From: Roseateles sp.
Lineage (GTDB): Bacteria > Pseudomonadota > Gammaproteobacteria > Burkholderiales > Burkholderiaceae_C
Reading direction: 5' to 3'
Assembly (NCBI GenBank): GCA_052436255.1
Contig: JBQVNP010000011.1
Span: 3,572-67,571 of the forward strand
Length of the DNA: 64,000 nt
Shown: piece after piece, positions 1 to 64,000 of the stretch
Numbering within the stretch: position 1 is the first letter of the stretch
Layout of the letters: each line of letters opens with the position of its first letter
Translations under genes and position numbers: made by a program
Notes under the pieces: model-generated
The model's input: only the letters and a program-made list of their open reading frames with translations
Database searches by the model: none
What the model was told of the DNA's origin: nothing

Positions 1-582
1 GCCGTAGCCACCAGCGCGCATCGCGGCCAGGATTTCCTCGACGGTCGCCTCCGGCGTCCAGCCGATGACGATCTCAAAGGGCACGCTCTCCCTGCCGAAG
101 CCGCCGTGGCTCTCGCGCACCCGAACCACGGCGCGGCCCTCGCCGTCAAACCTGAAGCCCCCGAAGCGGTACAGGTACTCGTCGCCCTCGGCGAACGCCT
201 CCAACACCTTCTCGTACACGCGGCGCTCGTCCCGCACCAGCAGGGCCGTAGGGTCCATGCCAACAATCGGCACGAACTCCTCGTTGCCGTAGTCGCAGGG
301 CTGGCCGGTGTTGATGTCGCGGATGACGTGCAGGCCCATGGACGGGTCTTTGTGCTCCTCGTAGAAACCCACCTTCCATTGGTCGATGCGGCCGGTCTTG
401 CCGATGACCAGATCGCCCTTGACGGGCTTACGGTAGTAGGCGAAGTGGACGTAGTGGCCGCCGTAGCCGTCGCTGAAGGAATCGGCGTCATGCACGCGGC
501 CGTTGGGGCGTAGGAGCATCGTCGTGCTCAGGCGGTCCACCAGGGTTGTCAGGATGCGTTCGCGGTCGGAGAGTTGTGTCAT
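1..582 (-). CDS. Phage hypothetical protein (runs off window edge)
   Basis: ATG at 582, open to base 1 with no stop (MTQLSDRERILTTLVDRLS...); absent from the ORF track because incomplete. Confidence 0.7.
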   Translation of the reverse strand, partial: MTQLSDRERILTTLVDRLSTTMLLRPNGRVHDADSFSDGYGGHYVHFAYYRKPVKGDLVIGKTGRIDQWKVGFYEEHKDPSMGLHVIRDINTGQPCDYGNEEFVPIVGMDPTALLVRDERRVYEKVLEAFAEGDEYLYRFGGFRFDGEGRAVVRVRESHGGFGRESVPFEIVIGWTPEATVEEILAAMRAGGYG

Positions 583-610
583 GGCAATGTCCGGCAATGA
601 AGTATTGAAA

Positions 611-937
611 TCAGGCTGCGCGCTTGATGGTGAACATCAGCGTGCCGTTCTTGAACGACTGGGAGCTGTCGAGCTTGGAGCCTGCGGGCAGCATCAAGCG
701 GGCCGACTCGTTCCACCAATCGACTCGCCAGGCGGTGCCGTTCTTCGGCTCCCGCAAGTCGTCGGCCGACATGCTGGCAAGGGTCTTCTCGGCAGCCACG
801 CGGCGCACGCGCTCAGCGACAGCAGCCTGCTGCCAGGTCTCGTAGCCGTCTGGCCCTTGCACAGCGGCGCGCAGCCGATGAATCTCGGCCCACAGGGCGC
901 CAGCGTCTTCCTCGTTCGGATCCAGGTCAGTCGCCAT
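611..937 (-). CDS. Phage hypothetical protein
   Basis: ORF MATDLDPNEEDAG..., co-oriented with the early left operon. Confidence 0.7.
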   Translation of the reverse strand: MATDLDPNEEDAGALWAEIHRLRAAVQGPDGYETWQQAAVAERVRRVAAEKTLASMSADDLREPKNGTAWRVDWWNESARLMLPAGSKLDSSQSFKNGTLMFTIKRAA

Positions 938-1052
938 TGAATTCACCCCATTCCTTCCAGGTCAGCCAGCGGCCGGCCATGTGGCAGTTGAAGAGGTAGC
1001 CGCCAGCGGCCACCAGTGCGGTCACGATCAGCAGAACCAGTTCGGTTTTCAT
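927..1052 (-). CDS. Small membrane protein (41 aa)
   Basis: Hand translation MKTELVLLIVTALVAAGGYLFNCHMAGRWLTWKEWGEFNGD; fills gap in operon. Confidence 0.5.
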   Translation of the reverse strand: MKTELVLLIVTALVAAGGYLFNCHMAGRWLTWKEWGEFNGD

Positions 1053-1073
1053 GTGCGACCGGCGAACCTTGGA

Positions 1074-1277
1074 TCAGGGGATCGTGCGGCTGGCCGGGAT
1101 GACAGCGGCGCAGATGAAATCGGCGCGCTTGGTGCCGGTGCCGAACTTGGCGACAGCGGCGCGGCCAGCGGCTTCGCATGCAGCTTGGTCCTTGAAGCCG
1201 ACAACATTCGTCAGCGCCATGGAATCCTTGTCCGAAATCGCGCCGATGGTCACAAACAGGATCAGGGTGTAGAGCAT
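1074..1277 (-). CDS. Small exported/hypothetical protein
   Basis: MLYTLILFVTIGAISDK..., hydrophobic N-terminus. Confidence 0.55.
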   Translation of the reverse strand: MLYTLILFVTIGAISDKDSMALTNVVGFKDQAACEAAGRAAVAKFGTGTKRADFICAAVIPASRTIP

Positions 1278-1323
1278 GGTCAGTCCTTGGTGGTGGGCGT
1301 TGTGCCCTGTGAGGGGATTGAAA

Positions 1324-1467
1324 TCATTCGATTTCAGACCGCGTGGACTCCACCAGCGCTTCCGCGTAGTCGAGGACTTCTTGCAAGTCGCGCAAGGTTT
1401 CGTGTATTGGCCGCTTGTCATTGGTGAAGAACGCGTCAATGACCCGCTTCAGCTCTTCTTTGCTCAT
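1324..1467 (-). CDS. Small hypothetical protein (47 aa)
   Basis: MSKEELKRVIDAFF...; ATGA overlap with upstream gene. Confidence 0.55.
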   Translation of the reverse strand: MSKEELKRVIDAFFTNDKRPIHETLRDLQEVLDYAEALVESTRSEIE

Positions 1468-1802
1468 GCCGAACTCCGTTCGATCAGGCTGCGCAGTTCG
1501 GGGCAGATGGCGAGGGCCAGACGCTGGCGGTCGCATTCGTCCATCAGGATCGGCTCGCGGCCGTCCATCGCCTTTCCGGTGATGCAGTCAAGGCACGCGT
1601 TCCAGCCTTGGGACCAATCGCGCATCACATGGCCAGTCGGGTACGTCGGCTGATAGGGCAGGGCACCCAGAGGCACGACAGGAGGTTGCTTCAGCTTCTC
1701 CAGCGCGGCATCGACGGCATCGCTCTGGACGAGTTCGGGCGCATTGCTGCCGGCCGTCATGCCCCATGCGCGTAGGTTCTTCTGAACGTTCTCGTAGCTC
1801 AT
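1464..1802 (-). CDS. Phage hypothetical protein
   Basis: MSYENVQKNLRAWG...; GGAG RBS upstream. Confidence 0.65.
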   Translation of the reverse strand: MSYENVQKNLRAWGMTAGSNAPELVQSDAVDAALEKLKQPPVVPLGALPYQPTYPTGHVMRDWSQGWNACLDCITGKAMDGREPILMDECDRQRLALAICPELRSLIERSSA

Positions 1803-1829
1803 CTCGCTCTCCAGGTTGTGCGTTGAGGT

Positions 1830-1897
1830 GCATTTATTGTTAAACATTAAATGCGCAACTGCAAGCTGTTTTTGTTAAACATCAAATGCGCTAGACT
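1830..1897. promoter_or_regulatory. Divergent promoter with two 20-bp direct repeats (putative operator)
   Basis: TTGTTAAACATTAAATGCGC (1837-1856) and TTGTTAAACATCAAATGCGC (1872-1891); AT-rich island; -10-like TAGACT at 1892-1897. Confidence 0.65.
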
Positions 1898-1903
1898 CTC
1901 GCC

Positions 1904-2077
1904 ATGGAAGAGAAGCCGAAGCGCCCTCGCGGCAGACCGCCCGCTCCGCCAGAGTCCGCCCTGACCGCGTTCCTTGGCATGCGCGTCAGCCCGGCCTTGA
2001 AAGACAAGGTGGACCACCTGGGCCACGCCTGGGCGCGGGCCGTGCTGGAGAAGGCCAAGCCGCCGAAGGACGGATAG
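1904..2077 (+). CDS. 57-aa putative DNA-binding micro-protein (GRP/AT-hook-like plus RHH-like)
   Basis: Hand translation MEEKPKRPRGRPPAPPESALTAFLGMRVSPALKDKVDHLGHAWARAVLEKAKPPKDG; similar to the ORF at 35372-35548. Confidence 0.7.
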   Translation: MEEKPKRPRGRPPAPPESALTAFLGMRVSPALKDKVDHLGHAWARAVLEKAKPPKDG

Positions 2078-2078
2078 C

Positions 2079-2906
2079 TCACGGCGCCGTACCTTGTACC
2101 GGCACATGGGAAACAGGCCGCGCGCCGTTGAACACGACCGCCTCGCGGTTGCTGACCGAGCCGAAGGGCGGCATGTCCAGCACGGCGACGACCGACCGCT
2201 CAACGACAAGCGCAGGGTTCGTGCGCGCGAAGTGCTTCGGCGGCAGCGCGTCTATCTCTTCGGCCGTGAATGGCGCCGTGGTTTGCCGGCGCTGGACATA
2301 GGCGCCACGCTTGAACAGCGCAGGGTAGTCGTTCCAGTTGACGCCCTTGGCGTGCAGCATGTCGTGCTTGTCCCGGCCGTTGCGCCCCTGCAGCTCCCGG
2401 TGGCTGTAATAGGCCGAGGCCGCCATCGTGATGCTGTTCTTGGTGGCGTCCCACTCGCGCCACAGGAAGCAGTTCGCCCCCTCGGTGCGGTTGGGCACAG
2501 ACCAGACGCGGGCGTCGAAGGTCGGCAGTCGGTCAGCGTACTGAGGCATGCGCTCCAGCACCAGCCGATAGAAGATCAGCGTCGCCTGGGCAGCGAGCTG
2601 GCTGGTCATCTTCGCCACGCGGCCGTCGAACCAGACCTGGCTCTGCATCGTCTCGCTGTGCCAGGCCAGCGTGATTTCGTCGCTCTGCGTGTAGCCCAGG
2701 CAGGCGCCGGTGTGGCGCACCAGCTCGACGGTCGTGTCCAGCATGCAGGCCGAGAACGTTGGATCAAACGGGCGATCCATGCCACGCGTGAACGAGTGGA
2801 AAGCCCGGCCGTCGATGCGCGCCAGGATGGGCAGCAGTGGCATGAGGCGCCGGCCGGCTTCCGCCGACTCGTACAGCTTCATGCGGTCGCCAAGATCGTC
2901 ATTCAT
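2079..2906 (-). CDS. Thg1-like protein (tRNA-His guanylyltransferase family, 3'-5' polymerase)
   Basis: MNDDLGDRMKLYE...ARIDGRAFHSFT...GYTQSDEI...FDARV...WRE.DA.KNSI; catalytic Asp and Asp-Glu motifs of the Thg1 family. Confidence 0.9.
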   Translation of the reverse strand: MNDDLGDRMKLYESAEAGRRLMPLLPILARIDGRAFHSFTRGMDRPFDPTFSACMLDTTVELVRHTGACLGYTQSDEITLAWHSETMQSQVWFDGRVAKMTSQLAAQATLIFYRLVLERMPQYADRLPTFDARVWSVPNRTEGANCFLWREWDATKNSITMAASAYYSHRELQGRNGRDKHDMLHAKGVNWNDYPALFKRGAYVQRRQTTAPFTAEEIDALPPKHFARTNPALVVERSVVAVLDMPPFGSVSNREAVVFNGARPVSHVPVQGTAP

Positions 2907-4345
2907 GGGTGATCCTTTACTGCGGGGGCTTGGACGGCAGCCTCGAATCGGCCCCATGCCTTGTCCACCATCGGCTGGAGCAGCGACGACATCCGCTCCC
3001 GCACCTCGGCCATCGCGTCGGCATGGCCGTAGTTGCTCGTCCACTCGTGGCGGTCGGTGCCCAGCACCTCGTCAAGCAGGGCGTCGATGTAGTCGCTGGC
3101 GGCGTCACGCTCTTCCAGGACCTGCATCAGCGCCTTGTCGTCAGGTGCAGGCGCGGGGGCTTGGGCGGCGGCCTCGGCCACGCGGGCGGCGAAGTAGCGG
3201 TCGAGCCACTTCTTGAGCCGATCCATCATGCGCTGCGGGCCGAAGGCTACGTCTTCCGGGTAGCCGGGCTCCCACTCCAGGCGCAGCGGCGTCCAGTCAG
3301 CCGGGATCGCGGTCTTGCCGTCCTCCAGCAGCTTGTAGCCGTCAGGCGCGGCGGCTTGGGAGTCGCCGCTGTTTCTGACCTTGAGCACGTCTTCGAGGGA
3401 TTCGGCCAGCGAGAACAGCGGCGCCACGAAGCCGGTTCCGTACTCGCAGATTTCGTTCACGAAAGCCGCGCGCTCGTCGGGCGTCAGGCCGCGCCATTCG
3501 GGGGCCGTCCCCTTGGGCTGGGGATGGGCAGCGTCGGCAGGTTGGCGAACCGATGGCAGCGGGCCGCAGCCAGGCAGCGTCAGGCCGCCCGGCAGGACAT
3601 GCACCTCGGTGCGGATGCGTTCGGCGATTTCCTCGCAGGCGAGCTGGTAGCCCGCATGCAGCGGCGTCGGCATGTCCACGTCAGCGCCGCCGATAGGCAG
3701 CGCGGCGACATCGGCAACGATCCGCAGCGCGCGGTGCACCTCCAGCGCCGAGGCGAACTCGATGGCCTGCTCATCGGTCAGCGAATCCCCCTCTGCTGGG
3801 GCTCGCATCTCTTCGTCCAGCCGGGTCAGGTCGGCCAGGCCGGCGCGGCGGGGATCGGGCTGGGCGGCAAGGGCGGCGCGGACCTTCCCCAAGTCGTCGC
3901 TGTGGGCGTAGATCGTGGCCGTCGAGTCGCTGTCGAGCTGGATGTCGGCGACCATCATGCCGGCGCCCCATTCGACAAAGCGCGGGGCGGCAGTCCAGGT
4001 CAGCTCTGCACCCTCAGGGGCTTGGATCGCGCGCAACCGGGCAATCTCGGCCAGGACCGCCTTCGGCGACATGACCTGCAGGCCCAGGGCGTCGGTGACG
4101 TTGGAGCCGAACGTCACCCACTCGCTGACGCAGCCTTTCGACGACGCCAAGTCGCGAGACAGCGCACCGGCGCGGCCCTCGGTCTCGAACAGTTGACGGC
4201 CCGTGATTTGCAGCTGCTCGGCAGCTTCATCCAGCAGCTGGGCGATGTCGTCGGCCGTCTCGGCTCGGCACAGGTCGGCCTCATCGCGCAGGCGCTGGAC
4301 CAGCGACTGTGCAGGCTGGGGGGATTGGATTTGTTCGGTGGTCAT
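2903..4345 (-). CDS. Mosaic phage hypothetical protein (480 aa)
   Basis: Long ORF, ATGA-coupled to the Thg1-like gene. Confidence 0.75.
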   Translation of the reverse strand: MTTEQIQSPQPAQSLVQRLRDEADLCRAETADDIAQLLDEAAEQLQITGRQLFETEGRAGALSRDLASSKGCVSEWVTFGSNVTDALGLQVMSPKAVLAEIARLRAIQAPEGAELTWTAAPRFVEWGAGMMVADIQLDSDSTATIYAHSDDLGKVRAALAAQPDPRRAGLADLTRLDEEMRAPAEGDSLTDEQAIEFASALEVHRALRIVADVAALPIGGADVDMPTPLHAGYQLACEEIAERIRTEVHVLPGGLTLPGCGPLPSVRQPADAAHPQPKGTAPEWRGLTPDERAAFVNEICEYGTGFVAPLFSLAESLEDVLKVRNSGDSQAAAPDGYKLLEDGKTAIPADWTPLRLEWEPGYPEDVAFGPQRMMDRLKKWLDRYFAARVAEAAAQAPAPAPDDKALMQVLEERDAASDYIDALLDEVLGTDRHEWTSNYGHADAMAEVRERMSSLLQPMVDKAWGRFEAAVQAPAVKDHP

Positions 4346-4350
4346 CGCAG

Positions 4351-5037
4351 TCAGTCTTCCTTCGCCTCGCAGGCGCTCTCAACCTCGTCCTCATCCATGT
4401 CCACATCCAGGGTGGTTCGGCCGCAGTACATCGCCAGCAGCAAGCCGTCGAAGTCGCCCACGACGGCCGGAGTGGACTTCGGGGTGATGTCGTGGCCGCT
4501 CAGCTTGAGGGCGTAGATCGCCCCGTCGCCCGTGAAAGCGAGGCGTATGTCGGCGTGGTAGGTGTCCCGCGTGTTGGGATCCGAGTCCAGATACAAATGC
4601 CCGCCGCCGCTGCTGTACTGGGACGGCTCGAAGCGTGCGTAGAACCGCTCGTGGTCGTCTTTGTGGAGGCCGCCTCGGGCCTGCTCCAGCAGCTCCGACA
4701 GCTTGATGCGAGCAGGCACCTCCGGCATCACCGACTGTGCGACCCGCTCCAGCGCGGTCTTCAGGGCCGCCGCGTTGGCGCCATCGACAGCATTGCTGAC
4801 CGCGATGTTCAGCATGTGCTGGAACTTCGCCACGTCGTGCACGCGCAGGCCGTGCGGCAGCGCTTCGGAGAGCTGCTGCGTCAGAAGCTTGCGGAACTCG
4901 CTGCGGTAGCCGGTGGCCTCCTCCAGGGAGTCCTTTAGGGCCTTGGTGATGGCGCCATCCAGCAGCGGCTGGATGCGCTCGGGCGCCACGGCCGCAGCCA
5001 CGATGCCCTCGATGTCGATCTGGAAGTTGAAGTTCAT
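4351..5037 (-). CDS. Phage hypothetical protein
   Basis: MNFNFQIDIEGIV...; AAGGA RBS upstream. Confidence 0.75.
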   Translation of the reverse strand: MNFNFQIDIEGIVAAAVAPERIQPLLDGAITKALKDSLEEATGYRSEFRKLLTQQLSEALPHGLRVHDVAKFQHMLNIAVSNAVDGANAAALKTALERVAQSVMPEVPARIKLSELLEQARGGLHKDDHERFYARFEPSQYSSGGGHLYLDSDPNTRDTYHADIRLAFTGDGAIYALKLSGHDITPKSTPAVVGDFDGLLLAMYCGRTTLDVDMDEDEVESACEAKED

Positions 5038-5071
5038 GTCAGTTTCCTTGTGCTCGCGGAGGGGATGGGTT

Positions 5072-5863
5072 TCAGGCCTCTGCCGGCTCTGCATCGGCGT
5101 TGACGCGGCTGATCGCGGTGCCGGCCAGGTCGTCAGCCTTCGCCTCGTTGTCCTTCTGAGCGGCTGCTTCAGCAGCGGCGCGTTCGCGCTCCACGGCGCC
5201 ACGTAGCATGAGCGGAACCGGCGCTGATGCCATGCTCGTGTCCTGATCGCGCAGCGACATCGTCACGGCCATCAACTCCGACTCCGCGGCGAAGCGAGTG
5301 ATGAGCATCCCGTCCGGCGTGGTCCAGTGGAAGAGCGGCGCCGTCGTCCGGCTGCTCAGGTCCGCGCCCAGCTTGTCCAGCACGCCCAGGTACTTCGGGT
5401 TGAACGGGCCTTGGCAGCCGGGGCGCAACTCGCCGAGGGCCGGTGCCAGCACGCGCAGCACCTTCGGGTATTCGACCGCTTCGATGGTCGGAGGGCCTGG
5501 CTGTACATGCATCTCTTCCAGCAGCGCCGACAGCACGCGGATGCGGCCGTCCTGAATGACGACGCGGGAGTCCGGGCGGTTGCGGCAGTCGCGCGCAGAC
5601 GCCGCGAGCTTGGAACTGCAGGTCAGCGTCTGCGGGCCCGGCGTGCGGCCGTTGGCATCAAACGCCACGCCGAGCTGATGGCCGTTCGTGGCGACGATCA
5701 GAACGCCAGAACCACACGGGTGCGGCATCAAGTGCACGCCGTTGAGATACCAGCGGATGTCCTGCTTGGCACGGAAGACGGCGACGGCACCGAACAGGCG
5801 CGCGTCCACCGCCGTGGTGATGTCTTCGGGCAAGTCGATGGCGGGAGTGGTGGTCTTGGTCAT
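5072..5863 (-). CDS. DNA polymerase III beta-clamp-like protein
   Basis: AKQDIRWYLNGVHL...LIVATNGHQL resembles DnaN 'D.R.YLNGV...VATDGHRL'. Confidence 0.65.
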   Translation of the reverse strand: MTKTTTPAIDLPEDITTAVDARLFGAVAVFRAKQDIRWYLNGVHLMPHPCGSGVLIVATNGHQLGVAFDANGRTPGPQTLTCSSKLAASARDCRNRPDSRVVIQDGRIRVLSALLEEMHVQPGPPTIEAVEYPKVLRVLAPALGELRPGCQGPFNPKYLGVLDKLGADLSSRTTAPLFHWTTPDGMLITRFAAESELMAVTMSLRDQDTSMASAPVPLMLRGAVERERAAAEAAAQKDNEAKADDLAGTAISRVNADAEPAEA

Positions 5864-6001
5864 TGCGTTTGCTTCGCGGGTTGAGGTTGCTGCTCGCGCT
5901 TGGCGAGGTCTGCGGCCAGGGCATCCCAGGGGATGGCCGGCGTTTCTTGATCGGGTTTTGATTGCCAGGGCCGGGCCTGGGCGCGCTGGCGAAGGCGACG
6001 G

Positions 6002-6385
6002 CTAGCCATGGACGGGCTCCGTCTTCGCCTCTGCCGCCTTGCTGCGGACCGCCTTGGCGTACTCACGAGCGTTGGCCCCGATGTTGTTGAGGCTGCTGCG
6101 CCGGCCGTTGGTCAGCGTCACGGAATCGAAGGCGCGGGCGAGTGCGTCGGCGCGGGTTTCAAGGCAGTGCTCAACCGTGCCCTCGAAGGACCGGCCGAAG
6201 CGCTCGGTGAACCATGCGTCATGGCCGCCGAAGATGAAAACCGGAACGCCGTTGGCACGGTCAGCGCCCAGCGGATCGGCGCCGTACTTGCCGGCCCCCA
6301 GCACGCAGACCATGACTGCCGCGATCTCAAGGTCATCGGCCTCGAAGTGGTAGGCGTCGCTCGGGTTGATGAGGTTGAACTTCAT
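6002..6385 (-). CDS. Phage hypothetical protein
   Basis: 127-aa ORF in operon. Confidence 0.7.
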   Translation of the reverse strand: MKFNLINPSDAYHFEADDLEIAAVMVCVLGAGKYGADPLGADRANGVPVFIFGGHDAWFTERFGRSFEGTVEHCLETRADALARAFDSVTLTNGRRSSLNNIGANAREYAKAVRSKAAEAKTEPVHG

Positions 6386-6633
6386 GGCGCGTTTCCTTCC
6401 ACCGGCTTCGCAGCGTTGAGCAGGCCCTGACGCTCCAGTAACGCCATCAGGTAGGCGATGTGGTCGCGACCCTTCACGACGAAGATGGCGCGCTCGGTGT
6501 CCGCGGCGCTGCTGCCGTCCATGAAGACGCTCACGGCGTCGGTGTCCTTCTCGGCGGCGTCCAGCAGGTTGACCACGCGGGCGCGGTTGTTGTGGATGGA
6601 TGTGGCCTTGTTGCGGGCGGTGTCGGTGCTCAT
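6382..6633 (-). CDS. Phage hypothetical protein
   Basis: 83-aa ORF, ATGA coupling. Confidence 0.65.
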   Translation of the reverse strand: MSTDTARNKATSIHNNRARVVNLLDAAEKDTDAVSVFMDGSSAADTERAIFVVKGRDHIAYLMALLERQGLLNAAKPVEGNAP

Positions 6634-6634
6634 G

Positions 6635-8482
6635 TCAGGCTGCCTGCTGCAGCTCTTCAGCCTTCGCCGCGAAGTGCTTGCTGGCCTTGATGCAGAGGGC
6701 GCGGGCGTCCGACTGGCGGTAGAACTTCATGCCGCGCTCGACGCGGAACTGGAAGCCCTCCTGGGCGATGCCTTCGGCGGTGATCGTGTAGGGCGCAATC
6801 AGCGCCTGGATCTCGCCGAGGCGGACGGTGTAGGGCTCGGCCATGGTGGTCGCGACAGTGCGGCGGAAGGCGCGCACCTCGGGGGCTGGTGCCACAGAAG
6901 GGGCCGCGTCGGCGGCTTGCCCAGCGCCCATAGAGCCGACGCTCGGGCTGGTGATGACAGGAGCATCCCGGTCGGTAGCGTCGGGCGTGCTTGCCTCTGC
7001 CTTCAAAACCTGTTGGGAGTCCTGCGCTGCGATGTTCTTGGCGGCCAGGTCGGCGGAGGCTTGGCGCTCCAGGCGGGCGGCCTCGTCGGCGCGGGCCTGT
7101 GCCTCGACCGCCTCGCGCTGGCGCTGCGCTGCGGCCTCGCGCTCCAGCCGCGCCACTTCCTCGGCCCGGATGCGCTCGCGCTCTGCCTCGATGCGCTGCC
7201 GTGCGACGGCCCGGCGGCTGGTCACGAGGTTGGCGAAGTCCTCGGCCGGCTTGGTGCACACCGCTGGGAAGTCGGGAAAGAGCCCGGCCGCGTCAGCATC
7301 GTTCATCGCCTTGCGGTTGGCGTCGATCAGGTCGGCGACGCGGTTCAGCTCGATCTTGACCCGCGCCAGTTCGGTGCTGATCGCGTCTTCCATGCTGGCC
7401 AGGCTGCGCTTGTTCTTGATGGCACCCGGGAAGTCAGACGGAACGGAGAAGGACACGCCGACGCGGGCATGCAAGGCGGCGTAATGCTGCTGGGCCGCCT
7501 TCTGGCCGTCCGACACGATCTCGGCCTTGCGGCGCTCCTTCTCGCTGGCCAGCAGCTTCTCTGCCATCAGACGGTTTGTGCGGACCAGCGCGGCCAGCAT
7601 GTCCTTCGTCTTCTTGGCGGTGTCGACGGTCTGGATCTGCGCCAGCATCTGCGTCTCGGCGGCGTCCAGCGCGGCCTCGGCGCCCTTCATGGCCTTGATC
7701 TGCAGGTCCAGGTCAGCGAAGTCCTGATCGGTCTTCGGCTCACGGATAAGGCGGTGCTCCAGGAAGTCGCGCAGCGCGGTCTCGAACGCGCCGAAGTTCG
7801 CCGTGATGGCGATCTCGCCGGTGACCTTGACCAGCACGGCGGGCAGGGCCTGCACCGGCTCGGCGACCACGGCAGGCACGACCTCGGCGGGCTGGTAGGC
7901 GGCTACGTCGGCCTCGAACTGGGCCCAGCCGGCCACGATGCGGGCGCGCAGCTCCAGGTTCGGCGTGTACCAGCAGTGGCGCTCTTCGACGAGGTTGCCC
8001 TCGTCGTCGAACTGGGCCGCGACGAACAGTGTCCTCTCGCACGTATCGTTCACGGCGTGCTGCTGTTCCATCTGGACCTGATAGTCAAGCGGCAGGTCAG
8101 CGCCGGTGCAGCCTGGCACCATCGCTTCACGCAGGCGCTTGTTCAGGCGCTTGCACTCGAAGCTCTGGTCATAGAGGAACGTCAGGCCGTCGAAGCTGGC
8201 CGACAACGGGCCGTTGGTCCCAACGACGGGCGACAGGTCCTCGCCGATGATCTCTTCGGCGATGGGACGGGCCAGCGCTTCGGTACGGTGGCCGTCGTCA
8301 AACAGCCGCTGTGTCTGCGCGTCGACCTCCTCGGTGAGGCCGGTCGCGACTTCCTTGAGCAGCTGCGCGCGGGTCTTGTACGGCGAGCAGCCCATCATGG
8401 CCGGCGCGTCGCTGGCGTTGAAGTGGTTCAAGCGGTGGGCATGCCATTCGGGCGTGCCCTGGGTCAGCTGGACGATGTTCAT
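6635..8482 (-). CDS. YqaJ-like/lambda-exonuclease family recombinase with long coiled-coil C-terminus
   Basis: MNIVQLTQGTPEWHAHR...FNASDAPAMMG...GH..E...ASFDG...ECK...Y.VQ..QQ. Confidence 0.9.
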   Translation of the reverse strand: MNIVQLTQGTPEWHAHRLNHFNASDAPAMMGCSPYKTRAQLLKEVATGLTEEVDAQTQRLFDDGHRTEALARPIAEEIIGEDLSPVVGTNGPLSASFDGLTFLYDQSFECKRLNKRLREAMVPGCTGADLPLDYQVQMEQQHAVNDTCERTLFVAAQFDDEGNLVEERHCWYTPNLELRARIVAGWAQFEADVAAYQPAEVVPAVVAEPVQALPAVLVKVTGEIAITANFGAFETALRDFLEHRLIREPKTDQDFADLDLQIKAMKGAEAALDAAETQMLAQIQTVDTAKKTKDMLAALVRTNRLMAEKLLASEKERRKAEIVSDGQKAAQQHYAALHARVGVSFSVPSDFPGAIKNKRSLASMEDAISTELARVKIELNRVADLIDANRKAMNDADAAGLFPDFPAVCTKPAEDFANLVTSRRAVARQRIEAERERIRAEEVARLEREAAAQRQREAVEAQARADEAARLERQASADLAAKNIAAQDSQQVLKAEASTPDATDRDAPVITSPSVGSMGAGQAADAAPSVAPAPEVRAFRRTVATTMAEPYTVRLGEIQALIAPYTITAEGIAQEGFQFRVERGMKFYRQSDARALCIKASKHFAAKAEELQQAA

Positions 8483-9336
8483 TCGGCGGCCTCGGTGGCT
8501 TCGGTGGCGGGGGACTCCTCGCGCTTGAGCGCGTTGATCTGGGCTGTCTGCTCGGGCGTCAGGGCGCCGCGCGCCAGCGCCCAGCCCAGGATGTCGTTCG
8601 TGGTCTTGATGCCCTCGGCGACAGCGCGGGTCCAGCGGGGCATTTGCTCGGCGAACTTGTCGTCGGGCCAGGTCGCGGGCGGCGGGGGCGGGGGTGGCGA
8701 TCCAACAACCTCTGCCGCTCCCATGTGCTTCGGCTCGGCCTGCGCGTCCAGCGCCTTCCCTTCCATCTCTTCGGCCGTGGGCGTAGAGCCGACCTCGGGG
8801 AACGCCTTGCGCAGGGCCTGGGCTTCGGCGCACTTGGCCAGCTGGCCGCGCGGGCGCTTCGACCACATGGCATTGGGCGCGATGCTCTTTTCCTTGCCGC
8901 CCTTGATCGCGTAGTTCTCCGTCCAGTACTCGACGGCCGTGAACGTGGCGACCTGGCCGCTGGGCAGCAGGCGCTTGACGGTGACCTTGCACCAGTCGGG
9001 ATACGTGACGGTCTGGCCGCCGATCTCTTCCGTCAGCATCGGCCCGAACTCGGGCTCGCTGATGCCGGCCATCTGGTTGGAGCGGCTGGCCTGCGTGCGG
9101 TAGAGGCCGACGCCGGGCATGACCACATCACGCATCTGCCCGGCCTTGCTGTCCCACATGGGGACGATGTGGACCGGCTTCTGCATGGGGTCCAGGCCGG
9201 CCGCCTTGCAGTAGCCTAGGACCATGCGGATGCTGCCGTGGTTCGCACCGGGGTAGAGGCTGCTGCTGAGCACGTCCAGCAGCTCGGGCTCGGACAGCGC
9301 GAGCGCGCCGCCTTCTTGTCGGGTGATTGCGTTCAT
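8479..9336 (-). CDS. bet: Phage recombination protein Bet (single-strand annealing)
   Basis: CKAAGLDPMQKPVHIVPMWD...PNAMWSKRPRGQLAKCAEAQALRKAFPE; adjacent to the exonuclease. Confidence 0.9.
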   Translation of the reverse strand: MNAITRQEGGALALSEPELLDVLSSSLYPGANHGSIRMVLGYCKAAGLDPMQKPVHIVPMWDSKAGQMRDVVMPGVGLYRTQASRSNQMAGISEPEFGPMLTEEIGGQTVTYPDWCKVTVKRLLPSGQVATFTAVEYWTENYAIKGGKEKSIAPNAMWSKRPRGQLAKCAEAQALRKAFPEVGSTPTAEEMEGKALDAQAEPKHMGAAEVVGSPPPPPPPATWPDDKFAEQMPRWTRAVAEGIKTTNDILGWALARGALTPEQTAQINALKREESPATEATEAAE

Positions 9337-9440
9337 GTGGTTGTCCAGTTAGGAAAAGACGCCGACCTGCCACAGGAAGGCGGTCAGTGCGGCAATGGCG
9401 ATGACGGCGAAGTCAGCGAGTCGCCCGTGGTTGTGCGGAC

Positions 9441-9731
9441 TCATCGCGCTGCCGCCTTCAACGCATCCGCGATCAGGCACAAAGCCCAGGTCGCAATGCA
9501 GGTGGACAGCAGGTAGATGACCGTCAGCAGGTAGGCCTCGGCCGGCGACAGGTCGTCGGGCCGGTCGTCATCGGCGCCAAGCTCAGTGCATGCCTCGGCC
9601 GGCGCGGGCTGGACCTCGGGCGAGCAGCGGCGGGCCGGCCAGCCTTGCTCGGGGCGGCCTTGCGGCGCGATCCAGGGCCGGTCAGGCGGCAGCGGCAGGG
9701 CGCGGTGGGCGGTCATGCGGCGGGCGTTCAC
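9441..9731 (-). CDS. Phage hypothetical membrane protein
   Basis: GTG start overlapping the upstream stop; C-terminal hydrophobic helix. Confidence 0.5.
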   Translation of the reverse strand: MNARRMTAHRALPLPPDRPWIAPQGRPEQGWPARRCSPEVQPAPAEACTELGADDDRPDDLSPAEAYLLTVIYLLSTCIATWALCLIADALKAAAR

Positions 9732-9907
9732 GACAGCCTCCAAGCAATGACACCGGCATGGACCGCGCAGGCCGCAGCCGCAAGCCATGCAACGCGCGTG
9801 ACGGCCCCGGAATGCTTGCCGTACAGGTTCCGGCCGGCCCAGCGAGCCACGAAGCAGGAGGCCACAGCAGCCAGCGTGGCGAGGATGAGGTAGACGGCGG
9901 GGCTCAT
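9728..9907 (-). CDS. Small two-helix membrane protein (59 aa)
   Basis: Hand translation MSPAVYLILATLAAVASCFVARWAG...; coupled overlaps at both ends. Confidence 0.55.
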   Translation of the reverse strand: MSPAVYLILATLAAVASCFVARWAGRNLYGKHSGAVTRVAWLAAAACAVHAGVIAWRLS

Positions 9908-10164
9908 GCGGCACCTCGCGCGGCGTCGACAGCAGCCTGCAGCCGGTCGCGCAGGCCCTGGTCGCGGAAGCTGACGGCGAAGCTGGCCAGCGTCTCCACA
10001 ACCAAGTCCCGCAGCTCGCCGGCTTCCGCCTTGGCCCGCGCGTGGCCGAGCTTGTAGGCCTCGTCCTGGATGCGGATGACCGCGTCGCCAACCGTGTCGG
10101 TGAACCGGTTGTGCTCGTGGACCATGGCTTCGTGGTCCGCGACGTTGTGCCGGAGGCCGCTCAT
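9904..10164 (-). CDS. Phage hypothetical protein
   Basis: MSGLRHNVADHEAM...; ATGA overlaps. Confidence 0.65.
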   Translation of the reverse strand: MSGLRHNVADHEAMVHEHNRFTDTVGDAVIRIQDEAYKLGHARAKAEAGELRDLVVETLASFAVSFRDQGLRDRLQAAVDAARGAA

Positions 10165-10538
10165 GCCGCTGCTCCCGCGTAGTTGTGCGTGTCGTCCTGC
10201 CCGGCGACCCATTCGGATTCCAGGACCACCGGGGCGACGGCCTGGGCGGGGCCGCTCTGCAGCTGCGATTCGAGGTTGCGCACGCGCAGCTTGGCGGCGG
10301 CGACGTCGGGGTCCATCAGGAACGCGTCGAGGCGCAGGCTCGCGGCCCTGCAGTTGTGCCGGGCGGTGTGGCGCCCAGGCTCGCAGGCCAGTGCGCGCTC
10401 CACATCCGCCTGGCGAAGCAAGCCGCCACGGCGCTCCAGCAGTTCCGCCAAGTCGCGACGGGCGTCCTGAAGGTGCAGCTCAATGACTGCCCGGCCGCCG
10501 AGGGTCTGGCCGCTGCGGGCCGCGCTCTGTGCTTGCAT
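10161..10538 (-). CDS. First gene of the pL operon, hypothetical
   Basis: MQAQSAARSG...; AGGGA RBS, downstream of pL. Confidence 0.6.
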   Translation of the reverse strand: MQAQSAARSGQTLGGRAVIELHLQDARRDLAELLERRGGLLRQADVERALACEPGRHTARHNCRAASLRLDAFLMDPDVAAAKLRVRNLESQLQSGPAQAVAPVVLESEWVAGQDDTHNYAGAAA

Positions 10539-10588
10539 TCCCTGCCTCGCTGCCCCCGCCGTTTGGCGTTGTCTTGGGGCTTGGCTGC

Positions 10589-10632
10589 ATATTAGGCGAC
10601 GCCTTATCAATGCGTCAATAGGCGTAGCCTTA
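10589..10632 (-). promoter_or_regulatory. pL promoter with operators OL1/OL2
   Basis: Minus-strand TTGACG (10613-10618) and TAATAT (10589-10594); 15-bp palindromes TTAGGCGACGCCTTA (10592-10606) and ATAGGCGTAGCCTTA (10618-10632). Confidence 0.8.
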
Positions 10633-10650
10633 TTTTTGTGAGGCAGATGC

Positions 10651-10676
10651 AAAAAAGCCCGCACTGGGCGGGCTTG
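10651..10676 (-). terminator. Intrinsic terminator of the cI operon
   Basis: AAAAAAGCCCGC-ACTGG-GCGGGCTT; T-run on minus strand. Confidence 0.8.
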
Positions 10677-10694
10677 ACAGGGGGCAGGGGGCGG

Positions 10695-11249
10695 TTACAG
10701 CGGCTTCCGCGCTTTGGCCCGATCCTCGGCAGCTCGTTTCACTTCATCGGCAGCAGCGCGGGACCGGAATTCGACTGAGCAGTTCTCATTTTGCAGCGGC
10801 CCGCAAGCCAGCCGAATTTCCAGGTCGGCTGTGTTCCACGTCGCGCCCGTGGCGACACCAATAGCTGGCAGGTTAGTCCACTCTGGAAGCCCAAAGCGGC
10901 CTGTCACCGACTGTGCGATAGCGTGCTTCTCCGTGTTTGGGATCATGAAGACTTCCAACGATTCCACCGTGCGGCGACTGCTTAGGATCAGCTTAATCCC
11001 TCCCTGCGATGCCCATTCCGGCAATTCGTCCGCGCCGGGCAACCCGACCTTCACGACAGACCCGCCGCTCTTGACCACGAAAGGCTTTTCATGCGTGCAC
11101 ATGCGCTTCACAGTCCGCAAATCACGCGGACACGAGGACAATTGCGGAAGCGGGCGCCCGGCAATCTCTACCCCTAGCACTGTCACTGGGGCTGCTTGGC
11201 CGGATGTGGCGAACACGGCAAGCAACACGGTTGCGGCAGCCTTCATCAT
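10695..11249 (-). CDS. Secreted/periplasmic hypothetical protein (cargo in cI operon)
   Basis: Signal peptide MMKAAATVLLAVFATSGQAA; GGAGG RBS; ATGA coupling. Confidence 0.75.
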   Translation of the reverse strand: MMKAAATVLLAVFATSGQAAPVTVLGVEIAGRPLPQLSSCPRDLRTVKRMCTHEKPFVVKSGGSVVKVGLPGADELPEWASQGGIKLILSSRRTVESLEVFMIPNTEKHAIAQSVTGRFGLPEWTNLPAIGVATGATWNTADLEIRLACGPLQNENCSVEFRSRAAADEVKRAAEDRAKARKPL

Positions 11250-11500
11250 TCCTCCCCAAAAACACGTTTCAAAGTCCCATGGAACAGCGTGGCCGCCATG
11301 GCTGTAGCCCAGGCTGGATTGCGATGGGCCTCCCCGCAAGAGCTGTAGAAGAACTCGCGGTTTGCGGCCATGACGGTGTAGCTGATGCCGATGATCTTCC
11401 CCGCCTCAGCCTGGCTTAGCAGCTCGCGCAGGCACTCGACGGTTTCGTGGCTGACGCTCTGCCGAAGGTGCAAGAGCCGGAACGGTCTGGCGCGCTTCAT
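11246..11500 (-). CDS. Hypothetical protein (84 aa) coupled to cI
   Basis: MKRARPFRLL...; ATGA overlap with the cI stop. Confidence 0.7.
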   Translation of the reverse strand: MKRARPFRLLHLRQSVSHETVECLRELLSQAEAGKIIGISYTVMAANREFFYSSCGEAHRNPAWATAMAATLFHGTLKRVFGEE

Positions 11501-12129
11501 TGGTCCGTCCCCTCCGTCCCCGTCCCCGCTTCGCCCTGTTTGCGGTCCAACGGCGATCTGTTCGTCCGCTGCGGGTCTGTGCGCCTGTCGTTGCTGATCC
11601 ATCCTGATCCCTCCCTTTTGCCTCCCCCTAGACCTTGGGGGCTGGTCGAATCATCAGGGGCGGGGTGGCTCATAGGCTGATCCAGCGCAGAACCGGCAGG
11701 GCGTAACTTTTCACCGACTTCGGCCCCTAACAGGCGCGCCAACTCGCGCTGATTTCTGGTGTCACCGCGCCGCATTGCCATCTTGTGGAGCAGGTCGGCA
11801 ACGTCCTGGCGCACCTCGGGCGGCATGTCCGCGGCCAGGGCGTCGCCGAGAGCTGCAAGGGCTGCTTCAACCGCGATGACGGCGGCCGCAGGCTGTTCAG
11901 GCGGCGGCTCTGAGGCGAAGGACGCAAGGCCCCAATGGCTCGGGCCGGCTACATCGGCGAAGTAGGCCCACAGCTTTGGCAGCTTCGCCTTGTCGATGGT
12001 GCCTTTGTTCACCCAGTCCTGCACGGATGGCGCCTTCACCCCGAAGTCTTCCGCCAGCTTTGCCTTGGAGATCTTCTTGAGCACGCGCGCAGCCTCGATG
12101 GCTGCTCCAAGGTCTTTGCCTGTAAGCAT
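11497..12129 (-). CDS. cI: CI-like repressor, N-terminal HTH, no S24 peptidase domain
   Basis: MLTGKDLGAAIEAARVLKKISKAKLAEDFGVKAPSVQDW; divergent from cro across operators. Confidence 0.8.
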   Translation of the reverse strand: MLTGKDLGAAIEAARVLKKISKAKLAEDFGVKAPSVQDWVNKGTIDKAKLPKLWAYFADVAGPSHWGLASFASEPPPEQPAAAVIAVEAALAALGDALAADMPPEVRQDVADLLHKMAMRRGDTRNQRELARLLGAEVGEKLRPAGSALDQPMSHPAPDDSTSPQGLGGGKREGSGWISNDRRTDPQRTNRSPLDRKQGEAGTGTEGTDQ

Positions 12130-12198
12130 TGCCTTATGTTCGGTTGACGGCGCCTCATTAGGCAATTCCGTTGACAAAGTAAGGCGGCGCCTTATACT
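12122..12198 (+). promoter_or_regulatory. pR promoter and OR operators
   Basis: TTGACA (12171-12176), TATACT (12193-12198); TAAGGCGGCGCCTTA (12180-12194) and GTAAGCATTGCCTTA (12122-12136) match the OL sites. Confidence 0.85.
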
Positions 12199-12204
12199 GG
12201 CCGC

Positions 12205-12489
12205 ATGGACACCCCGAACACACCTATCGCCCGAGCATGCAAGCACCTCGGTGGCCAGGGGGCAGTGGCCCGACTGCTGGGCTTGAAGCCCCCGACCGTC
12301 AACGAGTGGTGTACCGGCAAGCGGAAGGTTCCAGCCGAGCGCTGCATTCAGATCGAACAACTCACCGATGGTGCCGTGCGCTGCGAGGAGTTGCTGCCGG
12401 ATTTCCCTTGGGCCGCGTTTCGCAACCAGCGCATCGCCGCGAAGCCCGTCAAGCCCGCTCGCCGCGTTGCGGCAGGGCAGGGGGCATAG
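12205..12489 (+). CDS. cro: Cro/YdaS-like HTH regulator
   Basis: ACKHLGGQGAVARLLGLKPPTVNEW...VPAERCIQIEQLTDGAVRCEELLPD. Confidence 0.85.
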   Translation: MDTPNTPIARACKHLGGQGAVARLLGLKPPTVNEWCTGKRKVPAERCIQIEQLTDGAVRCEELLPDFPWAAFRNQRIAAKPVKPARRVAAGQGA

Positions 12490-12492
12490 GCC

Positions 12493-13185
12493 ATGGAACT
12501 CGTCACCCAAGCCCCGACGATGACCAGCCGCGAGATCGCGGAGTTGGTCAAGACCTCGCACGACAGCGTGCTGAAGACCGTGCGCGCCCTGATCGAGCGG
12601 GGTGTCGTTTCTGGAAACGAGACCCCCTACACGCATCCTCAGAACGGCCAGACGTACAGCGAGTTCCGGCTGAACTACCGCGACACGATGGTTGTGGCCT
12701 CGGGGTACAGCGTCGAGCTGCGCGCCAAGGTGATTGACCGCTGGCAGGAACTCGAAGCCCAGGGCGCGCCCACCTTCCAAGTCCCTACATCCCTGGCCGG
12801 CGCGCTGCGCCTCGCTGCCGAGCAGGCCGAACGCATTGAGCAGCAGCAAGCCCAAATCGAAGCCGCCGCGCCGGCCGTGGCCTTTGTCGACCGCTTTGTT
12901 CAAGCTGATGGCCTGAAGGGCTTCCGCGAGACCTGCAAGCTGCTGAAGGCCAACGAGGCTCGGTTTACCGAGTTCGTGCTGGCCAAGAAGATCATGTATC
13001 GGCTGGCGGGCAAGCTGACTGCGCACCAGCAGCACATTGACGCCGGCCGGTTTGTGGTTCGGGCTGGCGTGGCAACCGCCACCGAGCATGCCTTCACGAC
13101 CACCAAGTTCACGGCCAAGGGTGTGAACTGGATTGCTGGCGAGTGGGCGAAGCATTGCCTCGCGGCTGAAGCTGTGGAGGCCTGA
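12493..13185 (+). CDS. Rha-family/antirepressor with C-terminal ANT (KilAC) domain
   Basis: MTSREIAELV...H..VL.; APAVAFVDRFV...TTKFTAKGVNWI. Confidence 0.85.
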   Translation: MELVTQAPTMTSREIAELVKTSHDSVLKTVRALIERGVVSGNETPYTHPQNGQTYSEFRLNYRDTMVVASGYSVELRAKVIDRWQELEAQGAPTFQVPTSLAGALRLAAEQAERIEQQQAQIEAAAPAVAFVDRFVQADGLKGFRETCKLLKANEARFTEFVLAKKIMYRLAGKLTAHQQHIDAGRFVVRAGVATATEHAFTTTKFTAKGVNWIAGEWAKHCLAAEAVEA

Positions 13186-13235
13186 GATGCAGACCCAAGC
13201 ACTCCACCCGGAAAACCGTGCGCTGGCCGCGCAGA

Positions 13236-13472
13236 TCAGCGCTTTAGCTGCTGCCGAAGCATCACCAGCTTTTCCGCCAGCACCTTCTGCCTTGCGTCGA
13301 AGCTGGCTCGTGACTGCTCTGGCAAGCCTTCGCGCTTGGTTGGTGACATCGCGATGAAGCGGTCGTGCACGCCATTGAACGTGGCTGGCGCGTGCATGCG
13401 CAGAGCCAACAGCAGCGCGTCGAGCATCAAGTCGTCTGCGATGTCGCGTCCGAATCGTTCCAGGTCTTCCAT
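13236..13472 (-). CDS. Hypothetical protein antisense to the early right operon
   Basis: MEDLERFGRDIADD...; AGGAGG RBS. Confidence 0.55.
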   Translation of the reverse strand: MEDLERFGRDIADDLMLDALLLALRMHAPATFNGVHDRFIAMSPTKREGLPEQSRASFDARQKVLAEKLVMLRQQLKR

Positions 13473-13637
13473 GGGCGCCCTCCTTGGGCTCGTAGTCGTA
13501 GGGACCGCGAGCGTAAACCGGGGCAGGGCGCCCACCCTTCTCCCTGTATCCATCACGACCGGGCTGGCCGCAACCAGCGCGACCGGCGTGATGGCCTGTC
13601 CCTCGGGCCTGACCGCCCGGGGGATTTCTTTGGCTGG

Positions 13638-13844
13638 TCACTTCGCGCACAGCCCCGCCTTCCTTGCCTGCTCGCGCAGCTTGCCGGCGAGGTCCACCTG
13701 GGCCCGTCCTTCGACCTTCATGCAAGGCAAGGCCATGTGTGCCCGGCCGCCGCGTTCGAGGTCGTCGATCAGGTCGTTGACGCAGCGGGACAGGACGGCG
13801 CGCAGGGAGCGCTTGGCCAGTTTGTGCGGGTCGTTCTTCGGCAT
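13638..13844 (-). CDS. Hypothetical protein antisense to the early right operon
   Basis: MPKNDPHKLAKRS...; GAGGAAG RBS-like. Confidence 0.45.
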   Translation of the reverse strand: MPKNDPHKLAKRSLRAVLSRCVNDLIDDLERGGRAHMALPCMKVEGRAQVDLAGKLREQARKAGLCAK

Positions 13845-13974
13845 CAGTTCTTCCTCAGCGTTTTCTGGTGGGCGCCTGCCCGTAGGCCCTGCGAAGGCCG
13901 ACTCCCCCGTCAAGGGGCAAGCGGATACGGGCGCCCACCTGAGTGCGTTTTCTTCAACTGCGATGGGAGTCGCT

Positions 13975-14415
13975 ATGCAAACCATGGATCGAAGTTTTGT
14001 CCGCAGCCAATGGAAAGATCGAGACAGACCTGGAAAGGATTCGACAGATCAGGGTGATCTCGCCCTCATCGGCGAGGTTCCTTCCTGCGCGCCGGTGGCG
14101 GCCGACCTGTCGTTCATCAGCGTCACGACCAGCGTGGGCGCCATGCGCTACGCCGTGCAGCGCAGCGGCAGCGATGACTTCGAAGTCGCCGACTACGTGG
14201 GCATCTCGCACAGCTACATGTGCAAGGTGTTGAAGGGGACGGCCGGCCTGCATGGCCCGCGCCTCGTCAAGTTCATGCGCGGCACCAAGAGCCTCGCGCC
14301 GCTGCAGTGGCTGGCAGAGCAGATGGGGTGCGACGTGGTGCTGCGCGACCGCCGGGCGGCCGAGGTCGCCGAGTTGACCCAGCGCCTGCGTGAGCTTCAG
14401 GGCCGAGCGGCCTGA
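13975..14415 (+). CDS. CII-like HTH transcriptional regulator
   Basis: EVADYVGISHSYMCKVLKG...PLQWLAEQMGCDVV; position after cro/antirepressor. Confidence 0.7.
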   Translation: MQTMDRSFVRSQWKDRDRPGKDSTDQGDLALIGEVPSCAPVAADLSFISVTTSVGAMRYAVQRSGSDDFEVADYVGISHSYMCKVLKGTAGLHGPRLVKFMRGTKSLAPLQWLAEQMGCDVVLRDRRAAEVAELTQRLRELQGRAA

Positions 14416-14484
14416 AAGAGCGAAGACCCAAGCGCGCGGGAACGTGCTGGGCCTTCTGAGCAAGTCAAAACCTAGGGGATCGAA

Positions 14485-14670
14485 ATGCCTGAACTGATTG
14501 TCTCAAGAAACACCGTCGCCACCCTCTACGCAGACGCCAGCAAGGAGATGACCCACGACGACGCAGTCCTTCACGTCGCCGGCATCACCGGCCAGACGCC
14601 GGAAACAGTGGAAGGCGTCATCTGGGCGCGCGAATCGAATCACACGGCGGCGATGGAGTGCGGAGCGTGA
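14485..14670 (+). CDS. Small hypothetical protein
   Basis: 61-aa ORF with RBS, coupled to next gene. Confidence 0.55.
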   Translation: MPELIVSRNTVATLYADASKEMTHDDAVLHVAGITGQTPETVEGVIWARESNHTAAMECGA

Positions 14671-17204
14671 GCGACTACACGGCGTTCCTCCGCCAGAAGA
14701 TCAAGCTCGCCCAGTTCAAGGGCTTCGAGGTCGACCCGGCCGAGCTGAACCCCAAGCTGAAGCCGCACACGGCCGACATCGTGCGCTGGGCGCTGTTGGG
14801 CGGCCAACGCGCCATCTTCGCCAGCTTCGGCCTGCACAAGACCGTGACGGCGCTGGAGATCATGCGGCTGATCGGCAAGCGCCGCGCCGGCGTACGCGCC
14901 ATCGTCTGCCCGCTGGGCGTGCGCCGCGAGTTCATCGACCAGGCCGCGCAGCACTTCACCGGCGAGTTCGCGCTGGACGTGCGCTTCGTGAACCGCGACA
15001 GCCAGATAGACGACGACCGCACGATCTACCTGACGAACTACGAAGCGGTGCGCGAGGGCAACGTCAACCCGTCGCGCTGGCTGGCCAGCAACCTGGACGA
15101 AGCGAGCGTCTTGCGCAGCTACGGCAGCAAGACCTATCAGGAGTTCCTGCCCGCCTTCCAGCCGGTCGAGTTCAAGTTCGTGGCCACGGCCACGCCGAGC
15201 CCGAACCGCTTCAAGGAGCTGATTCACTACGCGGGTTACCTCGGCGTGATGGACACGGGCCAGGCGCTGACGCGGTTCTTCCAGCGCGACAGCGAGAAGG
15301 CCGGCAACCTGACCCTCTATCCGCACAAGGAGCAGGAGTTCTGGTTGTGGGTCGCGAGCTGGGCCGTCTTCATCCAGCGCCCGAGCGACCTGGGCCACAG
15401 CGATGACGGATATGTCCTGCCCGAGCTCGATGTCCGGTACCACGAGGTGCCGAGCGACTACAGCAAGGCCGGCGAGGAGCGCGACGGCCAGGCTCTGATG
15501 TTCACAGACCCGGCCCTAGGCCTGAGCGCCGCGGCGGCCGAGAAGCGCGACAGCATGCCGGCGCGCGTCGCCAAGGTGGCCGAGATCCTGGCCGCTGATC
15601 CTGCTGACCACTTCGTTGTGTGGCACGACCTGGAGGCCGAGCGCCACGCCCTGCAGGCGGCTATCCCCGAGGCCGTCAGCGTGTGGGGCAACCAGGACCT
15701 GACCGAGCGCGAGGACCGTATTGCCGACTTCGGCGACGGCAAGTTCCGCGTCCTGTCCACCAAGCCGGTCATCGCCGGCAGCGGCTGCAACTTCCAGCGC
15801 CATTGCCACCGCGAGGTCTTCGCCGGCATCGGCTTCAAGTTCAACGACTTCATTCAGTCCGTGCACCGGGTCCAGCGCTTCGGCCAGGCCCACCCGGTAC
15901 GCATCGACATCGTCCACACCGAGGCAGAGCGCGAAGTCCTGCGCGAGCTGCTGGCGAAGTGGGCTCAACACGACGAGACCCAGACGACCATGACCGAGAT
16001 CATCCGCAAGTTCGGGCTGAGCCAGCTGGCCATGCAGGAGACGCTGGCGCGCAGCCTGGGCGTCGAGCGCGTCGTCGTCAGCGGCGACCGCTTCACCGTG
16101 GCGAACAACGACTGCGTCGAGGAGGCCAAGGCCCAGCCCGACAACTCGGTCGACCTGATCGTCACGAGCATCCCGTTCGCCAACCATTACGAGTACAGCC
16201 CCAGCTACAACGACTTCGGCCACACCGAGGACAACGCGCAGTTCTGGGCGCAGATGGACTTCCTCACGCCCGAGCTGCTGCGCATCCTGAAGCCCGGCCG
16301 CATCGCTGCGATCCACGTCAAGGACCGCATCGACTTCGGCAACGTGACCGGCAAGGGCCTGCCCACCGTCAGCCCGTTTCACGCCGAGACGCTGGCGCAC
16401 TACGCCGGCATTCGCTCGATGGGCTTGCCCGGCCATGGCTTCGATTACCTCGGGATGATCACCGTCGTCACGGACGTGGTGCGCGAGAACAACCAGACCT
16501 ACCGCCTCGGCTACACGGAGATGCGCAAGGACGGCTCCAAGATGGGCTGCGGCTCGCCTGAGTACATCCTGCTGTTCCACAAGCCGCAGACCGACCGCTC
16601 CAAGGGCTACGCCGACAGCCGAATCAGCAAGCGCATCGAGGACTACAGCCTCGCACGCTGGCAGGTCGATGCGCATGCCTACTGGCGTTCCAGCGGCAAC
16701 CGCCTGCTGACCGTCGACGAGCTGGCCAGCCTCGGCCCGGACAAGCTGGCGAAGCTGTTCACGGACTACAGCCTGACCAAGGTCTACGACTTCGAGGCCC
16801 ATGTCCAGATCGGGCACGCGCTGGAGCTGCGCGGCGCGCTGCCGTCGACCTTCATGAGCCTGGCCCCGGGGTCGTGGCACCCGGACGTGTGGCATGACGT
16901 GACGCGCATGCTGACGCTCAACAGTGAGCAGAGCCGGCGCGCAGTCGAGAAGCACGTCTGCCCGCTCCAGTTCGACATCGTCGACCGGCTCATCGAGCGC
17001 TACAGCAACAAGGGCGAGCGCGTCTATGACCCATTCTGCGGCCTTGGCACCGTGCCCTACCGGGCAATCCTGAAGGGCCGCACCGGCGGCGGCAGCGAGC
17101 TCAACCCGAACTACTTCACCGACCAGGTGCATTACCTGCGTGCGGCCGAGCGCGAGATCTCGATGCCCAGCCTGTTCGACGCTTTCGAGCTGGAGGCGGC
17201 CTGA
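14667..17204 (+). CDS. SF2/SNF2-like helicase fused to an amino-(N4/N6) DNA methyltransferase
   Basis: GLHKT, LDEAS, ATATPSPN, QSVHRVQRFGQ, then TSIPF and DPFCGLGT methylase motifs; GTG start. Confidence 0.88.
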   Translation: MSDYTAFLRQKIKLAQFKGFEVDPAELNPKLKPHTADIVRWALLGGQRAIFASFGLHKTVTALEIMRLIGKRRAGVRAIVCPLGVRREFIDQAAQHFTGEFALDVRFVNRDSQIDDDRTIYLTNYEAVREGNVNPSRWLASNLDEASVLRSYGSKTYQEFLPAFQPVEFKFVATATPSPNRFKELIHYAGYLGVMDTGQALTRFFQRDSEKAGNLTLYPHKEQEFWLWVASWAVFIQRPSDLGHSDDGYVLPELDVRYHEVPSDYSKAGEERDGQALMFTDPALGLSAAAAEKRDSMPARVAKVAEILAADPADHFVVWHDLEAERHALQAAIPEAVSVWGNQDLTEREDRIADFGDGKFRVLSTKPVIAGSGCNFQRHCHREVFAGIGFKFNDFIQSVHRVQRFGQAHPVRIDIVHTEAEREVLRELLAKWAQHDETQTTMTEIIRKFGLSQLAMQETLARSLGVERVVVSGDRFTVANNDCVEEAKAQPDNSVDLIVTSIPFANHYEYSPSYNDFGHTEDNAQFWAQMDFLTPELLRILKPGRIAAIHVKDRIDFGNVTGKGLPTVSPFHAETLAHYAGIRSMGLPGHGFDYLGMITVVTDVVRENNQTYRLGYTEMRKDGSKMGCGSPEYILLFHKPQTDRSKGYADSRISKRIEDYSLARWQVDAHAYWRSSGNRLLTVDELASLGPDKLAKLFTDYSLTKVYDFEAHVQIGHALELRGALPSTFMSLAPGSWHPDVWHDVTRMLTLNSEQSRRAVEKHVCPLQFDIVDRLIERYSNKGERVYDPFCGLGTVPYRAILKGRTGGGSELNPNYFTDQVHYLRAAEREISMPSLFDAFELEAA

Positions 17205-17407
17205 TGCGCGCGCCCACCGAGCCCACCGACGCGCCGCTGGTCATCCCGGCACGGCCGGCACCTGCGCCGGTACCGGCACCGGCAACACCTGACCCAGCGC
17301 GTCACTTCGAACTGGGCAACTGGGGCGCGACGCTGCCTGAGGGTCTGGCTGAGAAGCCCGCCGCGCCGGCGCCGGCTGACGACCTCGGCCCTCCCATCAT
17401 CTTCTGA
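17204..17407 (+). CDS. Pro-rich hypothetical protein
   Basis: 67-aa ORF, TGATG coupling. Confidence 0.5.
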   Translation: MRAPTEPTDAPLVIPARPAPAPVPAPATPDPARHFELGNWGATLPEGLAEKPAAPAPADDLGPPIIF

Positions 17408-17414
17408 GGCTGGC

Positions 17415-17759
17415 ATGGAACAGAGCACCCTAGACCTCCGCCCGCCGGACCTCGCCACCGCTAAGGCCGTGGGTCATGTGGCTCAGCAGCTGGCCACCGC
17501 GCGCGCCGAGCGCGACGTCACCGACTTCCGCTCGCGTGCCGAGGCGGCCGTCCTGGAGCGCTTGCAGGCGGGCAAGGCCAGCGCGGAGGACCTGACCGAC
17601 TACGTCCGGTCCTGTGGCATCCCGTTCAAGGACGGTCGCGCCATGGGGAACGTCTACAAGACGATGAAGGACCGCGGGCTGATCCGCATCGCCGGTGCCT
17701 GCTTGCGCAAGCACGGGAACGGGACCAGCGGCGGGCACATCTGGGAGCGCTGCTCTTGA
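17415..17759 (+). CDS. Hypothetical, possibly winged-helix protein
   Basis: 114-aa ORF in operon. Confidence 0.65.
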   Translation: MEQSTLDLRPPDLATAKAVGHVAQQLATARAERDVTDFRSRAEAAVLERLQAGKASAEDLTDYVRSCGIPFKDGRAMGNVYKTMKDRGLIRIAGACLRKHGNGTSGGHIWERCS

Positions 17760-18769
17760 CCGAGCCATTGACTCCTGCCAACTGCGACCTGACGGACTTC
17801 GCCTTCATGCCGCTGGACGTGGCGCGCCTGCGCGACTCCGAGTTGGCCTCGAACGAGACGCCCGAGGCCTGCTGGGCAGCCGTGTTGCTGTGGGCGGCCT
17901 CATGGCACCAGGTGCCAGCCGCTTCGATGCCGAAGGATGACAAGTGGATTGCCAAGACCGCCGGCTACGCGCTGCGGGGCAAGATCGACAAGGCCTGGAC
18001 CGGCGTGCGCCCAGGCGCCATGCGAGGCTGGATCGAATGCGCCGATGGCCGCCTGTATCACCCTGTCGTGGCCGAGAAGGCTCGCGAGGCGTGGCAGGCG
18101 AAGCTGAAGCAGCGCTGGGGCACCGAGTGCGCGCGTATCAAGAAGCACAACGACCGCCACGAGGGAGCAAACGTTCACAAGCCCACCTTTGAAGAGTGGT
18201 TTGCCGCAGGCTGTCCCCAAGGACAACCGCTCTTTGTCCCTGGGGACAAAACGGACCCGAGCAAGGGACAAGGCGGGGAAACGAACTCCAAGAGACAGGG
18301 AGAGGGACAGGGACAGGGAGATAAAGATTCCGTTCCTACCGGAACGGGCGGCGAGCCGCCTGTGGACAAGTCCCCGTCTGAACTCACGAAGGCTGAGCTT
18401 TGGCGTGCCGGCAAGTCGCTGCTCGCTGAGCAGGGCCTGCCGGTGGCGCAGTGCGGGTCATTCGTCGGGAAGCTGGTCACCGACTACGGGGACGACATCG
18501 TCATCGCCGCAGTGCGGGCAGCCGTCACGGCGACACCGGCCGACGCCAAGGAATACCTCAAGGCCACCTGCCAGCGCCTGAAGGGCGAGCGCAAGGACGC
18601 CCCGCCACCGGTCACCGTAGCGAGCAATGCCGCCGACATCACCAAGGCCCAGCAGGCAGCCGAAGCGGCCCGACTCGCTGACCCCGTGGCCAAAGCCGCA
18701 GCCGACCTTGCCCGCATCGAGGCAATGAAGAAGCTGGGCCGTCCCGTCAACGAAGGAGCAACTGCATGA
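17756..18769 (+). CDS. Replication initiator (DUF1376/YdaU-like)
   Basis: DFAFMPLDVARLRDSE...LLWAASWHQVPAAS...GRLYHPVVAEKA; internal repeats. Confidence 0.8.
   Translation: MTEPLTPANCDLTDFAFMPLDVARLRDSELASNETPEACWAAVLLWAASWHQVPAASMPKDDKWIAKTAGYALRGKIDKAWTGVRPGAMRGWIECADGRLYHPVVAEKAREAWQAKLKQRWGTECARIKKHNDRHEGANVHKPTFEEWFAAGCPQGQPLFVPGDKTDPSKGQGGETNSKRQGEGQGQGDKDSVPTGTGGEPPVDKSPSELTKAELWRAGKSLLAEQGLPVAQCGSFVGKLVTDYGDDIVIAAVRAAVTATPADAKEYLKATCQRLKGERKDAPPPVTVASNAADITKAQQAAEAARLADPVAKAAADLARIEAMKKLGRPVNEGATA
18212..18320. repeat. Putative replication origin repeats within the initiator gene
   Basis: Cluster of TGTCCC/GGGACA(A/G) direct and inverted repeats. Confidence 0.55.
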
Positions 18770-19680
18770 CGAACACCGCATGCATGGGCGGCTGGTGCGA
18801 GAAGCGCGACCGCTGCGGTCACTTCCACGCAGCGAGCCCAGATCAACAACCCAAAGAGCGCCTGTGCCCTCGCGGCCGCGATGGCGCTGCGCAGATGGAG
18901 TCAGCCGATATGACACGCGTTCGTTTTTCCATTGCTGCCCGCGTCGAGCAAGTCCGGGCCGTACTGCGGCCGCACGGCATCACGCAGGCTGAGATCGGCG
19001 CTGCGCTGGCCGTCAACGCTACTTCGCGCATGGTCAAGATCCTGCATGCCGCGGTGGCCGCTGGTGCTGCCTTCTCGACGCGCGCTCGGGTGTCGTCGGT
19101 CATCAAGGTCCCCGAAATGGTCTTCTTTCCGACCGCTGCTGACCGCGACGCTTTCCGGGCCGTGTACGACGTTGAGATGGCCGCGCGCAAGAAGGCGCGG
19201 GATGTCGAGCGGGCTCAGAAGAAGTACCTGCGCAATCGCAGCGCCGAGGTGGCCAAGCGCTCAGCGGCGCGCGCGGAAGCCAGGGAGCAGCGCGAAGCCA
19301 ACGCGATTGCAGCGGCCATTGCACGCCGAGACAAGCTCTGTCTTGCGCTGGCCGAAGCTGAGCAGCGCCAGCAGCGCGCTCGGTTGAACCAGGAGGCTCG
19401 GGAGGCCAAGAAGGACCGCGCCAAGGTCGAGGTGAACAAGACTGTTCGCCGCCTGAAGGTCGAAACGAAGGCAGTGGCCGAGACGCCGATGAAGAAGGGG
19501 ACGACGGTCGCGGCAGGGCCGAATAGCCGCGGCCCGGCGCACCTGGACGGCGAGCTCGACCTAAGCCAAGCCAAGATCACGCGCGCCCCGACGCCGCCTG
19601 GTCGGTACGACGTCGATAACGCGCCCCGCGTGGTGTCATCCGGTGGCTGCCGCAAGTGGGCAGAGGCGGTGGCGGCATGA
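18766..19680 (+). CDS. Hypothetical protein with N-terminal Cys-rich motif
   Basis: CMGGWCEKRDRC...RLC; coupled ORF. Confidence 0.7.
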   Translation: MTNTACMGGWCEKRDRCGHFHAASPDQQPKERLCPRGRDGAAQMESADMTRVRFSIAARVEQVRAVLRPHGITQAEIGAALAVNATSRMVKILHAAVAAGAAFSTRARVSSVIKVPEMVFFPTAADRDAFRAVYDVEMAARKKARDVERAQKKYLRNRSAEVAKRSAARAEAREQREANAIAAAIARRDKLCLALAEAEQRQQRARLNQEAREAKKDRAKVEVNKTVRRLKVETKAVAETPMKKGTTVAAGPNSRGPAHLDGELDLSQAKITRAPTPPGRYDVDNAPRVVSSGGCRKWAEAVAA

Positions 19681-20207
19681 GCACACCAGAGACCATCGCC
19701 CTCAACCGCGCCCAGCGCCGCGCGATGGAGAAGGCCTCGCGCCGGCCGCCGAAGCCGAAGCGCGCCGACAGTGTGGACGCTGTGGGCTTTGCGATCAGAA
19801 GGGCCCAGCGCGCAATCCAGCCGGTCTCAGCCGACCAGGCGCGCGACCTGGCCATCGCGTATCACGGCGCCCTGAACGCCATATCCCAGGGCACCGGCAA
19901 TGCCGAGGACGCCAACACCCTAGCCCTGGCCGCCAACATCGCGCTGATGCTGGTCGAGGCGGGCCTGGGCATTGACCAGCTGCCGACCGTCCACGCCGCC
20001 CAGGACGCCATCATCAACATGATGCGTCGCGAGCAGCGGACCGGGCGCTTCGGCTTGACCGGGCCCGAACTGCGGCACCTGCAGGACCTGCTCGACCTTC
20101 ATGACGCGCAGATCGCCGACCCGGATTGCACCGAGGCCGTCATGTGCGCCGCGCTGGACGAGTGCAAGCGCCGCAGGGACGCTGGCCGAGTGCTGGGGCT
20201 GTCATGA
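19677..20207 (+). CDS. Phage hypothetical protein
   Basis: MSTPETIALNRA...; ATGA overlaps. Confidence 0.7.
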   Translation: MSTPETIALNRAQRRAMEKASRRPPKPKRADSVDAVGFAIRRAQRAIQPVSADQARDLAIAYHGALNAISQGTGNAEDANTLALAANIALMLVEAGLGIDQLPTVHAAQDAIINMMRREQRTGRFGLTGPELRHLQDLLDLHDAQIADPDCTEAVMCAALDECKRRRDAGRVLGLS

Positions 20208-20425
20208 CCTGCCCCGATTGCACCGCTGCGGCCCAGGGCCCGCATTACGTCTACCGAGCCAACTGCGCCGCGTGCCAAGCGCGCGACATCGCGGGCGGCC
20301 CGCTGTTCTTTCGGTGCCGCCAGGCCGGCAAGCAGGACAAGGAATACCGCGCGCTGCTGAAGCTGCGCGGCGTCACTCACGAGGCTGTCGTGCGCGCCAG
20401 CGAGGCGGAAAGGACACCAGCATGA
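20204..20425 (+). CDS. Small Cys-rich protein
   Basis: MTCPDC...CAAC. Confidence 0.6.
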   Translation: MTCPDCTAAAQGPHYVYRANCAACQARDIAGGPLFFRCRQAGKQDKEYRALLKLRGVTHEAVVRASEAERTPA

Positions 20426-20982
20426 ACGCGCTCATGGAACGCACCGCCAGCACGCCTGAGTCCTGGCGCGCTGCGGCAACTGCGATTTTCCGGGCCGGTG
20501 AGGCCATGCTCGAAGCTGGCCAGCGGCCTCACGTCGTGCTTGACGAAGAGGCCGACACGCTGACCCTGCGGCAAATGCGCTTCATCCACGGGCCGATCCT
20601 GCAGCAGATCAGCGAACAGGTTCGGGTCAACGGCGTTCAGTACACCCGCGAGATGTGGAAGATCCACCTGAAGGACTTGTTCATGCCCGACAAGTTCGAG
20701 ATGGTGCAGGCGCCCTTTGTGCGCGACAGGAAGACAGGCGCCTGGCGGCCGTCGAAGCGCGAGGTGCCCCGCAAGCTGCCAAAGAGCCTCAAGGACCTGA
20801 CCGGCAAGAGCCGATCCGAGTTCATAGACGCTGTGCTCGCCCACGCCGCCACCGCGTGGGGTGTCGAGTTCGTCTTCATCTTTGACGAACGCGAAGCGGT
20901 TCGGTACCGGCCGCCACAGCGCAAGACCAAGCCGGCCCAGCTGCCGGCGCCGGTGGCGCGTGGAGAGGCGGTGACAGCGTGA
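20422..20982 (+). CDS. NinB-like recombination protein
   Basis: TLRQMRFIHGPILQQISEQV...EMWKIHLKDLF...FIDAVLAHA; nin-region position. Confidence 0.65.
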   Translation: MNALMERTASTPESWRAAATAIFRAGEAMLEAGQRPHVVLDEEADTLTLRQMRFIHGPILQQISEQVRVNGVQYTREMWKIHLKDLFMPDKFEMVQAPFVRDRKTGAWRPSKREVPRKLPKSLKDLTGKSRSEFIDAVLAHAATAWGVEFVFIFDEREAVRYRPPQRKTKPAQLPAPVARGEAVTA

Positions 20983-21055
20983 CGCGCGCAGAGCACCGCC
21001 TGGAGATCGCCCGCGGCCTGCTGGGTGTAGAAGCCTACGACAACGCGGCGGCGGA

Positions 21056-21751
21056 ATGCTGACGCGCTCCAAGCCTATGCCCCGCGGCAAGTGCTTCACC
21101 CAGAAGCCCCGCGCTCCCATGTCCCGCTCCCCGCTGCGCGCCACGGCGCCGGCCAAGGCCGAGGTGCCGCTGCTCAAGATGCGGAAGTGCCCAGTCAAGA
21201 AGGGCGGCTGCGGCGCCAGCTTCCGCCCGCTGCGCCACGGCCAGCTCGCCTGCCTGGACTGCGCCGTGCCGGTCGGCAAGTGGCTGGCCACCAGCAAGGC
21301 CAAGGCTGCCCACAAGGAAGACATCAAGCAGACCAAGGCAGCGCTGGAGAAGCTCAAGCGCGTGCCCGAGCTGAAGAAAGAGGCGCAGAAGGCCTTCAAT
21401 GACTGGGTCCGCGCCCGCGATGCCGGCAAGGCCTGCTTTGTCTGCGGCCGCACGCTGGTGCTGGGCGGCGTTGGCGGTGGCTTCGATGCTGGCCACATCC
21501 GCTCGCGCAGCAACGCCGACAACCTCCGCTTCGACGAGCGCAACGTCCACGGCCAGTGCAAGCCATGCAACGCCGTCGGCGCCACGAAGGACTGGCAGAT
21601 GCGCGAGGCCGCCGACCGCCTACTTGGCCCCGAGGTGGCCGCGGAGCTCTACGCCGACAACAAGCCCATCAAGTGGCAGCGCGACCAGCTCCGCCAGATC
21701 CGCGACGAGAGCCGCGCCAAGCTGGCCGCGCTGAAGAAGTCCAGCCGTTGA
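21056..21751 (+). CDS. ninG: NinG (Rap) family endonuclease
   Basis: EAQKAFNDWVRARD...CFVCG...DAGHIRSR...LRFDERNVHGQCKPCN. Confidence 0.9.
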   Translation: MLTRSKPMPRGKCFTQKPRAPMSRSPLRATAPAKAEVPLLKMRKCPVKKGGCGASFRPLRHGQLACLDCAVPVGKWLATSKAKAAHKEDIKQTKAALEKLKRVPELKKEAQKAFNDWVRARDAGKACFVCGRTLVLGGVGGGFDAGHIRSRSNADNLRFDERNVHGQCKPCNAVGATKDWQMREAADRLLGPEVAAELYADNKPIKWQRDQLRQIRDESRAKLAALKKSSR

Positions 21752-21781
21752 CCACCCAAACACCCCAACCGGAGACATGCA

Positions 21782-21982
21782 ATGGCCCCTGACGACCAGC
21801 AAGAAAAGAGCCGCGTGCTTGTGGCCGCGCACCTGCGAGCCATGCGCGAGAACTGGCCCATGCAGCTCGACATCCTGGCCTTCAAAGCCAAGATGGCCCG
21901 CGCGCGTTATCTCGCTCTGCGCCAGGAGGGCTTCGCCTTCGACGAGGCGCTGCGGCTTTGCCTGGAGGACGTGAAGCTGTGA
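21782..21982 (+). CDS. Phage hypothetical protein
   Basis: 66-aa ORF. Confidence 0.6.
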   Translation: MAPDDQQEKSRVLVAAHLRAMRENWPMQLDILAFKAKMARARYLALRQEGFAFDEALRLCLEDVKL

Positions 21983-22662
21983 GCAAGGTCGAAGAGAAGT
22001 ACCACCGCGCCGCGCAGTCCAGCCACCTGGAAATGCGCCGCACCGACGAAGGCCAGGGCGACGTCGAGACGATCATTGCCGCCGGCCTGGCCGAGACGAT
22101 GGGGATTCTGCTGACCCGGCTGCGCGGGGAGTGGGACGCGGCCGCTGGCGAGGTGGCGCTCACCCAGCGCAACGCCAAGCGCCTGCAGGAGGCCCGCGCC
22201 GCCGCGGTGAAGGCCGCCACGCCGAGCAAGCCCTTCGACGCCGCCGCCTTCGACCGGGACGCCAGCGCCGAGCTGCTGACGGCCCGCCTGCTGATCCTCA
22301 CCGGCCTCCGCAGCCTTGAGCCCGCCAAGCAGGCCCTGTTCCTCTTCGCCCACCGACAGGCGCCGCACAAGGCCTGCGAGTCCAACGAGGCCGCCCTCGG
22401 CAAGCTGGTCGGCCAGGTGCTGGACGTGTGGCTCGACAAGGTCTGCCACCACTGCAACGGCGTGGGCTTTACCGGCGGCTACGGCAGCCCACGCCTGATG
22501 TGCATGGGCAAGGGCAAGTGTGGCGGCTCTGGCAGCCGGCGCGATGGGCGGCTGGGCGCCAACGAAGCGGAGCGGCTGTTCGGCCTGTTCTTGCTCAACG
22601 TCATGGACAGCCGCTGCGCCGGCTCCATGAAGACTGTTCAACGGAAGACGAGGCAAGGATGA
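21979..22662 (+). CDS. Q-like late antiterminator (zinc-finger type)
   Basis: CHHCNGVG...CMGKGKCGGSG; follows ninG; GTG start. Confidence 0.65.
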   Translation: MSKVEEKYHRAAQSSHLEMRRTDEGQGDVETIIAAGLAETMGILLTRLRGEWDAAAGEVALTQRNAKRLQEARAAAVKAATPSKPFDAAAFDRDASAELLTARLLILTGLRSLEPAKQALFLFAHRQAPHKACESNEAALGKLVGQVLDVWLDKVCHHCNGVGFTGGYGSPRLMCMGKGKCGGSGSRRDGRLGANEAERLFGLFLLNVMDSRCAGSMKTVQRKTRQG

Positions 22663-22886
22663 GCGAAGCAAAGCTGGTCAACAACGGCGAGGCGTCCTAC
22701 TTCGAGTTCGAGGCCGATGGGCGCAAGGAGCGCCGCGAGGTCGAGATGCGCGAGCTTCGGTACAAGTTCTTTGAGTCGGATCAGGAATACGCCGTGATGG
22801 CGCCGCACCCGGTGCTGGACTCTGACGAGATCCTGGTGACCGACGTCGCTGGCCGCATGCACGTCTTCAAGGGGCCGCAAGGATGA
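22659..22886 (+). CDS. Hypothetical protein
   Basis: MSEAKLVNNG...; ATGA overlaps. Confidence 0.6.
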   Translation: MSEAKLVNNGEASYFEFEADGRKERREVEMRELRYKFFESDQEYAVMAPHPVLDSDEILVTDVAGRMHVFKGPQG

Positions 22887-23476
22887 GACCCACCCAACAC
22901 CCCAGCAACAAGCGAACCCTGCTTTTTCTCGATGACTTTCAGGCGTCCCCCGGCAACGGGGCAGGCAAGGGCAGTGCTGCCCTGACGTGGCAGCCAACCG
23001 CCGAGCAGCTCGCGAAGATGAACGCAGGAGGATCGGTGACGATCTTCCTTCCTGGATCGTGGACTCGATGGAGCGGCCCGACGGGCGAGTCGCCAGCAAA
23101 CGCGGAAGACATCATTGACTTCGTGTGCTGGGATGGCGAGGTGGTGCGCAACGTCACTGCGGGCAGCTGCGGCTGGCCTCATGTCGGCTCAAGCGGCGAC
23201 ATCGTGGGTTATCGAGTGGTGCGGCCGGCGGCGCTGGAGTTCGTGGACGCCGAGGTCCGCCGCGTCGACGTTCGCACGATGAACCTCTACTTCGCCCGCT
23301 GGAAAACGGCTGGCGGCTTCGGCCTCACCGCAACCGTTGCCGCGAACACCGAATCGGAAGCGCTGGCCGAGCTGGCGCTGAGCGATTCCGAGACCCTGGA
23401 ACTCATCGAGGCCGTGGGCACCATGCGCGGGGAACGGTACACGCGGCCGACGACCATCAGCAGGGATTCCCTGTGA
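22883..23476 (+). CDS. Phage hypothetical protein
   Basis: 197-aa ORF. Confidence 0.6.
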   Translation: MRPTQHPSNKRTLLFLDDFQASPGNGAGKGSAALTWQPTAEQLAKMNAGGSVTIFLPGSWTRWSGPTGESPANAEDIIDFVCWDGEVVRNVTAGSCGWPHVGSSGDIVGYRVVRPAALEFVDAEVRRVDVRTMNLYFARWKTAGGFGLTATVAANTESEALAELALSDSETLELIEAVGTMRGERYTRPTTISRDSL

Positions 23477-23518
23477 CCCATCACCAACCGCGCCAAGAGG
23501 GCGAACGAAAGGAAGACC

Positions 23519-23827
23519 ATGAGTGAAGGAATGAAGGCCGTCTACGCGACGCTCGGGCTGATCGCCGCGGCCGTCATCGGCTACATCTGGGGCGGCTACG
23601 TCTTCAGCATCTTGTGGGCATGGTTCATCGTCACGGCCTTCGCTTTGCCGGCGCTGAGCGTGGCCCAGGCCATCGGCTTGACGCTTGCGGGTCGCTTCCT
23701 CTTGGCTCGCTGGAAGCCCGTGAAGGAAGAAGACAGCAGCCCTGGTGCCGCGATGGCGTCCTCATTCGTTGTGCCACTACTGTTCCTGGCCATCGGCTGG
23801 GTCGTGAAGCAGTGGTTGCCGGCGTGA
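23519..23827 (+). CDS. Membrane protein
   Basis: Several hydrophobic helices, AGGAAG RBS. Confidence 0.7.
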   Translation: MSEGMKAVYATLGLIAAAVIGYIWGGYVFSILWAWFIVTAFALPALSVAQAIGLTLAGRFLLARWKPVKEEDSSPGAAMASSFVVPLLFLAIGWVVKQWLPA

Positions 23828-23837
23828 GAATGTCGCC

Positions 23838-24245
23838 ATGACAAAGCACAAGGTATCCGAACTGACCGGCACGCTGCTGGATGCGGCTGTGGCCCACTCA
23901 AACGGCTGGCCGTATCGCTTGCGCGATGGCAGTTGCGAGGTCGTCGCATCAGTGCCCTTGTACAGCGATCCACCGCCTTCTTTCGGGGAGAGTGGCGGTG
24001 AAATGGACGTGTTCGTTTCGTTCTGTCCATCAACAAGATGGTCGCAGGGAGGCCCGCTCATTGAGCGCGAGCGCATCACCCTGCATGTAGCGGCTGGACG
24101 AACCATTGCCTACGTCGGTGCGGAGTTCATGTCCGACGAGGTGACCTCGTATGTAGCGTCCGGTGACGGCGAGACGCCCCTAATCGCCGCCATGCGCGCC
24201 TTCGTCACCGCCAAGCTGGGCGAAGAGGTGGAACTCCCGGCTTGA
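23838..24245 (+). CDS. NinX/DUF2591-like protein
   Basis: KVSELTGTLLDAAVA...PSTRWSQGGPLIERERI...GETPLIAAMRAFVTAKLGEEVELP. Confidence 0.8.
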   Translation: MTKHKVSELTGTLLDAAVAHSNGWPYRLRDGSCEVVASVPLYSDPPPSFGESGGEMDVFVSFCPSTRWSQGGPLIERERITLHVAAGRTIAYVGAEFMSDEVTSYVASGDGETPLIAAMRAFVTAKLGEEVELPA

Positions 24246-24269
24246 CGCAACCCCTAGCAGCGGTATGAT
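24242..24269 (+). promoter_or_regulatory. pR'-like late promoter
   Basis: TTGACG-16 nt-TATGAT overlapping the upstream stop codon. Confidence 0.7.
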
Positions 24270-24403
24270 CCGCGCCGCAACCACCGCGAGACGACGACCG
24301 CCGCCACACGGCACGATCTTCTGAGCCTCGGCTCTCCATCCGGCGCAATCCGCCTAAGCAGGCTAGCCCTGCGACAAGTCGATGGAAACGCTCGCCCCTA
24401 CCG

Positions 24404-24434
24404 AACCCGCCCACTGAGGCGGGTTTGTCGTTTC
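24404..24434 (+). terminator. tR'-like terminator
   Basis: AACCCGCC-CACTGA-GGCGGGTT followed by TGTCGTTTC. Confidence 0.6.
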
Positions 24435-25075
24435 AGAGTCCACCCAGAGCGTTCGCGCCGCTGGGTTTGAAGTCCTCGGCTCACTGCTGAGGCTGCCCGG
24501 GTTTATCGCCGGGCGTTGGAACTGAGCCGCTGCTGACCTGCGGGCGCGGCCAGGATGATCGGCAGGACCGGACACCTAGGGATCAAGGCGGGCGCTCACC
24601 GGGCGCGCCTGAACGCCTCCCGCCATACCGTGCCAAGTAGCCTCAGAGCGTCATAGCTTGGGCCAAGCCCTGCCGAAATGGCCCCGCACAGAGTAAGCGG
24701 GTGGCAGCCGGGGAAGACCGGCAAGAACAACTGCGGTGTAGCGCATCGGTAGCGCGACGGGCTCATAACCCGAAGGTAGGTGGTTCGATTCCACCCTCCG
24801 CAACCAGGGCAGACTCGGAATCTGGTGGAAAGGGCAGGGGGCGGGAAACCGTGTGACCCCATGCGCGCCGAGTGGAGAAGAACCCAGATTGACGGCCGGG
24901 AAAGACCGGCGCCCCCATGCATGGCGCTTGACTGGTGGGGGTTCCCGCCGGTGGCCAACAGGCGCCATGCATGGGGGTGAACTCCCTGCACCGCTGATGG
25001 TGAAACATGAGACCGGCCCCGATTGCTGTGCGTCCAAGGGTCGGCACTGAACAGCACCGCATAGCAACACCCTCT
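24435..25075 (+). ncRNA. Candidate large structured ncRNA region embedding a tRNA
   Basis: No convincing ORF; many long stems (24477-24483/24523-24529, 24912-24927/24962-24977, 25023-25032/25058-25067), GAAA loops, a repeated motif. Confidence 0.5.
24732..24806 (+). tRNA. tRNA-Met(CAT), initiator-like, phage-encoded
   Basis: Cloverleaf; GGGCTCATAACCC anticodon arm with three G-C pairs; GGTGG-TTCGATT-CCACC T arm; encoded CCA. Confidence 0.9.
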
Positions 25076-25090
25076 TCAACACTGGCCGCC

Positions 25091-25330
25091 ATGCTCTACG
25101 ACTACCGCAACGTCCAGCCGGGCGCCACGGTTTGCAACCTGGACACCAGGGAGCGGATTAACAAGGTGGTCGCCATTGACACCGAGGCCGGCGAAGTAGA
25201 GGTCACTGTCGAACCGCTGCGCATCGTTGATGACAGCTTCGTCACCCAGCGCCTGCGCTTCGTCGCCGTCTGGCCGATCCTGGACCTCGGCATTCCGTGC
25301 GCCTTTCACTGCCACGGTCGCCTGAACTGA
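25091..25330 (+). CDS. Hypothetical protein (79 aa)
   Basis: MLYDYRNVQPGATV... Confidence 0.6.
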   Translation: MLYDYRNVQPGATVCNLDTRERINKVVAIDTEAGEVEVTVEPLRIVDDSFVTQRLRFVAVWPILDLGIPCAFHCHGRLN

Positions 25331-25472
25331 TCACAGCGCCTGTTCATTCCCCTCAGCCAAAAGGGGCCGCCCTGGGCGCCAATACGGGGCGGTAACTCCG
25401 GCGCTGCGCTGCCCGGCGCTCAAGAAACTGGCGGGGCAGCACCGGCAGGCTCCAGCCCTCCGGGGTAGACCG

Positions 25473-25838
25473 ATGGAGCCGCAACCCGTGAAGCTCAAGA
25501 AGCTATCCCCTCGCATCCAGCCGCTGCACAAGTCCAGCTCAGGCTGGGCCAGCGAGGCTCGCCAGAGCAGCGCCGCCCGCGGCTACGACTGGGCATGGAA
25601 CAAGCGCCGCCTGCGCATCCTCGCCAGGGACGCTGGCCTGTGCCAGCCCTGCCTCCGCCGCGGCCACATCACCCCCGACTGCAGGACGGTTGACCACATC
25701 GTCAACAAAGCCAGGGGCGGCAGCGACCACGACTCCAACCTGCAGACCATCTGCGATGGACCAGGGTCGTGCCACAGCGCCAAGACGGCGGCCGAGTCGC
25801 GCGGGCTGGTGTGGGACGAGGCGATGCCTGATCGTTGA
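25473..25838 (+). CDS. Terminase-associated HNH endonuclease
   Basis: RDAGLCQPC...VDHIVNKARGGSD..SNLQTIC...CHSAKT; directly before terS. Confidence 0.9.
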   Translation: MEPQPVKLKKLSPRIQPLHKSSSGWASEARQSSAARGYDWAWNKRRLRILARDAGLCQPCLRRGHITPDCRTVDHIVNKARGGSDHDSNLQTICDGPGSCHSAKTAAESRGLVWDEAMPDR

Positions 25839-25884
25839 GCCTGGCGCGTCCTGGTGCGGCGGCGGGGCGTCCTGGCGCGGCCCG

Positions 25885-25965
25885 ATGGGTAGGGGGGGGT
25901 GCAAGACCTGGGTTGGCCGGCTTGCCCGACCACTCAGTCCCTCACGTACAGAAAATATCGCCCGA
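25885..25965. other. Putative cos/packaging region
   Basis: G-tract GGGTAGGGGGGGGTG and CCCTCACGTACAGAAAAT between HNH and terS, the usual position in HK97-like cos phages. Confidence 0.45.
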
Positions 25966-26010
25966 TTGAATAGCCTCGGGCGGGTTTGAGTTATTCAAAG
26001 GAATTCAATC

Positions 26011-26418
26011 ATGCCCAGAGGTGGAGCCCGGCCCGGGGCTGGCCGGAAGCCAAAAGCCCCGGGCGCCGCAGCGAAGAAGGCCGCGCCAAAGAAGGCGGCC
26101 GGCTACTCGCCAGACGGCAAGAAATCGGCCGACGCGCCGGCATCCTGGCCGTTCGGGACTGCCGAGCAGCCGCAGCAGCCTGCTGAAGATCTGTCGGAGC
26201 TGACGCCGCTGGCGTACCTGCTTACCGTGGTCCGGAATCCTCTTGCGGAAGAGAAGACCCGCATTCAGGCAGCCAGCATCGCGGCGCCCTACTGCCACGC
26301 CAAGAAGGGCGAGGCCGGCAAGAAAGAGGCTGCGGCCGAGGTTGCGCGCAAGGGCTCGCCTCGGTTCGCCCAGGCTGCCCCGCCTAGGCTGGCTGCGGCC
26401 GGCGGCAAGAAGGTCTGA
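26011..26418 (+). CDS. Terminase small subunit
   Basis: MPRGGARPGAGRKPK...PLAYLLTVVRNP...AAPYCHAK. Confidence 0.85.
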   Translation: MPRGGARPGAGRKPKAPGAAAKKAAPKKAAGYSPDGKKSADAPASWPFGTAEQPQQPAEDLSELTPLAYLLTVVRNPLAEEKTRIQAASIAAPYCHAKKGEAGKKEAAAEVARKGSPRFAQAAPPRLAAAGGKKV

Positions 26419-26420
26419 CC

Positions 26421-28130
26421 ATGGAATGGAGCACAGCCTGCCTCGACTGGGAGCGCAGGCTGATTGATCGAGAGTCGATCATCCCGCCGCCGATCTTCCC
26501 GGACCAAGCTGAGGCGGCGCTGGCCATCTTCAGGCAGCTCCGGGTGGTTGACCTGCCCGGAAAGCCGACATTCGGCGAGTGCAGCGAGCAATGGGTCTTT
26601 GACTTCGTCGCGGCCATCTTTGGCGCCTACGAGGGCGAGACCGGAAAGCAGCTGATCCGCGAGTATTTCCTGCTGATCAGCAAGAAGAACACGAAGTCGA
26701 CCATCGCGGCCGGGATCATGCTGACCGCGCTGGTCATGTGCTGGCGCGAGGAAGAAGAGCACCTGATCCTGGCGCCGACCAAGGAAGTCGCCGACAACTC
26801 GTTCAAGCCTGCCGCTGCCATGGTGCGCGCCGACGACGAGCTGCTGGCCATGTTCCACATTCAGGACCACATCCGCACGATCACCCACCGTGTCACGCGG
26901 TCGTCGCTCAAGGTGGTGGCCGCAGACACGGACACGGTTTCAGGCAAGAAGGCCGGTCGCGTGCTGGTCGACGAGCACTGGCTGTTCGGCAAGCGCGCCA
27001 ACGCCGAGGCGATGTTCATGGAGGCCCTGGGCGGCCAGGTGTCGCGCGAAGAGGGCTGGGTCATCTACCTGTCCACCCAAAGCGACGAGCCGCCGGCCGG
27101 GGTGTTCAAGGAGAAGCTGGGCTATTACCGCGATGTGCGGGACGGCAAGATCGAGGACCGCAAGTCGCTGGGCATCCTGTATGAGTACCCCGCGGCGATG
27201 ATCGCCTCGAAGGCCTACGAGAACCCGGCGAACTTCTACGTCACGAACCCGAATGTGGGGCGGTCGGTCAGCTCAGAGTGGCTGGAAGACCAGCTCAAGA
27301 AGAACCGGGCCAAGCTAGACGGCGCGTTTCAGCAGTTTCTGGCCAAGCATCTCAACGTCGAGATCGGCCTGGGCCTGCGTGCCGGGCGCTGGGCTGGTGC
27401 CGATTTCTGGATGCAGCAGGCGCTTCCGTGCCTGACGCTTGAAGAGCTGATCGCTCGCAGCGAACTGGCCACCATCGGCATTGACGGCGGCGGCCTTGAA
27501 GACCTTTTCGGGCTGTGCGTGCTCGGCCGCGAGACAGAAACCGGCCGCTGGCTGGCGTGGACGAAGGCCTGGGCGCATCCCTCCGTGCTGGAGCGGCGCC
27601 AAAGCGAGGCGTCCAAGTTCCGCGACTTCGAGAAAGACGGCGACATGGTCATCGTGTCGCGCGTGCGGGACGACATCGAGCAGGTCGCCGACATCGTCGC
27701 CATGGTGAACGAGTCCGGCTTGCTGGACCGTGAAGAAGGCAAGAAGGCCTGCATCGGGGTTGACCCTTCAGGCCTGGGCGACACGCTGGATGCGCTGATG
27801 GAAGTCGGAATCCAGGAAGACCAGATCGTCAGCATCAGCCAAGGCTGGCGCTTGATGACCGCGATCCAGACCACCGAGCGGCGCCTGGCCGGCGGCGAGC
27901 TGTGGCACGGCGGGCAGCCGCTGATGGCCTATTGCGTCGGCAACGCCAAGACGACACCGAAGGGAAACGCCGTGATGATCGAAAAAGCAGTCTCCGGTCG
28001 CGGCAAGATCGACCCGCTGATGGCGTTGTTCAACGCTGTCGAGCTGATGAGCCGCAACCCGCAGGCGAACACCGGCTCCGTTTACGACGACATCGCCCGC
28101 CAGCGCGAGCTCGCCGCCCAACCGGCATGA
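26421..28130 (+). CDS. Terminase large subunit
   Basis: ISKKNTKST Walker A, VLVDEHW Walker B, KIDPLMAL nuclease motif. Confidence 0.95.
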   Translation: MEWSTACLDWERRLIDRESIIPPPIFPDQAEAALAIFRQLRVVDLPGKPTFGECSEQWVFDFVAAIFGAYEGETGKQLIREYFLLISKKNTKSTIAAGIMLTALVMCWREEEEHLILAPTKEVADNSFKPAAAMVRADDELLAMFHIQDHIRTITHRVTRSSLKVVAADTDTVSGKKAGRVLVDEHWLFGKRANAEAMFMEALGGQVSREEGWVIYLSTQSDEPPAGVFKEKLGYYRDVRDGKIEDRKSLGILYEYPAAMIASKAYENPANFYVTNPNVGRSVSSEWLEDQLKKNRAKLDGAFQQFLAKHLNVEIGLGLRAGRWAGADFWMQQALPCLTLEELIARSELATIGIDGGGLEDLFGLCVLGRETETGRWLAWTKAWAHPSVLERRQSEASKFRDFEKDGDMVIVSRVRDDIEQVADIVAMVNESGLLDREEGKKACIGVDPSGLGDTLDALMEVGIQEDQIVSISQGWRLMTAIQTTERRLAGGELWHGGQPLMAYCVGNAKTTPKGNAVMIEKAVSGRGKIDPLMALFNAVELMSRNPQANTGSVYDDIARQRELAAQPA

Positions 28131-29413
28131 ACTTCCTGTCCCGACTCAAGGCCTGGGTGATGCCGGGCCGGCAGAGCTATGGCCACGGCACGGACGTGGT
28201 GCGAGTGCACCAGTCGCCAATGACCGTGGCCGGCGAGGTCATCACCCACGACACCGCGCTGAAGAACGCCACCGTCTGGGCCTGCATCAACTACCTGAGC
28301 CGCACCGTGGGGCAATTGCCCTGGCGCGTCATGCAGGAGACCGAGACCGGCGCCAAGCGCGCGCCCATGCATCCGGTCGAGTACCTGATCAAGACGCGCC
28401 CGAATCGCGAGATGAGCTCGTTCGCGTTCCGTGAGACGCTGGTCGGATGGGCCGCCCGTTATGGCAATGGCGTCGCCGAGATTCAGCGCGACCGCCGCGG
28501 CGTGCCTGTTGCCCTGTGGCCCATCCACCCGTCCCGCGTCACTTTCGAGCGCGACGAGGCTGGCGATCTGGTCTACGGCGTGGCCGGCAGCGACGGCGAG
28601 AAGAGCTTTCTGCGTGCCGAGGATGTTTACCACGTCCGCGGCTTTGGTGAGGGCGCCGTCGGCCTGGACGTCATCACCTACGCGGCCGAGTCCATCGGCT
28701 GGGCCAACGCCACCGAGTTGTTTGGCGCCTCATTCTTCGGCAACGGCGCCAACATCAGCGGCTTCCTTTCCGTGCCCGGCAAGATGTCCCTCGGCGGCAA
28801 GGAAGCGCTCGACGCTGAGCTGAAGGAAAAGCATGGCGGCCCTCGCAAGGGCAACAAGACCATGATCGTCGACGCCGGCATGAAGTACGAGAAGTCTGGC
28901 GTCGCCCCGGACGACGCCCAGTTCACCGAGACCATGCAGCACCAGGTCGAGCAGATCTGCCGCTGGTTCGGCGTGCCGCCGCACAAGGTCATGCACATGC
29001 TGCGCGCGACCTTCAGCAACATCGAGCATCAGAGCATCGAGGTCGTCGTCGATTCCATTGCGCCCTGGTGCAAGCGCTTCGAAGACGAGGCCGACTACAA
29101 GTTCTTCGGCCAGAACCGTCAAGCCTTCTATACCAAGATGGACCTCAAGGGCTTGCTGCGCGGCGACTTCAAGAGCCGTCAGGAAGGCCTGCAGGTCATG
29201 CGCCGCAACGGCGTCATCAACGCCAACGAGTGGCGCCGGCTTGAGGACATGGACGAGATCGGCCAGGACGGCGACAAGTACATCGTCGAGGGAAACATGA
29301 CCACCCTCAAGGCAGTTGGGCTGCAGCAAGCAGCAGGACCGGCGCCCGAGCCGGAAGACGAATCACCCGTGCAGCGCGCCCGCCGTCAGGCTCAGCGCGC
29401 GCTGCTGCATTGA
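28127..29413 (+). CDS. HK97-family portal protein
   Basis: RPNREMSSFAF...PIHPSRV...QICRWFGVPPH...ATFSNIEHQ. Confidence 0.95.
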   Translation: MNFLSRLKAWVMPGRQSYGHGTDVVRVHQSPMTVAGEVITHDTALKNATVWACINYLSRTVGQLPWRVMQETETGAKRAPMHPVEYLIKTRPNREMSSFAFRETLVGWAARYGNGVAEIQRDRRGVPVALWPIHPSRVTFERDEAGDLVYGVAGSDGEKSFLRAEDVYHVRGFGEGAVGLDVITYAAESIGWANATELFGASFFGNGANISGFLSVPGKMSLGGKEALDAELKEKHGGPRKGNKTMIVDAGMKYEKSGVAPDDAQFTETMQHQVEQICRWFGVPPHKVMHMLRATFSNIEHQSIEVVVDSIAPWCKRFEDEADYKFFGQNRQAFYTKMDLKGLLRGDFKSRQEGLQVMRRNGVINANEWRRLEDMDEIGQDGDKYIVEGNMTTLKAVGLQQAAGPAPEPEDESPVQRARRQAQRALLH

Positions 29414-29424
29414 AGGAAACTCTC

Positions 29425-29916
29425 ATGAAGCTCGCTGATTGCGAAGTCTCGCACCGCCACGTCCGCGGCCACAACGTGGCCTTCCTGTTCGGCCCTCGTG
29501 CGCTGTCCGGCGCCGAGTGCGCGGCTCTGCTGGCCGAGTGGCACCAGGCCTACGGCCCCGACGCTTCGCCGGCCTATGCAAGCCCGGTCGGCTGGCAGTC
29601 GCTCGCCCAGGCCAGCGCGCTCGGCCCCCTCGCATCGCTGCTGCGCGTTGACGAAGACCGCGAGGTCGTCGAGTTCGATGGCGTGAAGTTCAGCGCCGAG
29701 ATGCTGCGCACCTTCGTGACGCCGACGCCCGAAGGCTTCGCTTTCCGCATCATCGAAGTCGACGGCGTCGCGACCGTGAGCCGCTTGGAACTGCCTGCCG
29801 TGCAGGTCGACGCGGAGCCTGCGCCCGCCAAGGATGCTGACGCTTCGGCCCCGGCCCCGGCCTCCGCGCCTGCGCCTGCCCGCAAGACTGCCGCCAACAA
29901 GAAGGCAGGCGACTGA
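29425..29916 (+). CDS. Hypothetical protein between portal and protease
   Basis: AAGGA RBS; Ala/Pro-rich tail. Confidence 0.6.
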   Translation: MKLADCEVSHRHVRGHNVAFLFGPRALSGAECAALLAEWHQAYGPDASPAYASPVGWQSLAQASALGPLASLLRVDEDREVVEFDGVKFSAEMLRTFVTPTPEGFAFRIIEVDGVATVSRLELPAVQVDAEPAPAKDADASAPAPASAPAPARKTAANKKAGD

Positions 29917-29917
29917 G

Positions 29918-30640
29918 ATGGGTGCCGGCTTCAGCATCAAGGCCAAGGCCAACAAGACCGCCGAGATCCTGATCTATGAGGATGTCGGCGAGGGCTGGTT
30001 CGGCGGCGTCAGCGCCAAGCAGTTCGCCTTGGAGCTGAAGGCGCTCGGCGACGTCACGACCATCGACGTGCGCATCAACAGCTACGGCGGTGACGTTTTC
30101 GAAGGCCTGGCCATCTACAACCAGCTGGTCCGCCACAAGGCCAAGATCATCACGCACGTCGACGGCATCGCGGCGTCCATCGCCTCGGTGATCGCCATGG
30201 CTGGCAACGAGATCCGCATCGGCGAATCTGGCTGGCTCATGATCCACAACGCCTGGAGCATGGCGGCCGGCGACTACCACGCCATGGACGAAATGAGCGC
30301 GCGCCTGCGCGCCACCAGCAAGACCCTGGCCGACATCTACGTCGCCCGCACCGGGGCCGACCTGGCGAAGGTCAAGGCCTGGATGGACGAAGAGACCTGG
30401 TTCGATGCAAGCCAGGCCACCGCCGAGAAGTTCGCCGACTCGGTGACCGAGAACCTGCGCATGGCCGCGCGCCTCGTGCCGGATCGCTTTGCCTTCCGCC
30501 ACGTTCCGGCCGCTATCCAGCAGGCCGCCATGACCCGAGCCGACGCTGAGCCGCACCCGGCAAACGCCGACATCCGCGCCCAGCTCGCCGCGCTGACCGA
30601 GCGCGCCCGCGCCCGCCACATCACCCCCCCCACACCCTGA
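29918..30640 (+). CDS. ClpP-like (S14) prohead protease
   Basis: RINSYGGDVF...DGIAASIASVIAMAG...MIHNAW...ETWFDA. Confidence 0.93.
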   Translation: MGAGFSIKAKANKTAEILIYEDVGEGWFGGVSAKQFALELKALGDVTTIDVRINSYGGDVFEGLAIYNQLVRHKAKIITHVDGIAASIASVIAMAGNEIRIGESGWLMIHNAWSMAAGDYHAMDEMSARLRATSKTLADIYVARTGADLAKVKAWMDEETWFDASQATAEKFADSVTENLRMAARLVPDRFAFRHVPAAIQQAAMTRADAEPHPANADIRAQLAALTERARARHITPPTP

Positions 30641-30701
30641 CCTCGCGGGTTGGGGCGCCTCGCCCTGCCGCGTTCTCCGAGCCGCGAGGCTCTTCCAAAT
30701 C

Positions 30702-30725
30702 GGCCCATTTCGGTGGGCCTTTTTC
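30702..30725 (+). terminator. Intrinsic terminator
   Basis: GGCCCAT-TTCG-GTGGGCC-TTTTT. Confidence 0.75.
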
Positions 30726-30746
30726 ATTTCTGAAAGGCAAAACGCT

Positions 30747-32231
30747 ATGCGTAGCATCAACCACCACCGTCATGTGTGGAATTCGCGGCGGGCGGCTGTG
30801 CTCGCCATGGTCGCATCGGTCGGCATGCGTGCTGACGACGAAGACCCGATCACCGTCGGCTACCGGACGCGTCAGGAAGACCTGATCCAGCGTTCGAACG
30901 CCATCTTGGCCCAGGCCGACACCGAGGGCCGCGAACTCAGCCAGCAGGAGCGCGGCGAGATCGGCGACAACACCGCGGCCGTCGAGCAGTTGGAGACCGA
31001 CATCCAGTTGCGCGCCAGCGTGGCACGTCAGGAGGCGCGCCAGCGCCAGCCGCAGGCCCGCGTGACCCCCGCCAACTCCGGCGAGCCGGCCCCACAAGAC
31101 GAGCAGCGCCCGCAGGCCGGCGCCCGTCAGCCGGTCATCCAGACCACGCACCTCAACACTCCCGCCACGCGCGCCGCAGCCCGCGGCAACGGCGGTTTCC
31201 AGACCATGGGCCACTGGGCCATGGCCGTGCGTGCCGCCTCGCTGAATCCCACCAGCATGGACGGCCGCCTGCAGGCTGCGCTGACGACCTACGGCTCGGA
31301 AGGCGCCGGCTCCGATGGCGGCTTCGCTGTCCCGACGGACTACCGCAACGAAGTCATCCGCCTGGGCATGCTCAGCGAAGACTCGCTGTTCAACCGCTGC
31401 GATACCACGCCGACCAACAGCAACAGCGTGACGCTGGTGAAGGACGAAACCACGCCCTGGTCCACCAGCGGCGTGCGCGTCTACACCCGCACCGAAGCGC
31501 AGGCGATGACGCAGTCCAAGCCGGTGCTGGGCGACATGACGGTCAAGCTGCACGAGACCTATGCGTTCGTGCCGATGACCGACGAGCTGCTGGCCGACGC
31601 GCCCATGCTGTCGTCCTACCTGACGACCAAGGCAGGCGAGGCGTTCCAGTTCAAGCTGAACGACTACATCGTCAACGGCACCGGTGCCGGCCAGATCCTG
31701 GGCATCCTGAACAGCCCGGCCCTGATCACCGTCGGCAAGGAAACCTCGCAGACGGCTGACACCGTGCACGCCGACAACATCGTCAAGATGTGGTCTCGCA
31801 TGCCGGCCGCCGCGCGCAGCCGCTCGGTGTGGCTGGTCAACCAGGATGTCGAGCCCCAGCTGATGCAGCTCGGCTCCGTGGTCAAGACGGCCACCGGCAC
31901 CGCGGTTGGCGGCATGCCTTCCTACCTGCCGCCTGGCGGCCTGTCGGCAAGCCCCTACGGCACCCTGCTGGGCCGCCCGGTGGTGGTCACCGAGGCCTGC
32001 CAAGCCCTGGGCGACAAGGGCGACATCATCCTCGCCTACCTGCCTGGCTTCTTCGCTCCGTACAAGGGCGGCCTGAAGTCGGACGTGTCGATGCACCTGT
32101 TCTTCGACCAGGGCGTCACGGCATTCCGTTGGACCCTGCGCGCCGGCGGCCAGCCGTGGCTTTCGGCCCCCATCGCACGCAAGAACGGCGGCAACACGCT
32201 GTCCCACTTCGTGACGCTGGAAGCGCGCTGA
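30747..32231 (+). CDS. Major capsid protein (HK97 fold)
   Basis: Coiled-coil leader, GSDGGFAVP, GTGAGQILGIL, PYGTLLGRPVVVTE. Confidence 0.95.
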   Translation: MRSINHHRHVWNSRRAAVLAMVASVGMRADDEDPITVGYRTRQEDLIQRSNAILAQADTEGRELSQQERGEIGDNTAAVEQLETDIQLRASVARQEARQRQPQARVTPANSGEPAPQDEQRPQAGARQPVIQTTHLNTPATRAAARGNGGFQTMGHWAMAVRAASLNPTSMDGRLQAALTTYGSEGAGSDGGFAVPTDYRNEVIRLGMLSEDSLFNRCDTTPTNSNSVTLVKDETTPWSTSGVRVYTRTEAQAMTQSKPVLGDMTVKLHETYAFVPMTDELLADAPMLSSYLTTKAGEAFQFKLNDYIVNGTGAGQILGILNSPALITVGKETSQTADTVHADNIVKMWSRMPAAARSRSVWLVNQDVEPQLMQLGSVVKTATGTAVGGMPSYLPPGGLSASPYGTLLGRPVVVTEACQALGDKGDIILAYLPGFFAPYKGGLKSDVSMHLFFDQGVTAFRWTLRAGGQPWLSAPIARKNGGNTLSHFVTLEAR

Positions 32232-32298
32232 TCTGACTGAGACGGGCCCGGCCTGCGGTCGGCCCACTCGCAACCCATCTTGAAGAAAGGACTCCATC

Positions 32299-32790
32299 AT
32301 GTCCCTCACCCTGAACGCGCGGCTGTCTGAGCAGGCCGCATTCATCCAGGCCACCGCCATCGGCGCGCTGGCCACGACGGTCGGCGACGGCGCCTATGTG
32401 TCGCTCAAGAACTACGCCAAGGTCTGCGTCGTCATCGACGTGACGAACGCCACCACTGTGACCGGCGGCGTCGTGACGCTCAAGCAGGCCACCGCGGTTG
32501 CTGGCACCGGCGAGAAGGCACTGGCATTCACGCGCATGCTCGCGAACATCGACGTTGCCGCAAGCCAGACCATGGTCGAAACGGCGGTCTCGAACAACAC
32601 GTTCACGACCGACACGACCAACAGCAAGCGCCTGCGCTACATCATCGAGATCGACACCGACCAGCTCGATGTCGACGGCAACTTCGACTGCTTCCGCGTC
32701 GACGTCGCCTCGATGGCTGCCGCTACCGGCACCGTCAGCTACATCCTCTGGGGTGCTCGCTACAGCGGCGCAGCAGCGGCAACCGACTGA
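32299..32790 (+). CDS. Probable head decoration/cement protein
   Basis: 163-aa beta-rich ORF directly after capsid with strong RBS. Confidence 0.6.
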   Translation: MSLTLNARLSEQAAFIQATAIGALATTVGDGAYVSLKNYAKVCVVIDVTNATTVTGGVVTLKQATAVAGTGEKALAFTRMLANIDVAASQTMVETAVSNNTFTTDTTNSKRLRYIIEIDTDQLDVDGNFDCFRVDVASMAAATGTVSYILWGARYSGAAAATD

Positions 32791-32812
32791 TCTCCGACAT
32801 CAACAGGCACAT

Positions 32813-32847
32813 GCGGGCCGGCTCTTTGGAGCCGGCCCGCCTTCTTT
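32813..32847 (+). terminator. Intrinsic terminator
   Basis: GCGGGCCGGCTC-TTTG-GAGCCGGCCCGC-CTTCTTT. Confidence 0.75.
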
Positions 32848-32862
32848 GACACGGAGAATGCG

Positions 32863-35340
32863 ATGACGACAACCGTAACCTTGCTGAGGAATGTTCGCGC
32901 TGGGACGGGCGGCGGCACATGGAGGGCTGGTGACACGCATGTTGCAAGCGACGACTACGCCGACTTTCTGATCGGGCGCGGTGACGCTTATGACGCGAAC
33001 GGCGTAATCAAGGACGTTGATCGATCCTTGGTGTCAGGGGGTGGGATCACCGACACATCCGCCACAGCGAGCGCAATTTCGTCGGCACTCCAGTCGTCTG
33101 GCGCTGCCAGCGTTGCCGCAATCACCGGCTCCATCCCAGAGACCATCCTGCTGGGCTCCAACACCAATCTGACGCTGCAGCCCGGGACGGTGCTCCGCGC
33201 CACCGGAACGCGGCAACACACGTTGATCCGCACCGGCAATGCGGAATTTCTGGCTGACGACGGCGCGCTGCCTGGAGTGTCGATCTACTGCCACGACGAG
33301 GTGACTGCAGCAGGCACCGGGACTCTGCGCTACACGCACGCCACCACGTCGCTGGCCTGGCTGGCTCCGGGCGAGTCGAGCTACGGCGCCGAGGTCAACA
33401 TTGGCGCCGTCGTCAACGCCAGCACCGTCGCCATCTTCACGCTGCCGGGCGCCTCGGCTGGCAAGCAGCTCTATGTCTACGTCGCGCCGACCCTGACCGG
33501 CACCGTGAGAACCGGCGTGATGACGCGTCGCGTCCGCGTCGAGCCCGTGACCGGCGCGAAGTCGATGACCTGGACCCGCGCGAGCAACGTCCGAGCCATC
33601 AACCAAGCCGACCACGGCCGCCGGATCGGCGATTTCGTCATCTGCTTCGGGCCGTCTGGCAACGTGCGGCACGATTTCATCACTGCTGTCACTGCCAACA
33701 GCTACACCATCCCCGACCCTGGCGCCGACCAACCTGTCGCACAGACCGGCCGCGCCTACGGCGTGCGCAACATCGTCATCAATGGCACTGGGGCAACTCT
33801 GGATTACCGCAAAGGTGCGCTCACGACTGCTGCGATGAGCAACCTTCACGCGGTGATCCTCAACGCATGCTCGGACGTGGAGTTGATCAACCTCGAAGTC
33901 AGCAACACGACCAAGTACGCCCTGCTGCTGTCGGGCTACAAAAATGTCAAGGTCAGCGGCTTCCGCACCTTCCGCGACGACTCGTCCAACGTTGCAGGAA
34001 ACAGCGACGTGGTGCATCCCCTCGGCCCCGGCCGGGGCCTCGTCGTAGAACGCACACGCGCCCAGGGTGGCGACAACCTGATCGGCGTCGGCTGCTCGGA
34101 TTTCTTCGACTACGTGCTCAACCTGCCGGCCTACGGCGACCTGTCGCTGATCGGCGGTCGGGTGACCGACTCGTGGGGCGAGAACACGCACCAGCAGCCC
34201 GTTCGGTTCTACAACGGCAACGGAACCAACGCCATCCGCGATTGGACCGTGGATGGCATCTATGGCACCTATGACACCAACGTCGATGCGGCGGTGGCGG
34301 TCATCATGGACACGATGTCCAACATCGACGGAAACGGCATTGTCGGCATGGTTGACTCTGGCGCCACCAACATCGACGGGCTGACTCTGCGCAACATCAG
34401 CGCGACGCGCGTGGACGGTCAGCCGAGTTGCGCCTTCATTTCGCGCGGCGCCGGCACCCGGCGCGGCCTCAAGATCGACCGCCTGCGGCCCCGCACGTTT
34501 TCCGTCAGCACCAGCGCCACGGTGCACATTGAAGATTCGACGTGGGAGGGCGTTGAGGCCGAGGTGTTCGGTGCAGGCTCCTTTGCGGGCGCCATCATCG
34601 GCCTGTTTGGCACAGGCACTATTCGTGACCTGCGCGTGGACGCAACGCAGCTCGTCTGGGACAACGCCCTGGGCAGCGGCGCACGCGGCGCCGTCGTGCT
34701 GCTCAACAACGCCAACGCCGTCATCACGAACCTGCGCGTTCGCGTGTTGGGCAGCGACAGCAGCGCCTCGGGCAACAAGGCCAATGTCGTCTGGATCAAC
34801 AACGGCACCGTCACCCGCTACTACGTCACCGGCCACTTCGGCGCCGGGACAGATGCCATCTTGCGGGTGTCGAATGGCTCCTGCACGTACTTCACTGCCA
34901 ACGACCTGGAGCACGAGGGTAGCTTCGTCGCCGTGGCTGACGCTCCTGTGAACCACATCAACCTCAACGAGGTGTATCACTGGAACGGCGCCAGTTCGTG
35001 CATCGCCTACAACGTGGCTGCCGGTGGCACTGTCCGCGTCCGTGCCCGCCAAGTTCGGTGCAGCAACCGATTCATTCGCAACACGGCGGGCAGCACAGCC
35101 TTTTTGCTCGAAGCCCAGTCTACTGAGCTGACGAGCAGCGTGTTCGTGGTCGATGCCGGCACGCCGGCCCTGCGCCTGCAGGGGCCAACGGACATCAGCA
35201 TGGACGGCGCGCTGCTGGACGCCACCGTGGGCAACCACGCGCCCGGCGCGAGCTTCTACAACACCAACGCCGCTTTCGGAGCCCCCGGCGTCGGCGCTTA
35301 CGTGCGCGGCGCGACGACGTGGACCCGAGTGGCCGCCTGA
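32863..35340 (+). CDS. 825-aa virion protein, probable right-handed beta-helix (pectin-lyase-like) fibre/depolymerase
   Basis: Repetitive beta-helix-like segments (NLHAVILN, NSDVVHPLG, GGDNLIGV); G/A/T/N-rich; short N-terminal domain. Confidence 0.65.
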   Translation: MTTTVTLLRNVRAGTGGGTWRAGDTHVASDDYADFLIGRGDAYDANGVIKDVDRSLVSGGGITDTSATASAISSALQSSGAASVAAITGSIPETILLGSNTNLTLQPGTVLRATGTRQHTLIRTGNAEFLADDGALPGVSIYCHDEVTAAGTGTLRYTHATTSLAWLAPGESSYGAEVNIGAVVNASTVAIFTLPGASAGKQLYVYVAPTLTGTVRTGVMTRRVRVEPVTGAKSMTWTRASNVRAINQADHGRRIGDFVICFGPSGNVRHDFITAVTANSYTIPDPGADQPVAQTGRAYGVRNIVINGTGATLDYRKGALTTAAMSNLHAVILNACSDVELINLEVSNTTKYALLLSGYKNVKVSGFRTFRDDSSNVAGNSDVVHPLGPGRGLVVERTRAQGGDNLIGVGCSDFFDYVLNLPAYGDLSLIGGRVTDSWGENTHQQPVRFYNGNGTNAIRDWTVDGIYGTYDTNVDAAVAVIMDTMSNIDGNGIVGMVDSGATNIDGLTLRNISATRVDGQPSCAFISRGAGTRRGLKIDRLRPRTFSVSTSATVHIEDSTWEGVEAEVFGAGSFAGAIIGLFGTGTIRDLRVDATQLVWDNALGSGARGAVVLLNNANAVITNLRVRVLGSDSSASGNKANVVWINNGTVTRYYVTGHFGAGTDAILRVSNGSCTYFTANDLEHEGSFVAVADAPVNHINLNEVYHWNGASSCIAYNVAAGGTVRVRARQVRCSNRFIRNTAGSTAFLLEAQSTELTSSVFVVDAGTPALRLQGPTDISMDGALLDATVGNHAPGASFYNTNAAFGAPGVGAYVRGATTWTRVAA

Positions 35341-35364
35341 TCCCAGCCCCTGCCGGTGATGACA

Positions 35365-35390
35365 GGCCCGCCTATTTGGCGGGTTTTTTC
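35365..35390 (+). terminator. Intrinsic terminator
   Basis: CCCGCC-TATTT-GGCGGG-TTTTTT. Confidence 0.85.
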
Positions 35391-35548
35391 GTCTCAGCCT
35401 GCTCGACGAGCTGGCGTAACCAGGCCTGGCCGCCGTTGGCATCGACCTTTGCCCACTGAGCGGGCGTTAACCGCACGGAGCGCTGCTCAAGGCGTTCATC
35501 GGCGGGCTTGAAAGGGCGTCCGCCCTTGTTCTTGGGTTCGGTGGTCAT
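35372..35548 (-). CDS. 58-aa putative DNA-binding micro-protein (GRP/AT-hook-like plus RHH-like)
   Basis: Hand translation MTTEPKNKGGRPFKPADERLEQRSVRLTPAQWAKVDANGGQAWLRQLVEQAETKKPAK; divergent from the recombinase. Confidence 0.75.
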   Translation of the reverse strand: MTTEPKNKGGRPFKPADERLEQRSVRLTPAQWAKVDANGGQAWLRQLVEQAETKKPAK

Positions 35549-35632
35549 GCCGGATTCTCAATCACGCAAACCGGGGGTGCCTACACCTAGGTTGTCGTGA
35601 TTGAATAACCGTATGACTAAACGGTTAGCACC

Positions 35633-36739
35633 ATGACGGCCGAGGCCCTTGCAGGCGTCCTAGAGTCAATCGCCGTGGCGATCCGCGCGCTGCCTGCCGG
35701 GCCCGTGCAGATCGCACCGGCAGTGCAGCCGGCGCCAGCTCCGCCGCCTCCGCCGCCGGCTGCTCCGCTTCCACCGCCGCCGCCGCCACCGCCGGCACCG
35801 ACTGTCGAGCCGGCGCAACCCGCGCCCGAGACACCGGCCGGCATGACCATTGCGACCTGGCTGCCCACCTACCGTCAGATCATCAAGGACCGCGGCTACA
35901 ACCCGCAGACGATCCGCAACCGAGGCGCGGTGATCAAGTTCATCGAGACCAGCCTGGGGCCTCGCCCGCTGGCCGCGATCAAGCCGCACGAGATCACCAC
36001 GCTCCTGAAGACCTGCTCGCCGCACAAGGCCGTTCGAGTGCTGGGCGAGCTGCGCGACGTCTTCACGGAGGCCATCGCAAACAACGAGGCCGAGGGCAAC
36101 CCGGCCAGCCTGGTCAAGCCGCCGCGGGCGCCGGGCATCCGCAAGCGGCTCACGCTCGAGATTTGGCAGGACATGCTGCTGATGGCGTCGCTCGGCCAGC
36201 AGCGCTGGGTGATCGCAATGCTGTTGCTCGGTCTGCACACTGGCCAGCGCCGCGCCGACCTGGCCAAGATGCGGTTCGACGATGTCGTCGACGGCCGCCT
36301 CAGAGTGGAACAGCAAAAGAAGGCCGGCAAGCCCACGGGCGCTCGGCTGGCCATCCCGCTGTCTATCCGGCTGGAATGCACGGGCATGACCCTTGGCGAG
36401 GTCATCGAGTTCTGCGAGCGGATCGCCAAGCGGGGCGACACGCTGCTGCGGCAGGCGAGCGGCAAGCCCATCGAGATGTCCAGCCTGTCGGCGCGGTTCC
36501 ACGAGCTCATCGTCGCCGTGTGTGGCGAGGGCGCCTATCAGCAGTACGAATGGCCGTCGCTCCACGAGGTGCGGTCGCTGGCGGCCCGGACCTACATGCA
36601 CGAAGGCATGCCAGCCGAGACGGTGCAGACCCTGCTGGGGCACAAGGCGGCCGAGATGACTGCGATCTACCTGGACGACCGCGGCCTGTCGGCGAAGGAA
36701 TGGAAAACCGTCGAGGTGGCAGCGCCTGAAGCTGCCTAA
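35633..36739 (+). CDS. Lambda-Int-like tyrosine recombinase lacking the arm-binding domain
   Basis: TGQRRADL, EQQKK, SLHEVRSLAAR, LLGHK, AIYLDDRG match lambda Int R-K-HxxR-H-Y; N-terminus is a short helix plus poly-Pro. Confidence 0.92.
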   Translation: MTAEALAGVLESIAVAIRALPAGPVQIAPAVQPAPAPPPPPPAAPLPPPPPPPPAPTVEPAQPAPETPAGMTIATWLPTYRQIIKDRGYNPQTIRNRGAVIKFIETSLGPRPLAAIKPHEITTLLKTCSPHKAVRVLGELRDVFTEAIANNEAEGNPASLVKPPRAPGIRKRLTLEIWQDMLLMASLGQQRWVIAMLLLGLHTGQRRADLAKMRFDDVVDGRLRVEQQKKAGKPTGARLAIPLSIRLECTGMTLGEVIEFCERIAKRGDTLLRQASGKPIEMSSLSARFHELIVAVCGEGAYQQYEWPSLHEVRSLAARTYMHEGMPAETVQTLLGHKAAEMTAIYLDDRGLSAKEWKTVEVAAPEAA

Positions 36740-36754
36740 CTCTGAAGCACACAC

Positions 36755-37330
36755 ATGACCATCAAAACCATCACTCCCCCGTCGGAAGAACCGGTGACGG
36801 TGGCAGAGATGCGCGCGCAGTGCCGCATTGACGAGACAGCTGAGGACGATCTGCTGTCCGCCTACATCACGGCAGCGCGACTGATGTGCGAGCAGTTGAC
36901 CGGTCGCGTGCTGGTCACGCAGACCGTCGAACAGCCGCTTGACGCATTCCCGGCCGATGGCATCAAGCTGCTCGCACCGCCGGCGCAGTCCATCACCAGC
37001 GTCAAGTACGTCGATAGTTCAGGCGCTGAGCAGACGCTGGCGCCAGCGGGCTACGTCTTTGAGGCCGACTCCTATCCGGGTGGCTTGGTCATGCCGGCCG
37101 ATGCCGGGTGGCCGGATACCTACGACAAGGTCAACGCCGTGCGCGTGCGCTTCGTCGCCGGCTATGGAGATGCCGAAGCCGTCCCGGCGGCGCTCAAGGT
37201 CTGGATCATGGTCACGGCCAGCACGCTCTACGCCAACCGCGAGGCGGTAGATATGACCGGTCGCGTGCAGGCCCTGCCTGAGCGATTCATCGACCGCCTG
37301 CTCGATGCCTACAGGGTGTTCGGATCGTGA
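36755..37330 (+). CDS. Head-tail connector protein
   Basis: PPSEEPVTVAEMRAQCRID...YITAARLMCEQLTGR...VPAALKVWIM. Confidence 0.9.
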   Translation: MTIKTITPPSEEPVTVAEMRAQCRIDETAEDDLLSAYITAARLMCEQLTGRVLVTQTVEQPLDAFPADGIKLLAPPAQSITSVKYVDSSGAEQTLAPAGYVFEADSYPGGLVMPADAGWPDTYDKVNAVRVRFVAGYGDAEAVPAALKVWIMVTASTLYANREAVDMTGRVQALPERFIDRLLDAYRVFGS

Positions 37331-37644
37331 GCGCAGGCGCCTACAACCGTCGCGTCTCGCTGCAGCAGCCCGTGTCCACGCAGGACGCGCTTGGCCAGCC
37401 GGTGCCTGGGTGGACGGAAGTCGCCCCGCTGTGGGCAAGCATCCGCCACCTCAACGGCATGGAGTCCATCAAGGCCGACGCCAATATCAGCACCGTGCGC
37501 GCGAGCGTCCGCCTGCGTTACCGGACCGGTGTCACTGCCGGAATGCGCATCGTCCACGGCAGCACCGTCTACCTGGTGCGCGCCGTGCTGCCGGACGAGG
37601 CGACCCGTCAATGGGTCGACCTCGCCTGCGAGGTCGTCTCGTGA
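37327..37644 (+). CDS. Head closure/head-tail adaptor
   Basis: MSAGAYNRRVSLQQP...QDALGQP...LWASI. Confidence 0.9.
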   Translation: MSAGAYNRRVSLQQPVSTQDALGQPVPGWTEVAPLWASIRHLNGMESIKADANISTVRASVRLRYRTGVTAGMRIVHGSTVYLVRAVLPDEATRQWVDLACEVVS

Positions 37645-38183
37645 GCGGCTTCAGCATCGCCCTCACCACCGCCGACCTCGGGCTCGACGCGCTGGGCGTC
37701 GAGAGCCTGGCGGCCGTGCGGCCGGCTGCGCAGGCCGGATCGCAGGTGCTCTATGACGCGGTCAAGGCCAACGTTGCCCGCCTGCGCCGCAAGACCGGCA
37801 ATCTGGACAACTCGATCTACCAAGCCTACGCCGACACCGAGAGCAGCGCCAACCGGGCCGTCTACCGCATCAGCTGGAACAAGCGCAAAGCGCCCCACGG
37901 CCACCTGGTGGAGTTCGGCTACTTCCAGCGCTACGAGATCGCACGCGACGCGCGGGGCCGCATGTTCCCGATGGTGCGCCCGGAGATGCGCGACCAGCCC
38001 AAGCCGAAGAAGAGCGCGCCGCAATCCGTGAAAGACGCGTACTACGTCCTGCGCTCCGGCGGCCCGAAGCAGATCCCGGCCAAAGCCTTTGTGCGCGGCG
38101 CAGCGTCGAAGGCCGGCCTGGCGCAAGACGCCATGCGCGACAGATTCTTCGCCGAGTTGAAGGCCAAGGGCCTCATCAAATGA
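37641..38183 (+). CDS. HK97 gp10-like tail completion protein
   Basis: RKTGNLDNSI...APHGHLVEFG...PAKAFVR; GTG start. Confidence 0.85.
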   Translation: MSGFSIALTTADLGLDALGVESLAAVRPAAQAGSQVLYDAVKANVARLRRKTGNLDNSIYQAYADTESSANRAVYRISWNKRKAPHGHLVEFGYFQRYEIARDARGRMFPMVRPEMRDQPKPKKSAPQSVKDAYYVLRSGGPKQIPAKAFVRGAASKAGLAQDAMRDRFFAELKAKGLIK

Positions 38184-38533
38184 CCATGGAAGCCGCCCTC
38201 ACCACGCTGCTGGCCGCCGTGTGCCCGCGCGTCTATCCCGACGTCGCCCCGCCCGGCGCAGCGGCGCCCTACATCACCTACCAGCACATCGGCGGCACGC
38301 CGTTGCGCTACGTCGAAGGCTCGGCCTCAAACCTGCGGCACAGCATGGTCCAGATCAACAGCTGGGCCGCCACGCGCGCCGAGGCACTGGCCATCGCGCG
38401 CGGCGTTGAGGACGCGCTCAGCACCGCGGGGACGCTGACCGCGCGCCCTGACTCCGAGCCCATTGGCGACGTCGACGACACCACCGACCGCCGCAGCTGC
38501 TTGCAGGACTTCTCCATCTGGAGCGCCCGCTGA
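38180..38533 (+). CDS. Tail terminator (DUF3168-like)
   Basis: VYPDVAP...PYITYQHIGG...VQINSWA. Confidence 0.85.
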   Translation: MTMEAALTTLLAAVCPRVYPDVAPPGAAAPYITYQHIGGTPLRYVEGSASNLRHSMVQINSWAATRAEALAIARGVEDALSTAGTLTARPDSEPIGDVDDTTDRRSCLQDFSIWSAR

Positions 38534-38572
38534 CCGATTGACGCCTGGCCCACCAAGGGCCGCGCCACCCAA

Positions 38573-38651
38573 CACCCGCCCGGGTCAAACCGAGGCGGGT
38601 TTTTTGCGCCCGATGAGGGCACCAACCCGGCCCGCAGTAGCGGGCCTTTTT
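38573..38651 (+). terminator. Two tandem intrinsic terminators
   Basis: ACCCGCC...GGCGGGTTTTTT and GGCCCGC-AGTA-GCGGGCCTTTTT. Confidence 0.7.
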
Positions 38652-38671
38652 GCATCTGAAAGGCCCTCACC

Positions 38672-39325
38672 ATGGCTAGCGTACCTACCGGCACCACCTT
38701 CCACATCGCCTCGGCGTTTGGCTCTGCACTGACCACCAGTGCTGCCAGCAATGCCGCCGAGTGCGTCCTCAGCATGGCCAGCACCACCGGTCTGGCCAAC
38801 GGCGACTTCGTCGAGGTCACCAGCGGCTGGGGGCGCCTGAACAAGCGCGCTGCGCGCATCAAGTCGGTTGTGCTGAACACGTCGATCACCCTCGAAGGGA
38901 TCGACACCTCCAGCACCACCTACTTCACCGCCGGCGCCGGCACCGGCAGCGTTCGCAAGGTGACGACGTTCACGCAGATCACCCAGGTGACTGCCGTGTC
39001 CAGCAGCGGTGGTGATCCCGTCACGGTCGACTACAAGTACATCGAGAGCGATGTCAGGTATTCGATCAACGACGGCTTCAACGCCACCAGCTACACGCTC
39101 ACGCTGGACGCCGACTCCATCGCCACCGCTGGCTACATCGCGCTGAAGGCGCTGACCGATGTCCAGACCGACACCATCCTGCGCATCAACAAGCGCAGCG
39201 GCGCGATCAACCTGGTGCCTTGCACTTGCGCGCTGAACGAGTCGGACTCCATGAACGACGGCCAGATCACCACGGTGACGGCTTCGTTCAACGGCAACAA
39301 CCGAGCCACTAAGTACAGCGCCTGA
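38672..39325 (+). CDS. Major tail tube protein
   Basis: MASVPTGTTFHIAS...GDFVEVTSGWGRLN...; position after terminator protein. Confidence 0.88.
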   Translation: MASVPTGTTFHIASAFGSALTTSAASNAAECVLSMASTTGLANGDFVEVTSGWGRLNKRAARIKSVVLNTSITLEGIDTSSTTYFTAGAGTGSVRKVTTFTQITQVTAVSSSGGDPVTVDYKYIESDVRYSINDGFNATSYTLTLDADSIATAGYIALKALTDVQTDTILRINKRSGAINLVPCTCALNESDSMNDGQITTVTASFNGNNRATKYSA

Positions 39326-39437
39326 TCGCAGCGCCTGCTGGCGCTCAACCCTTGCACCGACCCGGTCCTGGTTCTTCTCCTTCGCGGGGGAAGGCCAGGC
39401 CGGGCACGGGCTTTTCTTCACCCCGCGAAAGAACCCC

Positions 39438-39809
39438 ATGTCCAAGATCACCCTCGGCAAGCCGCCCAAGACCTTCGCCCCCGTCAACGTCAAGTTCGAA
39501 CTGCCGTCTGGCGGCGAGGGCGTCATCGAGTGCGTCTTCAAGTACCGCAGTCGCAAGGCTTTCGGCGAGTTCCTCGTCGGCACATTCAACGTCGACGAGT
39601 CGGCCGGCACGCTGGACCTGGCGCAAGTCATGGCCGCGGCCGTCGACAAGAGCGGCTCATACCTAGCCGACGTGCTCGACAGCTGGAGCCTCGACGAGAA
39701 GCTGACCGAAGAGACCGCCGCCCAGCTGGCCGACGAAGTGCCCGCCGCAGCGCGCGCCATCATGGAGGCGTACAGCCGCGCTGTCACCGAAGGCCGCTTG
39801 GGAAACTGA
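39438..39809 (+). CDS. Tail assembly chaperone (gpG-like)
   Basis: Between tube and tape-measure genes; ends in GGGAAAC-TGA. Confidence 0.85.
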   Translation: MSKITLGKPPKTFAPVNVKFELPSGGEGVIECVFKYRSRKAFGEFLVGTFNVDESAGTLDLAQVMAAAVDKSGSYLADVLDSWSLDEKLTEETAAQLADEVPAAARAIMEAYSRAVTEGRLGN

Positions 39810-40123
39810 CCCAGGCCGCCCGCGCGGTCTACCTGCGCGAGAAGCCGGGCGGCATGGTCGGCGAGTTGTTCGACGCCGCCGACTACGGCTTGGACCACGT
39901 TGAACTGTGGCCAGAGAACTGGCTGCCCTGGCGCCTCTTCTGCGATATGGGCACCCAGTGGCGGATCAGCATGAACGGCCCCACGGGGCTCGACTACCTG
40001 CCGCTGTTCCGCCTGCTCGACCAAGAGCAGCTGAGCGCCGACGACTGGCGCGACACCTTCGACTGCGTGCGGGCCCTGGAGGGCGCCGCGCTCGATCAGA
40101 TGCGCCTCAACGGCGCTGAGTGA
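39800..40123 (+). CDS. Tail chaperone -1 frameshift extension (gpT-like, DUF1799-like)
   Basis: Slippery G GGA AAC at 39800-39806; -1 frame reads ...WPENWLPWRLFCDMGTQWR...GLDY. Confidence 0.8.
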   Translation, partial: GKLTQAARAVYLREKPGGMVGELFDAADYGLDHVELWPENWLPWRLFCDMGTQWRISMNGPTGLDYLPLFRLLDQEQLSADDWRDTFDCVRALEGAALDQMRLNGAE

Positions 40124-40135
40124 AAGCCCCCACCC

Positions 40136-43100
40136 ATGACCGAAAACACCCGTGAGGTAGAGCTCAAGGCCACCATGGACGCCACTGGCGTTCGTGCCGG
40201 CGTTGAGCAGGCCAAGACGGCGCTGGGTGACCTCGGCCGGACAGCAGAGCGCGAAGGGACCAAGGCCGGCGCCGGCGTGGAGAAGGCTGGCGACGGCGCC
40301 GGCAAGGCCGCGACCAAGATCGAGCGCGAAACCCGATCAATGATCGCGAGCATTGAGCGGGCCACGGCTGCGTTCAAGGCCGGCGAGAAGGGAGGCGCCA
40401 GCTACTTCGAAGCCCTGGCCGCCCAGCGCGGCGTCAGTGGCGACGCGCTCAAGCCCTACCTGGAGCAGTTGCGCCAAGCCGAGGCCGCCCAGAAGGCCGC
40501 CACCAAGGGCCTGGGCACGATGGAGATCAGTGCCAAGCAGACCGCGGCCGCGCTGCGGGGCGTGCCGGCGCAGTTCACCGACATCATCACCAGCCTGCAA
40601 GGCGGCCAGGCCCCGCTCACGGTGTTCCTGCAGCAGGGCGGCCAGCTCAAAGACATGTTCGGCGGCGCAGGCAACGCGGCGCGCGCTCTGGGCGGCTTCG
40701 TCGCCGGCCTGGTGACCCCTTTCACTCTTGCAGCAGCCGCCGTCGGCGGGCTTGCCGTTGCCTACTTCAAGGGTGCGAAGGAAGGTGAGGCCTTCAACCG
40801 CACGCTGATCCTGACCGGCAACGCTGCTGGCGTCACGGCGATGCAGTTGAGTGGCATCGCGGCCAGCATCTCGAGCTTCGGCGTCACGCAAGGTGCGGCT
40901 GCTGCGGCGCTTAACCAGCTGGCCGAGACCGGCAAGGTGGGCGCCGACAACCTGGGCCGGTTCGCCGCAGCTGCAGTGCAACTGGAGCGCGTCGGCGGCC
41001 CGGCCGTTGAAGAGACGGTGAAGGCTTTCGCCGAACTGGGCAAAGCGCCCCTGCAGGCTGCGCTCAAGCTGAACGACACCACCAACTTCCTGACGGTGTC
41101 GCTGTACCAGCAGATCAAGGCGCTGGAAGAGCAAGGCCGGGCCACGGAGGCGGCGAAGGTCGCCCAAGAGGCCTTTGCAGCCGTCATCGAAGATCGCTTC
41201 CCTAAGCTGGAAGCGAACCTCGGGTTAATCGAGCGCCGCTGGCTCGCCATCAAAGATGCGATCAAGGGCGCGGCCGACCAAGCGCTAAACATCGGCCGGC
41301 CTGAAACGCTTGACGAGCTGCAGCGCAAGCTGTTCGATCTTCAGACGTCGCGCAGCGAAGCCAGCGGCAACGGCTTCTTCACTGGCACTCGCCGGACCAG
41401 TGTCGTGCTGGCCGAGTTGGATCGCGAGATCGCGGCCGTGAGCAAGAAGACGGCCGAGATGCTGAAGCAGCAGGGCATCGGCGACGTGCTGGCCCAGCAG
41501 CAGGCCGACACCCTCAAGTCTGTTCAGGCAGGCAACGAGTTCGCCAAGATAGCCGAGCAGAGCCTGGACAAGCAGGCCAAACTCGCGCTGGAAATCTCCC
41601 GCATCGAGAACATCGGCTTGGCCGCCGGAAAGAGCCGGGCTGAGATCGAGACACAGATCGCCGCTGCCCGGTCCAAGGCTGCCGACAAGGGCGATGCCAC
41701 CGCGGCCGCCCGCGCGCTGGAGCAACAGGCCGCGCTGCTGGAGCGACTGGCCGGCTTGAGCGGCACCTACGCGCAAGACCTGCAACGGCTGCAAGCCGTG
41801 AGGCAGCGGACCAACCAGAGCGACGCGGATTACGTCGCCCTCGTCACCGAGTTGATCGCCAAGCAACCGTTCGCCGTCGCGCTGGCCAAGCAGCAAGCCG
41901 AGGCCTTCAAGCAAGTCGCCGACGCCGAAGACCGCGGCCTGGACATCCGGGAGAAGTACCTCGCGTCGCTCAACCAAAGCGCCGCCTCCGTCGGTAAGCA
42001 GGTCCAGGCGCTGAAGGATGAGGCCGAGGCCGCGCTGATTGCAGCGGCAGGCCAGGTCAGCCTTGCCCAGGCGATGGAGCAGGTTGCCATCGCTCGCCTG
42101 CAGGAGCGGCAGCGCGCCGCGAAGGGGGACGACAGCGCAATCGCGGCGCTGCAGCGCGAGATCGACAAGCGGCGGGAACTGGTCGGCCTCATTGGCGGCA
42201 AGGAAGCCCGCAAGGCCGCCGAGGACGCCAGCAAAGAACTGGACAAGTACCTGGATCCGTCGCGCGCGGAGAGCTTCGGCGAAGCGCTGACCCGAGCCTT
42301 CGACGGTGCCGGCAACAGCCTGGCACGGCTCAGCAATTCGCTGCAGCTCTACTCCCGTCAGCAGGTCGACATCGGGAAGCAGCAGGCCTTGGTCAACGCT
42401 TCGAATGACCCTGCCAAGAAGCTACGCGCGCAGATCAAGATCAACGAGGACGCCCAGAAGTCGACCATCGGCCTCTACGCCGGCATGGCCGGCGCGGCCA
42501 AGGGCTTCTTCAGTGAGGGCACCAAGGGCTATAAGGCGCTGGAGGCTGCTGAGACGGCCTTCCGCGCCTACCAGCTGGCCAGCGACCTGGTGAAGGGCGC
42601 CAGCGCCGCGGCGGTGGCCATTGCGAGCCAGGGTCAGGGCGACCCTTACACCGCGTTCCCGCGCATGGCGGCGATGGCTGCCGCGATGGCGGCGCTGGGC
42701 TTCGCGGTCACCGGCGGATTCGCCAGCGGCCCTTCTGGCGGCGGCGACGGTGCGCCGGTGGCCACTGGCAAGGGCACGGTCTTCGGCGATGCCAACGCGC
42801 TCAGCGAAAGCATCTCCCGCTCGACCGACCGCCTGTCGGAGACGGCAAGCCTGCAGCTATCCACCCAGAGCGGCATGCTGGCCAGCCTGCGCAGCATCGA
42901 GAACAACATCGGCGGCATCACCGGCCTGGTGCTGCGCGGCCAAGAATCGCAAGGCTCAGCCGGCGAGCGCTTCGGCATCAACGAGGGCACGCGCACAAGC
43001 GGCATAGGCAGCGTTTTCGGCTCGGTCACTCCCATCGGCTTGGTGGACAAGTTGCTGTTTGGCGGCCGCATCACCAACGCCCTGTTCGGCAAGAAGACGA

Positions 43101-45760
43101 CCATCACCGGCAACGGCCTGTTCGCAGACCAGCAGTCGCTGCAAAGCATCATCGGCGGCGGGCTCAACCTGCAGGACTACGTCGACGTCAACAGCACGAA
43201 GAAGTTCTTCGGTATCAAGGTCAGCAACAAGAACAGCACCCAGTATTCGCCGGCAGATGCCCAGCTGCAGCAGCAGTTCGGCCAGGTGTTCAAGGACATC
43301 TACTCGACCATCCTGCAGGCCTCCGATCCGCTCGACCTCGCCTTCGACCAGGTCAAGGCCAAGCTTGACGCCTTCGTGGTCGACATCGGCAAGATCGACC
43401 TCAAGGGCCTGACCGGCGAGCAGATCTCCGAGAAGCTCGCCGCGGTGCTGGGTGCGGCCAGCGACAACATCGCCACCGCGGCCATTCCCGGCCTGCAGGC
43501 CTTCCAGAACGTGGGCGAGGGCTACTTCGAGACGGTCATCCGCGTGGCCTCTGGCATCGAGACGGCCGAGGCTGCGCTCGAACTGCTCGGCGTCAGCGCC
43601 ATCAAGTTCAACGACATCGCGCTCAAGCAGGGCGATGTGGCCGCCGAGATCGTGCGCGGCTCCATCGCCAAGGCTGAGACGGTGGCCGGCCAGGTCATCA
43701 CGCTGTTGGGCCGCGAGATCACCCTGCCCAAGCTCTCTTCGGTCGGCCAGATCATCTCCAACCTCGACGGCAGCGCCGAGGAGCTGGCCTCGGCCTACAG
43801 CTCGCTGGTCGACGTGCGCGATGTGCTGATCTCCATCGGCGCCAGCGGCGAGAGCCTGACCACGGCCATGATCCGCGGCGCCGGCGGCCTGGACCAGCTG
43901 CAGACGGGGCTGTCCGACTACCTCGACAACTTCTTCACCGAGGCCGAGCGCACCGCCGCCGGCCGCACGCGTCTGCAGGGCCAGTTCGACCGCCTGGGCC
44001 TGGGCGAGCTGCCGCAAACCCGCGAGGCCTTCCGCGAACTCGTCACCGGCATCAACACCAGCACCGAGTCGGGCCAGAAGCTGTTCGCGCAGCTGGTGGG
44101 CCTGTCGGGCGCCTTCGCCGAGCTGGTGCCGGCCGTCGAGTCGGTCGCTGACACCACGGCCGAGACGATGCGGCGCCTAACGCAGAGCTACGGTGACAGC
44201 CGCGCGCAGTTGGAGATCGAGCTGCAGCGCGCGCTTGGCGACGAAACCGGGGCCCGCGCCCGCGAGCGTGCCCTGCAGCTGGCGCGTGACTCGGTCGGTC
44301 TGTCGCCGGCAGACGCCGAGGCTCTGGCCGGCCTCTACGACTACAACCGCGCGCTGCGCGACCAGATCGACGCCGCGCGCGCCGCGGTGGAAGCTCAGAA
44401 GGCCATCGAGGCAGCGCAGAAGAGCGCCGCCGAGGCCGCCATGCGCGCAGCCGAAGCGCTGCAGCGCACCTTTGACGATTTGGCAGGCACCCGCTTTGAC
44501 CTAGAGAACGAGTTGCTGACCCAGCAGGGCCGGCCCGAGGACGTGCTGCGCCGCACCCGCGAGCGAGACCTTGGACAGCTCACAGGCGGCCTCACGCCCG
44601 AGGACGCGGCGCGAGTCGCAGCGGCCTACGATTTCAACGCCGCGTTGCGCCAGCAGATCGATGCGATGGTCGCGGCCAAGACTGCGGCGGAGCAGGCCGC
44701 GCAGGCAGAGGCACAGCGTGCCGCCGATGAGCAGCAGCGGCTAGCCGGCGTCGCGCAGCAGCGCGAGGGGCTTGAAGGCCGGCTGCTGCAGCTGCAGGGC
44801 GATACGGCCGCGCTGCGCGCACGCGAACTGCTCGGAATCGATGAATCGAACCGTGCCATTCTGGAGCGCATCTTCGCGCTTGAGGATGAACAGGCCGCCG
44901 CGAGCCTTGCAGCGCAGGCGGCCCGGGATCTTGAGGCGGCAACCAAGGCCGCAGCCGACGCCGAATCTGAGCGCTTGCGTGGCATCGCCAGCGAGCGCGA
45001 CAACCTCGTCGGCCGGCTGCTGCAGGCCCAGGGCAACACGGCGGCGATTCGTGAGCGTGAGCTGGCCGCGCTCGACGCCAGCAACCGATTCATCCTGGAG
45101 CAGATCTTCGCGCTTGAGGATCAGCGCGCCGCCAATGAAGCCGCTACCCAGGCCGCCCAAGAAGCGGCCCGCGCCGCAGAGCAGCTGCGCAGCGCCTGGC
45201 AGTCGGTTACCGACACCATCTTCGACGAGGTCAAACGCATTCGCGACCTCATGGGCGGCGACTCGGCGCAGAGCCTGGCCAGCGCTCAAGCGCAGTTCGC
45301 CATCACGACCGCACAGGCGCGCGCAGGCGACCAAGAGGCCGCGAAGCTGCTGCCCAGCCTGAGCCAGACGCTGTTGCAGTTGGCCGAGCAAAGCGCCACC
45401 AGCCTGCTGGACGTCGAGCGCATTCGCGCACAGGTGGCGGCGAGCCTGGAGCAGACCGGCGGCAGTCTCGTCGCCCGGTTCGGTCTCTCCGCGCCGCGCT
45501 TGTCCACCGGCACCAACTACGTGCCGCAGGACATGCTGGCTGTCATCCACAAAGGCGAAGCCGTGGTGCCGCGGCAGTTCAACCCGGCGGCATCCGGTGC
45601 AGCGGGCGGCAAAGACCGTGCGGCCGCCTCCATCGACGCAATGCGTGAAGAGAACAAGGCGCAAGCCCTTGCCATCGTGAAGCTCCAAACCGAGATCGCC
45701 AAGCTGCTGCGCAAGTGGGACGGCGAAGGCGTCCCAGAAGAAAGGTCGGTCGCGGCATGA
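40136..45760 (+). CDS. Tape measure protein (1874 aa)
   Basis: QFTDIITSLQGGQAPLTVFLQQGGQLKDMFG lambda-type N-terminus; long Ala-rich helices; GTNYVP..MLA.IHKGEAVVP C-terminus. Confidence 0.95.
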   Translation: MTENTREVELKATMDATGVRAGVEQAKTALGDLGRTAEREGTKAGAGVEKAGDGAGKAATKIERETRSMIASIERATAAFKAGEKGGASYFEALAAQRGVSGDALKPYLEQLRQAEAAQKAATKGLGTMEISAKQTAAALRGVPAQFTDIITSLQGGQAPLTVFLQQGGQLKDMFGGAGNAARALGGFVAGLVTPFTLAAAAVGGLAVAYFKGAKEGEAFNRTLILTGNAAGVTAMQLSGIAASISSFGVTQGAAAAALNQLAETGKVGADNLGRFAAAAVQLERVGGPAVEETVKAFAELGKAPLQAALKLNDTTNFLTVSLYQQIKALEEQGRATEAAKVAQEAFAAVIEDRFPKLEANLGLIERRWLAIKDAIKGAADQALNIGRPETLDELQRKLFDLQTSRSEASGNGFFTGTRRTSVVLAELDREIAAVSKKTAEMLKQQGIGDVLAQQQADTLKSVQAGNEFAKIAEQSLDKQAKLALEISRIENIGLAAGKSRAEIETQIAAARSKAADKGDATAAARALEQQAALLERLAGLSGTYAQDLQRLQAVRQRTNQSDADYVALVTELIAKQPFAVALAKQQAEAFKQVADAEDRGLDIREKYLASLNQSAASVGKQVQALKDEAEAALIAAAGQVSLAQAMEQVAIARLQERQRAAKGDDSAIAALQREIDKRRELVGLIGGKEARKAAEDASKELDKYLDPSRAESFGEALTRAFDGAGNSLARLSNSLQLYSRQQVDIGKQQALVNASNDPAKKLRAQIKINEDAQKSTIGLYAGMAGAAKGFFSEGTKGYKALEAAETAFRAYQLASDLVKGASAAAVAIASQGQGDPYTAFPRMAAMAAAMAALGFAVTGGFASGPSGGGDGAPVATGKGTVFGDANALSESISRSTDRLSETASLQLSTQSGMLASLRSIENNIGGITGLVLRGQESQGSAGERFGINEGTRTSGIGSVFGSVTPIGLVDKLLFGGRITNALFGKKTTITGNGLFADQQSLQSIIGGGLNLQDYVDVNSTKKFFGIKVSNKNSTQYSPADAQLQQQFGQVFKDIYSTILQASDPLDLAFDQVKAKLDAFVVDIGKIDLKGLTGEQISEKLAAVLGAASDNIATAAIPGLQAFQNVGEGYFETVIRVASGIETAEAALELLGVSAIKFNDIALKQGDVAAEIVRGSIAKAETVAGQVITLLGREITLPKLSSVGQIISNLDGSAEELASAYSSLVDVRDVLISIGASGESLTTAMIRGAGGLDQLQTGLSDYLDNFFTEAERTAAGRTRLQGQFDRLGLGELPQTREAFRELVTGINTSTESGQKLFAQLVGLSGAFAELVPAVESVADTTAETMRRLTQSYGDSRAQLEIELQRALGDETGARARERALQLARDSVGLSPADAEALAGLYDYNRALRDQIDAARAAVEAQKAIEAAQKSAAEAAMRAAEALQRTFDDLAGTRFDLENELLTQQGRPEDVLRRTRERDLGQLTGGLTPEDAARVAAAYDFNAALRQQIDAMVAAKTAAEQAAQAEAQRAADEQQRLAGVAQQREGLEGRLLQLQGDTAALRARELLGIDESNRAILERIFALEDEQAAASLAAQAARDLEAATKAAADAESERLRGIASERDNLVGRLLQAQGNTAAIRERELAALDASNRFILEQIFALEDQRAANEAATQAAQEAARAAEQLRSAWQSVTDTIFDEVKRIRDLMGGDSAQSLASAQAQFAITTAQARAGDQEAAKLLPSLSQTLLQLAEQSATSLLDVERIRAQVAASLEQTGGSLVARFGLSAPRLSTGTNYVPQDMLAVIHKGEAVVPRQFNPAASGAAGGKDRAAASIDAMREENKAQALAIVKLQTEIAKLLRKWDGEGVPEERSVAA

Positions 45761-46656
45761 CGACACCATTGCGAATCGTCAACCCGCTGCCCGTCACGGA
45801 TAGCGTGCTGGTGGCAACCGACGTCCCCGAGGACTCCACTTCGGCGTGGAGCGGCGCCACGACCTACAACGTTGGCGACCGCGTGCACCTGGTCGGCACG
45901 CACAAGGTCTATGAGAGCGTCGCGGCAAGCAACCTCAACAACAACCCTGCCACCGAGCCAGAGTGGGTAGAGGTCGGCCCCACCAATCGCTGGGCGATGT
46001 TCGACCGAAGCAACAGCACGCAGACCGCGCAGAGCACGAGCTTCTACTACCGCCTGCAGCCGACGGCCGCCTACAACGTGGTCGCGCTGCTCGGGCTCAC
46101 CGGCGCGCTGACGCTGCGCGTGCGCGTGACGCACGGCTCGCTGGGCTTGCTCTACGACCAGACCATCGACCTGACCAGCCTGCCTGCCCAGTCAGGCTGG
46201 TGGGAATGGTTCTACGGCGAGCGCCGCGGCCCGACCCTGGCCCTGGTCGACGTGCCCGGAATCATCGGCGCCGAGCTGCGCGTCGACGTCACCGGCACGA
46301 CCCAGTTGGCGGCCGGCGTGCTGCTCTTCGGCCAGGCCAAAGACATCGGCATCTTGGTCCAGCAGGGCGCGCGGGTCGGCATCCAGGACTACAGCCGCAA
46401 AGAGACCAACGACTTCGGCGATGTCGTCCTCGTGCAGCGCGCTTTCGCCAAGCGCGCGAGCTACGACCTACCCATCCGCGCAGAGCTGGTGGACGAAGCG
46501 GTCAGCTTCCTCGCCAGCATCCGAGCAACCCCCTGCCTATTCATCGCGCCAAAGTACGAGAGCGCGGTTGTGTACGGCTTCTACAAGGAGTTCGACGTGA
46601 ACATCGCCTATCACTCCGTCAGCGAATGCTCGCTGCAGGTGGAGGGTCTGACGTGA
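45757..46656 (+). CDS. Tail tip protein with CBM5/12-like module
   Basis: AWSGATTYNVGDRV...KVYES...P...EWVEVG. Confidence 0.7.
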   Translation: MTTPLRIVNPLPVTDSVLVATDVPEDSTSAWSGATTYNVGDRVHLVGTHKVYESVAASNLNNNPATEPEWVEVGPTNRWAMFDRSNSTQTAQSTSFYYRLQPTAAYNVVALLGLTGALTLRVRVTHGSLGLLYDQTIDLTSLPAQSGWWEWFYGERRGPTLALVDVPGIIGAELRVDVTGTTQLAAGVLLFGQAKDIGILVQQGARVGIQDYSRKETNDFGDVVLVQRAFAKRASYDLPIRAELVDEAVSFLASIRATPCLFIAPKYESAVVYGFYKEFDVNIAYHSVSECSLQVEGLT

Positions 46657-47339
46657 CCACCATCTCTGATCTCCCGCCGGCCCCGCAGCCGACCGACGAC
46701 ACCGCGACCTTCAACACCAAGGCGTTCGCGATCCTGGCTGCATGGCAGACCATGATTGACGAACAGAACGCGCAGGCCGGAGAGAACAACACGGCGGCAG
46801 CGACCGCCACAACTGGCGCCGCCACCGCGACGACGAAGGCGGCCGAGGCCTCGGCCCACGAGCTCGCCTCGGCCGCCAACGCCACTGCGGCTGCATCCAG
46901 CGCCGGCGCCATAGCCTGGGTCAGCGGCACGACCTATGCCGTTGACGACGCCAGGAAGTCGCCCATCGACCACCGCGTCTATTCGCGCCTCACAAATGGC
47001 GCTGGAACGACCGACCCAAGCGCGGACCCGACGAACTGGGAGCCCATCGCGCCGAACGGCCTCCAACTGGTCATTGAAGCCGGTACCAGCGCGGCCATCG
47101 CAGCCAACACCGACACGGCGTTCACGAACGCTGCGGCATGCGCTGCGACGGTGCCGGCAATCTCGGTTGGCGCGAGCTTCGTCGCTCGCTTCGATAACGG
47201 GCGGCTCGACAACACCGTCGACCTCGGCGCGCGCTCGATGATCGGTCCGAATGGGCAGATCCGCGGCGGCGTCATCACTCTCAACACCGCACCTTTGATC
47301 AGCCTGCGCTGGTGGGGTGACTACTACCGGAGCAACTGA
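46653..47339 (+). CDS. Short tail fibre-like protein with CBM5/12-like module
   Basis: Ala/Thr-rich stalk then AWVSGTTYAVDD...DPSADPTNW; GTG start. Confidence 0.65.
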   Translation: MTTISDLPPAPQPTDDTATFNTKAFAILAAWQTMIDEQNAQAGENNTAAATATTGAATATTKAAEASAHELASAANATAAASSAGAIAWVSGTTYAVDDARKSPIDHRVYSRLTNGAGTTDPSADPTNWEPIAPNGLQLVIEAGTSAAIAANTDTAFTNAAACAATVPAISVGASFVARFDNGRLDNTVDLGARSMIGPNGQIRGGVITLNTAPLISLRWWGDYYRSN

Positions 47340-47791
47340 TGAGCGGCACCCTTTCTGAAATGGGCTTTGGCGGCGGCAGCCGCGTCACATCACTGCCTTG
47401 CGGCTTCAGCGCCGCATCCGGAATCTTGAGCCTCGGTCCGGCGATCACCACGCTCTCAGGCGCAACGCTGGCCGGCACATCCAACCTGAAAACCCTGCTC
47501 AACGTCACCGGCAGCCGGGTGCGGCTGAACGCTCTGAAGTTTCAGGCGGCTGATGCGACAGCACGCAACGTGCGCGTCGTCATCACCATCGATGGCGTTG
47601 TGGTTTTCGACAACACAGCCGCCTGCGCCGACACGAACCATCGGGCCGCGGTGGGGGTCGTGAAGTCGGACACCAACTCCTCGCTGCTGTTCCAGCCTGT
47701 GGACGCGCTCAACTCGGTCAAGATCGAGTTCGGGTGCAGCCTGGCCGAGACTGACAAGCTCTCTTTCTCGTACAACTACGAGGTGCGGTGA
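47339..47791 (+). CDS. Tail-associated hypothetical protein
   Basis: 150-aa beta-rich ORF, TGATG coupling. Confidence 0.6.
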   Translation: MSGTLSEMGFGGGSRVTSLPCGFSAASGILSLGPAITTLSGATLAGTSNLKTLLNVTGSRVRLNALKFQAADATARNVRVVITIDGVVVFDNTAACADTNHRAAVGVVKSDTNSSLLFQPVDALNSVKIEFGCSLAETDKLSFSYNYEVR

Positions 47792-48111
47792 TGAGTGAAG
47801 ACAGCTACGTCACACGCCAGTCTGGCGGCGCCACAGTGATCCAACTGAGCAGGCCCGCGCCGGTGGATTCGGTTGTCGTCGTGACGATGGAGCAGGCCCG
47901 CCGGGCCCTGCTGCAGGCGGGCCTGCTCGGGGCCGTCGAAGCTTCCATAGCCGCGCTGCCCGAGCCGGACCGCAGCCAAGCGCAGATCACCTGGGAATTC
48001 AAAACCCAAGTCTCCCGGACCGGCCCGCTGGTGCTGCTGATCGCCGGGCAGTTGGGCCTCACCGAAGCCCAGATCGACGCGCTCTTCGCTGCCGCAGCCA
48101 CGATCACCTGA
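47788..48111 (+). CDS. Probable tail fibre assembly chaperone
   Basis: VTMEQARRALLQAGLL...WEF...R...L...LGLTEAQIDALFAAA. Confidence 0.6.
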   Translation: MMSEDSYVTRQSGGATVIQLSRPAPVDSVVVVTMEQARRALLQAGLLGAVEASIAALPEPDRSQAQITWEFKTQVSRTGPLVLLIAGQLGLTEAQIDALFAAAATIT

Positions 48112-48127
48112 CGCCAAGAACCTTAGC

Positions 48128-48157
48128 CCACCAGCCCGCCGCGTGCGGGCTTTTTTA
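48128..48157 (+). terminator. Intrinsic terminator
   Basis: AGCCCGC-CGCGT-GCGGGCT-TTTTT. Confidence 0.8.
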
Positions 48158-48171
48158 CGTCTGGACATCCC

Positions 48172-48531
48172 ATGCGCAAGATCCTGCTCGCCGCGGCCCT
48201 GGTGGTCGCCTGCTCCTTTGCCAGCGCCATCGAGCGCAAGTGCCGCACCGATGACCTCTGGCGCGGCCCCGACAAGACCAAGCACATGCTCGGCGGCGCC
48301 GCCATTGCGTCAGCTGTCACGCTGGCCACCAAAGAGCCTCACTGGGGCTTCGCTGCTGGCCTCGCCGTCGGCGCTGCCAAAGAGATCTGGGACCGGCGCG
48401 GCAGCGGGACCTGCAGCTTCCAGGATTTCGCTGTCACCGCCGGCGGCGCTGCAGCCGGCGCTTACGGAACGGCCTGGCTGATCCTGCCGCAGCGGCGGGG
48501 CGTCGCGGTCGCCTATGTGAAGGCGTTCTGA
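48172..48531 (+). CDS. YfiM/DUF2279-like exported membrane protein
   Basis: Signal peptide; DKTKHM...GAAKEIWD...SFQDFAVT. Confidence 0.7.
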   Translation: MRKILLAAALVVACSFASAIERKCRTDDLWRGPDKTKHMLGGAAIASAVTLATKEPHWGFAAGLAVGAAKEIWDRRGSGTCSFQDFAVTAGGAAAGAYGTAWLILPQRRGVAVAYVKAF

Positions 48532-48857
48532 TGCAGTACCGCGAAACCGACCGCATGGGGCTCGACCCCGTCCCCAGCCGATGGAGCATTGACAGAAAGG
48601 TTCCCGTGTGGGGATTGCTGATGATGGCGAGCGCCATCGCAGGGCAGGCCATCCTGCTGTGGAACGGCCAGCAGTTGCAGGCCCAGCGCCTGGACGACTA
48701 CGGGACCAAGATCGTCGCTCTCACGGTCGAGGTCAAGGAGCTGAACGCCCAGCTCAGCGCCAAGGCCAGCAAGGACAACGAGCAGGACCTGCGCCTCAAT
48801 GAGTACAGCCGTCGGCTGCTGCTGCTTGAGGGCGACCGGTACGGGGGGCGGCGATGA
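48531..48857 (+). CDS. Lysis-region membrane protein (one TM plus coiled coil)
   Basis: VPVWGLLMMASAIAGQAILLW then heptad repeats. Confidence 0.65.
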   Translation: MQYRETDRMGLDPVPSRWSIDRKVPVWGLLMMASAIAGQAILLWNGQQLQAQRLDDYGTKIVALTVEVKELNAQLSAKASKDNEQDLRLNEYSRRLLLLEGDRYGGRR

Positions 48858-49075
48858 AGCTGATCGACGACGCCGGCAAGGTCTGGCACAAGTTGTGGTC
48901 GGTGCGGCTGGCGCTGCTGGGCGCGCTGTTCTCGGCGGCCGAGTTCGCTGTGTCTCTGGCGCCTGATGCTGTGGCCGATGTGGTCGGGCAGGGGCGCTTT
49001 GCCGCCGTCGCCTTCGTCGTCGGCATCGGCGCTGCCATCGCGCGCCTGGTGCAGCAGCTGAGGCTCAAGGAATGA
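48854..49075 (+). CDS. Holin
   Basis: MKLIDDAGKVWHKLWSVRLALL; two TM helices; precedes endolysin. Confidence 0.75.
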   Translation: MKLIDDAGKVWHKLWSVRLALLGALFSAAEFAVSLAPDAVADVVGQGRFAAVAFVVGIGAAIARLVQQLRLKE

Positions 49076-49650
49076 GCGCCCGCAAGCCCATCGGCAAGCG
49101 CACCAAGGCTGGTGTTCTGGTCGGCGCCGTGGCTGGCGGGCTCATGCTGGCCAGCCCTCAACTGCTCGACTTCCTGGGCGACTGGGAAGGGCGCGGCCGC
49201 ACGGTCTACGCCGACAAGCTGGCGGGCGGCCTGCCCACGGCGTGCGGCGGGTTGACGAACCACACCAGCTCCAAGCCGGTGATCGTCGGCGAGGTTTGGA
49301 CCGAGGAGGAGTGCGCGGCCGGCATGAGCGAGGTTGTGACGGCCGGACAGCTCAAGCTGGCCGACTGCTTCACGCGCCAGCCGCCGCAGCACGTCTTCAA
49401 TGCCTTCAGCAGCCATGAGCACAACTTCGGCGTGGCCGCGACTTGCGGGAGCCAGGCCATGGCCGCCTTCAATGCAGGCGACACCGCAGCGGCCTGCCGG
49501 TTGATCGCCTACACCCCGGACGGAAAGCCGAACTGGTCTTCCGTCAAGACGGGCCGCACGCTGCCGAACGGCAAGCCCGAGCTGCGCTTCGTGCAGGGCT
49601 TACAGAACCGGCGCCTGGCCGAGATGGCGATGTGTGAGGGGCGGAAGTGA
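49072..49650 (+). CDS. GH24 lysozyme, probable SAR endolysin
   Basis: Gly/Ala-rich N-terminal anchor; WEG...YAD...PTACGG catalytic E-D-T; GLQNRRLAE. Confidence 0.88.
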   Translation: MSARKPIGKRTKAGVLVGAVAGGLMLASPQLLDFLGDWEGRGRTVYADKLAGGLPTACGGLTNHTSSKPVIVGEVWTEEECAAGMSEVVTAGQLKLADCFTRQPPQHVFNAFSSHEHNFGVAATCGSQAMAAFNAGDTAAACRLIAYTPDGKPNWSSVKTGRTLPNGKPELRFVQGLQNRRLAEMAMCEGRK

Positions 49651-50192
49651 TCACCGCGCTCGCCATCCTCCGCCGCGTGCCGGTGCTGGGCTGGGTCGTG
49701 CTGGCCCTGGGGCTGCTGCTGGGCGCGCAGACCCTGCGCCTCAGCGCCTCGCAGGCCGACGTGGCGCGGGCGAAGGCCGAGACATCCAAGGTGCGCGCCG
49801 AGTTCGGGGCCTACCGCGAAACCCAAGAGCGCAACGCCCGCCAAGCGCTCGAATCCTTCGCGCGCGACGCCGCGCTCACCGCCAAGAAACGCCAAGAGGC
49901 CGCTGATGCCGAACACCTCGCCCGCCAAGCCGCTGAGGCTGATGCTGCTCGCCTGCGCCGCACTGCTGGCCAGCTGCAGCGCTACTCCGCCGATCTCGCC
50001 ACCTCCCTCGGTGATCGTGCGCGAGATACCGCCACTGCCAGCAGCTGCGAGACAGCAGACGCGCGCATCGTCCGGCTCTCCCTCGTGGTCGGCGCGCTTG
50101 ACGACTTTGCGGCAGAGGCAGCAGGAGCTGCTGACAGCGCCATTCGCGCCGGCCAGCTCTGCGTCGCAAGCTACGACGCGCTGACGCCGTAG
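49647..50192 (+). CDS. Rz-like i-spanin
   Basis: N-terminal TM plus coiled coil after endolysin. Confidence 0.8.
   Translation: MITALAILRRVPVLGWVVLALGLLLGAQTLRLSASQADVARAKAETSKVRAEFGAYRETQERNARQALESFARDAALTAKKRQEAADAEHLARQAAEADAARLRRTAGQLQRYSADLATSLGDRARDTATASSCETADARIVRLSLVVGALDDFAAEAAGAADSAIRAGQLCVASYDALTP
49942..50184 (+). CDS. Rz1-like o-spanin (embedded lipoprotein)
   Basis: MLLACAALLASC lipobox, Pro-rich, nested out of frame in Rz. Confidence 0.75.
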   Translation: MLLACAALLASCSATPPISPPPSVIVREIPPLPAAARQQTRASSGSPSWSARLTTLRQRQQELLTAPFAPASSASQATTR

Positions 50193-50205
50193 CGATGAGA
50201 CGGCC

Positions 50206-50505
50206 ATGCCCTGGCACCTTCAGCCCACCCGCCTGACAGCCCGCCTGTTCTCGGCGAGCCGCAGCTTCGAGCAGCGCGACCCGCCCGACGTCATTGCCCA
50301 GGTAGACCTGACTGCCGACGGCGCGGCCTACATCCACGCCACCATGAGCCGAGCAGATGGCGCCACGCCCCCGGGCGTCTGGCGCGAGCTGATCCGCAAG
50401 CTCCGTGACTTCGGTGTCACGTCCGTGAGCTGGGACCACAAGGGCAAGACCGGCGGCGGCGACACGGGCAGGGCCTGGCAGGACACGGTGGCGGTGGAGC
50501 GCTAG
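50206..50505 (+). CDS. Hypothetical protein
   Basis: 99-aa ORF after lysis cassette. Confidence 0.55.
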   Translation: MPWHLQPTRLTARLFSASRSFEQRDPPDVIAQVDLTADGAAYIHATMSRADGATPPGVWRELIRKLRDFGVTSVSWDHKGKTGGGDTGRAWQDTVAVER

Positions 50506-50520
50506 GGCAGCTTGCCACGC

Positions 50521-50748
50521 TCAGGGCCCCTTGGTCCCGTCGTGCCCGCGCAGATGCTGATTCGTCGGCGCCAGCGCGTAGTTCTCGTCAACGTTCTCCG
50601 GGCAGCTTCGGACCTCGCACGACCCTTCGATGCGGGTAGCGGTCGGATCGTGCTTCAGCGCCTCGCCCTCAGCGAATCTGCACGCGCTCTTGCGGCGACG
50701 GCCCCACTGATCGGTCATCATCCAAAACCAGAACTCAACGTCTTTCAT
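50521..50748 (-). CDS. Small LexA-boxed (SOS-inducible) hypothetical protein
   Basis: MKDVEFWFWMMTDQWGRRRKS...; LexA box 2 bp upstream. Confidence 0.7.
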   Translation of the reverse strand: MKDVEFWFWMMTDQWGRRRKSACRFAEGEALKHDPTATRIEGSCEVRSCPENVDENYALAPTNQHLRGHDGTKGP

Positions 50749-50749
50749 G

Positions 50750-50765
50750 CTGTATTTTTATACAG
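50750..50765. promoter_or_regulatory. LexA (SOS) box
   Basis: CTGTATTTTTATACAG = CTGT-N8-ACAG. Confidence 0.85.
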
Positions 50766-50840
50766 TCAAGCGAGTTAGCGAGTCGTGCAAAATACTATCG
50801 TTGCTGGGTCATCTCATTGCGGTTTGGTTGGTCGGTTCTC

Positions 50841-50853
50841 TAAGTTATTGATG
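50841..50853. promoter_or_regulatory. Putative IHF site in the att arm
   Basis: Reverse complement CATCAATAACTTA, one mismatch to WATCAANNNNTTR. Confidence 0.5.
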
Positions 50854-50865
50854 GGTATGGAGAAT

Positions 50866-50917
50866 CACCTCCCTTACACGGAGATTGTCGGCGGTTCGAG
50901 CCCGTCAGCGCCCACCA
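50866..50917 (+). pseudogene. attR: 3' fragment of tRNA-Val(TAC)
   Basis: CTCC-CTTACAC-GGAG anticodon arm, GGCGG-TTCGAGC-CCGTC T arm, AGCGCCC-A-CCA end; no 5' acceptor strand or D arm. Confidence 0.88.
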
Positions 50918-51034
50918 CCCGCCCCGGGACGGCATTGCCGTCTCGCACTTAGAATGCGGCTCTCCTCGAAGGCGAACCCCGGTTCGCCTTCGTCGCGTTT
51001 GATTCCTAGCGCTTGATCGTCAAGGCTTTCCGAG

Positions 51035-52948
51035 ATGTTTGAATTCGTCCGCCAACACAACCGCCTGTTCCAGTTCATCCTGCTGATCCTGATCCTGCCG
51101 TCCTTCGCCTTCGTCGGCATGCAGGGCTATACCAGCATGATGGACGGCGCCAACGCCAGCGTGGCCACCGTCGATGGCCGCAAGATCACGCAAGCCGAAT
51201 GGGACTTTGCCCAGCGCGAGCAGGCTGATCGCATCCGCCGCCAGAGCCCCGGCGTCGACGCCAAGCTGCTGGACACGCCCGAAGTCAAGCGCCAGGCCCT
51301 CGAAGGCCTCGTCAACGAGCGCACGCTCAAGGCGGCCGCGGAAGACCAGCACTTCACGCCCAGCGCCGAGGCCGTCAACGCCAGGTTCTGGAACGATCCT
51401 CAGTTCGCCTTCCTGCGCAACCCAGACGGCACGGTCAACAAGGCCATGCTGGCCGCGCAGGGCATGACCCCCTCGATCTTTCTCGAGCGCCTGCGCCAGG
51501 ACTACGCGATCCGCCAGGTCACGGCGCCCATCGAAACTTCGGCCACTGTCGGCACTGCTGCGCCGAAGCTGGCCTTTGATGCGCTGCTCCAGCAGCGTGA
51601 GGTGCAATTGCAGCGTTTCGACGTCGCGGGCTTTGCTGCCAAGCTCAACCCGAGCGACGCCGAGATCGAAGCCTTCTACAAGGAGCCGGCCAACGCTGCC
51701 AAGTTGCAACTGCCCGAAACGGCTCAGATCCAGTACGTCGTGCTGGATTTGGAGGCCCTGAAGCAGGACGTCAAGTTCACCGAAGACGACCTGCTGACCT
51801 ACTACAAGGAAAACGCGGCTCGCTACGGCGTGCCCGAAGAGCGCCGCGCCAGCCACATCCTGATCAAGGCGGAGCGCGGCGCGTCGGCCGACGAGCGTGC
51901 CAAAGCCAAGACCAGGGCCGAAGACATCCTGGCGCAGGTGCGCAAGAACCCGGCCGAGTTCGCTGCCTTGGCAAAGAAGAACTCCCAGGACGAAGGCTCT
52001 GCGGCCAATGGCGGCGACCTCGACTTCTTCAGCCGCGGCGCCATGGTCAAGGAGTTCGATGCCGCCGTTTACGCCATGAAGCAGGGCGAAATCAGCAACC
52101 TCGTCGAGACTGATTTCGGCTACCACATCATCCAGCTGACCGGCACCCGCGGTGGCGAGAAAAAGCCCTTCGAAGCCGTGCGCGCCGAAATCGAGGGCGA
52201 AGTGCGCAAGCAGCTCGCTCAGCGTCGTTATGCGGAAGCCGCCGAGCAGTTCGGCAATCTCGTCTACGAGCAGGCCGACAGCCTGCAACCCGCTGTCGAT
52301 AAGCTCAAGCTGCAGATCCAGACCGCCACCGTCCAACGCCAGCCTCAAGCCGGCGCGACGGGCGTGCTGGCTTCACCCAAGCTGCTTGACGCAGTCTTCG
52401 GCGCGGAGGCGCTGCGCAACAAACGCAATACCGAAGCCGTCGAAACCGGTGCCAGCCAGATGGTGTCGGCCCGGGTTGTCCAGCACAGCCCGGCCCGCGT
52501 GCCGCCGCTCGCCGACGTGAAGGACAAGGTGCGGCAGCAACTCGTCCAGAAGCTGGCGTCGGAGCAGGCCAAGAAGGCCGGCGAGGCGCGATTGGCCGCG
52601 CTGAAGGCCAACCCCGCCGACACCACCGGACTGGATGCGGCCGTCACGGTGTCGCGTGCCAAGCCGCAAGCCTTGAGCCGTGAGCAGCTCGAGGCGGTGC
52701 TGGGTGCCGATGCCTCCAAGCTGCCCGCCGTGGTGGGCTTTGCGGCGGATGAGGGAGGCTATGTTGTCGCGCGCATCAACCAACTGCAGCCGCGCGATGC
52801 CGCTGTCATCGACGACACGCGAGCCGCGCAGCAATACGCGGCCGCCTGGGCCAGGGCCGAAGGACAAGCCTTCATGGCAGCACTGAAGTCTCGATACAAG
52901 GCCGTCATCAATGTCGCCGCGCCGGCGTCCGCAGCCAGCGCGCCCTGA
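51035..52948 (+). CDS. ppiD: Periplasmic chaperone/peptidyl-prolyl isomerase PpiD
   Basis: N-terminal TM, SurA-like N domain, parvulin motifs RRASHILI and SQDEGSAANGGDLDFF...TDFGYHIIQL. Confidence 0.92.
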   Translation: MFEFVRQHNRLFQFILLILILPSFAFVGMQGYTSMMDGANASVATVDGRKITQAEWDFAQREQADRIRRQSPGVDAKLLDTPEVKRQALEGLVNERTLKAAAEDQHFTPSAEAVNARFWNDPQFAFLRNPDGTVNKAMLAAQGMTPSIFLERLRQDYAIRQVTAPIETSATVGTAAPKLAFDALLQQREVQLQRFDVAGFAAKLNPSDAEIEAFYKEPANAAKLQLPETAQIQYVVLDLEALKQDVKFTEDDLLTYYKENAARYGVPEERRASHILIKAERGASADERAKAKTRAEDILAQVRKNPAEFAALAKKNSQDEGSAANGGDLDFFSRGAMVKEFDAAVYAMKQGEISNLVETDFGYHIIQLTGTRGGEKKPFEAVRAEIEGEVRKQLAQRRYAEAAEQFGNLVYEQADSLQPAVDKLKLQIQTATVQRQPQAGATGVLASPKLLDAVFGAEALRNKRNTEAVETGASQMVSARVVQHSPARVPPLADVKDKVRQQLVQKLASEQAKKAGEARLAALKANPADTTGLDAAVTVSRAKPQALSREQLEAVLGADASKLPAVVGFAADEGGYVVARINQLQPRDAAVIDDTRAAQQYAAAWARAEGQAFMAALKSRYKAVINVAAPASAASAP

Positions 52949-52974
52949 CTTTCCGCTATACTCTTTGGCTCTGC

Positions 52975-53051
52975 GGTGGCTGTAGCTCAGTTGGTAGAGT
53001 CCAGGATTGTGATTCCTGTTGTCGCGGGTTCGAGTCCCGTCAGCCACCCCA
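52975..53051 (+). tRNA. tRNA-His(GTG) with encoded G-1
   Basis: G-GTGGCTG...CCAGG-ATTGTGATT-CCTG...CAGCCAC-C-CCA. Confidence 0.97.
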
Positions 53052-53063
53052 AGATCTCCAAGT

Positions 53064-53098
53064 AAAAAAGGCACCACCGGGTGCCTTTTTGCTTTTTC
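53064..53098. terminator. Bidirectional terminator
   Basis: AAAAAAGGCACC-ACC-GGGTGCCTTTTT. Confidence 0.85.
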
Positions 53099-53144
53099 GG
53101 GGCCGGCAGGGATCGACCCAGCGCGGCCCGGTCCACTTTGCAGG

Positions 53145-53708
53145 TCAGTGCGGCTCGGCCAGGTCGCCGAGCAACTGCGTCTTGCGTGCGGCGAGTTCTT
53201 CGCCCATCACATCGAGGTCGAGATCGGACTTGCGGATCTTGGGGAACATCTCGCCTTCTTCTTCCTTGACGTGGTGGTCGATGTATTCGCCCAGCACCTT
53301 CACCTTGGCGTCGAAGTGGGGATCGTCGGGCGTGGCGGCTTCGATCTGCGCGATCAGGTCCTTGGCGCTGGCATGCTCGACGTCGGCTTCGTCGACAAGG
53401 TCTTCGTCCTCGCCGAGCACTTCGCGGGCGGCCGGATAGAAGAGCTCTTCCTCTACGGTGGCGTGCGCCGTCAGCATGGCGCAGATCTGCAGGGCAAGGG
53501 CCTGCTTCTCCTCGACGTCGCCGTCGGCTTTGGCCAGCTTGTCGTACTCCTTGAAGAGTGCCTTCACGTCCTTGTGGTCCTGCGTCAGCATGTCGACGGC
53601 GTCAGGCGCCGACTTGCTCTTGGCGCTGCCCGAAGTCTTCTTCGCTGCTGATTTGGTGGCGGCGCCCTTGGACGCCTTGGCTGAGGTCTTCGTTGCGGTG
53701 GTTGGCAT
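53145..53708 (-). CDS. Hemerythrin (HHE) domain protein
   Basis: QDHKDVK...AHATVEEELFYP...EHASAK...HHVKEEEGEMFP. Confidence 0.88.
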   Translation of the reverse strand: MPTTATKTSAKASKGAATKSAAKKTSGSAKSKSAPDAVDMLTQDHKDVKALFKEYDKLAKADGDVEEKQALALQICAMLTAHATVEEELFYPAAREVLGEDEDLVDEADVEHASAKDLIAQIEAATPDDPHFDAKVKVLGEYIDHHVKEEEGEMFPKIRKSDLDLDVMGEELAARKTQLLGDLAEPH

Positions 53709-53861
53709 GTGATGTCCTACTGGCTGGTGGCAAAGAAGCGCTTCGCGACGGGATGTCGCTGGCGCGCGAGCCACCGGCATGGGCAAGCCACGTGCCGCGT
53801 GCAGCTGGCGCGCTGCCGCGCTGTTTCGCGGCAGCGCCGCGTGGCGTTTTGACGGCAGGGT

Positions 53862-54443
53862 TTACACGCCGGGGCGTTTGAGCCGCTGCGAGGGCCTGAT
53901 GTCGGCTTTGAGCACGCGCGCCATTTGCGTCAGCGCCATGTCGCGCGCCTCATGCGCCTCTGCGGCGACGCAGTCGGGTGGCACCCAGACCGAATAGCCT
54001 CTGAGGTAGGCATCCATCGCGCTGAACAGCACGCAGCTGTCGGCCGCGATGCCGGTCACGATCAAGCGCTTGCAGCGCAGCTGTCCAAGCAGGATGTTCA
54101 ACGGCGTGCCGTAGAAGGCCGAGTGCCTGGCCTTGAGCAGCGTGAAGTCCTCGCGCGTCGGCGCCAGCAGCTTGGCCATCTGGCCCGGCACGCCACGCAG
54201 GGCGGCGCAATGCTTCCAAAGCTCCTTGAAATCCGACGTCCACCGCTCGTAGTTGTCGTTGGCATAGACGGTGCGCACGCCCTGCCGGGCGAGCCGGCGG
54301 CGCAATGCGGCGGTCTGCCGGGCCGCCTCCAACGCCGAGGCCGCAATCTCTTGCGCGCCGTCGAAGTCCAACGGATTGATGAAGTCCACCAGCAGCAGGA
54401 CGGTCTTGCTGGGTTCGAGTTTCTCGGTGCTGATCTTGCTCAT
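53862..54443 (-). CDS. Isochorismatase-family cysteine hydrolase
   Basis: LLLVDFIN...KARHSAFYGT...GIAADSCV. Confidence 0.9.
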   Translation of the reverse strand: MSKISTEKLEPSKTVLLLVDFINPLDFDGAQEIAASALEAARQTAALRRRLARQGVRTVYANDNYERWTSDFKELWKHCAALRGVPGQMAKLLAPTREDFTLLKARHSAFYGTPLNILLGQLRCKRLIVTGIAADSCVLFSAMDAYLRGYSVWVPPDCVAAEAHEARDMALTQMARVLKADIRPSQRLKRPGV

Positions 54444-54521
54444 GGCGATTGCGGTTGCGATGGCAAACCGCATGCCACAACGGCATGCCGTGCGCTCGAG
54501 TGCAGGCCTAACATTCGACCG

Positions 54522-56768
54522 ATGGAAATCTATCTCGACGCGAACGCCACCACGCCCGTGCTGCCCCAGGCCCGCGAGGCGGCGATGGCAGCGATGGCCG
54601 AAGACTTCGGCAACCCCAGCAGCATCCACAGCACCGGCCTGAAGGCGCGCGCGCTGATGGACGCCGTGCGTGCCCGGGCGCGGCGCGTGCTGGGCGCGGG
54701 CTGCGGCCGGCTGCTGTTCCTGAGCGGCGCGACCGAAGGCATCCAGACCGCCGTGCTGTCGGCGCTCGGCGCGCTTCGCGAAGCCGCAGTGAAGCCCGAA
54801 CTGCTGCTCTACGGCGCCACCGAGCACAAGGCCGTGCCCGAGGCCATCAGGCACTGGAACGCACTGCTCGGCCTGAACCTGCCGGCCCTGGCCATTCCAG
54901 TCGGCCGCGATGGCCGCCATGACCTGACCTGGCTGCGCGAGCACGCGCCGCGCGCCGGCCTCGTCTGCACCATGGCCGCGAACAACGAGACCGGCGTCAT
55001 CAGCGACCTCGACGGCATCGAGGCCGCGCTGGCCGGCAGCGCCGCGCTGTGGATGGTGGACGGCGTGCAGGCCCTGGGCAAGCTGCCGCTGCGGCTGGCC
55101 GAGCGCCGTATCGACTACGCACCGTTCTCCGGCCACAAGCTCTATGCGCCCAAGGGCATCGGCCTGCTCTATGTGCGCGACGGTGCGCCGTTCACGCCGC
55201 TGCTGGCCGGCGGTGGCCAGGAGGGCGCCCTGCGCTCGGGTACCGAGAACATGTCGGGCATCGCCGCCCTCGGCGCCGTGCTGGCAGCGCTGGAGGACGG
55301 CAGGTCATTTCGTGACTACGCGACGCTGCTCGCCTACCGCGACCGCCTGACCGAAGCGCTGCAGCAGGCCTTCCCCGGCCTCGTCTTCAATGCACCCCCT
55401 GAGCATTGCCTGCCAACGACGTTGAACTTTGCCGTGCCGGGCATCACCTCCAAGCTGCTGCTGGACCTGTTCGACGCCGCCGAGCTGCGCGTCAGCGGCG
55501 GTTCGGCCTGCAGCGCGGCCAAGGCGCAGCCCAGCTATGTGCTCGAAGCCATGGGCCTGCCCGCCTGGCAGACCGCCTCGGCGGTGCGACTTTCCTTTGG
55601 CCCGGTCGACGACGCTGCCTTCGTCGCCGAGGCCTGCGCGCGTATCCGCATCTGCGGCGAGTCGCTGCGCGAAAGCTGCCTGGACCCCAAGGCCCCAGGG
55701 CAGGCGCTGCCGGCCGACGGGTTGACCCGCTTCGTCATCGACGGTGCCTGCTGTTATCTGCTGGCCGACGCCGCCAGCCGGCGCGCCGTCGTCATCGACC
55801 CGTTGCCCGAGCTGACGCAGCGACTGGCCCAATGGATGAGCTGCCAGGGCTACGCACTCTCTGCCGTGCTGGACACCCACAGCCATGGTGACCACGCCTC
55901 GTCCGCGCCCGAACTGCTGGCCGCCGTGCAGCAGCCGCGCGGCGATGTCGATGCGCTGGGCTGGCCGCGCGGCGCGGAAGCGATCACGCTGGGTGCCTCG
56001 CGCTTGACCCGCCTGGCCGTCCCCGGCCATACCGAGGACTCGACCACCTATCTGCTGCGCGACGCAGGCGAGCTGCGCCTGGCCTTTGTCGGCGACACCG
56101 TCATGCCCGGCGCCCTGGGGCGCAGCGACTTCGAGCAGAGCGCGCCGCTGCAGTACGGCGCGTCGCTGGCCCGCCTGGAGCAGGCCGTCGGCCCGCACAC
56201 GCTGCTGCTGCCTGGCCATGACTACGACGACCGTTTTGCCAGCACCCTGGCGGTCGAATGTGCCGCCCAGCCGCTGCTGGCCGACGTGCTCAGCGGTCGC
56301 ATTGATGCAGCCGGTTTTGCCGCGGCCAAGGCGCAGCTGGAACAGGGCCTAGCCTTGACGCCGTACCAGACCGTGGCCTGCGGCGCGCGGGTCGACAGCG
56401 GCTGCGCGCTGATGTCGACCGAAGTCAGCCTGGACGACCTGCAAGCATCGCTGGCCCGCCACCCCGGCTTGCTGCTGGTGGACGTGCGCGAACCCTATGA
56501 GCAGCGACTTGGGCAGGCGCCCGAACTTGGCACCGCCGTCCAGCGCGAGGCCGTGCCACTGTCCGGCCTGCCCAATGCGTTGACGCGCTGGCTGGCCTTG
56601 CCGGCTGAGACACCCGTCGTCTTCTTCTGCCGCAGCGGCAACCGCAGCGTCCAGGCCGCGCGGGCATTGCGCCGGCTCGGCCATGAGCAGGCCTGGAGCC
56701 TCGGCGGCGGCCTGGCGCTCTGGCCGCGGGCTCTGGTCGGCACGGCCGATGCAGCCTTGGCGATCTAA
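54522..56768 (+). CDS. Cysteine desulfurase-MBL (persulfide dioxygenase-like)-rhodanese fusion
   Basis: [26 protein letters not shown]; HSHGDH...GHT...GD...GHDY; FFCRSGNRS. Confidence 0.9.
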
Positions 56769-57847
56769 AGGCTGTCGGCGACCCGTTCGGCCAGAGCCAG
56801 CGAGGCGGTCAGCCCGGGCGACTCGATGCCGAACAGGTTGACCAGCCCCGGTGTGGCGCAGTCGATGCGGAAGTCCGCCGCCGCCTCGCCCGGGCCGCTC
56901 AGCTTGGGCCGGATGCCGCTGTAGGCCGGCTGCAGTGCACCGGCGGGCAGCCCCGGCCAGTAGCCGCGCACCTCGGCCTCGAAAGCAGCACCAAGGGCCG
57001 GATCGACGGCATAGTCGAGCGCCGCCGGGTCGGTGTCTGGCAGCCATTGCACGTCCGGCCCGAAGCGCGCCTGACCGCCGAGGTCCAGCGTCAGGTGCAC
57101 GCCCAGGCCGCCGTCCACGGGCAGCGGATAGATCAGGCGCTTGAACGGCGCCCGGCCGGCCAGTGAGAAATAGTGGCCGCGCGCGAAGCACAGCCGCGGT
57201 GCCGGCGTGCCGAGCGACGCTGCCACACGCACGGCAAACAATCCGGCCGCGTTGACGACGCAGCGCGCACCCAGCTCAAAGTCCGCACCGACGCGCAGCC
57301 GCCAGCCGTTGCCGTCTCGCGCGCCGCCGGTGACCGGGCTGGCCAGTGCCAGCACCGCGCCGGCGGCCTCGGCATCGCCCAGCAGCGCCGTCAGCAGCCC
57401 ATGGCTGTCGACGATGCCGCTGGACGGCGACAACAAGGCGCCGACGGCCTGCAGCGCGGGCTCCAGCGCCAGCGCCTCGGCCCGGCTCAACAGGCGCAGG
57501 TCATCGACACCATGGGCCGCGCCGGCGGCCGCCAGCTGCGCCAGTCGCGGCAGGTCCTCGCTGCGCGTCGCCACGACGAGCTTGCCGCAGCGACGATGCG
57601 CAATGCCGCGCGCGGCGCAGTAGTCGTAGAGCAGCGCCTTGCCGCGCACGCACAGCTGCGCCTTCAGGCTGCCTGTCGGGTAGTAGAGCCCGGCGTGGAT
57701 GACCTCGCTGTTGCGCGAGGAGATGCCGGTACCGATGGCGCTGCCGGCCTCGATGATGACGACCTCACGGCCGCGCAAGGCCAGCTCGCGCGCGACGGCA
57801 AGGCCGACGACGCCGGCACCGATGACTGCGGTATCCACATGGTCCAT
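56765..57847 (-). CDS. FAD-dependent oxidoreductase (LhgO-like)
   Basis: [35 protein letters not shown]. Confidence 0.88.
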
Positions 57848-58002
57848 CACGAGAGTTTGCCTGCCTAAAATGCGCACGCGCCACGGGCTGTTGCCGCGGC
57901 GCCGTTCCTGCCGAGGGGTGCTGCGACGGAGGCCACGATGCCTCCGCCACGCTGGGTGGTGACGACCGGACAAGGGCGCCCTCTGTGAAGAAGAGGCTCC
58001 CC

Positions 58003-59199
58003 ATGCCGTCGCCGTCCCCATCGATACGCACCATCCTGCCCTTGGCCATCGTCACGGGCGTCAGCATGGCCGCGCTGGATCTCTATCTGCCCGCCGTGCC
58101 GGCCCTGCAATCGGGCCTGGGCATCAGCGTGCCCATGGCGCAGGCGACCGTGGCCGTCTACCTCGCCGGCCTGGCCGCTGCCCAGCTGCTGTGGGGCGAG
58201 CTGCTGAACCGCCTGGGCCCACGCCGCTGTATGGAGGTGGGCCTGGCGCTGCTTGCCATCACCAGCCTGGGCTGTGCGCTGGCGCCCAATATCGAGACGC
58301 TGCTGGTGCTGCGCCTGCTGCAGGGCGTGGCGGCCGGGGCGGCCACCATCGTGTCGCCCAGCGTCGTGCGCGCCACGCTGGCGGATGTCGACGTGGTGCG
58401 CGGTATCGCGGCCATCTCCATGGTTGAAGCCATCGTGCCGGCAGCTGCACCGGTGCTCGGCGCGCTGCTGCTGCGTGTGACGGACTGGCGTGGCACCTTC
58501 TGGGTGTTGATGGGCCTGTCGCTGCTCGTGCTGCCCTGGGTCGTCAAAATCGCGCCGCGCCGGCTGCCGGGGCTGGACATGGCCCACCACGCCAGCTATT
58601 TGGACATTGCGCGCAACCCACGCTTCCTGCGCCTGGCGCTGTCGCATGCGCTGTGCATCGGGGCGCTGCTCACCTTCCTGGCCAGCTCGCCGCAGCTGCT
58701 TCAGCACACGTTGGGCCTGGGCTCCGAGTCCTTTGCGATGCAGCAGGTCGTCGGCGTCGGCGCCTTCATGTTGTTCGCCACGCAGTCGGGCCGGCTGGCC
58801 GCCAAGCTGGGCCATGCCCGCCTGGTGTGGCTGGGCAATGCCGTGCAGTTGGCGGCGTGTTCGCTCGCCCTGGTCGCCGCGCTGGTGTGGGGCGCTCTGC
58901 CCTATGCGGCGCTGCTGGCCTACTGGTTCTGCTTCTGCGGCGCACTGGCCATTCGCGGGCCGGCGACCTTCGGCGACGCGCTGGCCGTGCCGCCCGCGCA
59001 GATGGGCCGGGCCACGGCCATGCTGGTCCTGGCGCTGCTGGCCGCGGGCGCTGTGGGTACGCAGGTCGTTGCACCTTTCATGGGCCGGGCCGACAGCACC
59101 GTGCCGCTTTTTTGCAGCGTGCTGTTGATGCTGCTGGCCAGCGCGGCGCTGGTGTGCCGCTATCCGGTGGCGCCGCCCGCTGCCGTGGCTGCCGGCTGA
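58003..59199 (+). CDS. Bcr/CflA-family MFS transporter
   Basis: [10 protein letters not shown]...[11 protein letters not shown]; about 12 hydrophobic helices. Confidence 0.88.
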
Positions 59200-59214
59200 C
59201 GCCGAGGCCGCCGT

Positions 59215-61032
59215 TCAGGCGGTGATCGGTTCGGTGCGCGCCAGCAGCCAGGCCAGCGCCGGGCCACTCACCAGCGGCTGCAGCCGCTCGCGCACCGTCG
59301 CGTGATAGCCGTTCAGCCACCCGATCTCGTCGGCGCGCATCAGGCCCAGGTCGATGCAGCGGGTGTCGATGGGGCAAAGCGTCAGCGTCTCGAACGCCAG
59401 CATCTCGCCGAAGGCATTGTTCTCCGGCGTGGCGACGGCCACGTTCATGACAAGGTTCTCGATGCGCACGCCCCACTGCCCCGGCCGGTACAGGCCGGGC
59501 TCGATGGAGGTGATCATGCCGGGCTCCATGGCCATCTGCGGCTCGGGGATGGCCTTGCTGATGCTCTGCGGGCCTTCGTGCACGTTCAGGAAGTAGCCCA
59601 CGCCGTGGCCGGTGCCGTGGCCGTAGTCCAGGCCGTGCTCCCACAGCGGCGCGCGGGCGATGGCATCCAGCATGGGGCTGAGCGTGCCGCGCGGGAAGCG
59701 GGTGCGCGACAGCGCCAGCGTGCCCTTGAGCACCAGCGTGTAGTCGCGCTTTTGCGCGGCGCTGACGGTGCCGATCGGCCAGACCCGCGTGATGTCGGTC
59801 GTGCCGCCGAGGTACTGGCCGCCGGAGTCGATCAGCAGCAGGCCGTCGCCCTCGATCTGCGCGAAGGATTCGGGCGTGGCGTGGTAATGGGGCAGGGCGC
59901 CATTGGCCATCCAGCCGGCGATTGTTGAAAAGCTCGGCCCGATGAAGTTCTTGCGCTTCCTGCGCGCGGCACTGAGCTGGGTGTCCACATCCAGCTCGCT
60001 CCAGCGCTCGCCGCGCGCCAGCGACGCCTCGAACTCTGCGTAGAACTCGCACATGGCCGCGCCGTCCTCGGCCATCGCCTCGCGGATGAAGACCGCTTCG
60101 GCGGCGGTCTTGCGGCTCTTCAGCAGCGTGCTCGGGTTGATCTGCTCGACGACGGCCACGCCCGCCGGCACGGCCTCACGCAGGCCCAGCGTCACGCGGC
60201 GCGGGTCGACCAGCAGCTTGGCGCTGGCAGGCAGCGTGGCCAGCGCCTCGGCGGCCTGGTCATAGCGCGCGAGCTGGATGCCATCGGCCGCCAGCCGCGC
60301 CGCCACGTCGGCGGGCACCTTGTCGTCGCCGATGAAGAGGCGGCCACCCACCGCATCCAGCAGCAGGTGGGCGATGAAGACGGGGTTGCACACCACGTCG
60401 GCACCGCGCAGGTTCAGCAGCCAGGCCACATCGTCCACGGTGGACACGAGGTGGTGGGTCGCGCTGATCATGGCCATCGCCGCACGCACGCGGGCCAGCT
60501 TGGCGGCGCGGCTGACGGCGGCCTGCGGCGGCAGGTGCTCGTAGACGGCGTCCGTCGGCAGGCCCGGGCGGTCGTCCCAGGCGGACTGGATCAGGTCGAC
60601 GTCGGTACGCAGCGTGATGCCCTTGCGGCCCAGGCCAGCGCGCAGTGCATTGGCCAGCGCCAGCCCAAGCACCTGGCCGTCCACCGCCAGCACCTGGCCG
60701 GGCTGCAGTTCATTGGCGATCCAGTCGATGTACTGCGTGGACGCGCCGGAGCTCATCTTCTCCAGCGCGATGCCGCTGCCGGCGAGCTGGGTCTCGGCCT
60801 GGGCCCAGTAGCGGGCGTCGGCGAACAGTGCGGCGCGGTCGCGCGTGATGACGAGGTTGCCGACCGAGCCGGTGAAGCCCGACAGCCACTGCCGGCCCTG
60901 CCAGCGCTCGGGCAGGTACTCGGACAGATGCGGGTCGGCGGAGGGCACCAGCACGGCGTGTGCGCCGTTGGCGTTCAGCGCGTCGCGGATGCGTTCGATG
61001 CGCAGACGGGTTTCATGGGTGCGGGCGTCCAT
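59215..61032 (-). CDS. Aminopeptidase P family (M24B)
   Basis: DPHLSEY, DSGGQYLGGTTDITR, HGTGHGVG..LNVHEGP, EPGLY...GVRIEN. Confidence 0.93.
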   Translation of the reverse strand: MDARTHETRLRIERIRDALNANGAHAVLVPSADPHLSEYLPERWQGRQWLSGFTGSVGNLVITRDRAALFADARYWAQAETQLAGSGIALEKMSSGASTQYIDWIANELQPGQVLAVDGQVLGLALANALRAGLGRKGITLRTDVDLIQSAWDDRPGLPTDAVYEHLPPQAAVSRAAKLARVRAAMAMISATHHLVSTVDDVAWLLNLRGADVVCNPVFIAHLLLDAVGGRLFIGDDKVPADVAARLAADGIQLARYDQAAEALATLPASAKLLVDPRRVTLGLREAVPAGVAVVEQINPSTLLKSRKTAAEAVFIREAMAEDGAAMCEFYAEFEASLARGERWSELDVDTQLSAARRKRKNFIGPSFSTIAGWMANGALPHYHATPESFAQIEGDGLLLIDSGGQYLGGTTDITRVWPIGTVSAAQKRDYTLVLKGTLALSRTRFPRGTLSPMLDAIARAPLWEHGLDYGHGTGHGVGYFLNVHEGPQSISKAIPEPQMAMEPGMITSIEPGLYRPGQWGVRIENLVMNVAVATPENNAFGEMLAFETLTLCPIDTRCIDLGLMRADEIGWLNGYHATVRERLQPLVSGPALAWLLARTEPITA

Positions 61033-61143
61033 GACGTTCCTTGTGGGAAGTGAGTGGAGAGGGGTGGGACCGGTGCTTCAATCTTAGGCGCCTGCCCAAG
61101 GCATCGCGCTGCGGTTCCGGTCAGTTCTTCGCGGCGTCGGGAA

Positions 61144-61974
61144 CTACAGCTCCGTCCGCAGCGTCCACAGCTCCGGGAACAGCACCACGTCGAGCATCTT
61201 GCGCAGATAGCTGACGCCGCCCGTGCCGCCCGTGCCGCGCTTGAAGCCGATGACGCGCTCCACGGTGGTCACGTGCCGGAAGCGCCAGAGGCGGAAGGCG
61301 TCCTCCAGGTCGACCAGCTCCTCGCCCATCTGGTAGAGGTCCCAGTGCGCTTGCGGCGCGCGGTAGACGGTCAGCCAGGCTTCCTTGACGCCCTCGTCGG
61401 CGGCATGGGGCTGGGTCCAGTCGCGCGCCAGGTTGGCCGCCGGCACGGGGATGCCGCGCCGCGCCAGCAGCTTCAGCGCCTCGTCGTAGAGCGACGGCGC
61501 CTCGTAGGCTTGCTTCACCTGCGCGAGCAGGTCGGGCCGGTGCTCGTGGGGCTTCAGCATCGCCGCGTTCTTGTTGCCCAGCATGAACTCGATGCGCCGG
61601 TACTGCGCGCTCTGGAAGCCGCTGCTCTTGGCCAGATAGGGCCGCACCGCGCTGTACTCGGGCGGCGTCATCGTGGCCAGCACATCCCAGGCGTGGACCA
61701 GCTGCTCCATGATGCGCGACACCCGCGCCAGCATCTTGAAGGCCTCGGGCAGGCGGTCGGCGGCCACATTGGCGATGGCCGCGTGCAGCTCATGCAGCAT
61801 CAGCTTCATCCACAGCTCCGAGGTCTGGTGCTGCACGATGAAGAGCATCTCGTTGTGGTCGGGCGAGAGCGGCTTCTGGGCGCTCAGGATGGCGTCGAGC
61901 TGCAGGTAGTCGCCGTAGCTCATGTCCTTGGAGAAATCGAGCTGGGCGCCGTGGTGTTGGATGGGCTCGCTCAA
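61144..61974 (-). CDS. kynA: Tryptophan 2,3-dioxygenase
   Basis: YGDYLQLD...HQTSELW...SGFQS.QYR...[11 protein letters not shown]. Confidence 0.95.
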
Positions 61975-61976
61975 GG

Positions 61977-63230
61977 TCAGGTCACCTTCGATCGGCTGGT
62001 GAATTGCGGCGCATCCCAGGAGCGCGAGTCGAGGATCTGGCCCAGCACGTCTACCGCCCGCGCCACATCGGCAAAGCCGTTGTACAGCGGCGCAAAGCCG
62101 AAGCGCAGCAACTCCGGGTCGCCGGCACGGAAGTCGCCGATGACGCCGTGGTGGATCAGCGCCTGCATCACCGCATAGCCATCAATGCCCTGCGGCAGCG
62201 AGAACGACACCTGCGAGCCGCGCAGCGCCGAGTCGCGCGGCGTCGCGATGACGGCGCCCGGCGCGCGCTCCTCCACGCCGCCGATGAAGGCCTCGGTCAG
62301 CGCCAGCGACTTGTTGCGCAGCGCCTTGATGCCGCCCAGCTTCTGCGCCGCGTCGAACACGTCCAGCGCCGTGTCCAGCCCGGTCATTGCCAACACCGCC
62401 GGCGTGCCGCACTGGTATTGCTGGATGCCCGGCGCGGGCTGGTATTCGCTGTCGAAATCGAAGGGGTTGGCGTGGCCCAGCCACCCCGTCAGCGGCTGCC
62501 ACACCTGGCCCTCGTGGCGCGGGTGCATCCACACGAAGGACGGCGCGCCCGGGCCGCCGTTGAGGTATTTGTAACCGCAGCCGATGGCAAAGTCCGCCGC
62601 GCTGCCGAGCACGTCGATGGGCACCGCGCCGGCGCTGTGCGCCAGGTCCCACACGGCCAGCGCGCCGGCCTGCTGGGCCCAGCGCGTCAACAGGCCCATG
62701 TCGTGCATGCGCCCCGTGCGGTAGTTCACATGCGTCAGCATCAGCACGGCGCAGCGTTCGTCCAGCAGCGGCGGGATGTCCTCCGGCGTCTCGGCCAGGA
62801 TCAGCTCGCCGCCGTGGGCGCGGGCCACGCTCTGGGCGATGTAGTTGTCGGTCGGGAAATTGCTGCGCTCGCTGACGATGACGCGGCGCTGGCCCTGCTG
62901 CAGTTGCAGCGCGGCGTGCAGCACCTTGTAGAGATTGACGGAGGTCGAGTCCGCCACCAGCACCTCGCCGGCCCGCGCGCCCAGCCACGGCGCCAGCCGG
63001 TCGCCCAGGCGGCGCGGCAGGTCGATCCAGCCGGCGGTGTTCCAGCTCTTGATCAGGCCCTGGCCCCACTCCTGCTCCACCGCGCGCTGGATGCGCTCGG
63101 GGGTTGCCTTGGGCAACGCGCCGAGGGAGTTGCCGTCCAGGTAGGTGATGCCGTCCGGCAGCGTGAACAGGTCGCGCAGGCTGCGCAGCGGGTCGGCGGC
63201 ATCGAGCCGTTGGGCGTCTTCAAGATTCAT
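61977..63230 (-). CDS. kynU: Kynureninase
   Basis: YLDGNSLG...WDLAHSAGA...[11 protein letters not shown]. Confidence 0.95.
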
Positions 63231-63880
63231 GGCAGTTCCCTCAGGATGGCGCGCACCGGGCTGGCACAGGCGCCTTGTAGTTTGAGTGGCAGGGCGATCA
63301 GCTCGTAGTCGCCCTCGGGGACGTCGTCGAGCACCAGGTTCTCCAGCACGCGCAGGTCGTGGCGGCGCAGCAGCTGGTGGCTGTCCAGCATCTTGGAGTC
63401 GGCCGGGTCCACGCTCGGCGTGTCGATGCCGATGAGGCGCACGCCACGCGCGGCCAGCCAATCGACGGCCTCGGGCGCATAGGCGGTGAAGGCGGGGTTC
63501 CACGCGGTGTCGGCCCTCTCGCAGCAGCGCACCAGCACGCGCGGCGGCAGGTCGGCTTCAGCGTGCTGCAGGTGCTCGACCGTGATCAGCGGTGCCGCGC
63601 CGATGGCGTGGATGACGCGGCAGCGGCCCAGGTAGGTGTCCAGCGGCACCTCCGCAATGGCTGGCGCGTCGTTGGCGTAGTGCAGCGGCGCATCGGCATG
63701 CGCGCCCACATGCGGGCTCATCGTGATGGCGCTGAGGTTGACCGGGCAGCCGGGCGACAGCTGGGCGGTCCAGCGCAGGCGGTAGGGCTCGTCACCCGGG
63801 AAGATGGGTGCGTCGGGGGCGACCGTGGGGGAGATGTCCCACAGCCGGAGCTGGGTGCGGGGAAAGAGGTTGGAGCTCAT
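63227..63880 (-). CDS. kynB: Kynurenine formamidase
   Basis: HVGAHADAPLHY...GIDTPSVD...LENL...ASPVRA; in operon with kynU and kynA. Confidence 0.93.
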   Translation of the reverse strand: MSSNLFPRTQLRLWDISPTVAPDAPIFPGDEPYRLRWTAQLSPGCPVNLSAITMSPHVGAHADAPLHYANDAPAIAEVPLDTYLGRCRVIHAIGAAPLITVEHLQHAEADLPPRVLVRCCERADTAWNPAFTAYAPEAVDWLAARGVRLIGIDTPSVDPADSKMLDSHQLLRRHDLRVLENLVLDDVPEGDYELIALPLKLQGACASPVRAILRELP

Positions 63881-64000
63881 GGCGGCGGCACCATAGCGTC
63901 GCGGGGGATGGCGTGGTGTCGGTTAAATCCAACTCCCTGTCAACCCGACGCGCCGCCGTCCGGGCCGTCACGCCGGCGTCGCGCCGATCCTCAGCGGCGG

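Follow-up and report, generated by a model that had tools for sequence, protein, structure and literature searches.

We find that a clade of Thg1-like proteins (TLPs), one of which is encoded by a prophage of a Roseateles genome, is a solitary, mobile and selected cargo gene of small temperate phages, a setting that, as far as we could find, is absent both from collections of isolate phages and from the literature. The TLP family, its presence in phages and the idea that it repairs tRNA have already been published; the carrier described here is smaller and temperate. On balance, we favour the view that the prophage protein works on its own as a templated repair enzyme for tRNA 5' ends and is produced early in the lytic cycle.

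The TLP gene is a minus-strand frame of 275 codons (ATG at 2906-2904, stop at 2081-2079), the product of which matches the Thg1 domain of Pfam (PF04446) with 92.1 bits over profile positions 2-130 of 130, the curated cut-off being 29.2 bits. The Thg1 C-terminal domain (PF14413) is matched weakly (21.3 bits, cut-off 26.3), and the Foldseek alignment of the structural model with the Bacillus thuringiensis TLP (BtTLP) reaches about 260 columns. The profile of PHROG 4717, 'tRNA-His guanylyltransferase', is recovered with an E-value of 8.9e-84, residues 1-224 aligning with profile positions 1-212 of 250, and a search of NCBIfam with the protein gave no match. Among solved structures, BtTLP (4KGK/4KGM) is the best match by sequence (E 5e-42, residues 3-204), with the eukaryotic Thg1 proteins of Candida, yeast and human being recovered more weakly (E 3e-12 to 6e-7). 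The protein displays the motifs A-R-I-D32-G and Q-S-D76-E77-I, and its carboxylates D32 and D76/E77 line up with these motifs of BtTLP and of Candida Thg1. We take D32, D76 and E77 to be the counterparts of D29, D76 and E77 of human THG1 (structure of human Thg1, Hyde et al. 2010). Across 48 aligned homologues sharing 36-85% identity, R30, D32, G33, S75, D76 and E77 are invariant along with 18 further positions, and the catalytic site apparently is intact. At the site where Candida Thg1 has 'DCHINNLYNTT', the prophage protein has 'DATKNSIT' and BtTLP has DASKNSI; as this TLP-type segment replaces the HINNLYN-type one, the protein belongs with the bacterial-type TLPs rather than with the eukaryotic Thg1 enzymes.

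The same 48-homologue alignment yielded an AlphaFold2 model with a mean pLDDT of 92.7 and a pTM of 0.87. When it is searched against the PDB with Foldseek, BtTLP (4KGM/4KGK) comes out on top with a TM-score of 0.88, and the best 32 matches are all Thg1 or TLP chains, followed by Cas10 and nucleotide cyclases at E >0.01. The evidence from Pfam, PHROG, alignment and fold thus agrees with the preliminary description of this DNA, which had recognized a full-length Thg1-family protein with the RIDG and QSDEI carboxylates. We also considered a signalling-nucleotide synthase of the mCpol/Cas10 type, and reject this reading because the cyclases and Cas10 match only in that last range, the strong matches of sequence and fold all being to Thg1 or TLP.

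The window, i.e., the whole stretch of 64,000 nucleotides that was analysed, corresponds to contig C11:3572-67571 of a 5.7-Mb assembly in 285 contigs. To its left, the contig carries pgsA, an HU gene, tRNA-Val(TAC), a 375-aa tyrosine integrase and a small excisionase-like ORF. The 52-bp repeat found both at tRNA-Val and within the window (Table 1) delimits a prophage of about 52.9 kb with its right end at 50917. The gene order runs from int and xis through the leftward chain (TLP to RecT-like) to a region of repressor/Cro-like and Ant-like genes, continues with a helicase, a replication protein, NinB, NinG, tRNA-Met and an HNH gene, and ends with the small and large terminase, portal, major head protein, tape measure, endolysin and spanin; as judged from this gene set, the element is apparently a complete lambda-like siphovirus prophage in tRNA-Val. 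We compared about 40 prophage proteins, all but a few small ORFs, with PHROGs, and 10 of the 40 with Pfam as well, and found among them no RNA ligase, Pnkp, RtcB or CCA-adding enzyme, nor any other partner gene of the phage tRNA-repair kit in which a TLP joins Pnkp, RNA ligase, RlaP and a CCA-adding enzyme. The 848-aa protein encoded at 14658-17204 is matched over its full length by the phage DNA helicase family phrog_16 (E 4e-115), its C-terminal half also matching several DNA methyltransferase families; the replication module may include it as a fusion of helicase and methyltransferase. Outside the prophage, between attR and the host tRNA-His, lies a 637-aa ORF (51035-52948; phrog_16409, E 1e-30), which may belong to the host or be left over from a different element.

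Table 1. Features of the prophage and its surroundings, in window coordinates except where a contig or locus is named (locus L128 is the C11:1549-3182 region)
Feature	Position	Strand	Remarks
attL copy, 3' end of tRNA-Val(TAC)	contig C11:1573-1624		left of the window, adjoins the integrase
Tyrosine integrase	L128:1797-2924	+	next to attL
Excisionase-like ORF	L128:2928-3182	-	near attL
Convergent 57-aa ORF	1904..2077	+	runs to within 1 nt of the TLP stop; closes the leftward unit
Thg1-like protein (TLP) gene	2079..2906	-	275 aa, bacterial type; catalytic D32, D76, E77
480-aa gene, function unassigned	2903..4345	-	directly upstream of the TLP gene; stop overlaps the TLP start
Rest of the early-left chain	4351..9336	-	phrog_2600, phrog_3007, phrog_10705, 83-aa ORF, exonuclease, RecT-like; same direction as the TLP gene
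RecE/YqaJ-like exonuclease	6635-about 8482	-	early-left chain
RecT-like annealing protein	8479-9336	-	early-left chain
Sigma-70-like promoter match	10589..10618	-	head of the leftward chain; candidate early-left promoter, consensus match only
tRNA-Met(CAU)	24732..24806	+	only prophage tRNA; initiator-like; 22 kb from the TLP gene
attR	50866..50917	+	exact 52-bp copy of the tRNA-Val(TAC) 3' part
Host tRNA-His(GUG)	52975..53051	+	encoded G-1 (52975), C73, CCA; body 52976-53051; outside the prophage

The start codon of the TLP is secure, in that its ATG overlaps the stop of the preceding gene (ATGA, 2906-2903), follows an AAGGA Shine-Dalgarno-like sequence and encodes the same Met at which the homologues start. 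The ATGA overlap suggests that translation of the TLP is coupled to that of the 480-aa gene, for which no homologue was found among 300 genomes of the host family; using it as a probe for relatives of the prophage with an empty site in place of the TLP, we found none in these 300 genomes. With the other genes of the chain running in the same direction, the convergent 57-aa ORF closing it, and no strong terminator found in the leftward stretch from about 10.6 kb to 2079, the TLP gene is the last of an early-left (pL-like) transcription unit. The expression 'early-left operon', under which it had been introduced in the preliminary description, therefore remains a fair one. Besides the candidate promoter at the head of the chain, a second promoter-like site, likewise a consensus match only, is present on the minus strand at 11272-11245. 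The open frame of the exonuclease (6635-8992) extends about 170 codons upstream of the region with homology, overlapping the RecT-like gene, and its true start is probably near 8482 (MNIVQL...).

Relatives of this TLP number in the thousands in a collection of 5.8 billion proteins, the best 120 of them being 72-98% identical to it. In a tree of 113 sequences from fetched loci, it falls within a 17-member clade with 100% SH-aLRT support, as a sister to a prophage copy from Piscinibacter sakaiensis (L002). The members of this clade, which also include the IMG/VR sequences L005, L006, L039 and L054 and those of the assemblies L134-L136, are 69-83% identical, and their nearest neighbours in the tree are two viral contigs of 254-262 kb and Gemmatales chromosomes. 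We observed clade members in a prophage with a P22-type portal, where the TLP gene is beside RusA; in a 53.9-kb contig with terminase and lysis genes; in a 51.9-kb contig with RecT, YqaJ, NinB and DnaB; in a 47.4-kb contig with ERF and NinB; in a mobile-looking region of a betaproteobacterial MAG; and in five IMG/VR viral contigs, one of which is a complete 51.2-kb genome with terminal repeats. Two further copies stand alone in chromosomes, one adjoining tsaD in an alphaproteobacterium and the other in Amphibiibacter. As in the present prophage, early or nin-type genes surround the TLP gene in four other phage contexts, the contigs in question being phage-like and of 47-57 kb.

The genes that travel with the TLP are not conserved. 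When all ORFs within 5 kb on either side were compared all-against-all across the 17 close loci, no gene family apart from the TLP, with its shadow ORFs, was present in three or more of them, and tblastn of 43 proteins of the window against about 125 TLP loci recovered, besides the TLP itself, at most one weakly shared gene, in three loci. The phage backbones of the clade members are unrelated, and the position of the gene varies, from the left operon here to the right operon or nin region elsewhere. Pairwise dN/dS is about 0.11-0.24 between the gene in the window and the 13 clade members with unsaturated dS (gene GC 57-68%), and GC content spans 49-68% across the TLP genes compared; together these values indicate that the genes have long resided in various hosts and been maintained there by purifying selection. 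The occurrence of the clade in unrelated small temperate-phage contigs makes the TLP a recurrent cargo gene, and not a one-off.

Among 50,697 records of isolate phages, 164 encode a relative of the TLP with 28-55% identity, annotated as 'tRNA-His guanylyltransferase' or similarly, and no copy exceeds 55% protein identity to it. The roughly 85 of these 164 records that were listed all have genomes of 97.9-550 kb, and include Pseudomonas phage 201phi2-1 (gp319), CcrColossus-like phages of Caulobacter, Burkholderia phage BcepSauron, jumbo phages of Erwinia and Serratia, Bacillus myoviruses of 150-165 kb (Bcp1-like), Mycobacterium phages of 108-111 kb and the Lak megaphages. At the DNA level, the only hits of a search for isolate phages bearing the clade itself were in jumbo phages, and these were partial, with about 70% identity. 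The TLP is also rare among relatives of the host (3 of 301 species genomes of the family and 2 of 400 genomes of the class), and the host assembly has no second copy. The phage family was noted in 2010 (PMC2904730), and a study of 2021 described the jumbo-phage version as a sporadic function restoring tRNA 5' nucleotides (PMC7824862); the literature searched ties phage TLPs to jumbo or large phages only, and a review of TLPs from 2019 leaves phages unmentioned. The earlier interpretation is weakened in that the gene belongs to an already named phage family (PHROG 4717) for which a 5'-repair role has been discussed (PMC2904730, PMC7824862). The accompanying assertion that such proteins are not standard in small temperate phages holds for the listed isolates, all of which are at least 97.9 kb, but has to be qualified in view of the recurrence of the gene in small lambda- and P22-like contigs.

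Contig size alone misleads counts of small phages with a TLP, in that contigs of 35-60 kb can be fragments of very large phages. Such pieces in IMG/VR include L030, L016, L036, L083 and L076 (records G306, G313, G308, G311 and G326). Above-threshold tRNAs are present in 15 of 29 TLP-bearing viral contigs and in none of the small close-clade contigs; the tRNA-rich ones are mostly pieces of larger phages, several being 8-24% complete (CheckV) with 7-19 tRNAs, and 5-42 tRNAs are found across the large-phage fragments with a TLP. We accordingly reject an association between TLP and tRNA genes among '50-kb' IMG/VR contigs, which is produced by fragments of much larger phages.

We propose that the TLP would act as a palm-domain enzyme of the two-metal kind, extending recessed RNA 5' ends by 3'-5' addition of nucleotides, with the opposite strand, typically the 3' half of a tRNA acceptor stem, serving as the template. 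As the last gene of the early-left unit, it is expected to be expressed at induction or infection and not in the lysogen; it would then most probably restore host, and perhaps phage, tRNAs that lack 5' nucleotides, and the repaired tRNAs would keep translation capacity high during lytic growth. Such a biochemical activity is likely. Given 5'-truncated tRNAs of various kinds, BtTLP prefers to restore the lost +1 nucleotide as directed by the template, with a 5-160-fold preference for truncated tRNAs that extends to non-His tRNAs, and template-dependent 3'-5' addition to 5'-truncated tRNA has been shown for BtTLP and MaTLP only (PMC3061083). We chose general tRNA 5'-end repair because it is the sole activity shown for BtTLP, the closest characterised relative. 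We infer that tRNA is the substrate in vivo and that the phage benefits; the gene context is uninformative as to the substrate, there being neither a partner RNA-repair gene among the roughly 40 proteins scanned nor a conserved neighbour. The literature searched offers no source of 5'-truncated tRNAs in infected bacteria.

A more specific role in maturing the tRNA-Met of the prophage, as had been suggested earlier, in proof-reading it, or in adding G-1 to tRNA-His, appears to us quite improbable. The prophage does carry one tRNA, and the TLP genes of large phages co-occur with the big tRNA sets described above. However, tRNA-Met belongs to a different operon, far from the TLP gene, and its structure shows no defect of the relevant kind: it shares its GGG/CCC anticodon stem with the host initiator of contig C96, C11 pairs with G24 and U1 with A72 (Rfam, 63 bits), and its sole acceptor-stem mismatch, U6/U67, is outside positions 1-3, such that nothing points to a need for 5' editing. 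Co-occurrence of the TLP with phage tRNAs, which had been proposed as a check, likewise shows no linkage in the close clade, 10 of 12 loci having no tRNA gene within 10 kb and the complete 51-kb phage genome of the clade having no tRNA above threshold. As for tRNA-His, its only copy in the assembly lies 2 kb beyond attR; the G at 52975, immediately upstream of the tRNA body, bears out the earlier statement that G-1 is genome-encoded, the tRNA being a host gene and not one of the phage, and addition of G-1 is therefore not needed. Alternatively, the TLP might act on an RNA other than tRNA, such as a phage transcript, a small RNA or a primer, extending or activating its 5' end, for instance by templated fill-in of a recessed end or by 5'-adenylylation. 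TLPs have a broader RNA recognition than Thg1 and do without the tRNA-His anticodon (PMC6471195), and the lack of linkage to phage tRNA genes and the DNA recombination genes around the TLP in this prophage could be read in the same direction. Against this, no conserved flanking RNA or neighbour is found in the 17 close loci, Rfam detects two tRNAs only in the window, and the biochemically defined substrates of TLPs in the literature searched are all tRNAs or tRNA-like acceptor stems (PMC6471195, PMC3061083), which leaves a non-tRNA substrate as a minor and unlikely rival to tRNA repair.

The more interesting special case of general tRNA 5'-end repair is a dedicated counter-defence, wherein the TLP would reverse the trimming of tRNA 5' ends, or the removal of G-1 from tRNA-His, by an immune or toxin nuclease. 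We consider this rather doubtful, and equally so the outcome it entails, an escape of the phage from abortive infection. The gene behaves as mobile, solitary and strongly conserved cargo in the early accessory regions of unrelated temperate phages; tRNA is often an immune target, to which phages respond with tRNA genes and ligases; and C73 of the host tRNA-His would allow templated re-addition of G-1 (PMC3061083). Yet no defence system in the literature searched cuts or trims the 5' end of tRNA, the immune tRNases of recent studies instead cutting the anticodon loop or stem, the D-loop, the 3' acceptor strand or the CCA tail, and a TLP rebuilds only what the 3' acceptor strand templates. A still narrower version, that the small-phage clade is a dedicated counter to an undescribed bacterial nuclease or toxin removing tRNA 5'-terminal nucleotides, is a long shot in our estimation. 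The contrast between the U1:A72 pair of the phage tRNA-Met and the C1xA72 mismatch of the host initiator tRNA fits such a counter-measure, and one may speculate that a templated TLP could faithfully rebuild the end of the phage tRNA but not that of the host. A very improbable reading is that the TLP gene is passenger DNA with no role in the phage, an unused gene of bacterial origin whose capture was recent. Its sporadic distribution in the host family and class and the lone chromosomal members of the clade would be in line with capture, but the low dN/dS, the intact catalytic site across the clade, the adjustment of GC to the hosts (49 to 68%), the place of the gene inside an operon with translational coupling, and its repeated retention by unrelated phages all speak against it.

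The protein has close counterparts in systems already known. BtTLP (PDB 4KGK/4KGM; PMC3061083, PMC3701042) has the same fold and belongs to the same family, with about 40% identity over about 200 aa, the same catalytic carboxylates and the same 'D-A-[ST]-K-N-S-I' segment, and is also a stand-alone gene; it differs in being chromosomal and not part of a temperate prophage, in being about 30 aa shorter at the C-terminus, and in having Lys in the 'K/R-P-F-D' segment where the prophage protein has Arg45. Of the 48 diverse sequences aligned, large-phage and chromosomal homologues among them, 35 have R here and 11 have K, and an Arg in place of the 'activation lysine' is therefore no hallmark of the temperate-phage clade. 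The phages of PHROG 4717 encode the same protein family, the isolate copies sharing 36-55% identity with the prophage protein, and the role proposed for it in the literature is the same, restoration of tRNA 5' nucleotides (PMC7824862). Most of the listed isolate carriers of that family are lytic, and large tRNA sets or RNA-repair kits are frequent among them, whereas the present element is a temperate lambda-like prophage of 52.9 kb in which a single tRNA and no further RNA-repair gene were found. The sole TLP role demonstrated in vivo is that of Dictyostelium TLP3 in mitochondrial tRNA 5'-editing, in which one to three nucleotides at the start of the acceptor stem are refilled from the template in many tRNAs; this process requires encoded mismatches at positions 1-3 and a 5' nuclease (PMC5041481, PMC6471195), and the phage tRNA and the host tRNAs examined have no mismatch of this kind. 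The earlier interpretation stands in regard to the intact TLP, the early-left operon and the encoded G-1, and is unsupported in regard to tRNA maturation.

TLP phages of laboratory hosts exist already, and nothing here indicates the source of the damage to be repaired, which limits the value of the system. Within that limit, a small and apparently inducible prophage with a solitary, coupled early TLP is a simpler genetic setting than a jumbo phage, and could provide a clean genetic test of the role of the TLP in living cells. Beyond the end of the leftward unit, the AT-rich spacer upstream of the 57-aa ORF contains two 17-nt direct repeats, GCGCATTTRATGTTTAA in the minus-strand reading, at 1875-1891 and 1840-1856, i.e., 35 nt apart. 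This spacer is common to the 57-aa ORF and a divergent 127-aa gene (1464-1847), and the three together look like a small autonomous regulatory cassette.

What the first reader, a model, noticed from the sequence alone, without database searches (positions are those of the whole stretch)
24435..25075. About 640 nt of densely structured non-coding sequence around a tRNA, downstream of the late promoter
Seen: a pR'-like promoter, a terminator, then successive helices: CGGCTCA/TGAGCCG enclosing GCCCGG/CCGGGC; CTGCTGA-CCTG/CAGG-ATGA-TCGGCAG (kink-turn-like); GGCGGG/CCCGCC; the tRNA; a perfect 16-bp stem (24912-24927/24962-24977) with an inner hairpin; a 10-bp stem (25023-25032/25058-25067); several GAAA-capped loops. 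Established: large phage ncRNAs such as GOLLD and ROOL occur in prophages, often near tRNAs. Inference: a large, possibly new, late-expressed RNA or a set of stable RNAs released by tRNA processing. I cannot assign it to a family by eye.
Basis: partly seen in the sequence, partly recalled or inferred. Interest (0 to 1): 0.72.

Follow-up and report, generated by a model that had tools for sequence, protein, structure and literature searches.

The report
Chain of phage RNA modules, one new
The 640-base gene-free stretch is not one giant RNA but a string of separate RNA pieces in the leader of a prophage's late genes, including a roughly 200-base folded RNA of a family absent from the RNA family database and a 22-base hairpin that recurs almost letter for letter in over a hundred unrelated phages.

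Summary
The gap 24246-25090 is non-coding and lies between a NinX-like early gene and the HNH/terminase genes of a prophage. As a whole it folds no better than shuffled sequence (z -1.6), and relatives show it is a mosaic.

- **Late leader:** promoter, conserved 130-nt leader and terminator at 24242-24433. Relatives L112 and L118 have this but lack everything up to 25090, so the rest is optional cargo.
- **New RNA family:** a structured RNA at about 24443-24723. Its part 24537-24701 belongs to a family I defined here: 48 distinct sequences from Burkholderiales prophages and phage contigs. Its five core helices are 89.7% paired against 23-52% for slid controls, and 15 of 21 pairs show double changes. 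Rfam gives no match even at E<=10.
- **TLH hairpin:** a 22-nt hairpin occurs twice (24702-24723, 24890-24911). It is found in at least 109 unrelated phage contexts, and a tRNA starts 3-8 nt downstream in about a quarter of them.
- **tRNA-Met:** 24732-24806.
- **Long hairpin:** a 70-nt near-perfect hairpin at 24910-24979 (z -6.7), with no homologue.

Function is unknown. I favour late-made RNAs cut out at the tRNA. A put-like cis role is the main rival.

The parts
24242..24269 (+). Late-promoter-like site (-35 TTGACG, 16-nt spacer, -10 TATGAT)
   Evidence: 10 of 12 positions match, against 0.2 sites expected in shuffles. Equivalent strong promoters stand at the same place in L110, L118, L024 and L102.
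24276..24403 (+). Conserved late leader RNA of about 130 nt: four small hairpins and invariant GAUCUUCUG and GAUGGAnnCGYUCGCCCCUA boxes
   Evidence: (A7, 7 sequences): 6 of 28 predicted pairs show compensatory double changes. Homologues are L110, L112, L116, L117, L118 and L024.
24404..24433 (+). tR'-like intrinsic terminator hairpin plus U-run
   Evidence: Read directly from the sequence. The weak hit to the terminator part of Pseudomonas P9 sRNA covers it. It is conserved in position with different stem sequences in L110, L024, L118 and L112.
24443..24514 (+). Three local hairpins (24443-65, 24474-92, 24495-514) between the terminator and the family RNA
   Evidence: MFE of 24427-24530 has z -2.2. 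Only L204 shares them, with compensatory changes (CCCAG/CUGGG versus CCCGC/GCGGG). The comparative evidence is thin.
24537..24566 (+). P1 hairpin: CCUGCGG/CGGCAGG, one G.G mismatch, 16-nt loop
   Evidence: the 3' strand abuts the ACCGG box in all lineages. The 7-bp helices differ in sequence (GGAUCAC, CUGCCAG, CUGCAGA, CUGGCAG, CCGCAGG), and the loop is 17 nt in 6 of 12.
24567..24621 (+). 5' domain: ACCGG box (24567-71) and long hairpin H2 (24579-82/24618-21), H3 (24587-90/24614-17), H4 (24591-95/24605-09) capped by loop UCACCGGGC
   Evidence: (A6): in H4, pair 2 is GC7/AU6/CG1 and pair 3 is CG11/AU2/UA1. The structure is 95% paired against 31-43% when slid; independent MFE folds of relatives give the same architecture. 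H3 is deleted on both strands in L147, L166 and L140. Pairing of the box with the loop is invariant CCGG and so unproven.
24640..24701 (+). 3' core of the new family: Pa 24640-43/24660-63, CA bulge, Pb 24646-49/24656-59, Pc 24672-74/24680-82, Pd 24683-87/24697-701
   Evidence: Model R1 scores the window at 81.6 bits, E 1e-22. A5 has 48 distinct sequences: 89.7% paired against 23-52% slid, 15 of 21 pairs with double changes, covariation score 0.264 against at most 0.053. G.U pairs (UG 41, GU 30) fit only the + strand.
24702..24723 (+). Hairpin module 'TLH', copy 1 (UGGCA-GCCGG-GGAAGA-CCGGC-A), 8 nt before the tRNA
   Evidence: It is a variant (UGGCA, loop GGAAGA) of a 22-mer found in at least 109 distinct phage contexts. 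The UGGCA variant also occurs in L254 and L269.
24732..24806 (+). tRNA-Met, anticodon CAU
   Evidence: ARAGORN. Rfam RF00005 at 63 bits.
24807..24889 (+). Spacer with no homologue and no significant fold
   Evidence: MFE z -0.94. No match in loci or genomes.
24890..24911 (+). TLH copy 2 (UGACG-GCCGG-GAAAGA-CCGGC-G)
   Evidence: The same word occurs in L102 and L103 and in more than 100 viral contigs.
24910..24979 (+). 70-nt near-perfect hairpin (18-bp outer stem, each arm holding the palindrome CCATGCATGG) in the slot where other phages have a tRNA after TLH
   Evidence: -60.2 kcal/mol, z -6.73. There is no other copy in the genome and no homologue. The tRNA model does not match it.
24980..25090 (+).
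   Evidence: MFE z +1.0. No homologue.
25091..25330 (+). Small conserved gene (79 aa, ends ..FHCHGRLN), first protein gene after the RNA cargo
   Evidence: the L118 homologue starts MYFGS.., aligned with MLYDY... No Pfam or PHROG family matches.
25331..25476 (+). Second conserved non-coding element just before HNH or terminase; invariant GGCGCUGCGCUGCCCGGCGCUCAAGAAA
   Evidence: It is 73-87% identical in L110, L112, L116, L117 and L118, and 6 of 28 predicted pairs show double changes.

Best explanation
The stretch is an island of RNA genes carried as optional cargo in the leader of the prophage's late (packaging and head) operon.

**Proposed sequence of events**
1. Transcription starts at the promoter at 24242-24269.
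2. It makes a conserved 130-nt leader and mostly stops at the terminator at 24404-24433.
3. Polymerase that reads through, as late in infection, transcribes the modules in turn:
   - a structured RNA of about 290 nt (24443-24723), whose part 24537-24701 belongs to an uncatalogued family of Burkholderiales phage RNAs;
   - a 22-nt hairpin handle (TLH);
   - tRNA-Met;
   - a spacer;
   - a second TLH;
   - a 70-nt perfect hairpin.
4. RNase P cutting at the 5' end of the tRNA would free the upstream RNA. TLH plus 8 nt would then be its protected 3' end.
5. The long hairpin would be a second stable or RNase III-cut species.
6. The freed family RNA would act as an accessory late RNA through its invariant loops (GUCAUA, the CA bulge, ..GAGUAA..), as GOLLD and ROOL are thought to.

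**Shown:** the modules, their conservation and their base pairing; the strand; the optional-cargo status; the absence from Rfam.

**Inferred:** read-through, processing, stability and any action in trans.
For: **Mosaic, optional cargo**
- L112 has only 93 nt between the leader and the downstream element.
- L118 has only the 79-aa gene there.
- L110 and L117 carry the RNA.

**RNA family**
- R1 hits the window at 81.6 bits.
- Covariation is strong in 48 distinct sequences and in the 5' domain.
- A 62-nt hairpin is inserted in Pb in some members, and both strands of H3 are deleted in others.
- G.U pairs fit the + strand only.
- Core lengths do not differ by multiples of 3, and most cores have stops in every frame.
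- No Rfam hit.
- No conserved neighbouring protein.
- 6 of 401 genomes of the host family carry it, one copy each.

**Discrete unit**
- L204 has the RNA bracketed by two terminators.
- In the window, L150 and L166 it ends a few nt before a tRNA.

**TLH**
- 109 distinct contexts.
- An ARAGORN tRNA starts 3-8 nt downstream in 23 of them, and none lies on the other strand.
- The looser tRNA-like test gives 25/105 against 3/105 for the control.
- Compensatory and G.U stem variants occur.
- It also ends other large phage RNAs: HEARO in L263 and the early leaders of mEp390 and P7641.
Against:
- All helices of the family RNA are local. No terminal stem joins its 5' and 3' ends, which is more typical of a co-transcriptionally acting leader than of a stable RNA.
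- In types A and B the RNA follows its own promoter directly and is followed by a strong terminator and the first late gene. That looks like a cis-regulatory leader.
- Only about 5 of 47 members are near a tRNA, so RNase P release cannot be the general rule.
- The part 24807-25090 has no comparative support at all.
- The terminator was not called by the simple scan.
Confidence: 0.45

Rival explanations
1. The family RNA is a cis-acting leader that changes the transcribing polymerase, a put-like protein-free processive antiterminator or anti-pausing element. It would let late transcription pass the terminators that follow it.
For: - It is always on the strand of the downstream late genes and near the start of the operon.
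- In types A and B the order is strong promoter, then RNA, then strong intrinsic terminator, then RBS-ATG.
- About 18 of 47 members have a terminator-like hairpin within 130 nt downstream.
- No Q-like or other conserved partner protein was found.
- All helices are local, as expected for co-transcriptional folding.
- putR also lies about 270 nt from its start site (PMC9378689).
- TLH looks like a boxB-type hairpin (own knowledge) and sits in the early PL leader of mEp390, where nut or put sites lie.
Against: - In the window, L204, L110 and L113 a terminator lies upstream of the RNA, so the RNA cannot be what gets polymerase past it.
- Sister phages with the same leader and downstream element (L112, L118) do without the RNA. 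It is therefore not needed for late transcription in this lineage.
- The RNA is 3-10 times larger than put.
- There is no sequence or structure link to put.
Confidence: 0.3
2. A ligand- or factor-sensing leader, a riboswitch-like attenuator, that sets termination at the hairpin downstream of the core.
For: The order is a conserved core with invariant loops, then the Pe hairpin, then a terminator, then the first gene, in types A and B.
Against: - No alternative pairing between the core and the terminator was seen.
- The terminator is absent in the window, L150 and L166, where a tRNA follows.
- The downstream genes are unrelated from locus to locus.
- There is no match to any riboswitch class.
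Confidence: 0.08
3. The half after the tRNA (24807-25090), apart from TLH copy 2, is functionless spacer. Its long hairpin is a DNA-level palindrome, for example two CCATGCATGG protein sites or a recombination scar, rather than an RNA.
For: - No homologue anywhere.
- Sub-pieces fold no better than shuffles, except the hairpin.
- Each arm holds a 10-bp palindrome. The exact word occurs in the window only in these two arms.
Against: - The hairpin stands exactly where TLH is followed by a tRNA or tRNA-like RNA in other phages.
- It is about tRNA length.
- z -6.7 is far beyond chance.
Confidence: 0.3

Closest known systems
GOLLD (RF01998) and ROOL (RF03087) RNAs
   Same: These are structured non-coding RNAs of unknown function carried by prophages and phages, sometimes beside tRNA genes. 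They are modular, with variable peripheral domains. Relatives of this family reach about 450-700 nt with their own promoter (L122, L161).
   Different: There is no match to either model, even at E<=10. The unit in this window is only about 165-290 nt. The host range is Burkholderiales. tRNA adjacency is seen in only about 10% of members. Nothing is known about oligomerisation.
HK022 putL/putR antiterminator RNAs
   Same: These are phage leader RNAs made of local hairpins that lie between a promoter and terminators and need no dedicated phage protein (PMC9378689). No partner protein was found here either.
   Different: put is about 70 nt with two stems. This RNA has at least 8 helices. In the window a terminator precedes it, and sister phages lack it. 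Activity was not tested.
Lambda late leader (pR', 6S RNA, tR') and the tRNA/moron slot behind it in Stx phages such as 933W (own knowledge)
   Same: A promoter, a short conserved transcript and a terminator stand just ahead of the late genes. Accessory cargo, tRNAs among it, is inserted right behind the terminator.
   Different: No Q-type antiterminator gene was recognisable. The gene just upstream is NinX-like. The leader is a four-hairpin RNA unrelated to lambda 6S.
Lambda/P22 boxB (nut-site hairpin), compared with the TLH hairpin (own knowledge)
   Same: A 5-bp G+C-rich stem capped by a purine-rich GAAA-type loop. In mEp390 it lies in the PL leader.
   Different: The loop is a hexaloop, GAAAGA. 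The conserved 5' flank is CUGACA, not a boxA. The sequence is nearly invariant across phages with 34-70% G+C in the flanks, whereas boxB co-varies with each phage's N protein. It often sits 3-8 nt before a tRNA.
Phage tRNA gene clusters with extra stable RNAs
   Same: tRNA-Met is embedded among other small RNA modules on one strand. In L254 and L150 arrays of tRNA or tRNA-like genes alternate with TLH or with the family RNA.
   Different: Only one canonical tRNA is present here. The neighbours are not tRNA-shaped.

Membership tests
tRNA (Rfam RF00005) | Covariance-model score above 29 bits and a cloverleaf with an anticodon | tested here: met
   63 bits at 24732-24803. ARAGORN calls tRNA-Met(CAU) at 24732-24806.
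GOLLD (RF01998) / ROOL (RF03087) | Match to the family covariance model | tested here: not met
   No hit at the gathering score in the window. No hit at E<=10 in 24100-25500. None in 49 related loci or in L122 at E<=5.
GOLLD / ROOL | One large (about 500-800 nt) RNA conserved as a unit | tested here: not met
   The window's gap is a mosaic. The conserved unit is 24537-24701, or at most 24443-24723.
GOLLD / ROOL | Prophage location, often next to tRNA genes | tested here: inconclusive
   True for the window, L150, L166, L154 and L140, but that is only about 5 of 47 members.
   81.6 bits, E 1e-22, all model positions matched. Pd keeps pairing through CCGG/CCGG changing to CCCGC/GCGGG.
New Burkholderiales phage RNA family, type C | P1 abutting an ACCGG box, then the H2-H3-H4 hairpin with a ..CCGG.. 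loop | tested here: met
HK022 put RNA | About 70 nt, two stem-loops, the first forming a triplex, binding the RNA polymerase beta' zinc-binding domain | not testable with these tools
   No model or sequence was at hand. The description comes from PMC9378689.
HK022 put RNA | Lies between a promoter and the terminators it suppresses | tested here: inconclusive
   Met in types A and B. In the window a terminator also lies upstream of the RNA.
Lambda-type late leader (pR'-tR' with Q) | Promoter, short transcript and intrinsic terminator just before the late genes | tested here: met
   Positions 24242-24433.
Lambda-type late leader (pR'-tR' with Q) | A Q-family antiterminator gene directly upstream | tested here: not met
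   The upstream genes are NinX-like (PF10765), a membrane protein and unknowns. No Q family matched, even at E<=1.
boxB / nut site (for TLH) | boxA element a few nt upstream and a cognate N protein | tested here: not met
   The flank consensus is C-U-GACA with no boxA. An N-like gene was not searched for.
HEARO / IscB omega RNA (RF02033) | Match to the model | tested here: not met
   No hit in the window. The only hit was beside a TLH in L263.

The most novel reading that the evidence does not exclude
The 22-nt TLH hairpin (U-G-R-C-R-GCCGG-GAAAGA-CCGGC-A) would be a universal punctuation or handle signal of phage RNA islands. A conserved bacterial machine, such as a processing nuclease or the transcription complex, would read it. 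It would mark the boundary between unrelated structured RNAs (this new Burkholderiales family, HEARO, enterobacterial early-leader RNAs) and the next unit, which can be a tRNA, a tRNA-like RNA or the first gene. On this reading the window shows two such cassettes. The new family RNA would be one of several ornate phage RNAs that use the same handle.
Probability: 0.2. Interest if true: 0.85.

Novelty: new variant of a known kind. Interest (0 to 1): 0.68.

Why it matters
Large structured phage RNAs such as GOLLD and ROOL are among the least understood RNA classes, and few are known from Proteobacteria.

**A new family with testable features**
- It has strong comparative support, a defined set of helices and invariant loops.
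- Short (about 200 nt) and long (450-700 nt) forms can be compared.
- It occurs in prophages of named genera (Acidovorax, Ottowia, Rhodoferax, Azohydromonas), so it can be tested directly.

**The TLH hairpin may matter more**
- A 22-nt RNA element kept almost letter for letter in phages whose flanks range from 34% to 70% G+C implies a conserved reader.

**Annotation**
- These late-operon gaps are RNA-gene slots rather than empty spacers.

Tried and rejected
**Not one large RNA**
- Whole-gap MFE z is -1.6 on the + strand and -1.3 on the - strand.
- The region is not conserved as a unit.

**No known RNA family**
- Rfam at the gathering score and at E<=10 gave only the tRNA.
- Weak miRNA-type hits simply reflect hairpins.

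**No protein-coding explanation**
- The antisense ORFs of 109-153 aa and the small sense ORFs match no Pfam or PHROG family.
- One of these ORFs would overlap the tRNA.

**Not a host repeat (REP-like)**
- There is no second copy of any part in the 5.7-Mb genome.

**Searches that gave too little**
- DNA search of 100 relatives and 400 family genomes gave only tRNA hits and short chance matches, plus G005, G172 and G299.

**Pattern hits discarded as chance**
- L111, L114 and L115 lie in coding sequence.
- 11 of 16 genome-contig hits were chance.
- L365 and L366 were chance hits for the palindrome pair.

**Ideas dropped**
- Conserved partner gene: none within 3.5 kb.
- Cobalamin-riboswitch or RNase P likeness of type A and B 5' parts, recalled from memory: no Rfam support.
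- TLH as a mimic of a host RNA: only 6 of 5426 E. coli genomes hold it, all outside annotated features.
- TLH co-occurring with the R1 core elsewhere: none in 100 loci.

**Literature**
- No paper holds the TLH word, and word searches found nothing relevant.

Full report
**Setting.** The window is a 65% G+C prophage.
- The gap 24246-25090 follows a NinX-like gene (23838-24245, PF10765).
- After it come a 79-aa gene (25091-25330), a second gap, an HNH endonuclease (25473-25838), and the small and large terminase (26011-28130).
- The start of the 79-aa gene is fixed at 25091 by its homologue in L118.
- No Pfam or PHROG family explains any ORF inside the gap on either strand.
- The genome belongs to the family that holds Azohydromonas and Ottowia (G172 = L174, G299 = L167).

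- The promoter-like site TTGACG-16-TATGAT (24242-24269) is the only one in 2.5 kb.
- The terminator-like hairpin 24404-24433 is present.
- The tRNA-Met is solid.
- The claim of dense structure fails for the whole stretch. The 826-nt gap has MFE z -1.58, and the reverse strand z -1.34.
- Piece by piece, only the hairpin 24910-24979 is exceptional (-60.2 kcal/mol, z -6.7). The other pieces lie between z +1.0 and -2.2.
- In a 65% G+C sequence, helices drawn by eye are expected by chance, so I relied on comparison.

**The region is a mosaic.**
- Flanking proteins and short conserved words led to relatives.
- The promoter, leader and terminator (24263-24410) and a second element (25336-25476) travel together in L110, L112, L116/L119, L117 and L118. 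What lies between them differs:
  - 93 nt in L112;
  - only the 79-aa gene in L118;
  - RNA modules in L110 and L117.
- The leader has four small hairpins with compensatory changes plus a terminator whose stem sequence differs between phages.
- The leader also occurs alone in a same-genus genome (L024).
- The downstream element has partial covariation.
- So 24430-25090 is optional cargo in a conserved late-operon leader.

**A new RNA family.**
- The block 24562-24701 recurred in L113, L110, L117, G172 and G299.
- A pattern from its 3' hairpin found 30 viral contigs, 5 true genome hits (Ottowia flava, Azohydromonas sediminis, Acidovorax delafieldii 2AN, a Rhodoferax MAG and a Pseudomonadota MAG) and 57 metagenome stretches.
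- A covariance model of the 3' core (R1: 111 positions, 21 pairs) scores the window at 81.6 bits, E 1e-22.
- The model recovers 56 hits, 48 of them distinct. On that alignment:
  - 89.7% of cells are paired, against 23-52% when partners are slid by 1-3 columns;
  - 15 of 21 pairs show changes on both sides;
  - the covariation score is 0.264 against at most 0.053;
  - no shuffle out of 500 reaches it.
- That alignment was fitted to the model, which favours the structure. The untouched MAFFT alignment gave the same direction: 83.5% against 24-52%, and 0.176 against at most 0.075.
- Telling pair counts are Pa GC34/CG10, Pc UA25/GC17 and Pd GC34/CG9.
- A 62-nt hairpin is inserted in the Pb loop in some members.
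- Frequent G.U pairs (UG 41, GU 30) would be A.C mismatches on the other strand, so the RNA is read on the + strand.
- Core lengths vary by non-multiples of three, and most cores have stops in every frame.

**Helices in the window.**

| Helix | 5' strand | 3' strand |
|---|---|---|
| Pa | 24640-43 | 24660-63 |
| Pb | 24646-49 | 24656-59 |
| Pc | 24672-74 | 24680-82 |
| Pd | 24683-87 | 24697-701 |

A CA bulge lies at 24644-45, between Pa and Pb.

**The 5' domain.**
- Upstream parts come in at least four types. The window is 'type C'.
- Type C has a P1 hairpin whose 3' strand abuts an invariant ACCGG box. The 7-bp P1 helices differ in sequence between lineages, and six share a 17-nt loop.
- A long hairpin H2-H3-H4 follows.
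  - H4 covaries: GC7/AU6/CG1 and CG11/AU2/UA1.
  - H2 and H3 change in step. H3 is missing on both strands in three lineages.
- The H4 loop (..GCCGG..) could pair with the box, but both are invariant, so that pairing is unproven.
- The three hairpins at 24443-24514 are shared only with L204, the closest relative.

**What the family is not.**
- Rfam 15 gives nothing but tRNAs for the window, for 49 related loci, or for L122 at E<=5.
- Blast against 50,697 phage records finds only the tRNA.
- No gene within 3.5 kb is shared by more than 6 of 48 loci.
- The family is sporadic and single-copy: 6 of 401 genomes of the host family.
- Only about 5 of 47 members have a tRNA within 500 nt.
- Types A and B have a strong promoter right before the RNA (450-700 nt in L122 and L161). 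A strong terminator and the first late gene follow it.
- L204 has the RNA between two terminators.

**The 22-nt hairpin (TLH).**
- The hairpin GCCGGG(G/A)AAGACCGGC occurs at 24702-24723 and at 24890-24911. It also occurs in L102 and L103.
Flank G+C ranges from 34 to 70%, and the flanks are unrelated.
- The base before the word is U in 102 of 109 contexts, and the base after it is A in 85 of 109.
- A tRNA starts 3-8 nt downstream in 23 contexts, and none lies on the opposite strand.
- A looser tRNA-shape test gives 25/105 downstream against 3/105 for upstream control segments.
- The other contexts are followed by an RBS-ATG or a terminator.
- Because the scan demanded an exact stem, invariance there is built in. 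Near-matches in the same loci nevertheless show compensatory stems (GUCCG/CGGGC, GCCCG/CGGGC) and G.U pairs. It is therefore an RNA hairpin on this strand.
- L254 has five copies, each before a tRNA or a tRNA-like RNA.
- It occurs in cultured phages:
  - in mEp390 it lies in the roughly 650-nt leader after a PL-like promoter;
  - in P7641 it ends a related leader;
  - in Pokken it opens the gap before a tRNA cluster.
- In L263 a HEARO RNA ends about 50 nt before it.
- R1 finds no family core in 100 TLH loci, so the two are independent modules.
- It is rare in E. coli: 6 of 5426 genomes.
- No paper contains the word.
- I could not identify what reads it.

**After the tRNA.**
- Apart from TLH copy 2, 24807-25090 has no homologue.
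I can neither support nor refute it: z is -0.94 and there are no relatives.
- The 70-nt hairpin starts where TLH copy 2 ends, the slot that tRNAs or tRNA-like RNAs fill elsewhere. The tRNA model does not match it.
- Each arm of the hairpin holds the palindrome CCATGCATGG, so a DNA-level role is not excluded.

**How it most likely works.**
- Shown: modules, pairing, strand and cargo status.
- Inferred: the modules are transcribed late by polymerase that passes the terminator at 24404-24433. RNase P cutting at 24731/24732 frees the upstream RNA with TLH as its 3' end. The RNA acts as an accessory late RNA.
- I give this 0.45. The main reasons are that sister phages with the same late leader lack the RNA, and that it shares its slot with tRNAs.
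- The main rival (0.3) is a put-like cis-acting element. That fits types A and B well.

**Novelty.**
- The family and TLH are absent from Rfam 15 and from the searched literature.
- The general kind, structured phage RNAs in late or early leaders and next to tRNAs, is known.
- Earlier notes of this scan describe analogous unannotated RNAs in other phages. I did not test those.

Noticed in passing
window 24702-24723 and 24890-24911; L244-L362; L363 2501-2523 (mEp390); L369 1501-1522 (P7641); L367 1501-1522 (Pokken): A 22-nt hairpin, U-G-R-C-R-GCCGG-GAAAGA-CCGGC-A, is kept almost letter for letter in at least 109 unrelated phage contexts with 34-70% G+C flanks. It lies in non-coding gaps. A tRNA or tRNA-like RNA starts 3-8 nt downstream in about a quarter of them. 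In the rest an RBS-ATG or a terminator follows. What reads it is unknown.
   Followed up: partly
window 25331-25476: A second conserved non-coding element lies directly before the HNH or terminase genes. It is 73-87% identical in five other phage contigs whose packaging genes differ. It holds an invariant 28-mer, GGCGCTGCGCTGCCCGGCGCTCAAGAAA, and three predicted hairpins. It could be an RNA or a packaging or regulatory DNA site.
   Followed up: partly
window 24242-24433; L024 1448-1635: The promoter, 130-nt leader and terminator form a conserved structured unit with four hairpins that covary. In a same-genus genome (G005) the unit stands alone, with an opposite-strand ORF behind it, as if it were a small RNA gene of its own.
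   Followed up: partly
L254 4711-6165: Five TLH copies lie within 1.5 kb. Three are followed by tRNA-shaped RNAs (acceptor stem, T arm, CCA end) that ARAGORN does not call, and one by tRNA-Leu.
   Followed up: partly
L110 (=L053) 1237-1343: About 10 nt after the family RNA comes a 100-nt tRNA-like sequence. It has a class II-type D arm, a T arm GGGTTCGAATCCC, an acceptor GCAGCGC/GCGCTGC and an ACCA end. Neither ARAGORN nor Rfam calls it.
   Followed up: no
L221, L242, L198, L216, L205, L213 (type A members), about 150 nt upstream of the core: A conserved strong Shine-Dalgarno sequence plus a 4-codon mini-ORF (GAAGGAG-N6-AUG ACC CCC AAC UGA and variants) lies inside the 5' part of type A RNAs. 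It is either a leader peptide or part of the fold.
   Followed up: no
L122/L167 (Ottowia flava), L161, L157, L160, L149: Long forms of the family (about 450-700 nt) begin right after a consensus-like promoter at a conserved start, ACACCCAUCGCA, and end at a strong terminator. They look like stand-alone large RNA genes ahead of the late genes.
   Followed up: partly
window 24732-24806: The tRNA-Met has three G-C pairs in the anticodon stem (GGG/CCC), an initiator-like trait. It also has a paired U1-A72 and a U6.U67 mismatch in the acceptor stem. Its class (initiator, elongator or tRNA-Ile2-like) is unclear.
   Followed up: no
window 25091-25330; L118 5538-5790: A small conserved protein (79 aa, C-terminal FHCHGR motif) matches no Pfam or PHROG family. 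It is the first gene after the RNA cargo in two phages.
   Followed up: no
L363 2230-2472 (mEp390_036) and L369 925-1626: The annotated 'hypothetical protein' mEp390_036 lies inside a leader of about 650 nt that is shared with Klebsiella phage P7641 and ends in TLH. The ORF may be spurious, and the leader may be the enterobacterial RNA noted by earlier agents.
   Followed up: no
L263 586-896 (minus strand): A HEARO (IscB omega RNA) match of 119.9 bits ends about 50 nt before a TLH copy. Unrelated large RNAs therefore carry the same 3' hairpin.
   Followed up: no

What the first reader, a model, noticed from the sequence alone, without database searches (positions are those of the whole stretch)
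24807..24910. Pseudoknotted module directly 3' of the tRNA, with a repeated GCCGGGAA(A)GACCGGC hairpin
Seen: ACTCGG (24813-24818) pairs with CCGAGT (24868-24873) and AATCTGG (24819-24825) with CCAGATT (24884-24890), in crossing order. They enclose GGGG-GCGG-GAAA-CCGT-GTGA-CCCC. The module ends in GCCGGGAAAGACCGGC (24895-24910), and a near-identical GCCGGGAAGACCGGC (24707-24721) ends the segment just before the tRNA. Established: some phage tRNAs are flanked by self-cleaving ribozymes (theta/HDV-like). I could not map an HDV, twister or hammerhead core onto it. Inference: a repeated RNA domain, processing signal or new ribozyme class.
Basis: partly seen in the sequence, partly recalled or inferred. 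Interest (0 to 1): 0.58.

Follow-up and report, generated by a model that had tools for sequence, protein, structure and literature searches.

The report
Pan-phage RNA hairpin flanking a tRNA
The repeated hairpin on both sides of this prophage tRNA-Met gene belongs to a small, strongly conserved RNA motif that very different phages place next to tRNAs and other folded RNAs; I found it in no catalogue or paper, its job is untested, and the proposed pseudoknot or ribozyme between the two copies has no support.

Summary
Copy 1 of the hairpin is really 16 nt, at 24707-24722.

**What the hairpin is.** The two hairpins are not a private repeat. Each is a ~23-nt unit: a U-G-R-C-R flank, a 5-bp stem, a GAAAGA-type loop, then usually A. 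I found this unit in more than 200 very diverse IMG/VR phage contigs and in isolated phages of Gammaproteobacteria and Cyanobacteria.
- The stem co-varies strongly while the loop and flank stay fixed.
- It lies on the same strand as tRNAs, often 2-8 nt before one.
- Copies recur at about 140-300 nt intervals.
- In this 5.7-Mb genome it occurs only at these two sites.
- It has no match in Rfam 15 and no paper in the held library.
- Earlier notes of this scan recorded the same hairpin on other DNA.

**The pseudoknotted module.** The module at 24807-24889 has no detectable homologue, so its pairings cannot be tested by covariation.
- Helix B and the inner hairpin are thermodynamically plausible. 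Helix A is not.
- The module fails the theta (minimal HDV-like) core test.

**Best reading (function inferred).** The hairpin is a boundary signal on the RNA that marks and protects the ends of RNA units cut from the late-operon leader. It is probably recognised by a conserved host factor.

The parts
24702..24723 (+). Motif copy 1: 5-nt flank (UGGCA), 5-bp stem with GGAAGA loop (hairpin 24707-24722), then A. It ends 9 nt before tRNA-Met.
   Evidence: model R1 scores it 29.3 bits; hairpin predicted in the fold.
24732..24806 (+). tRNA-Met (anticodon CAU) with encoded CCA.
   Evidence: ARAGORN; Rfam RF00005, 63 bits.
24807..24889 (+). Private to this prophage as far as searched.
   Evidence: No homologues.
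24890..24911 (+). Motif copy 2: 5-nt flank (UGACG), 5-bp stem with canonical GAAAGA loop (hairpin 24895-24910).
   Evidence: model R1 scores it 32.2 bits; pairing probability 1.0.
24911..24978 (+). Very stable extended hairpin (about 29 bp in two segments) starting 1 nt after motif copy 2. It occupies the position where other phages carry a tRNA or tRNA-like unit.
   Evidence: Inverted repeat I1; -57.7 kcal/mol, z -6.9.
24242..24430 (+). Context: a sigma-70-like promoter (24242-24269), then a short leader ending in a terminator-like hairpin with a T-run (about 24405-24430), right after the NinX gene. This resembles a lambda late promoter followed by its early terminator.
   Evidence: promoter; sequence; NinX and NinG assignments.

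Best explanation
The two hairpins are copies of a ~23-nt cis-acting RNA motif shared by very many unrelated phages: a U-G-R-C-R flank, a 5-bp stem of free sequence closed by G-C, a GAAAGA-type loop, then usually A followed by G-poor positions. In this lambdoid prophage they sit in the ~760-nt untranslated leader of the late (packaging) operon. They bracket a unit made of tRNA-Met plus an 83-nt structured spacer.

Most likely mechanism (inferred): the hairpin works on the transcript as a boundary signal. It would be recognised by a conserved, probably host-encoded, factor through its invariant loop and flank. It would mark where folded RNA units are cut out of the long precursor. After RNase P cuts at the tRNA 5' end, it would remain as a terminal stem-loop that shields the neighbouring fragment from exonucleases.

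The spacer's helix B and inner hairpin are ordinary local folding of that spacer.
For: Shown:
Nearly all hits carry the same 5-nt flank and a 3' A, although their surroundings range from 23% to 71% GC.
2. Structure is selected. A pattern that left the 3' strand free gave 66 of 104 non-redundant hits with all four free pairs formed, against about 2% expected, and more than 35 different stems. Formally, 80.8% of cells pair against 57% in shuffles (0 of 500 shuffles reach it); the covariation score is 0.52 against 0.17; slid controls give 24-38%.
3. It is linked to tRNAs on the same strand. In 26 of 126 instances an ARAGORN tRNA starts 2-8 nt downstream. T-loop-like sequence is found downstream in 39 of 179 instances and upstream in 30 of 179, against 2 of 179 on the opposite strand. 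It precedes the first tRNA of several arrays, and variants with compensated stems occur inside arrays.
4. It recurs as punctuation. Of 34 successive same-strand pairs, 21 are 137-304 nt apart. The window's spacing is 188 nt, mEp390's 212 nt and Alexa's 205 nt.
5. No neighbouring protein is shared. The commonest ORF cluster within 2.5 kb, a CI-type repressor, is in 15 of 98 loci. This points to a host factor or an RNA-only role.
6. It is specific to phage DNA here. The full motif occurs only at these two sites in the own genome. A phylum sample of 401 genomes gave 12 pattern hits in 8 genomes against 6 control hits.
7. In the window it lies on the strand of the flanking genes, downstream of a promoter-like site.
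Against: No RNA ends, cleavage or binding partner have been observed for any member. The function is inferred only from position.
- The motif also occurs just before intrinsic terminators (23 of 179) and before ribosome-binding sites (19 of 179), so it is not purely a tRNA leader element.
- A simple protective stem-loop would not need an invariant loop and flank.
- Copy 2 in the window is followed by a long hairpin, not by a tRNA.
- Both window copies depart slightly from the consensus: one loop change in copy 1, and G instead of A at the last flank position and at +1 in copy 2.
- T4, T5, P1, lambda, P22 and HK022 show no clear instance, so I found no experimental data for it.
Confidence: 0.5

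Rival explanations
1. boxB-like antitermination or RNA-polymerase/Nus-binding element. The nascent hairpin would bind a factor, or the polymerase itself, and make transcription of long untranslated stretches (tRNA arrays, leaders) resistant to Rho or intrinsic terminators.
For: - A 5-bp GC-rich stem with a purine-rich GA-type loop resembles lambda nut boxB (own knowledge).
- In mEp390 and Medea1 the motif lies downstream of, and on the same strand as, the CI repressor gene, where lambda has nutL. CI repressors are the commonest neighbour.
- It often precedes untranslated units and the first tRNA of arrays.
- A subset is followed within 9-32 nt by a terminator.
Against: - No boxA-like partner was noticed.
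- N-type proteins and their boxB sequences are lineage-specific, whereas this loop and flank are constant across phages of different phyla.
- No shared neighbouring gene exists.
- In the window both copies lie downstream of the terminator-like site at about 24405-24430.
- HK022, the model for RNA-only antitermination, lacks the motif.
Confidence: 0.17
2. The module 24807-24889, with or without the terminal hairpin, is a self-cleaving ribozyme that trims the tRNA 3' trailer: a divergent HDV-like/theta ribozyme or a new class built on the A/B pseudoknot.
For: - It starts right after the tRNA CCA.
- Helices A and B cross, with contiguous 5' strands as P1 and P2 do in HDV-like ribozymes.
- Helix A's 3' strand is followed by GG, about 6 nt, and then a C just before helix B's 3' strand. 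This resembles the P1.1, L4 and J4/2 layout of P4-less theta ribozymes (for the published segmentation).
- Such a crossing 6+7-bp pair is rare in shuffles (0.3%).
Against: - A strict descriptor (3-bp P3, L3 of 4-14 nt, P3' abutting P1') finds nothing. A fit requires a 36-nt L3 carrying a stable hairpin and a weak, chance-level P3.
- There is no G at +1 with a closing G-U pair, no U-CC-NCGY L3 and no CUAA J4/2.
- P1 would begin 6-7 nt after the CCA.
- Helix A has a pairing probability of 0.14 and the module's z-score is -0.94.
- No homologues were found.
- Rfam ribozyme models give no hit.
- A helix abutting the hairpin is not enriched in the family (55% against 40-45% in controls).
Confidence: 0.06
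3. Acceptor-stem mimic. The hairpin followed by A and C-rich positions would imitate a tRNA minihelix with an ACC(A)-like tail, and so be cut at its 5' base by RNase P or engage another enzyme that reads tRNA 3' ends. This would be a specific version of the processing idea, with RNase P as the universal partner.
For: - RNase P is universal, which would explain the spread across phyla.
- The first stem pair is mostly G-C. Position +1 is A in 76%, and ACC is the commonest following triplet (19 of 106). G is almost absent at +2 to +4.
- Small hairpins with a GAAA-type loop and an RCCA tail are known RNase P model substrates (own knowledge).
Against: - ACC follows in only 18% of instances, so the tail is not conserved as CCA.
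- This does not explain the invariant loop or the U-G-R-C-R leader.
- In the window the tails are AAG (copy 1) and GCC (copy 2).
Confidence: 0.12
4. DNA-level element. The hairpin would form in single-stranded DNA and mark the ends of a mobile tRNA cassette, serving as a recombination or transposition site.
For: - The tRNA-Met is bracketed by two direct copies 188 nt apart.
- The 80 closest terminase relatives (about 70% identity) and 70 NinX-bearing prophages lack both the motif and, mostly, any tRNA. The unit therefore looks like an acquired accessory.
Against: - No recombinase or transposase is consistently nearby.
- Strict co-orientation with tRNAs and placement before ribosome-binding sites and terminators fit a transcript-level role.
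- The flanks outside the 21 nt are unrelated, and there is no target-site duplication.
Confidence: 0.06

Closest known systems
Theta ribozymes (minimal, P4-less HDV-like ribozymes at phage tRNA 3' ends; Kienbeck et al. 2024, PMC10879173)
   Same: Small phage RNA elements placed directly beside tRNAs, with tRNA-Met among the commonest partners, and proposed to process tRNA ends. The window's module shares the crossing P1/P2-like helices and a GG-spacer-C layout before the last strand.
   Different: The conserved hairpin is a plain stem-loop, usually 5' of tRNAs. Theta ribozymes sit 3' of tRNAs and form a double pseudoknot. The window's module lacks the 3-bp P3 with 7-nt L3 core, the G at +1 with a closing G-U pair, and the CUAA junction. 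Theta ribozymes were reported from gut phages of Bacteroidota and Bacillota; this motif is also in phages of Proteobacteria and Cyanobacteria.
Lambda-type nut-site boxB hairpin (N utilisation)
   Same: A 5-bp GC-rich stem with a purine-rich GA-type loop in a phage transcript. Stem sequence is free while the loop is fixed, as expected for a protein-recognised hairpin. In some temperate phages the position is nutL-like.
   Different: The loop has six bases rather than five. A fixed 5' flank replaces boxA. The sequence is constant across unrelated phages of several phyla, whereas boxB/N pairs are lineage-specific. It is tightly linked to tRNAs. No N-like gene was identified here.
tRNA punctuation and repeat-hairpin processing (RNase P/E cuts in polycistronic tRNA precursors; CRISPR repeat hairpins cut by Cas6)
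   Same: A short hairpin recurs at regular intervals between functional RNA units in one precursor, consistent with marking cut points and remaining on the products.
   Different: No dedicated nuclease gene accompanies the motif. No cleavage has been observed. The units between copies are heterogeneous: tRNAs, tRNA-like folds, other hairpins and ORF starts.

Membership tests
Pan-phage flank-plus-hairpin motif (uncatalogued; defined here by model R1) | 5-nt single-stranded flank U-G-R-C-R directly 5' of the stem | tested here: met
   Copy 1 has UGGCA and copy 2 UGACG. In the family the positions are U 89%, G 96%, A/G 97%, C 97%, A 87% with G 9%.
Pan-phage flank-plus-hairpin motif (uncatalogued; defined here by model R1) | 5-bp stem of free, co-varying sequence, closed by G-C next to the loop | tested here: met
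   Both copies carry the commonest stem. Covariation across the family is shown.
Pan-phage flank-plus-hairpin motif (uncatalogued; defined here by model R1) | GAAAGA hexaloop | tested here: met
   Copy 2 is exact. Copy 1 has one change (GGAAGA) and still scores 29 bits.
Pan-phage flank-plus-hairpin motif (uncatalogued; defined here by model R1) | A at +1, then G-poor positions +2 to +4 | tested here: inconclusive
   Copy 1 has A at +1 but G at +3. Copy 2 has G at +1 (15% of the family) followed by C-rich positions.
Pan-phage flank-plus-hairpin motif (uncatalogued; defined here by model R1) | Same strand as, and close to, a tRNA or tRNA-like unit, in phage DNA | tested here: met
   Copy 1 ends 9 nt before tRNA-Met (the family range is 2-8 nt). 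Copy 2 lies 83 nt after it. The prophage context is shown.
Theta / minimal HDV-like ribozymes | Nested double pseudoknot with crossing P1 and P2 | tested here: met
   Helices A and B cross with contiguous 5' strands.
Theta / minimal HDV-like ribozymes | 3-bp P3 with a ~7-nt L3 (U-CC-NCGY), its 3' strand abutting P1' | tested here: not met
   The strict descriptor gives 0 hits. 42 nt with a stable hairpin lie between P2 and P1'. Published segmentation.
Theta / minimal HDV-like ribozymes | G at +1 closing P1 with a G-U pair; cleavage site within about 5 nt of the tRNA end | tested here: not met
   P1 would start with A24813 paired to U24873, 6 nt after the CCA (for the family).
Theta / minimal HDV-like ribozymes | P1.1 (GG after P1') and a catalytic C opening J4/2 (CUAA-type) | tested here: inconclusive
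   GG is at 24874-75 and C at 24883, just before P2'. There is no CUAA, and the partner CC is locked in the inner hairpin.
Theta / minimal HDV-like ribozymes | Mg2+-dependent self-cleavage, abolished by a C-to-U change | not testable with these tools
   This needs in vitro transcription and a cleavage assay.
Lambda-type nut site (boxA + boxB) | boxB hairpin close to the promoter and upstream of the terminators it overrides, with boxA and an N-like protein | tested here: not met
   Both copies lie downstream of the terminator-like hairpin at about 24405-24430. No N-like gene was recognised among the neighbours. boxA was not searched for systematically.
Any Rfam 15 family (including GOLLD, ROOL, DUF3800 motifs, ribozymes) | Covariance-model match | tested here: not met
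   Only tRNA reaches threshold. Nothing relevant appears at E up to 10 in 24000-25400, and nothing recurs in six other motif-bearing loci.

The most novel reading that the evidence does not exclude
The ~23-nt hairpin would be a universal phage 'punctuation mark' read by a conserved cellular machine, for example RNase P acting on it as a minihelix, or RNA polymerase with Nus factors. It could even be self-acting. Phages of any phylum could then cut out, stabilise or safely transcribe tRNAs and other untranslated RNA units from long transcripts. That would be a new general RNA signal in phage gene expression.
Probability: 0.2. Interest if true: 0.8.

Novelty: new variant of a known kind. Interest (0 to 1): 0.6.

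Why it matters
A short RNA signal with an invariant loop and flank, kept in phages of Gammaproteobacteria and Cyanobacteria and in gut and environmental phage contigs, implies a common and still unnamed interaction with the host's RNA machinery. Identifying the partner would explain how phage tRNA arrays and tRNA-like RNAs are expressed and matured. It would improve annotation of phage non-coding regions; at least one annotated ORF in phage mEp390 overlaps a motif copy. It could also give a compact, portable RNA part for synthetic biology. For this window in particular, the tRNA-Met unit turns out to be an accessory cassette in the late-operon leader, absent from the closest related phages.

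Tried and rejected
- **Rfam 15.** Gathering and E-value scans of the window and of six motif-bearing loci found only tRNA.
- **Literature.** The 16-mer, loop and flank strings, and phrases for conserved hairpins upstream of phage tRNAs returned nothing relevant. The bacterial Y-RNA (YrlA) signature GNCGAAN(0-1)G does not match.
- **Homologues of the window's own module.** None were found in:
  - DNA searches of relatives and the genus;
  - searches with the downstream 107-aa protein in 400 genomes of the order, in genome contigs and in IMG/VR, and in the 5.8-billion-protein set, where it has one relative;
  - 70 NinX-bearing loci and 80 terminase relatives;
  - exact-pattern scans of IMG/VR and of metagenomes.
  
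- **Promoter readings, rejected by reasoning.** With the flank as a -35 element, transcription would start inside the tRNA. The spacing does not fit a sigma-54 promoter. Stem covariation argues for a folded strand.
- **Hammerhead core** (CUGANGA ... GAAA) does not fit on inspection.
- **Model phages.** HK022 lacks the motif, and T4, T5, P1, lambda and P22 show no clear instance. It is very rare in complete E. coli genomes.
- **A shared neighbouring protein** does not exist.

Full report
**Context.** The window lies in a 5.7-Mb, about 66% GC genome. NinX relatives from Roseateles, Ramlibacter and Paraburkholderia place the host among the Burkholderiales. The finding sits in a lambdoid prophage:
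- NinG is at 21056-21751 and NinX at 23838-24245.
- About 760 nt without credible coding follow.
- Then come a 107-aa ORF (25007-25330), an HNH endonuclease, the small terminase and the large terminase.
- The gap begins with a sigma-70-like promoter (24242-24269) and a terminator-like hairpin with a T-run at about 24405-24430. This looks like a lambda late promoter followed by its early terminator.
- tRNA-Met (CAU, CCA encoded) is at 24732-24806.

**Checking the observation.** One slip: hairpin copy 1 is 16 nt at 24707-24722 with loop GGAAGA. The repeat extends 5 nt upstream, so 24702-24722 and 24890-24910 share 18 of 21 positions.

The 104-nt stretch as a whole is no more stable than shuffled sequence (z -0.94). 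In the ensemble, pairing probabilities are 1.0 for the terminal hairpin, 0.93 for the inner hairpin, 0.55 for helix B and 0.14 for helix A. A crossing pair of perfect 6-bp and 7-bp helices arose in only 0.3% of 1000 dinucleotide shuffles of the 84-nt module.

**The hairpin is a widespread phage motif.** Only the 16-mer was fixed, yet almost all hits also carry the same 5-nt flank (U 89%, G 96%, A or G 97%, C 97%, A 87%) and an A after the stem (76%). G is nearly absent at the next three positions. The surrounding sequence ranges from 23% to 71% GC.

BLAST of a 30-nt instance against isolated phages found exact copies, mostly in unannotated intergenic DNA, in phages of Escherichia (mEp390), Stenotrophomonas, Acinetobacter, Pseudomonas, Cronobacter and Klebsiella. 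Copies differing at one position occur in phages of Xanthomonas, Pantoea and three cyanobacteria.

**Structure is under selection.** I scanned for the flank, the loop and its closing pair, forced a non-canonical base in the 5' strand, and left the 3' strand free.
- Of 104 non-redundant hits, 66 formed all four free pairs, against about 2% expected, with more than 35 different stems.
- On that unselected alignment, 80.8% of cells pair, against 57% in shuffles (0 of 500 shuffles reach it).
- The covariation score is 0.52 against 0.17.
- All four free pairs show double-sided changes, and sliding the partner strand drops pairing to 24-38%.

So the stem is free but must pair, while the loop and flank are fixed. 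That is the signature of a folded strand recognised through its loop and flank.

**Where it sits.**
- In 26 of 126 instances an ARAGORN tRNA starts 2-8 nt downstream on the same strand.
- T-loop-like sequence is present within 110 nt downstream in 39 of 179 instances and upstream in 30 of 179, against 2 of 179 on the opposite strand.
- In several tRNA arrays the motif precedes the first tRNA, and variants with compensated stems lie further inside.
- Other instances are followed within 9-32 nt by an intrinsic terminator (23 of 179) or within 70 nt by a ribosome-binding site and start codon (19 of 179).
- Copies recur: 21 of 34 successive same-strand pairs are 137-304 nt apart. mEp390 has two copies 212 nt apart, Acinetobacter phage Alexa two copies 205 nt apart, and this window two copies 188 nt apart.
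- A local helix abutting the flank, which helix B would be in the window, is not enriched (55% against 40-45% at control positions).
- No neighbouring protein is shared. The commonest ORF cluster within 2.5 kb is a CI-type repressor, in 15 of 98 loci.

**Specificity.** In the window's own genome the full motif occurs only at the two sites studied. Covariance model R1 scores them 32 and 29 bits, against 12 bits for the next best site. A sample of 401 genomes of the phylum gave 12 pattern hits in 8 genomes against 6 for the reversed control, and most of the well-paired hits clustered in a few genomes.

**Is it known?** Rfam 15 has no match in the window or in six other motif-bearing loci. The held literature has no paper with the sequence or a matching description. 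HK022 lacks it, and T4, T5, P1, lambda and P22 show no clear instance, which may be why I found no experimental data.

Earlier notes of this scan record the same hairpin on other DNA, with the same conclusion: uncatalogued, function unknown. My searches were run before I read those notes and agree with them.

**The module between the copies.** I found no homologue of 24807-24889 by any route.
- DNA searches in relatives and the genus found none.
- The adjacent ORF has no relative in 400 genomes of the order or in genome contigs, one 37%-identical relative in IMG/VR whose short upstream stretch was not analysed further, and one relative among 5.8 billion proteins.
- Exact-pattern scans of IMG/VR and of metagenomes found none.
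- The 70 NinX-bearing prophage loci and the 80 closest terminase relatives (about 70% identity) lack the motif and almost always any tRNA.

The tRNA-Met, spacer and hairpins therefore look like an accessory cassette, and helices A and B cannot be tested by covariation.

**Theta / HDV-like test.** I used the published segmentation of theta ribozymes: P1 opening with G and closed by a G-U pair, a short J1/2, a 7-bp P2, a 3-bp P3, a 7-nt L3 of the form U-CC-NCGY, P1', GG, an L4 of about 6 nt, a CUAA-type J4/2 and P2'.

The window shares the crossing P1/P2 arrangement, the GG after P1', a spacer of about 6 nt, and a C just before P2'. But a strict descriptor finds nothing. A fit requires a 36-nt L3 that contains a stable hairpin, plus a weak P3 of the kind chance supplies. 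P1 would start with A, 6 nt after the CCA, and there is no CUAA. I give an active ribozyme about 6%.

**Mechanism.** What is shown: a folded, strand-specific, phage-restricted, tRNA-linked hairpin that recurs between RNA units. What is inferred: it acts on the transcript as a boundary signal recognised by a conserved, probably host, factor. Two inferences follow from position alone:
- RNase P cleavage at the tRNA 5' end a few nucleotides downstream would leave the hairpin as a 3'-terminal stem-loop on the upstream fragment.
- Copies on both sides of a unit would define and protect its ends.

Rivals are a boxB-like antitermination element, an RNase P minihelix mimic (ACC is the commonest tail, but in only 18% of instances), a ribozyme, and a DNA-level cassette boundary. 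The invariant loop and flank show that something specific reads the motif. None of my data say what.

**Verdict.** The hairpin is a member of an uncatalogued pan-phage RNA motif. The pseudoknot and ribozyme reading is unsupported. The function remains to be tested.

Noticed in passing
window 24911-24978 (+): Exceptionally stable extended hairpin (-57.7 kcal/mol, z -6.9; about 20 bp plus 9 bp), starting 1 nt after motif copy 2 and about 28 nt before the ATG at 25007. Its length would suit RNase III. It is not tRNA-like by Rfam.
   Followed up: partly
window 24242-24430 (+): Promoter-like site (10 of 12 consensus matches) immediately after NinX, then a leader of about 150 nt ending in a terminator-like hairpin with a T-run, like the lambda late promoter and its early terminator. 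No Q-like antiterminator gene was recognised upstream. Part of this leader (24297-24426) is 74% identical to a locus in another species of the genus (G005).
   Followed up: partly
window 24700-24915 versus L280-L349 and L367-L446: The closest terminase relatives (80 loci, about 70% identity) and 70 NinX-bearing prophages lack the hairpin motif, and nearly all lack a tRNA here. The tRNA-Met unit therefore appears to be a recently acquired accessory cassette.
   Followed up: yes
L157 (phage mEp390, JQ182729.1) about 2287-2314 and 2500-2526: mEp390 carries two motif copies 212 nt apart, downstream of its CI repressor. The first copy lies inside annotated ORF mEp390_036 (243 nt), which may therefore be non-coding RNA rather than a gene.
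   Followed up: partly
L158 (Acinetobacter phage Alexa, MT375042.1) 2376-2909: A 530-nt unannotated stretch after the integrase gene holds two motif copies 205 nt apart and ends in an intrinsic terminator. It is a candidate structured non-coding RNA gene.
   Followed up: no
L218, L225, L253, L260 and relatives (IMG/VR): A group of contigs carries an 87-91-nt tRNA-shaped module (closing stem plus a canonical T-arm). Its 3' strand runs straight into the motif flank, and a tRNA follows the hairpin.
   Followed up: no
window 24732-24806: The prophage tRNA-Met has a U1-A72 first pair and a U-U mismatch at acceptor positions 6 and 67. It is only 78% identical to the host's own tRNA-Met gene.
   Followed up: no
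window 52976-53051 (+): A second tRNA gene (tRNA-His, GUG) lies near where the phage-like + strand gene block ends. It may be the prophage attachment site.
   Followed up: no
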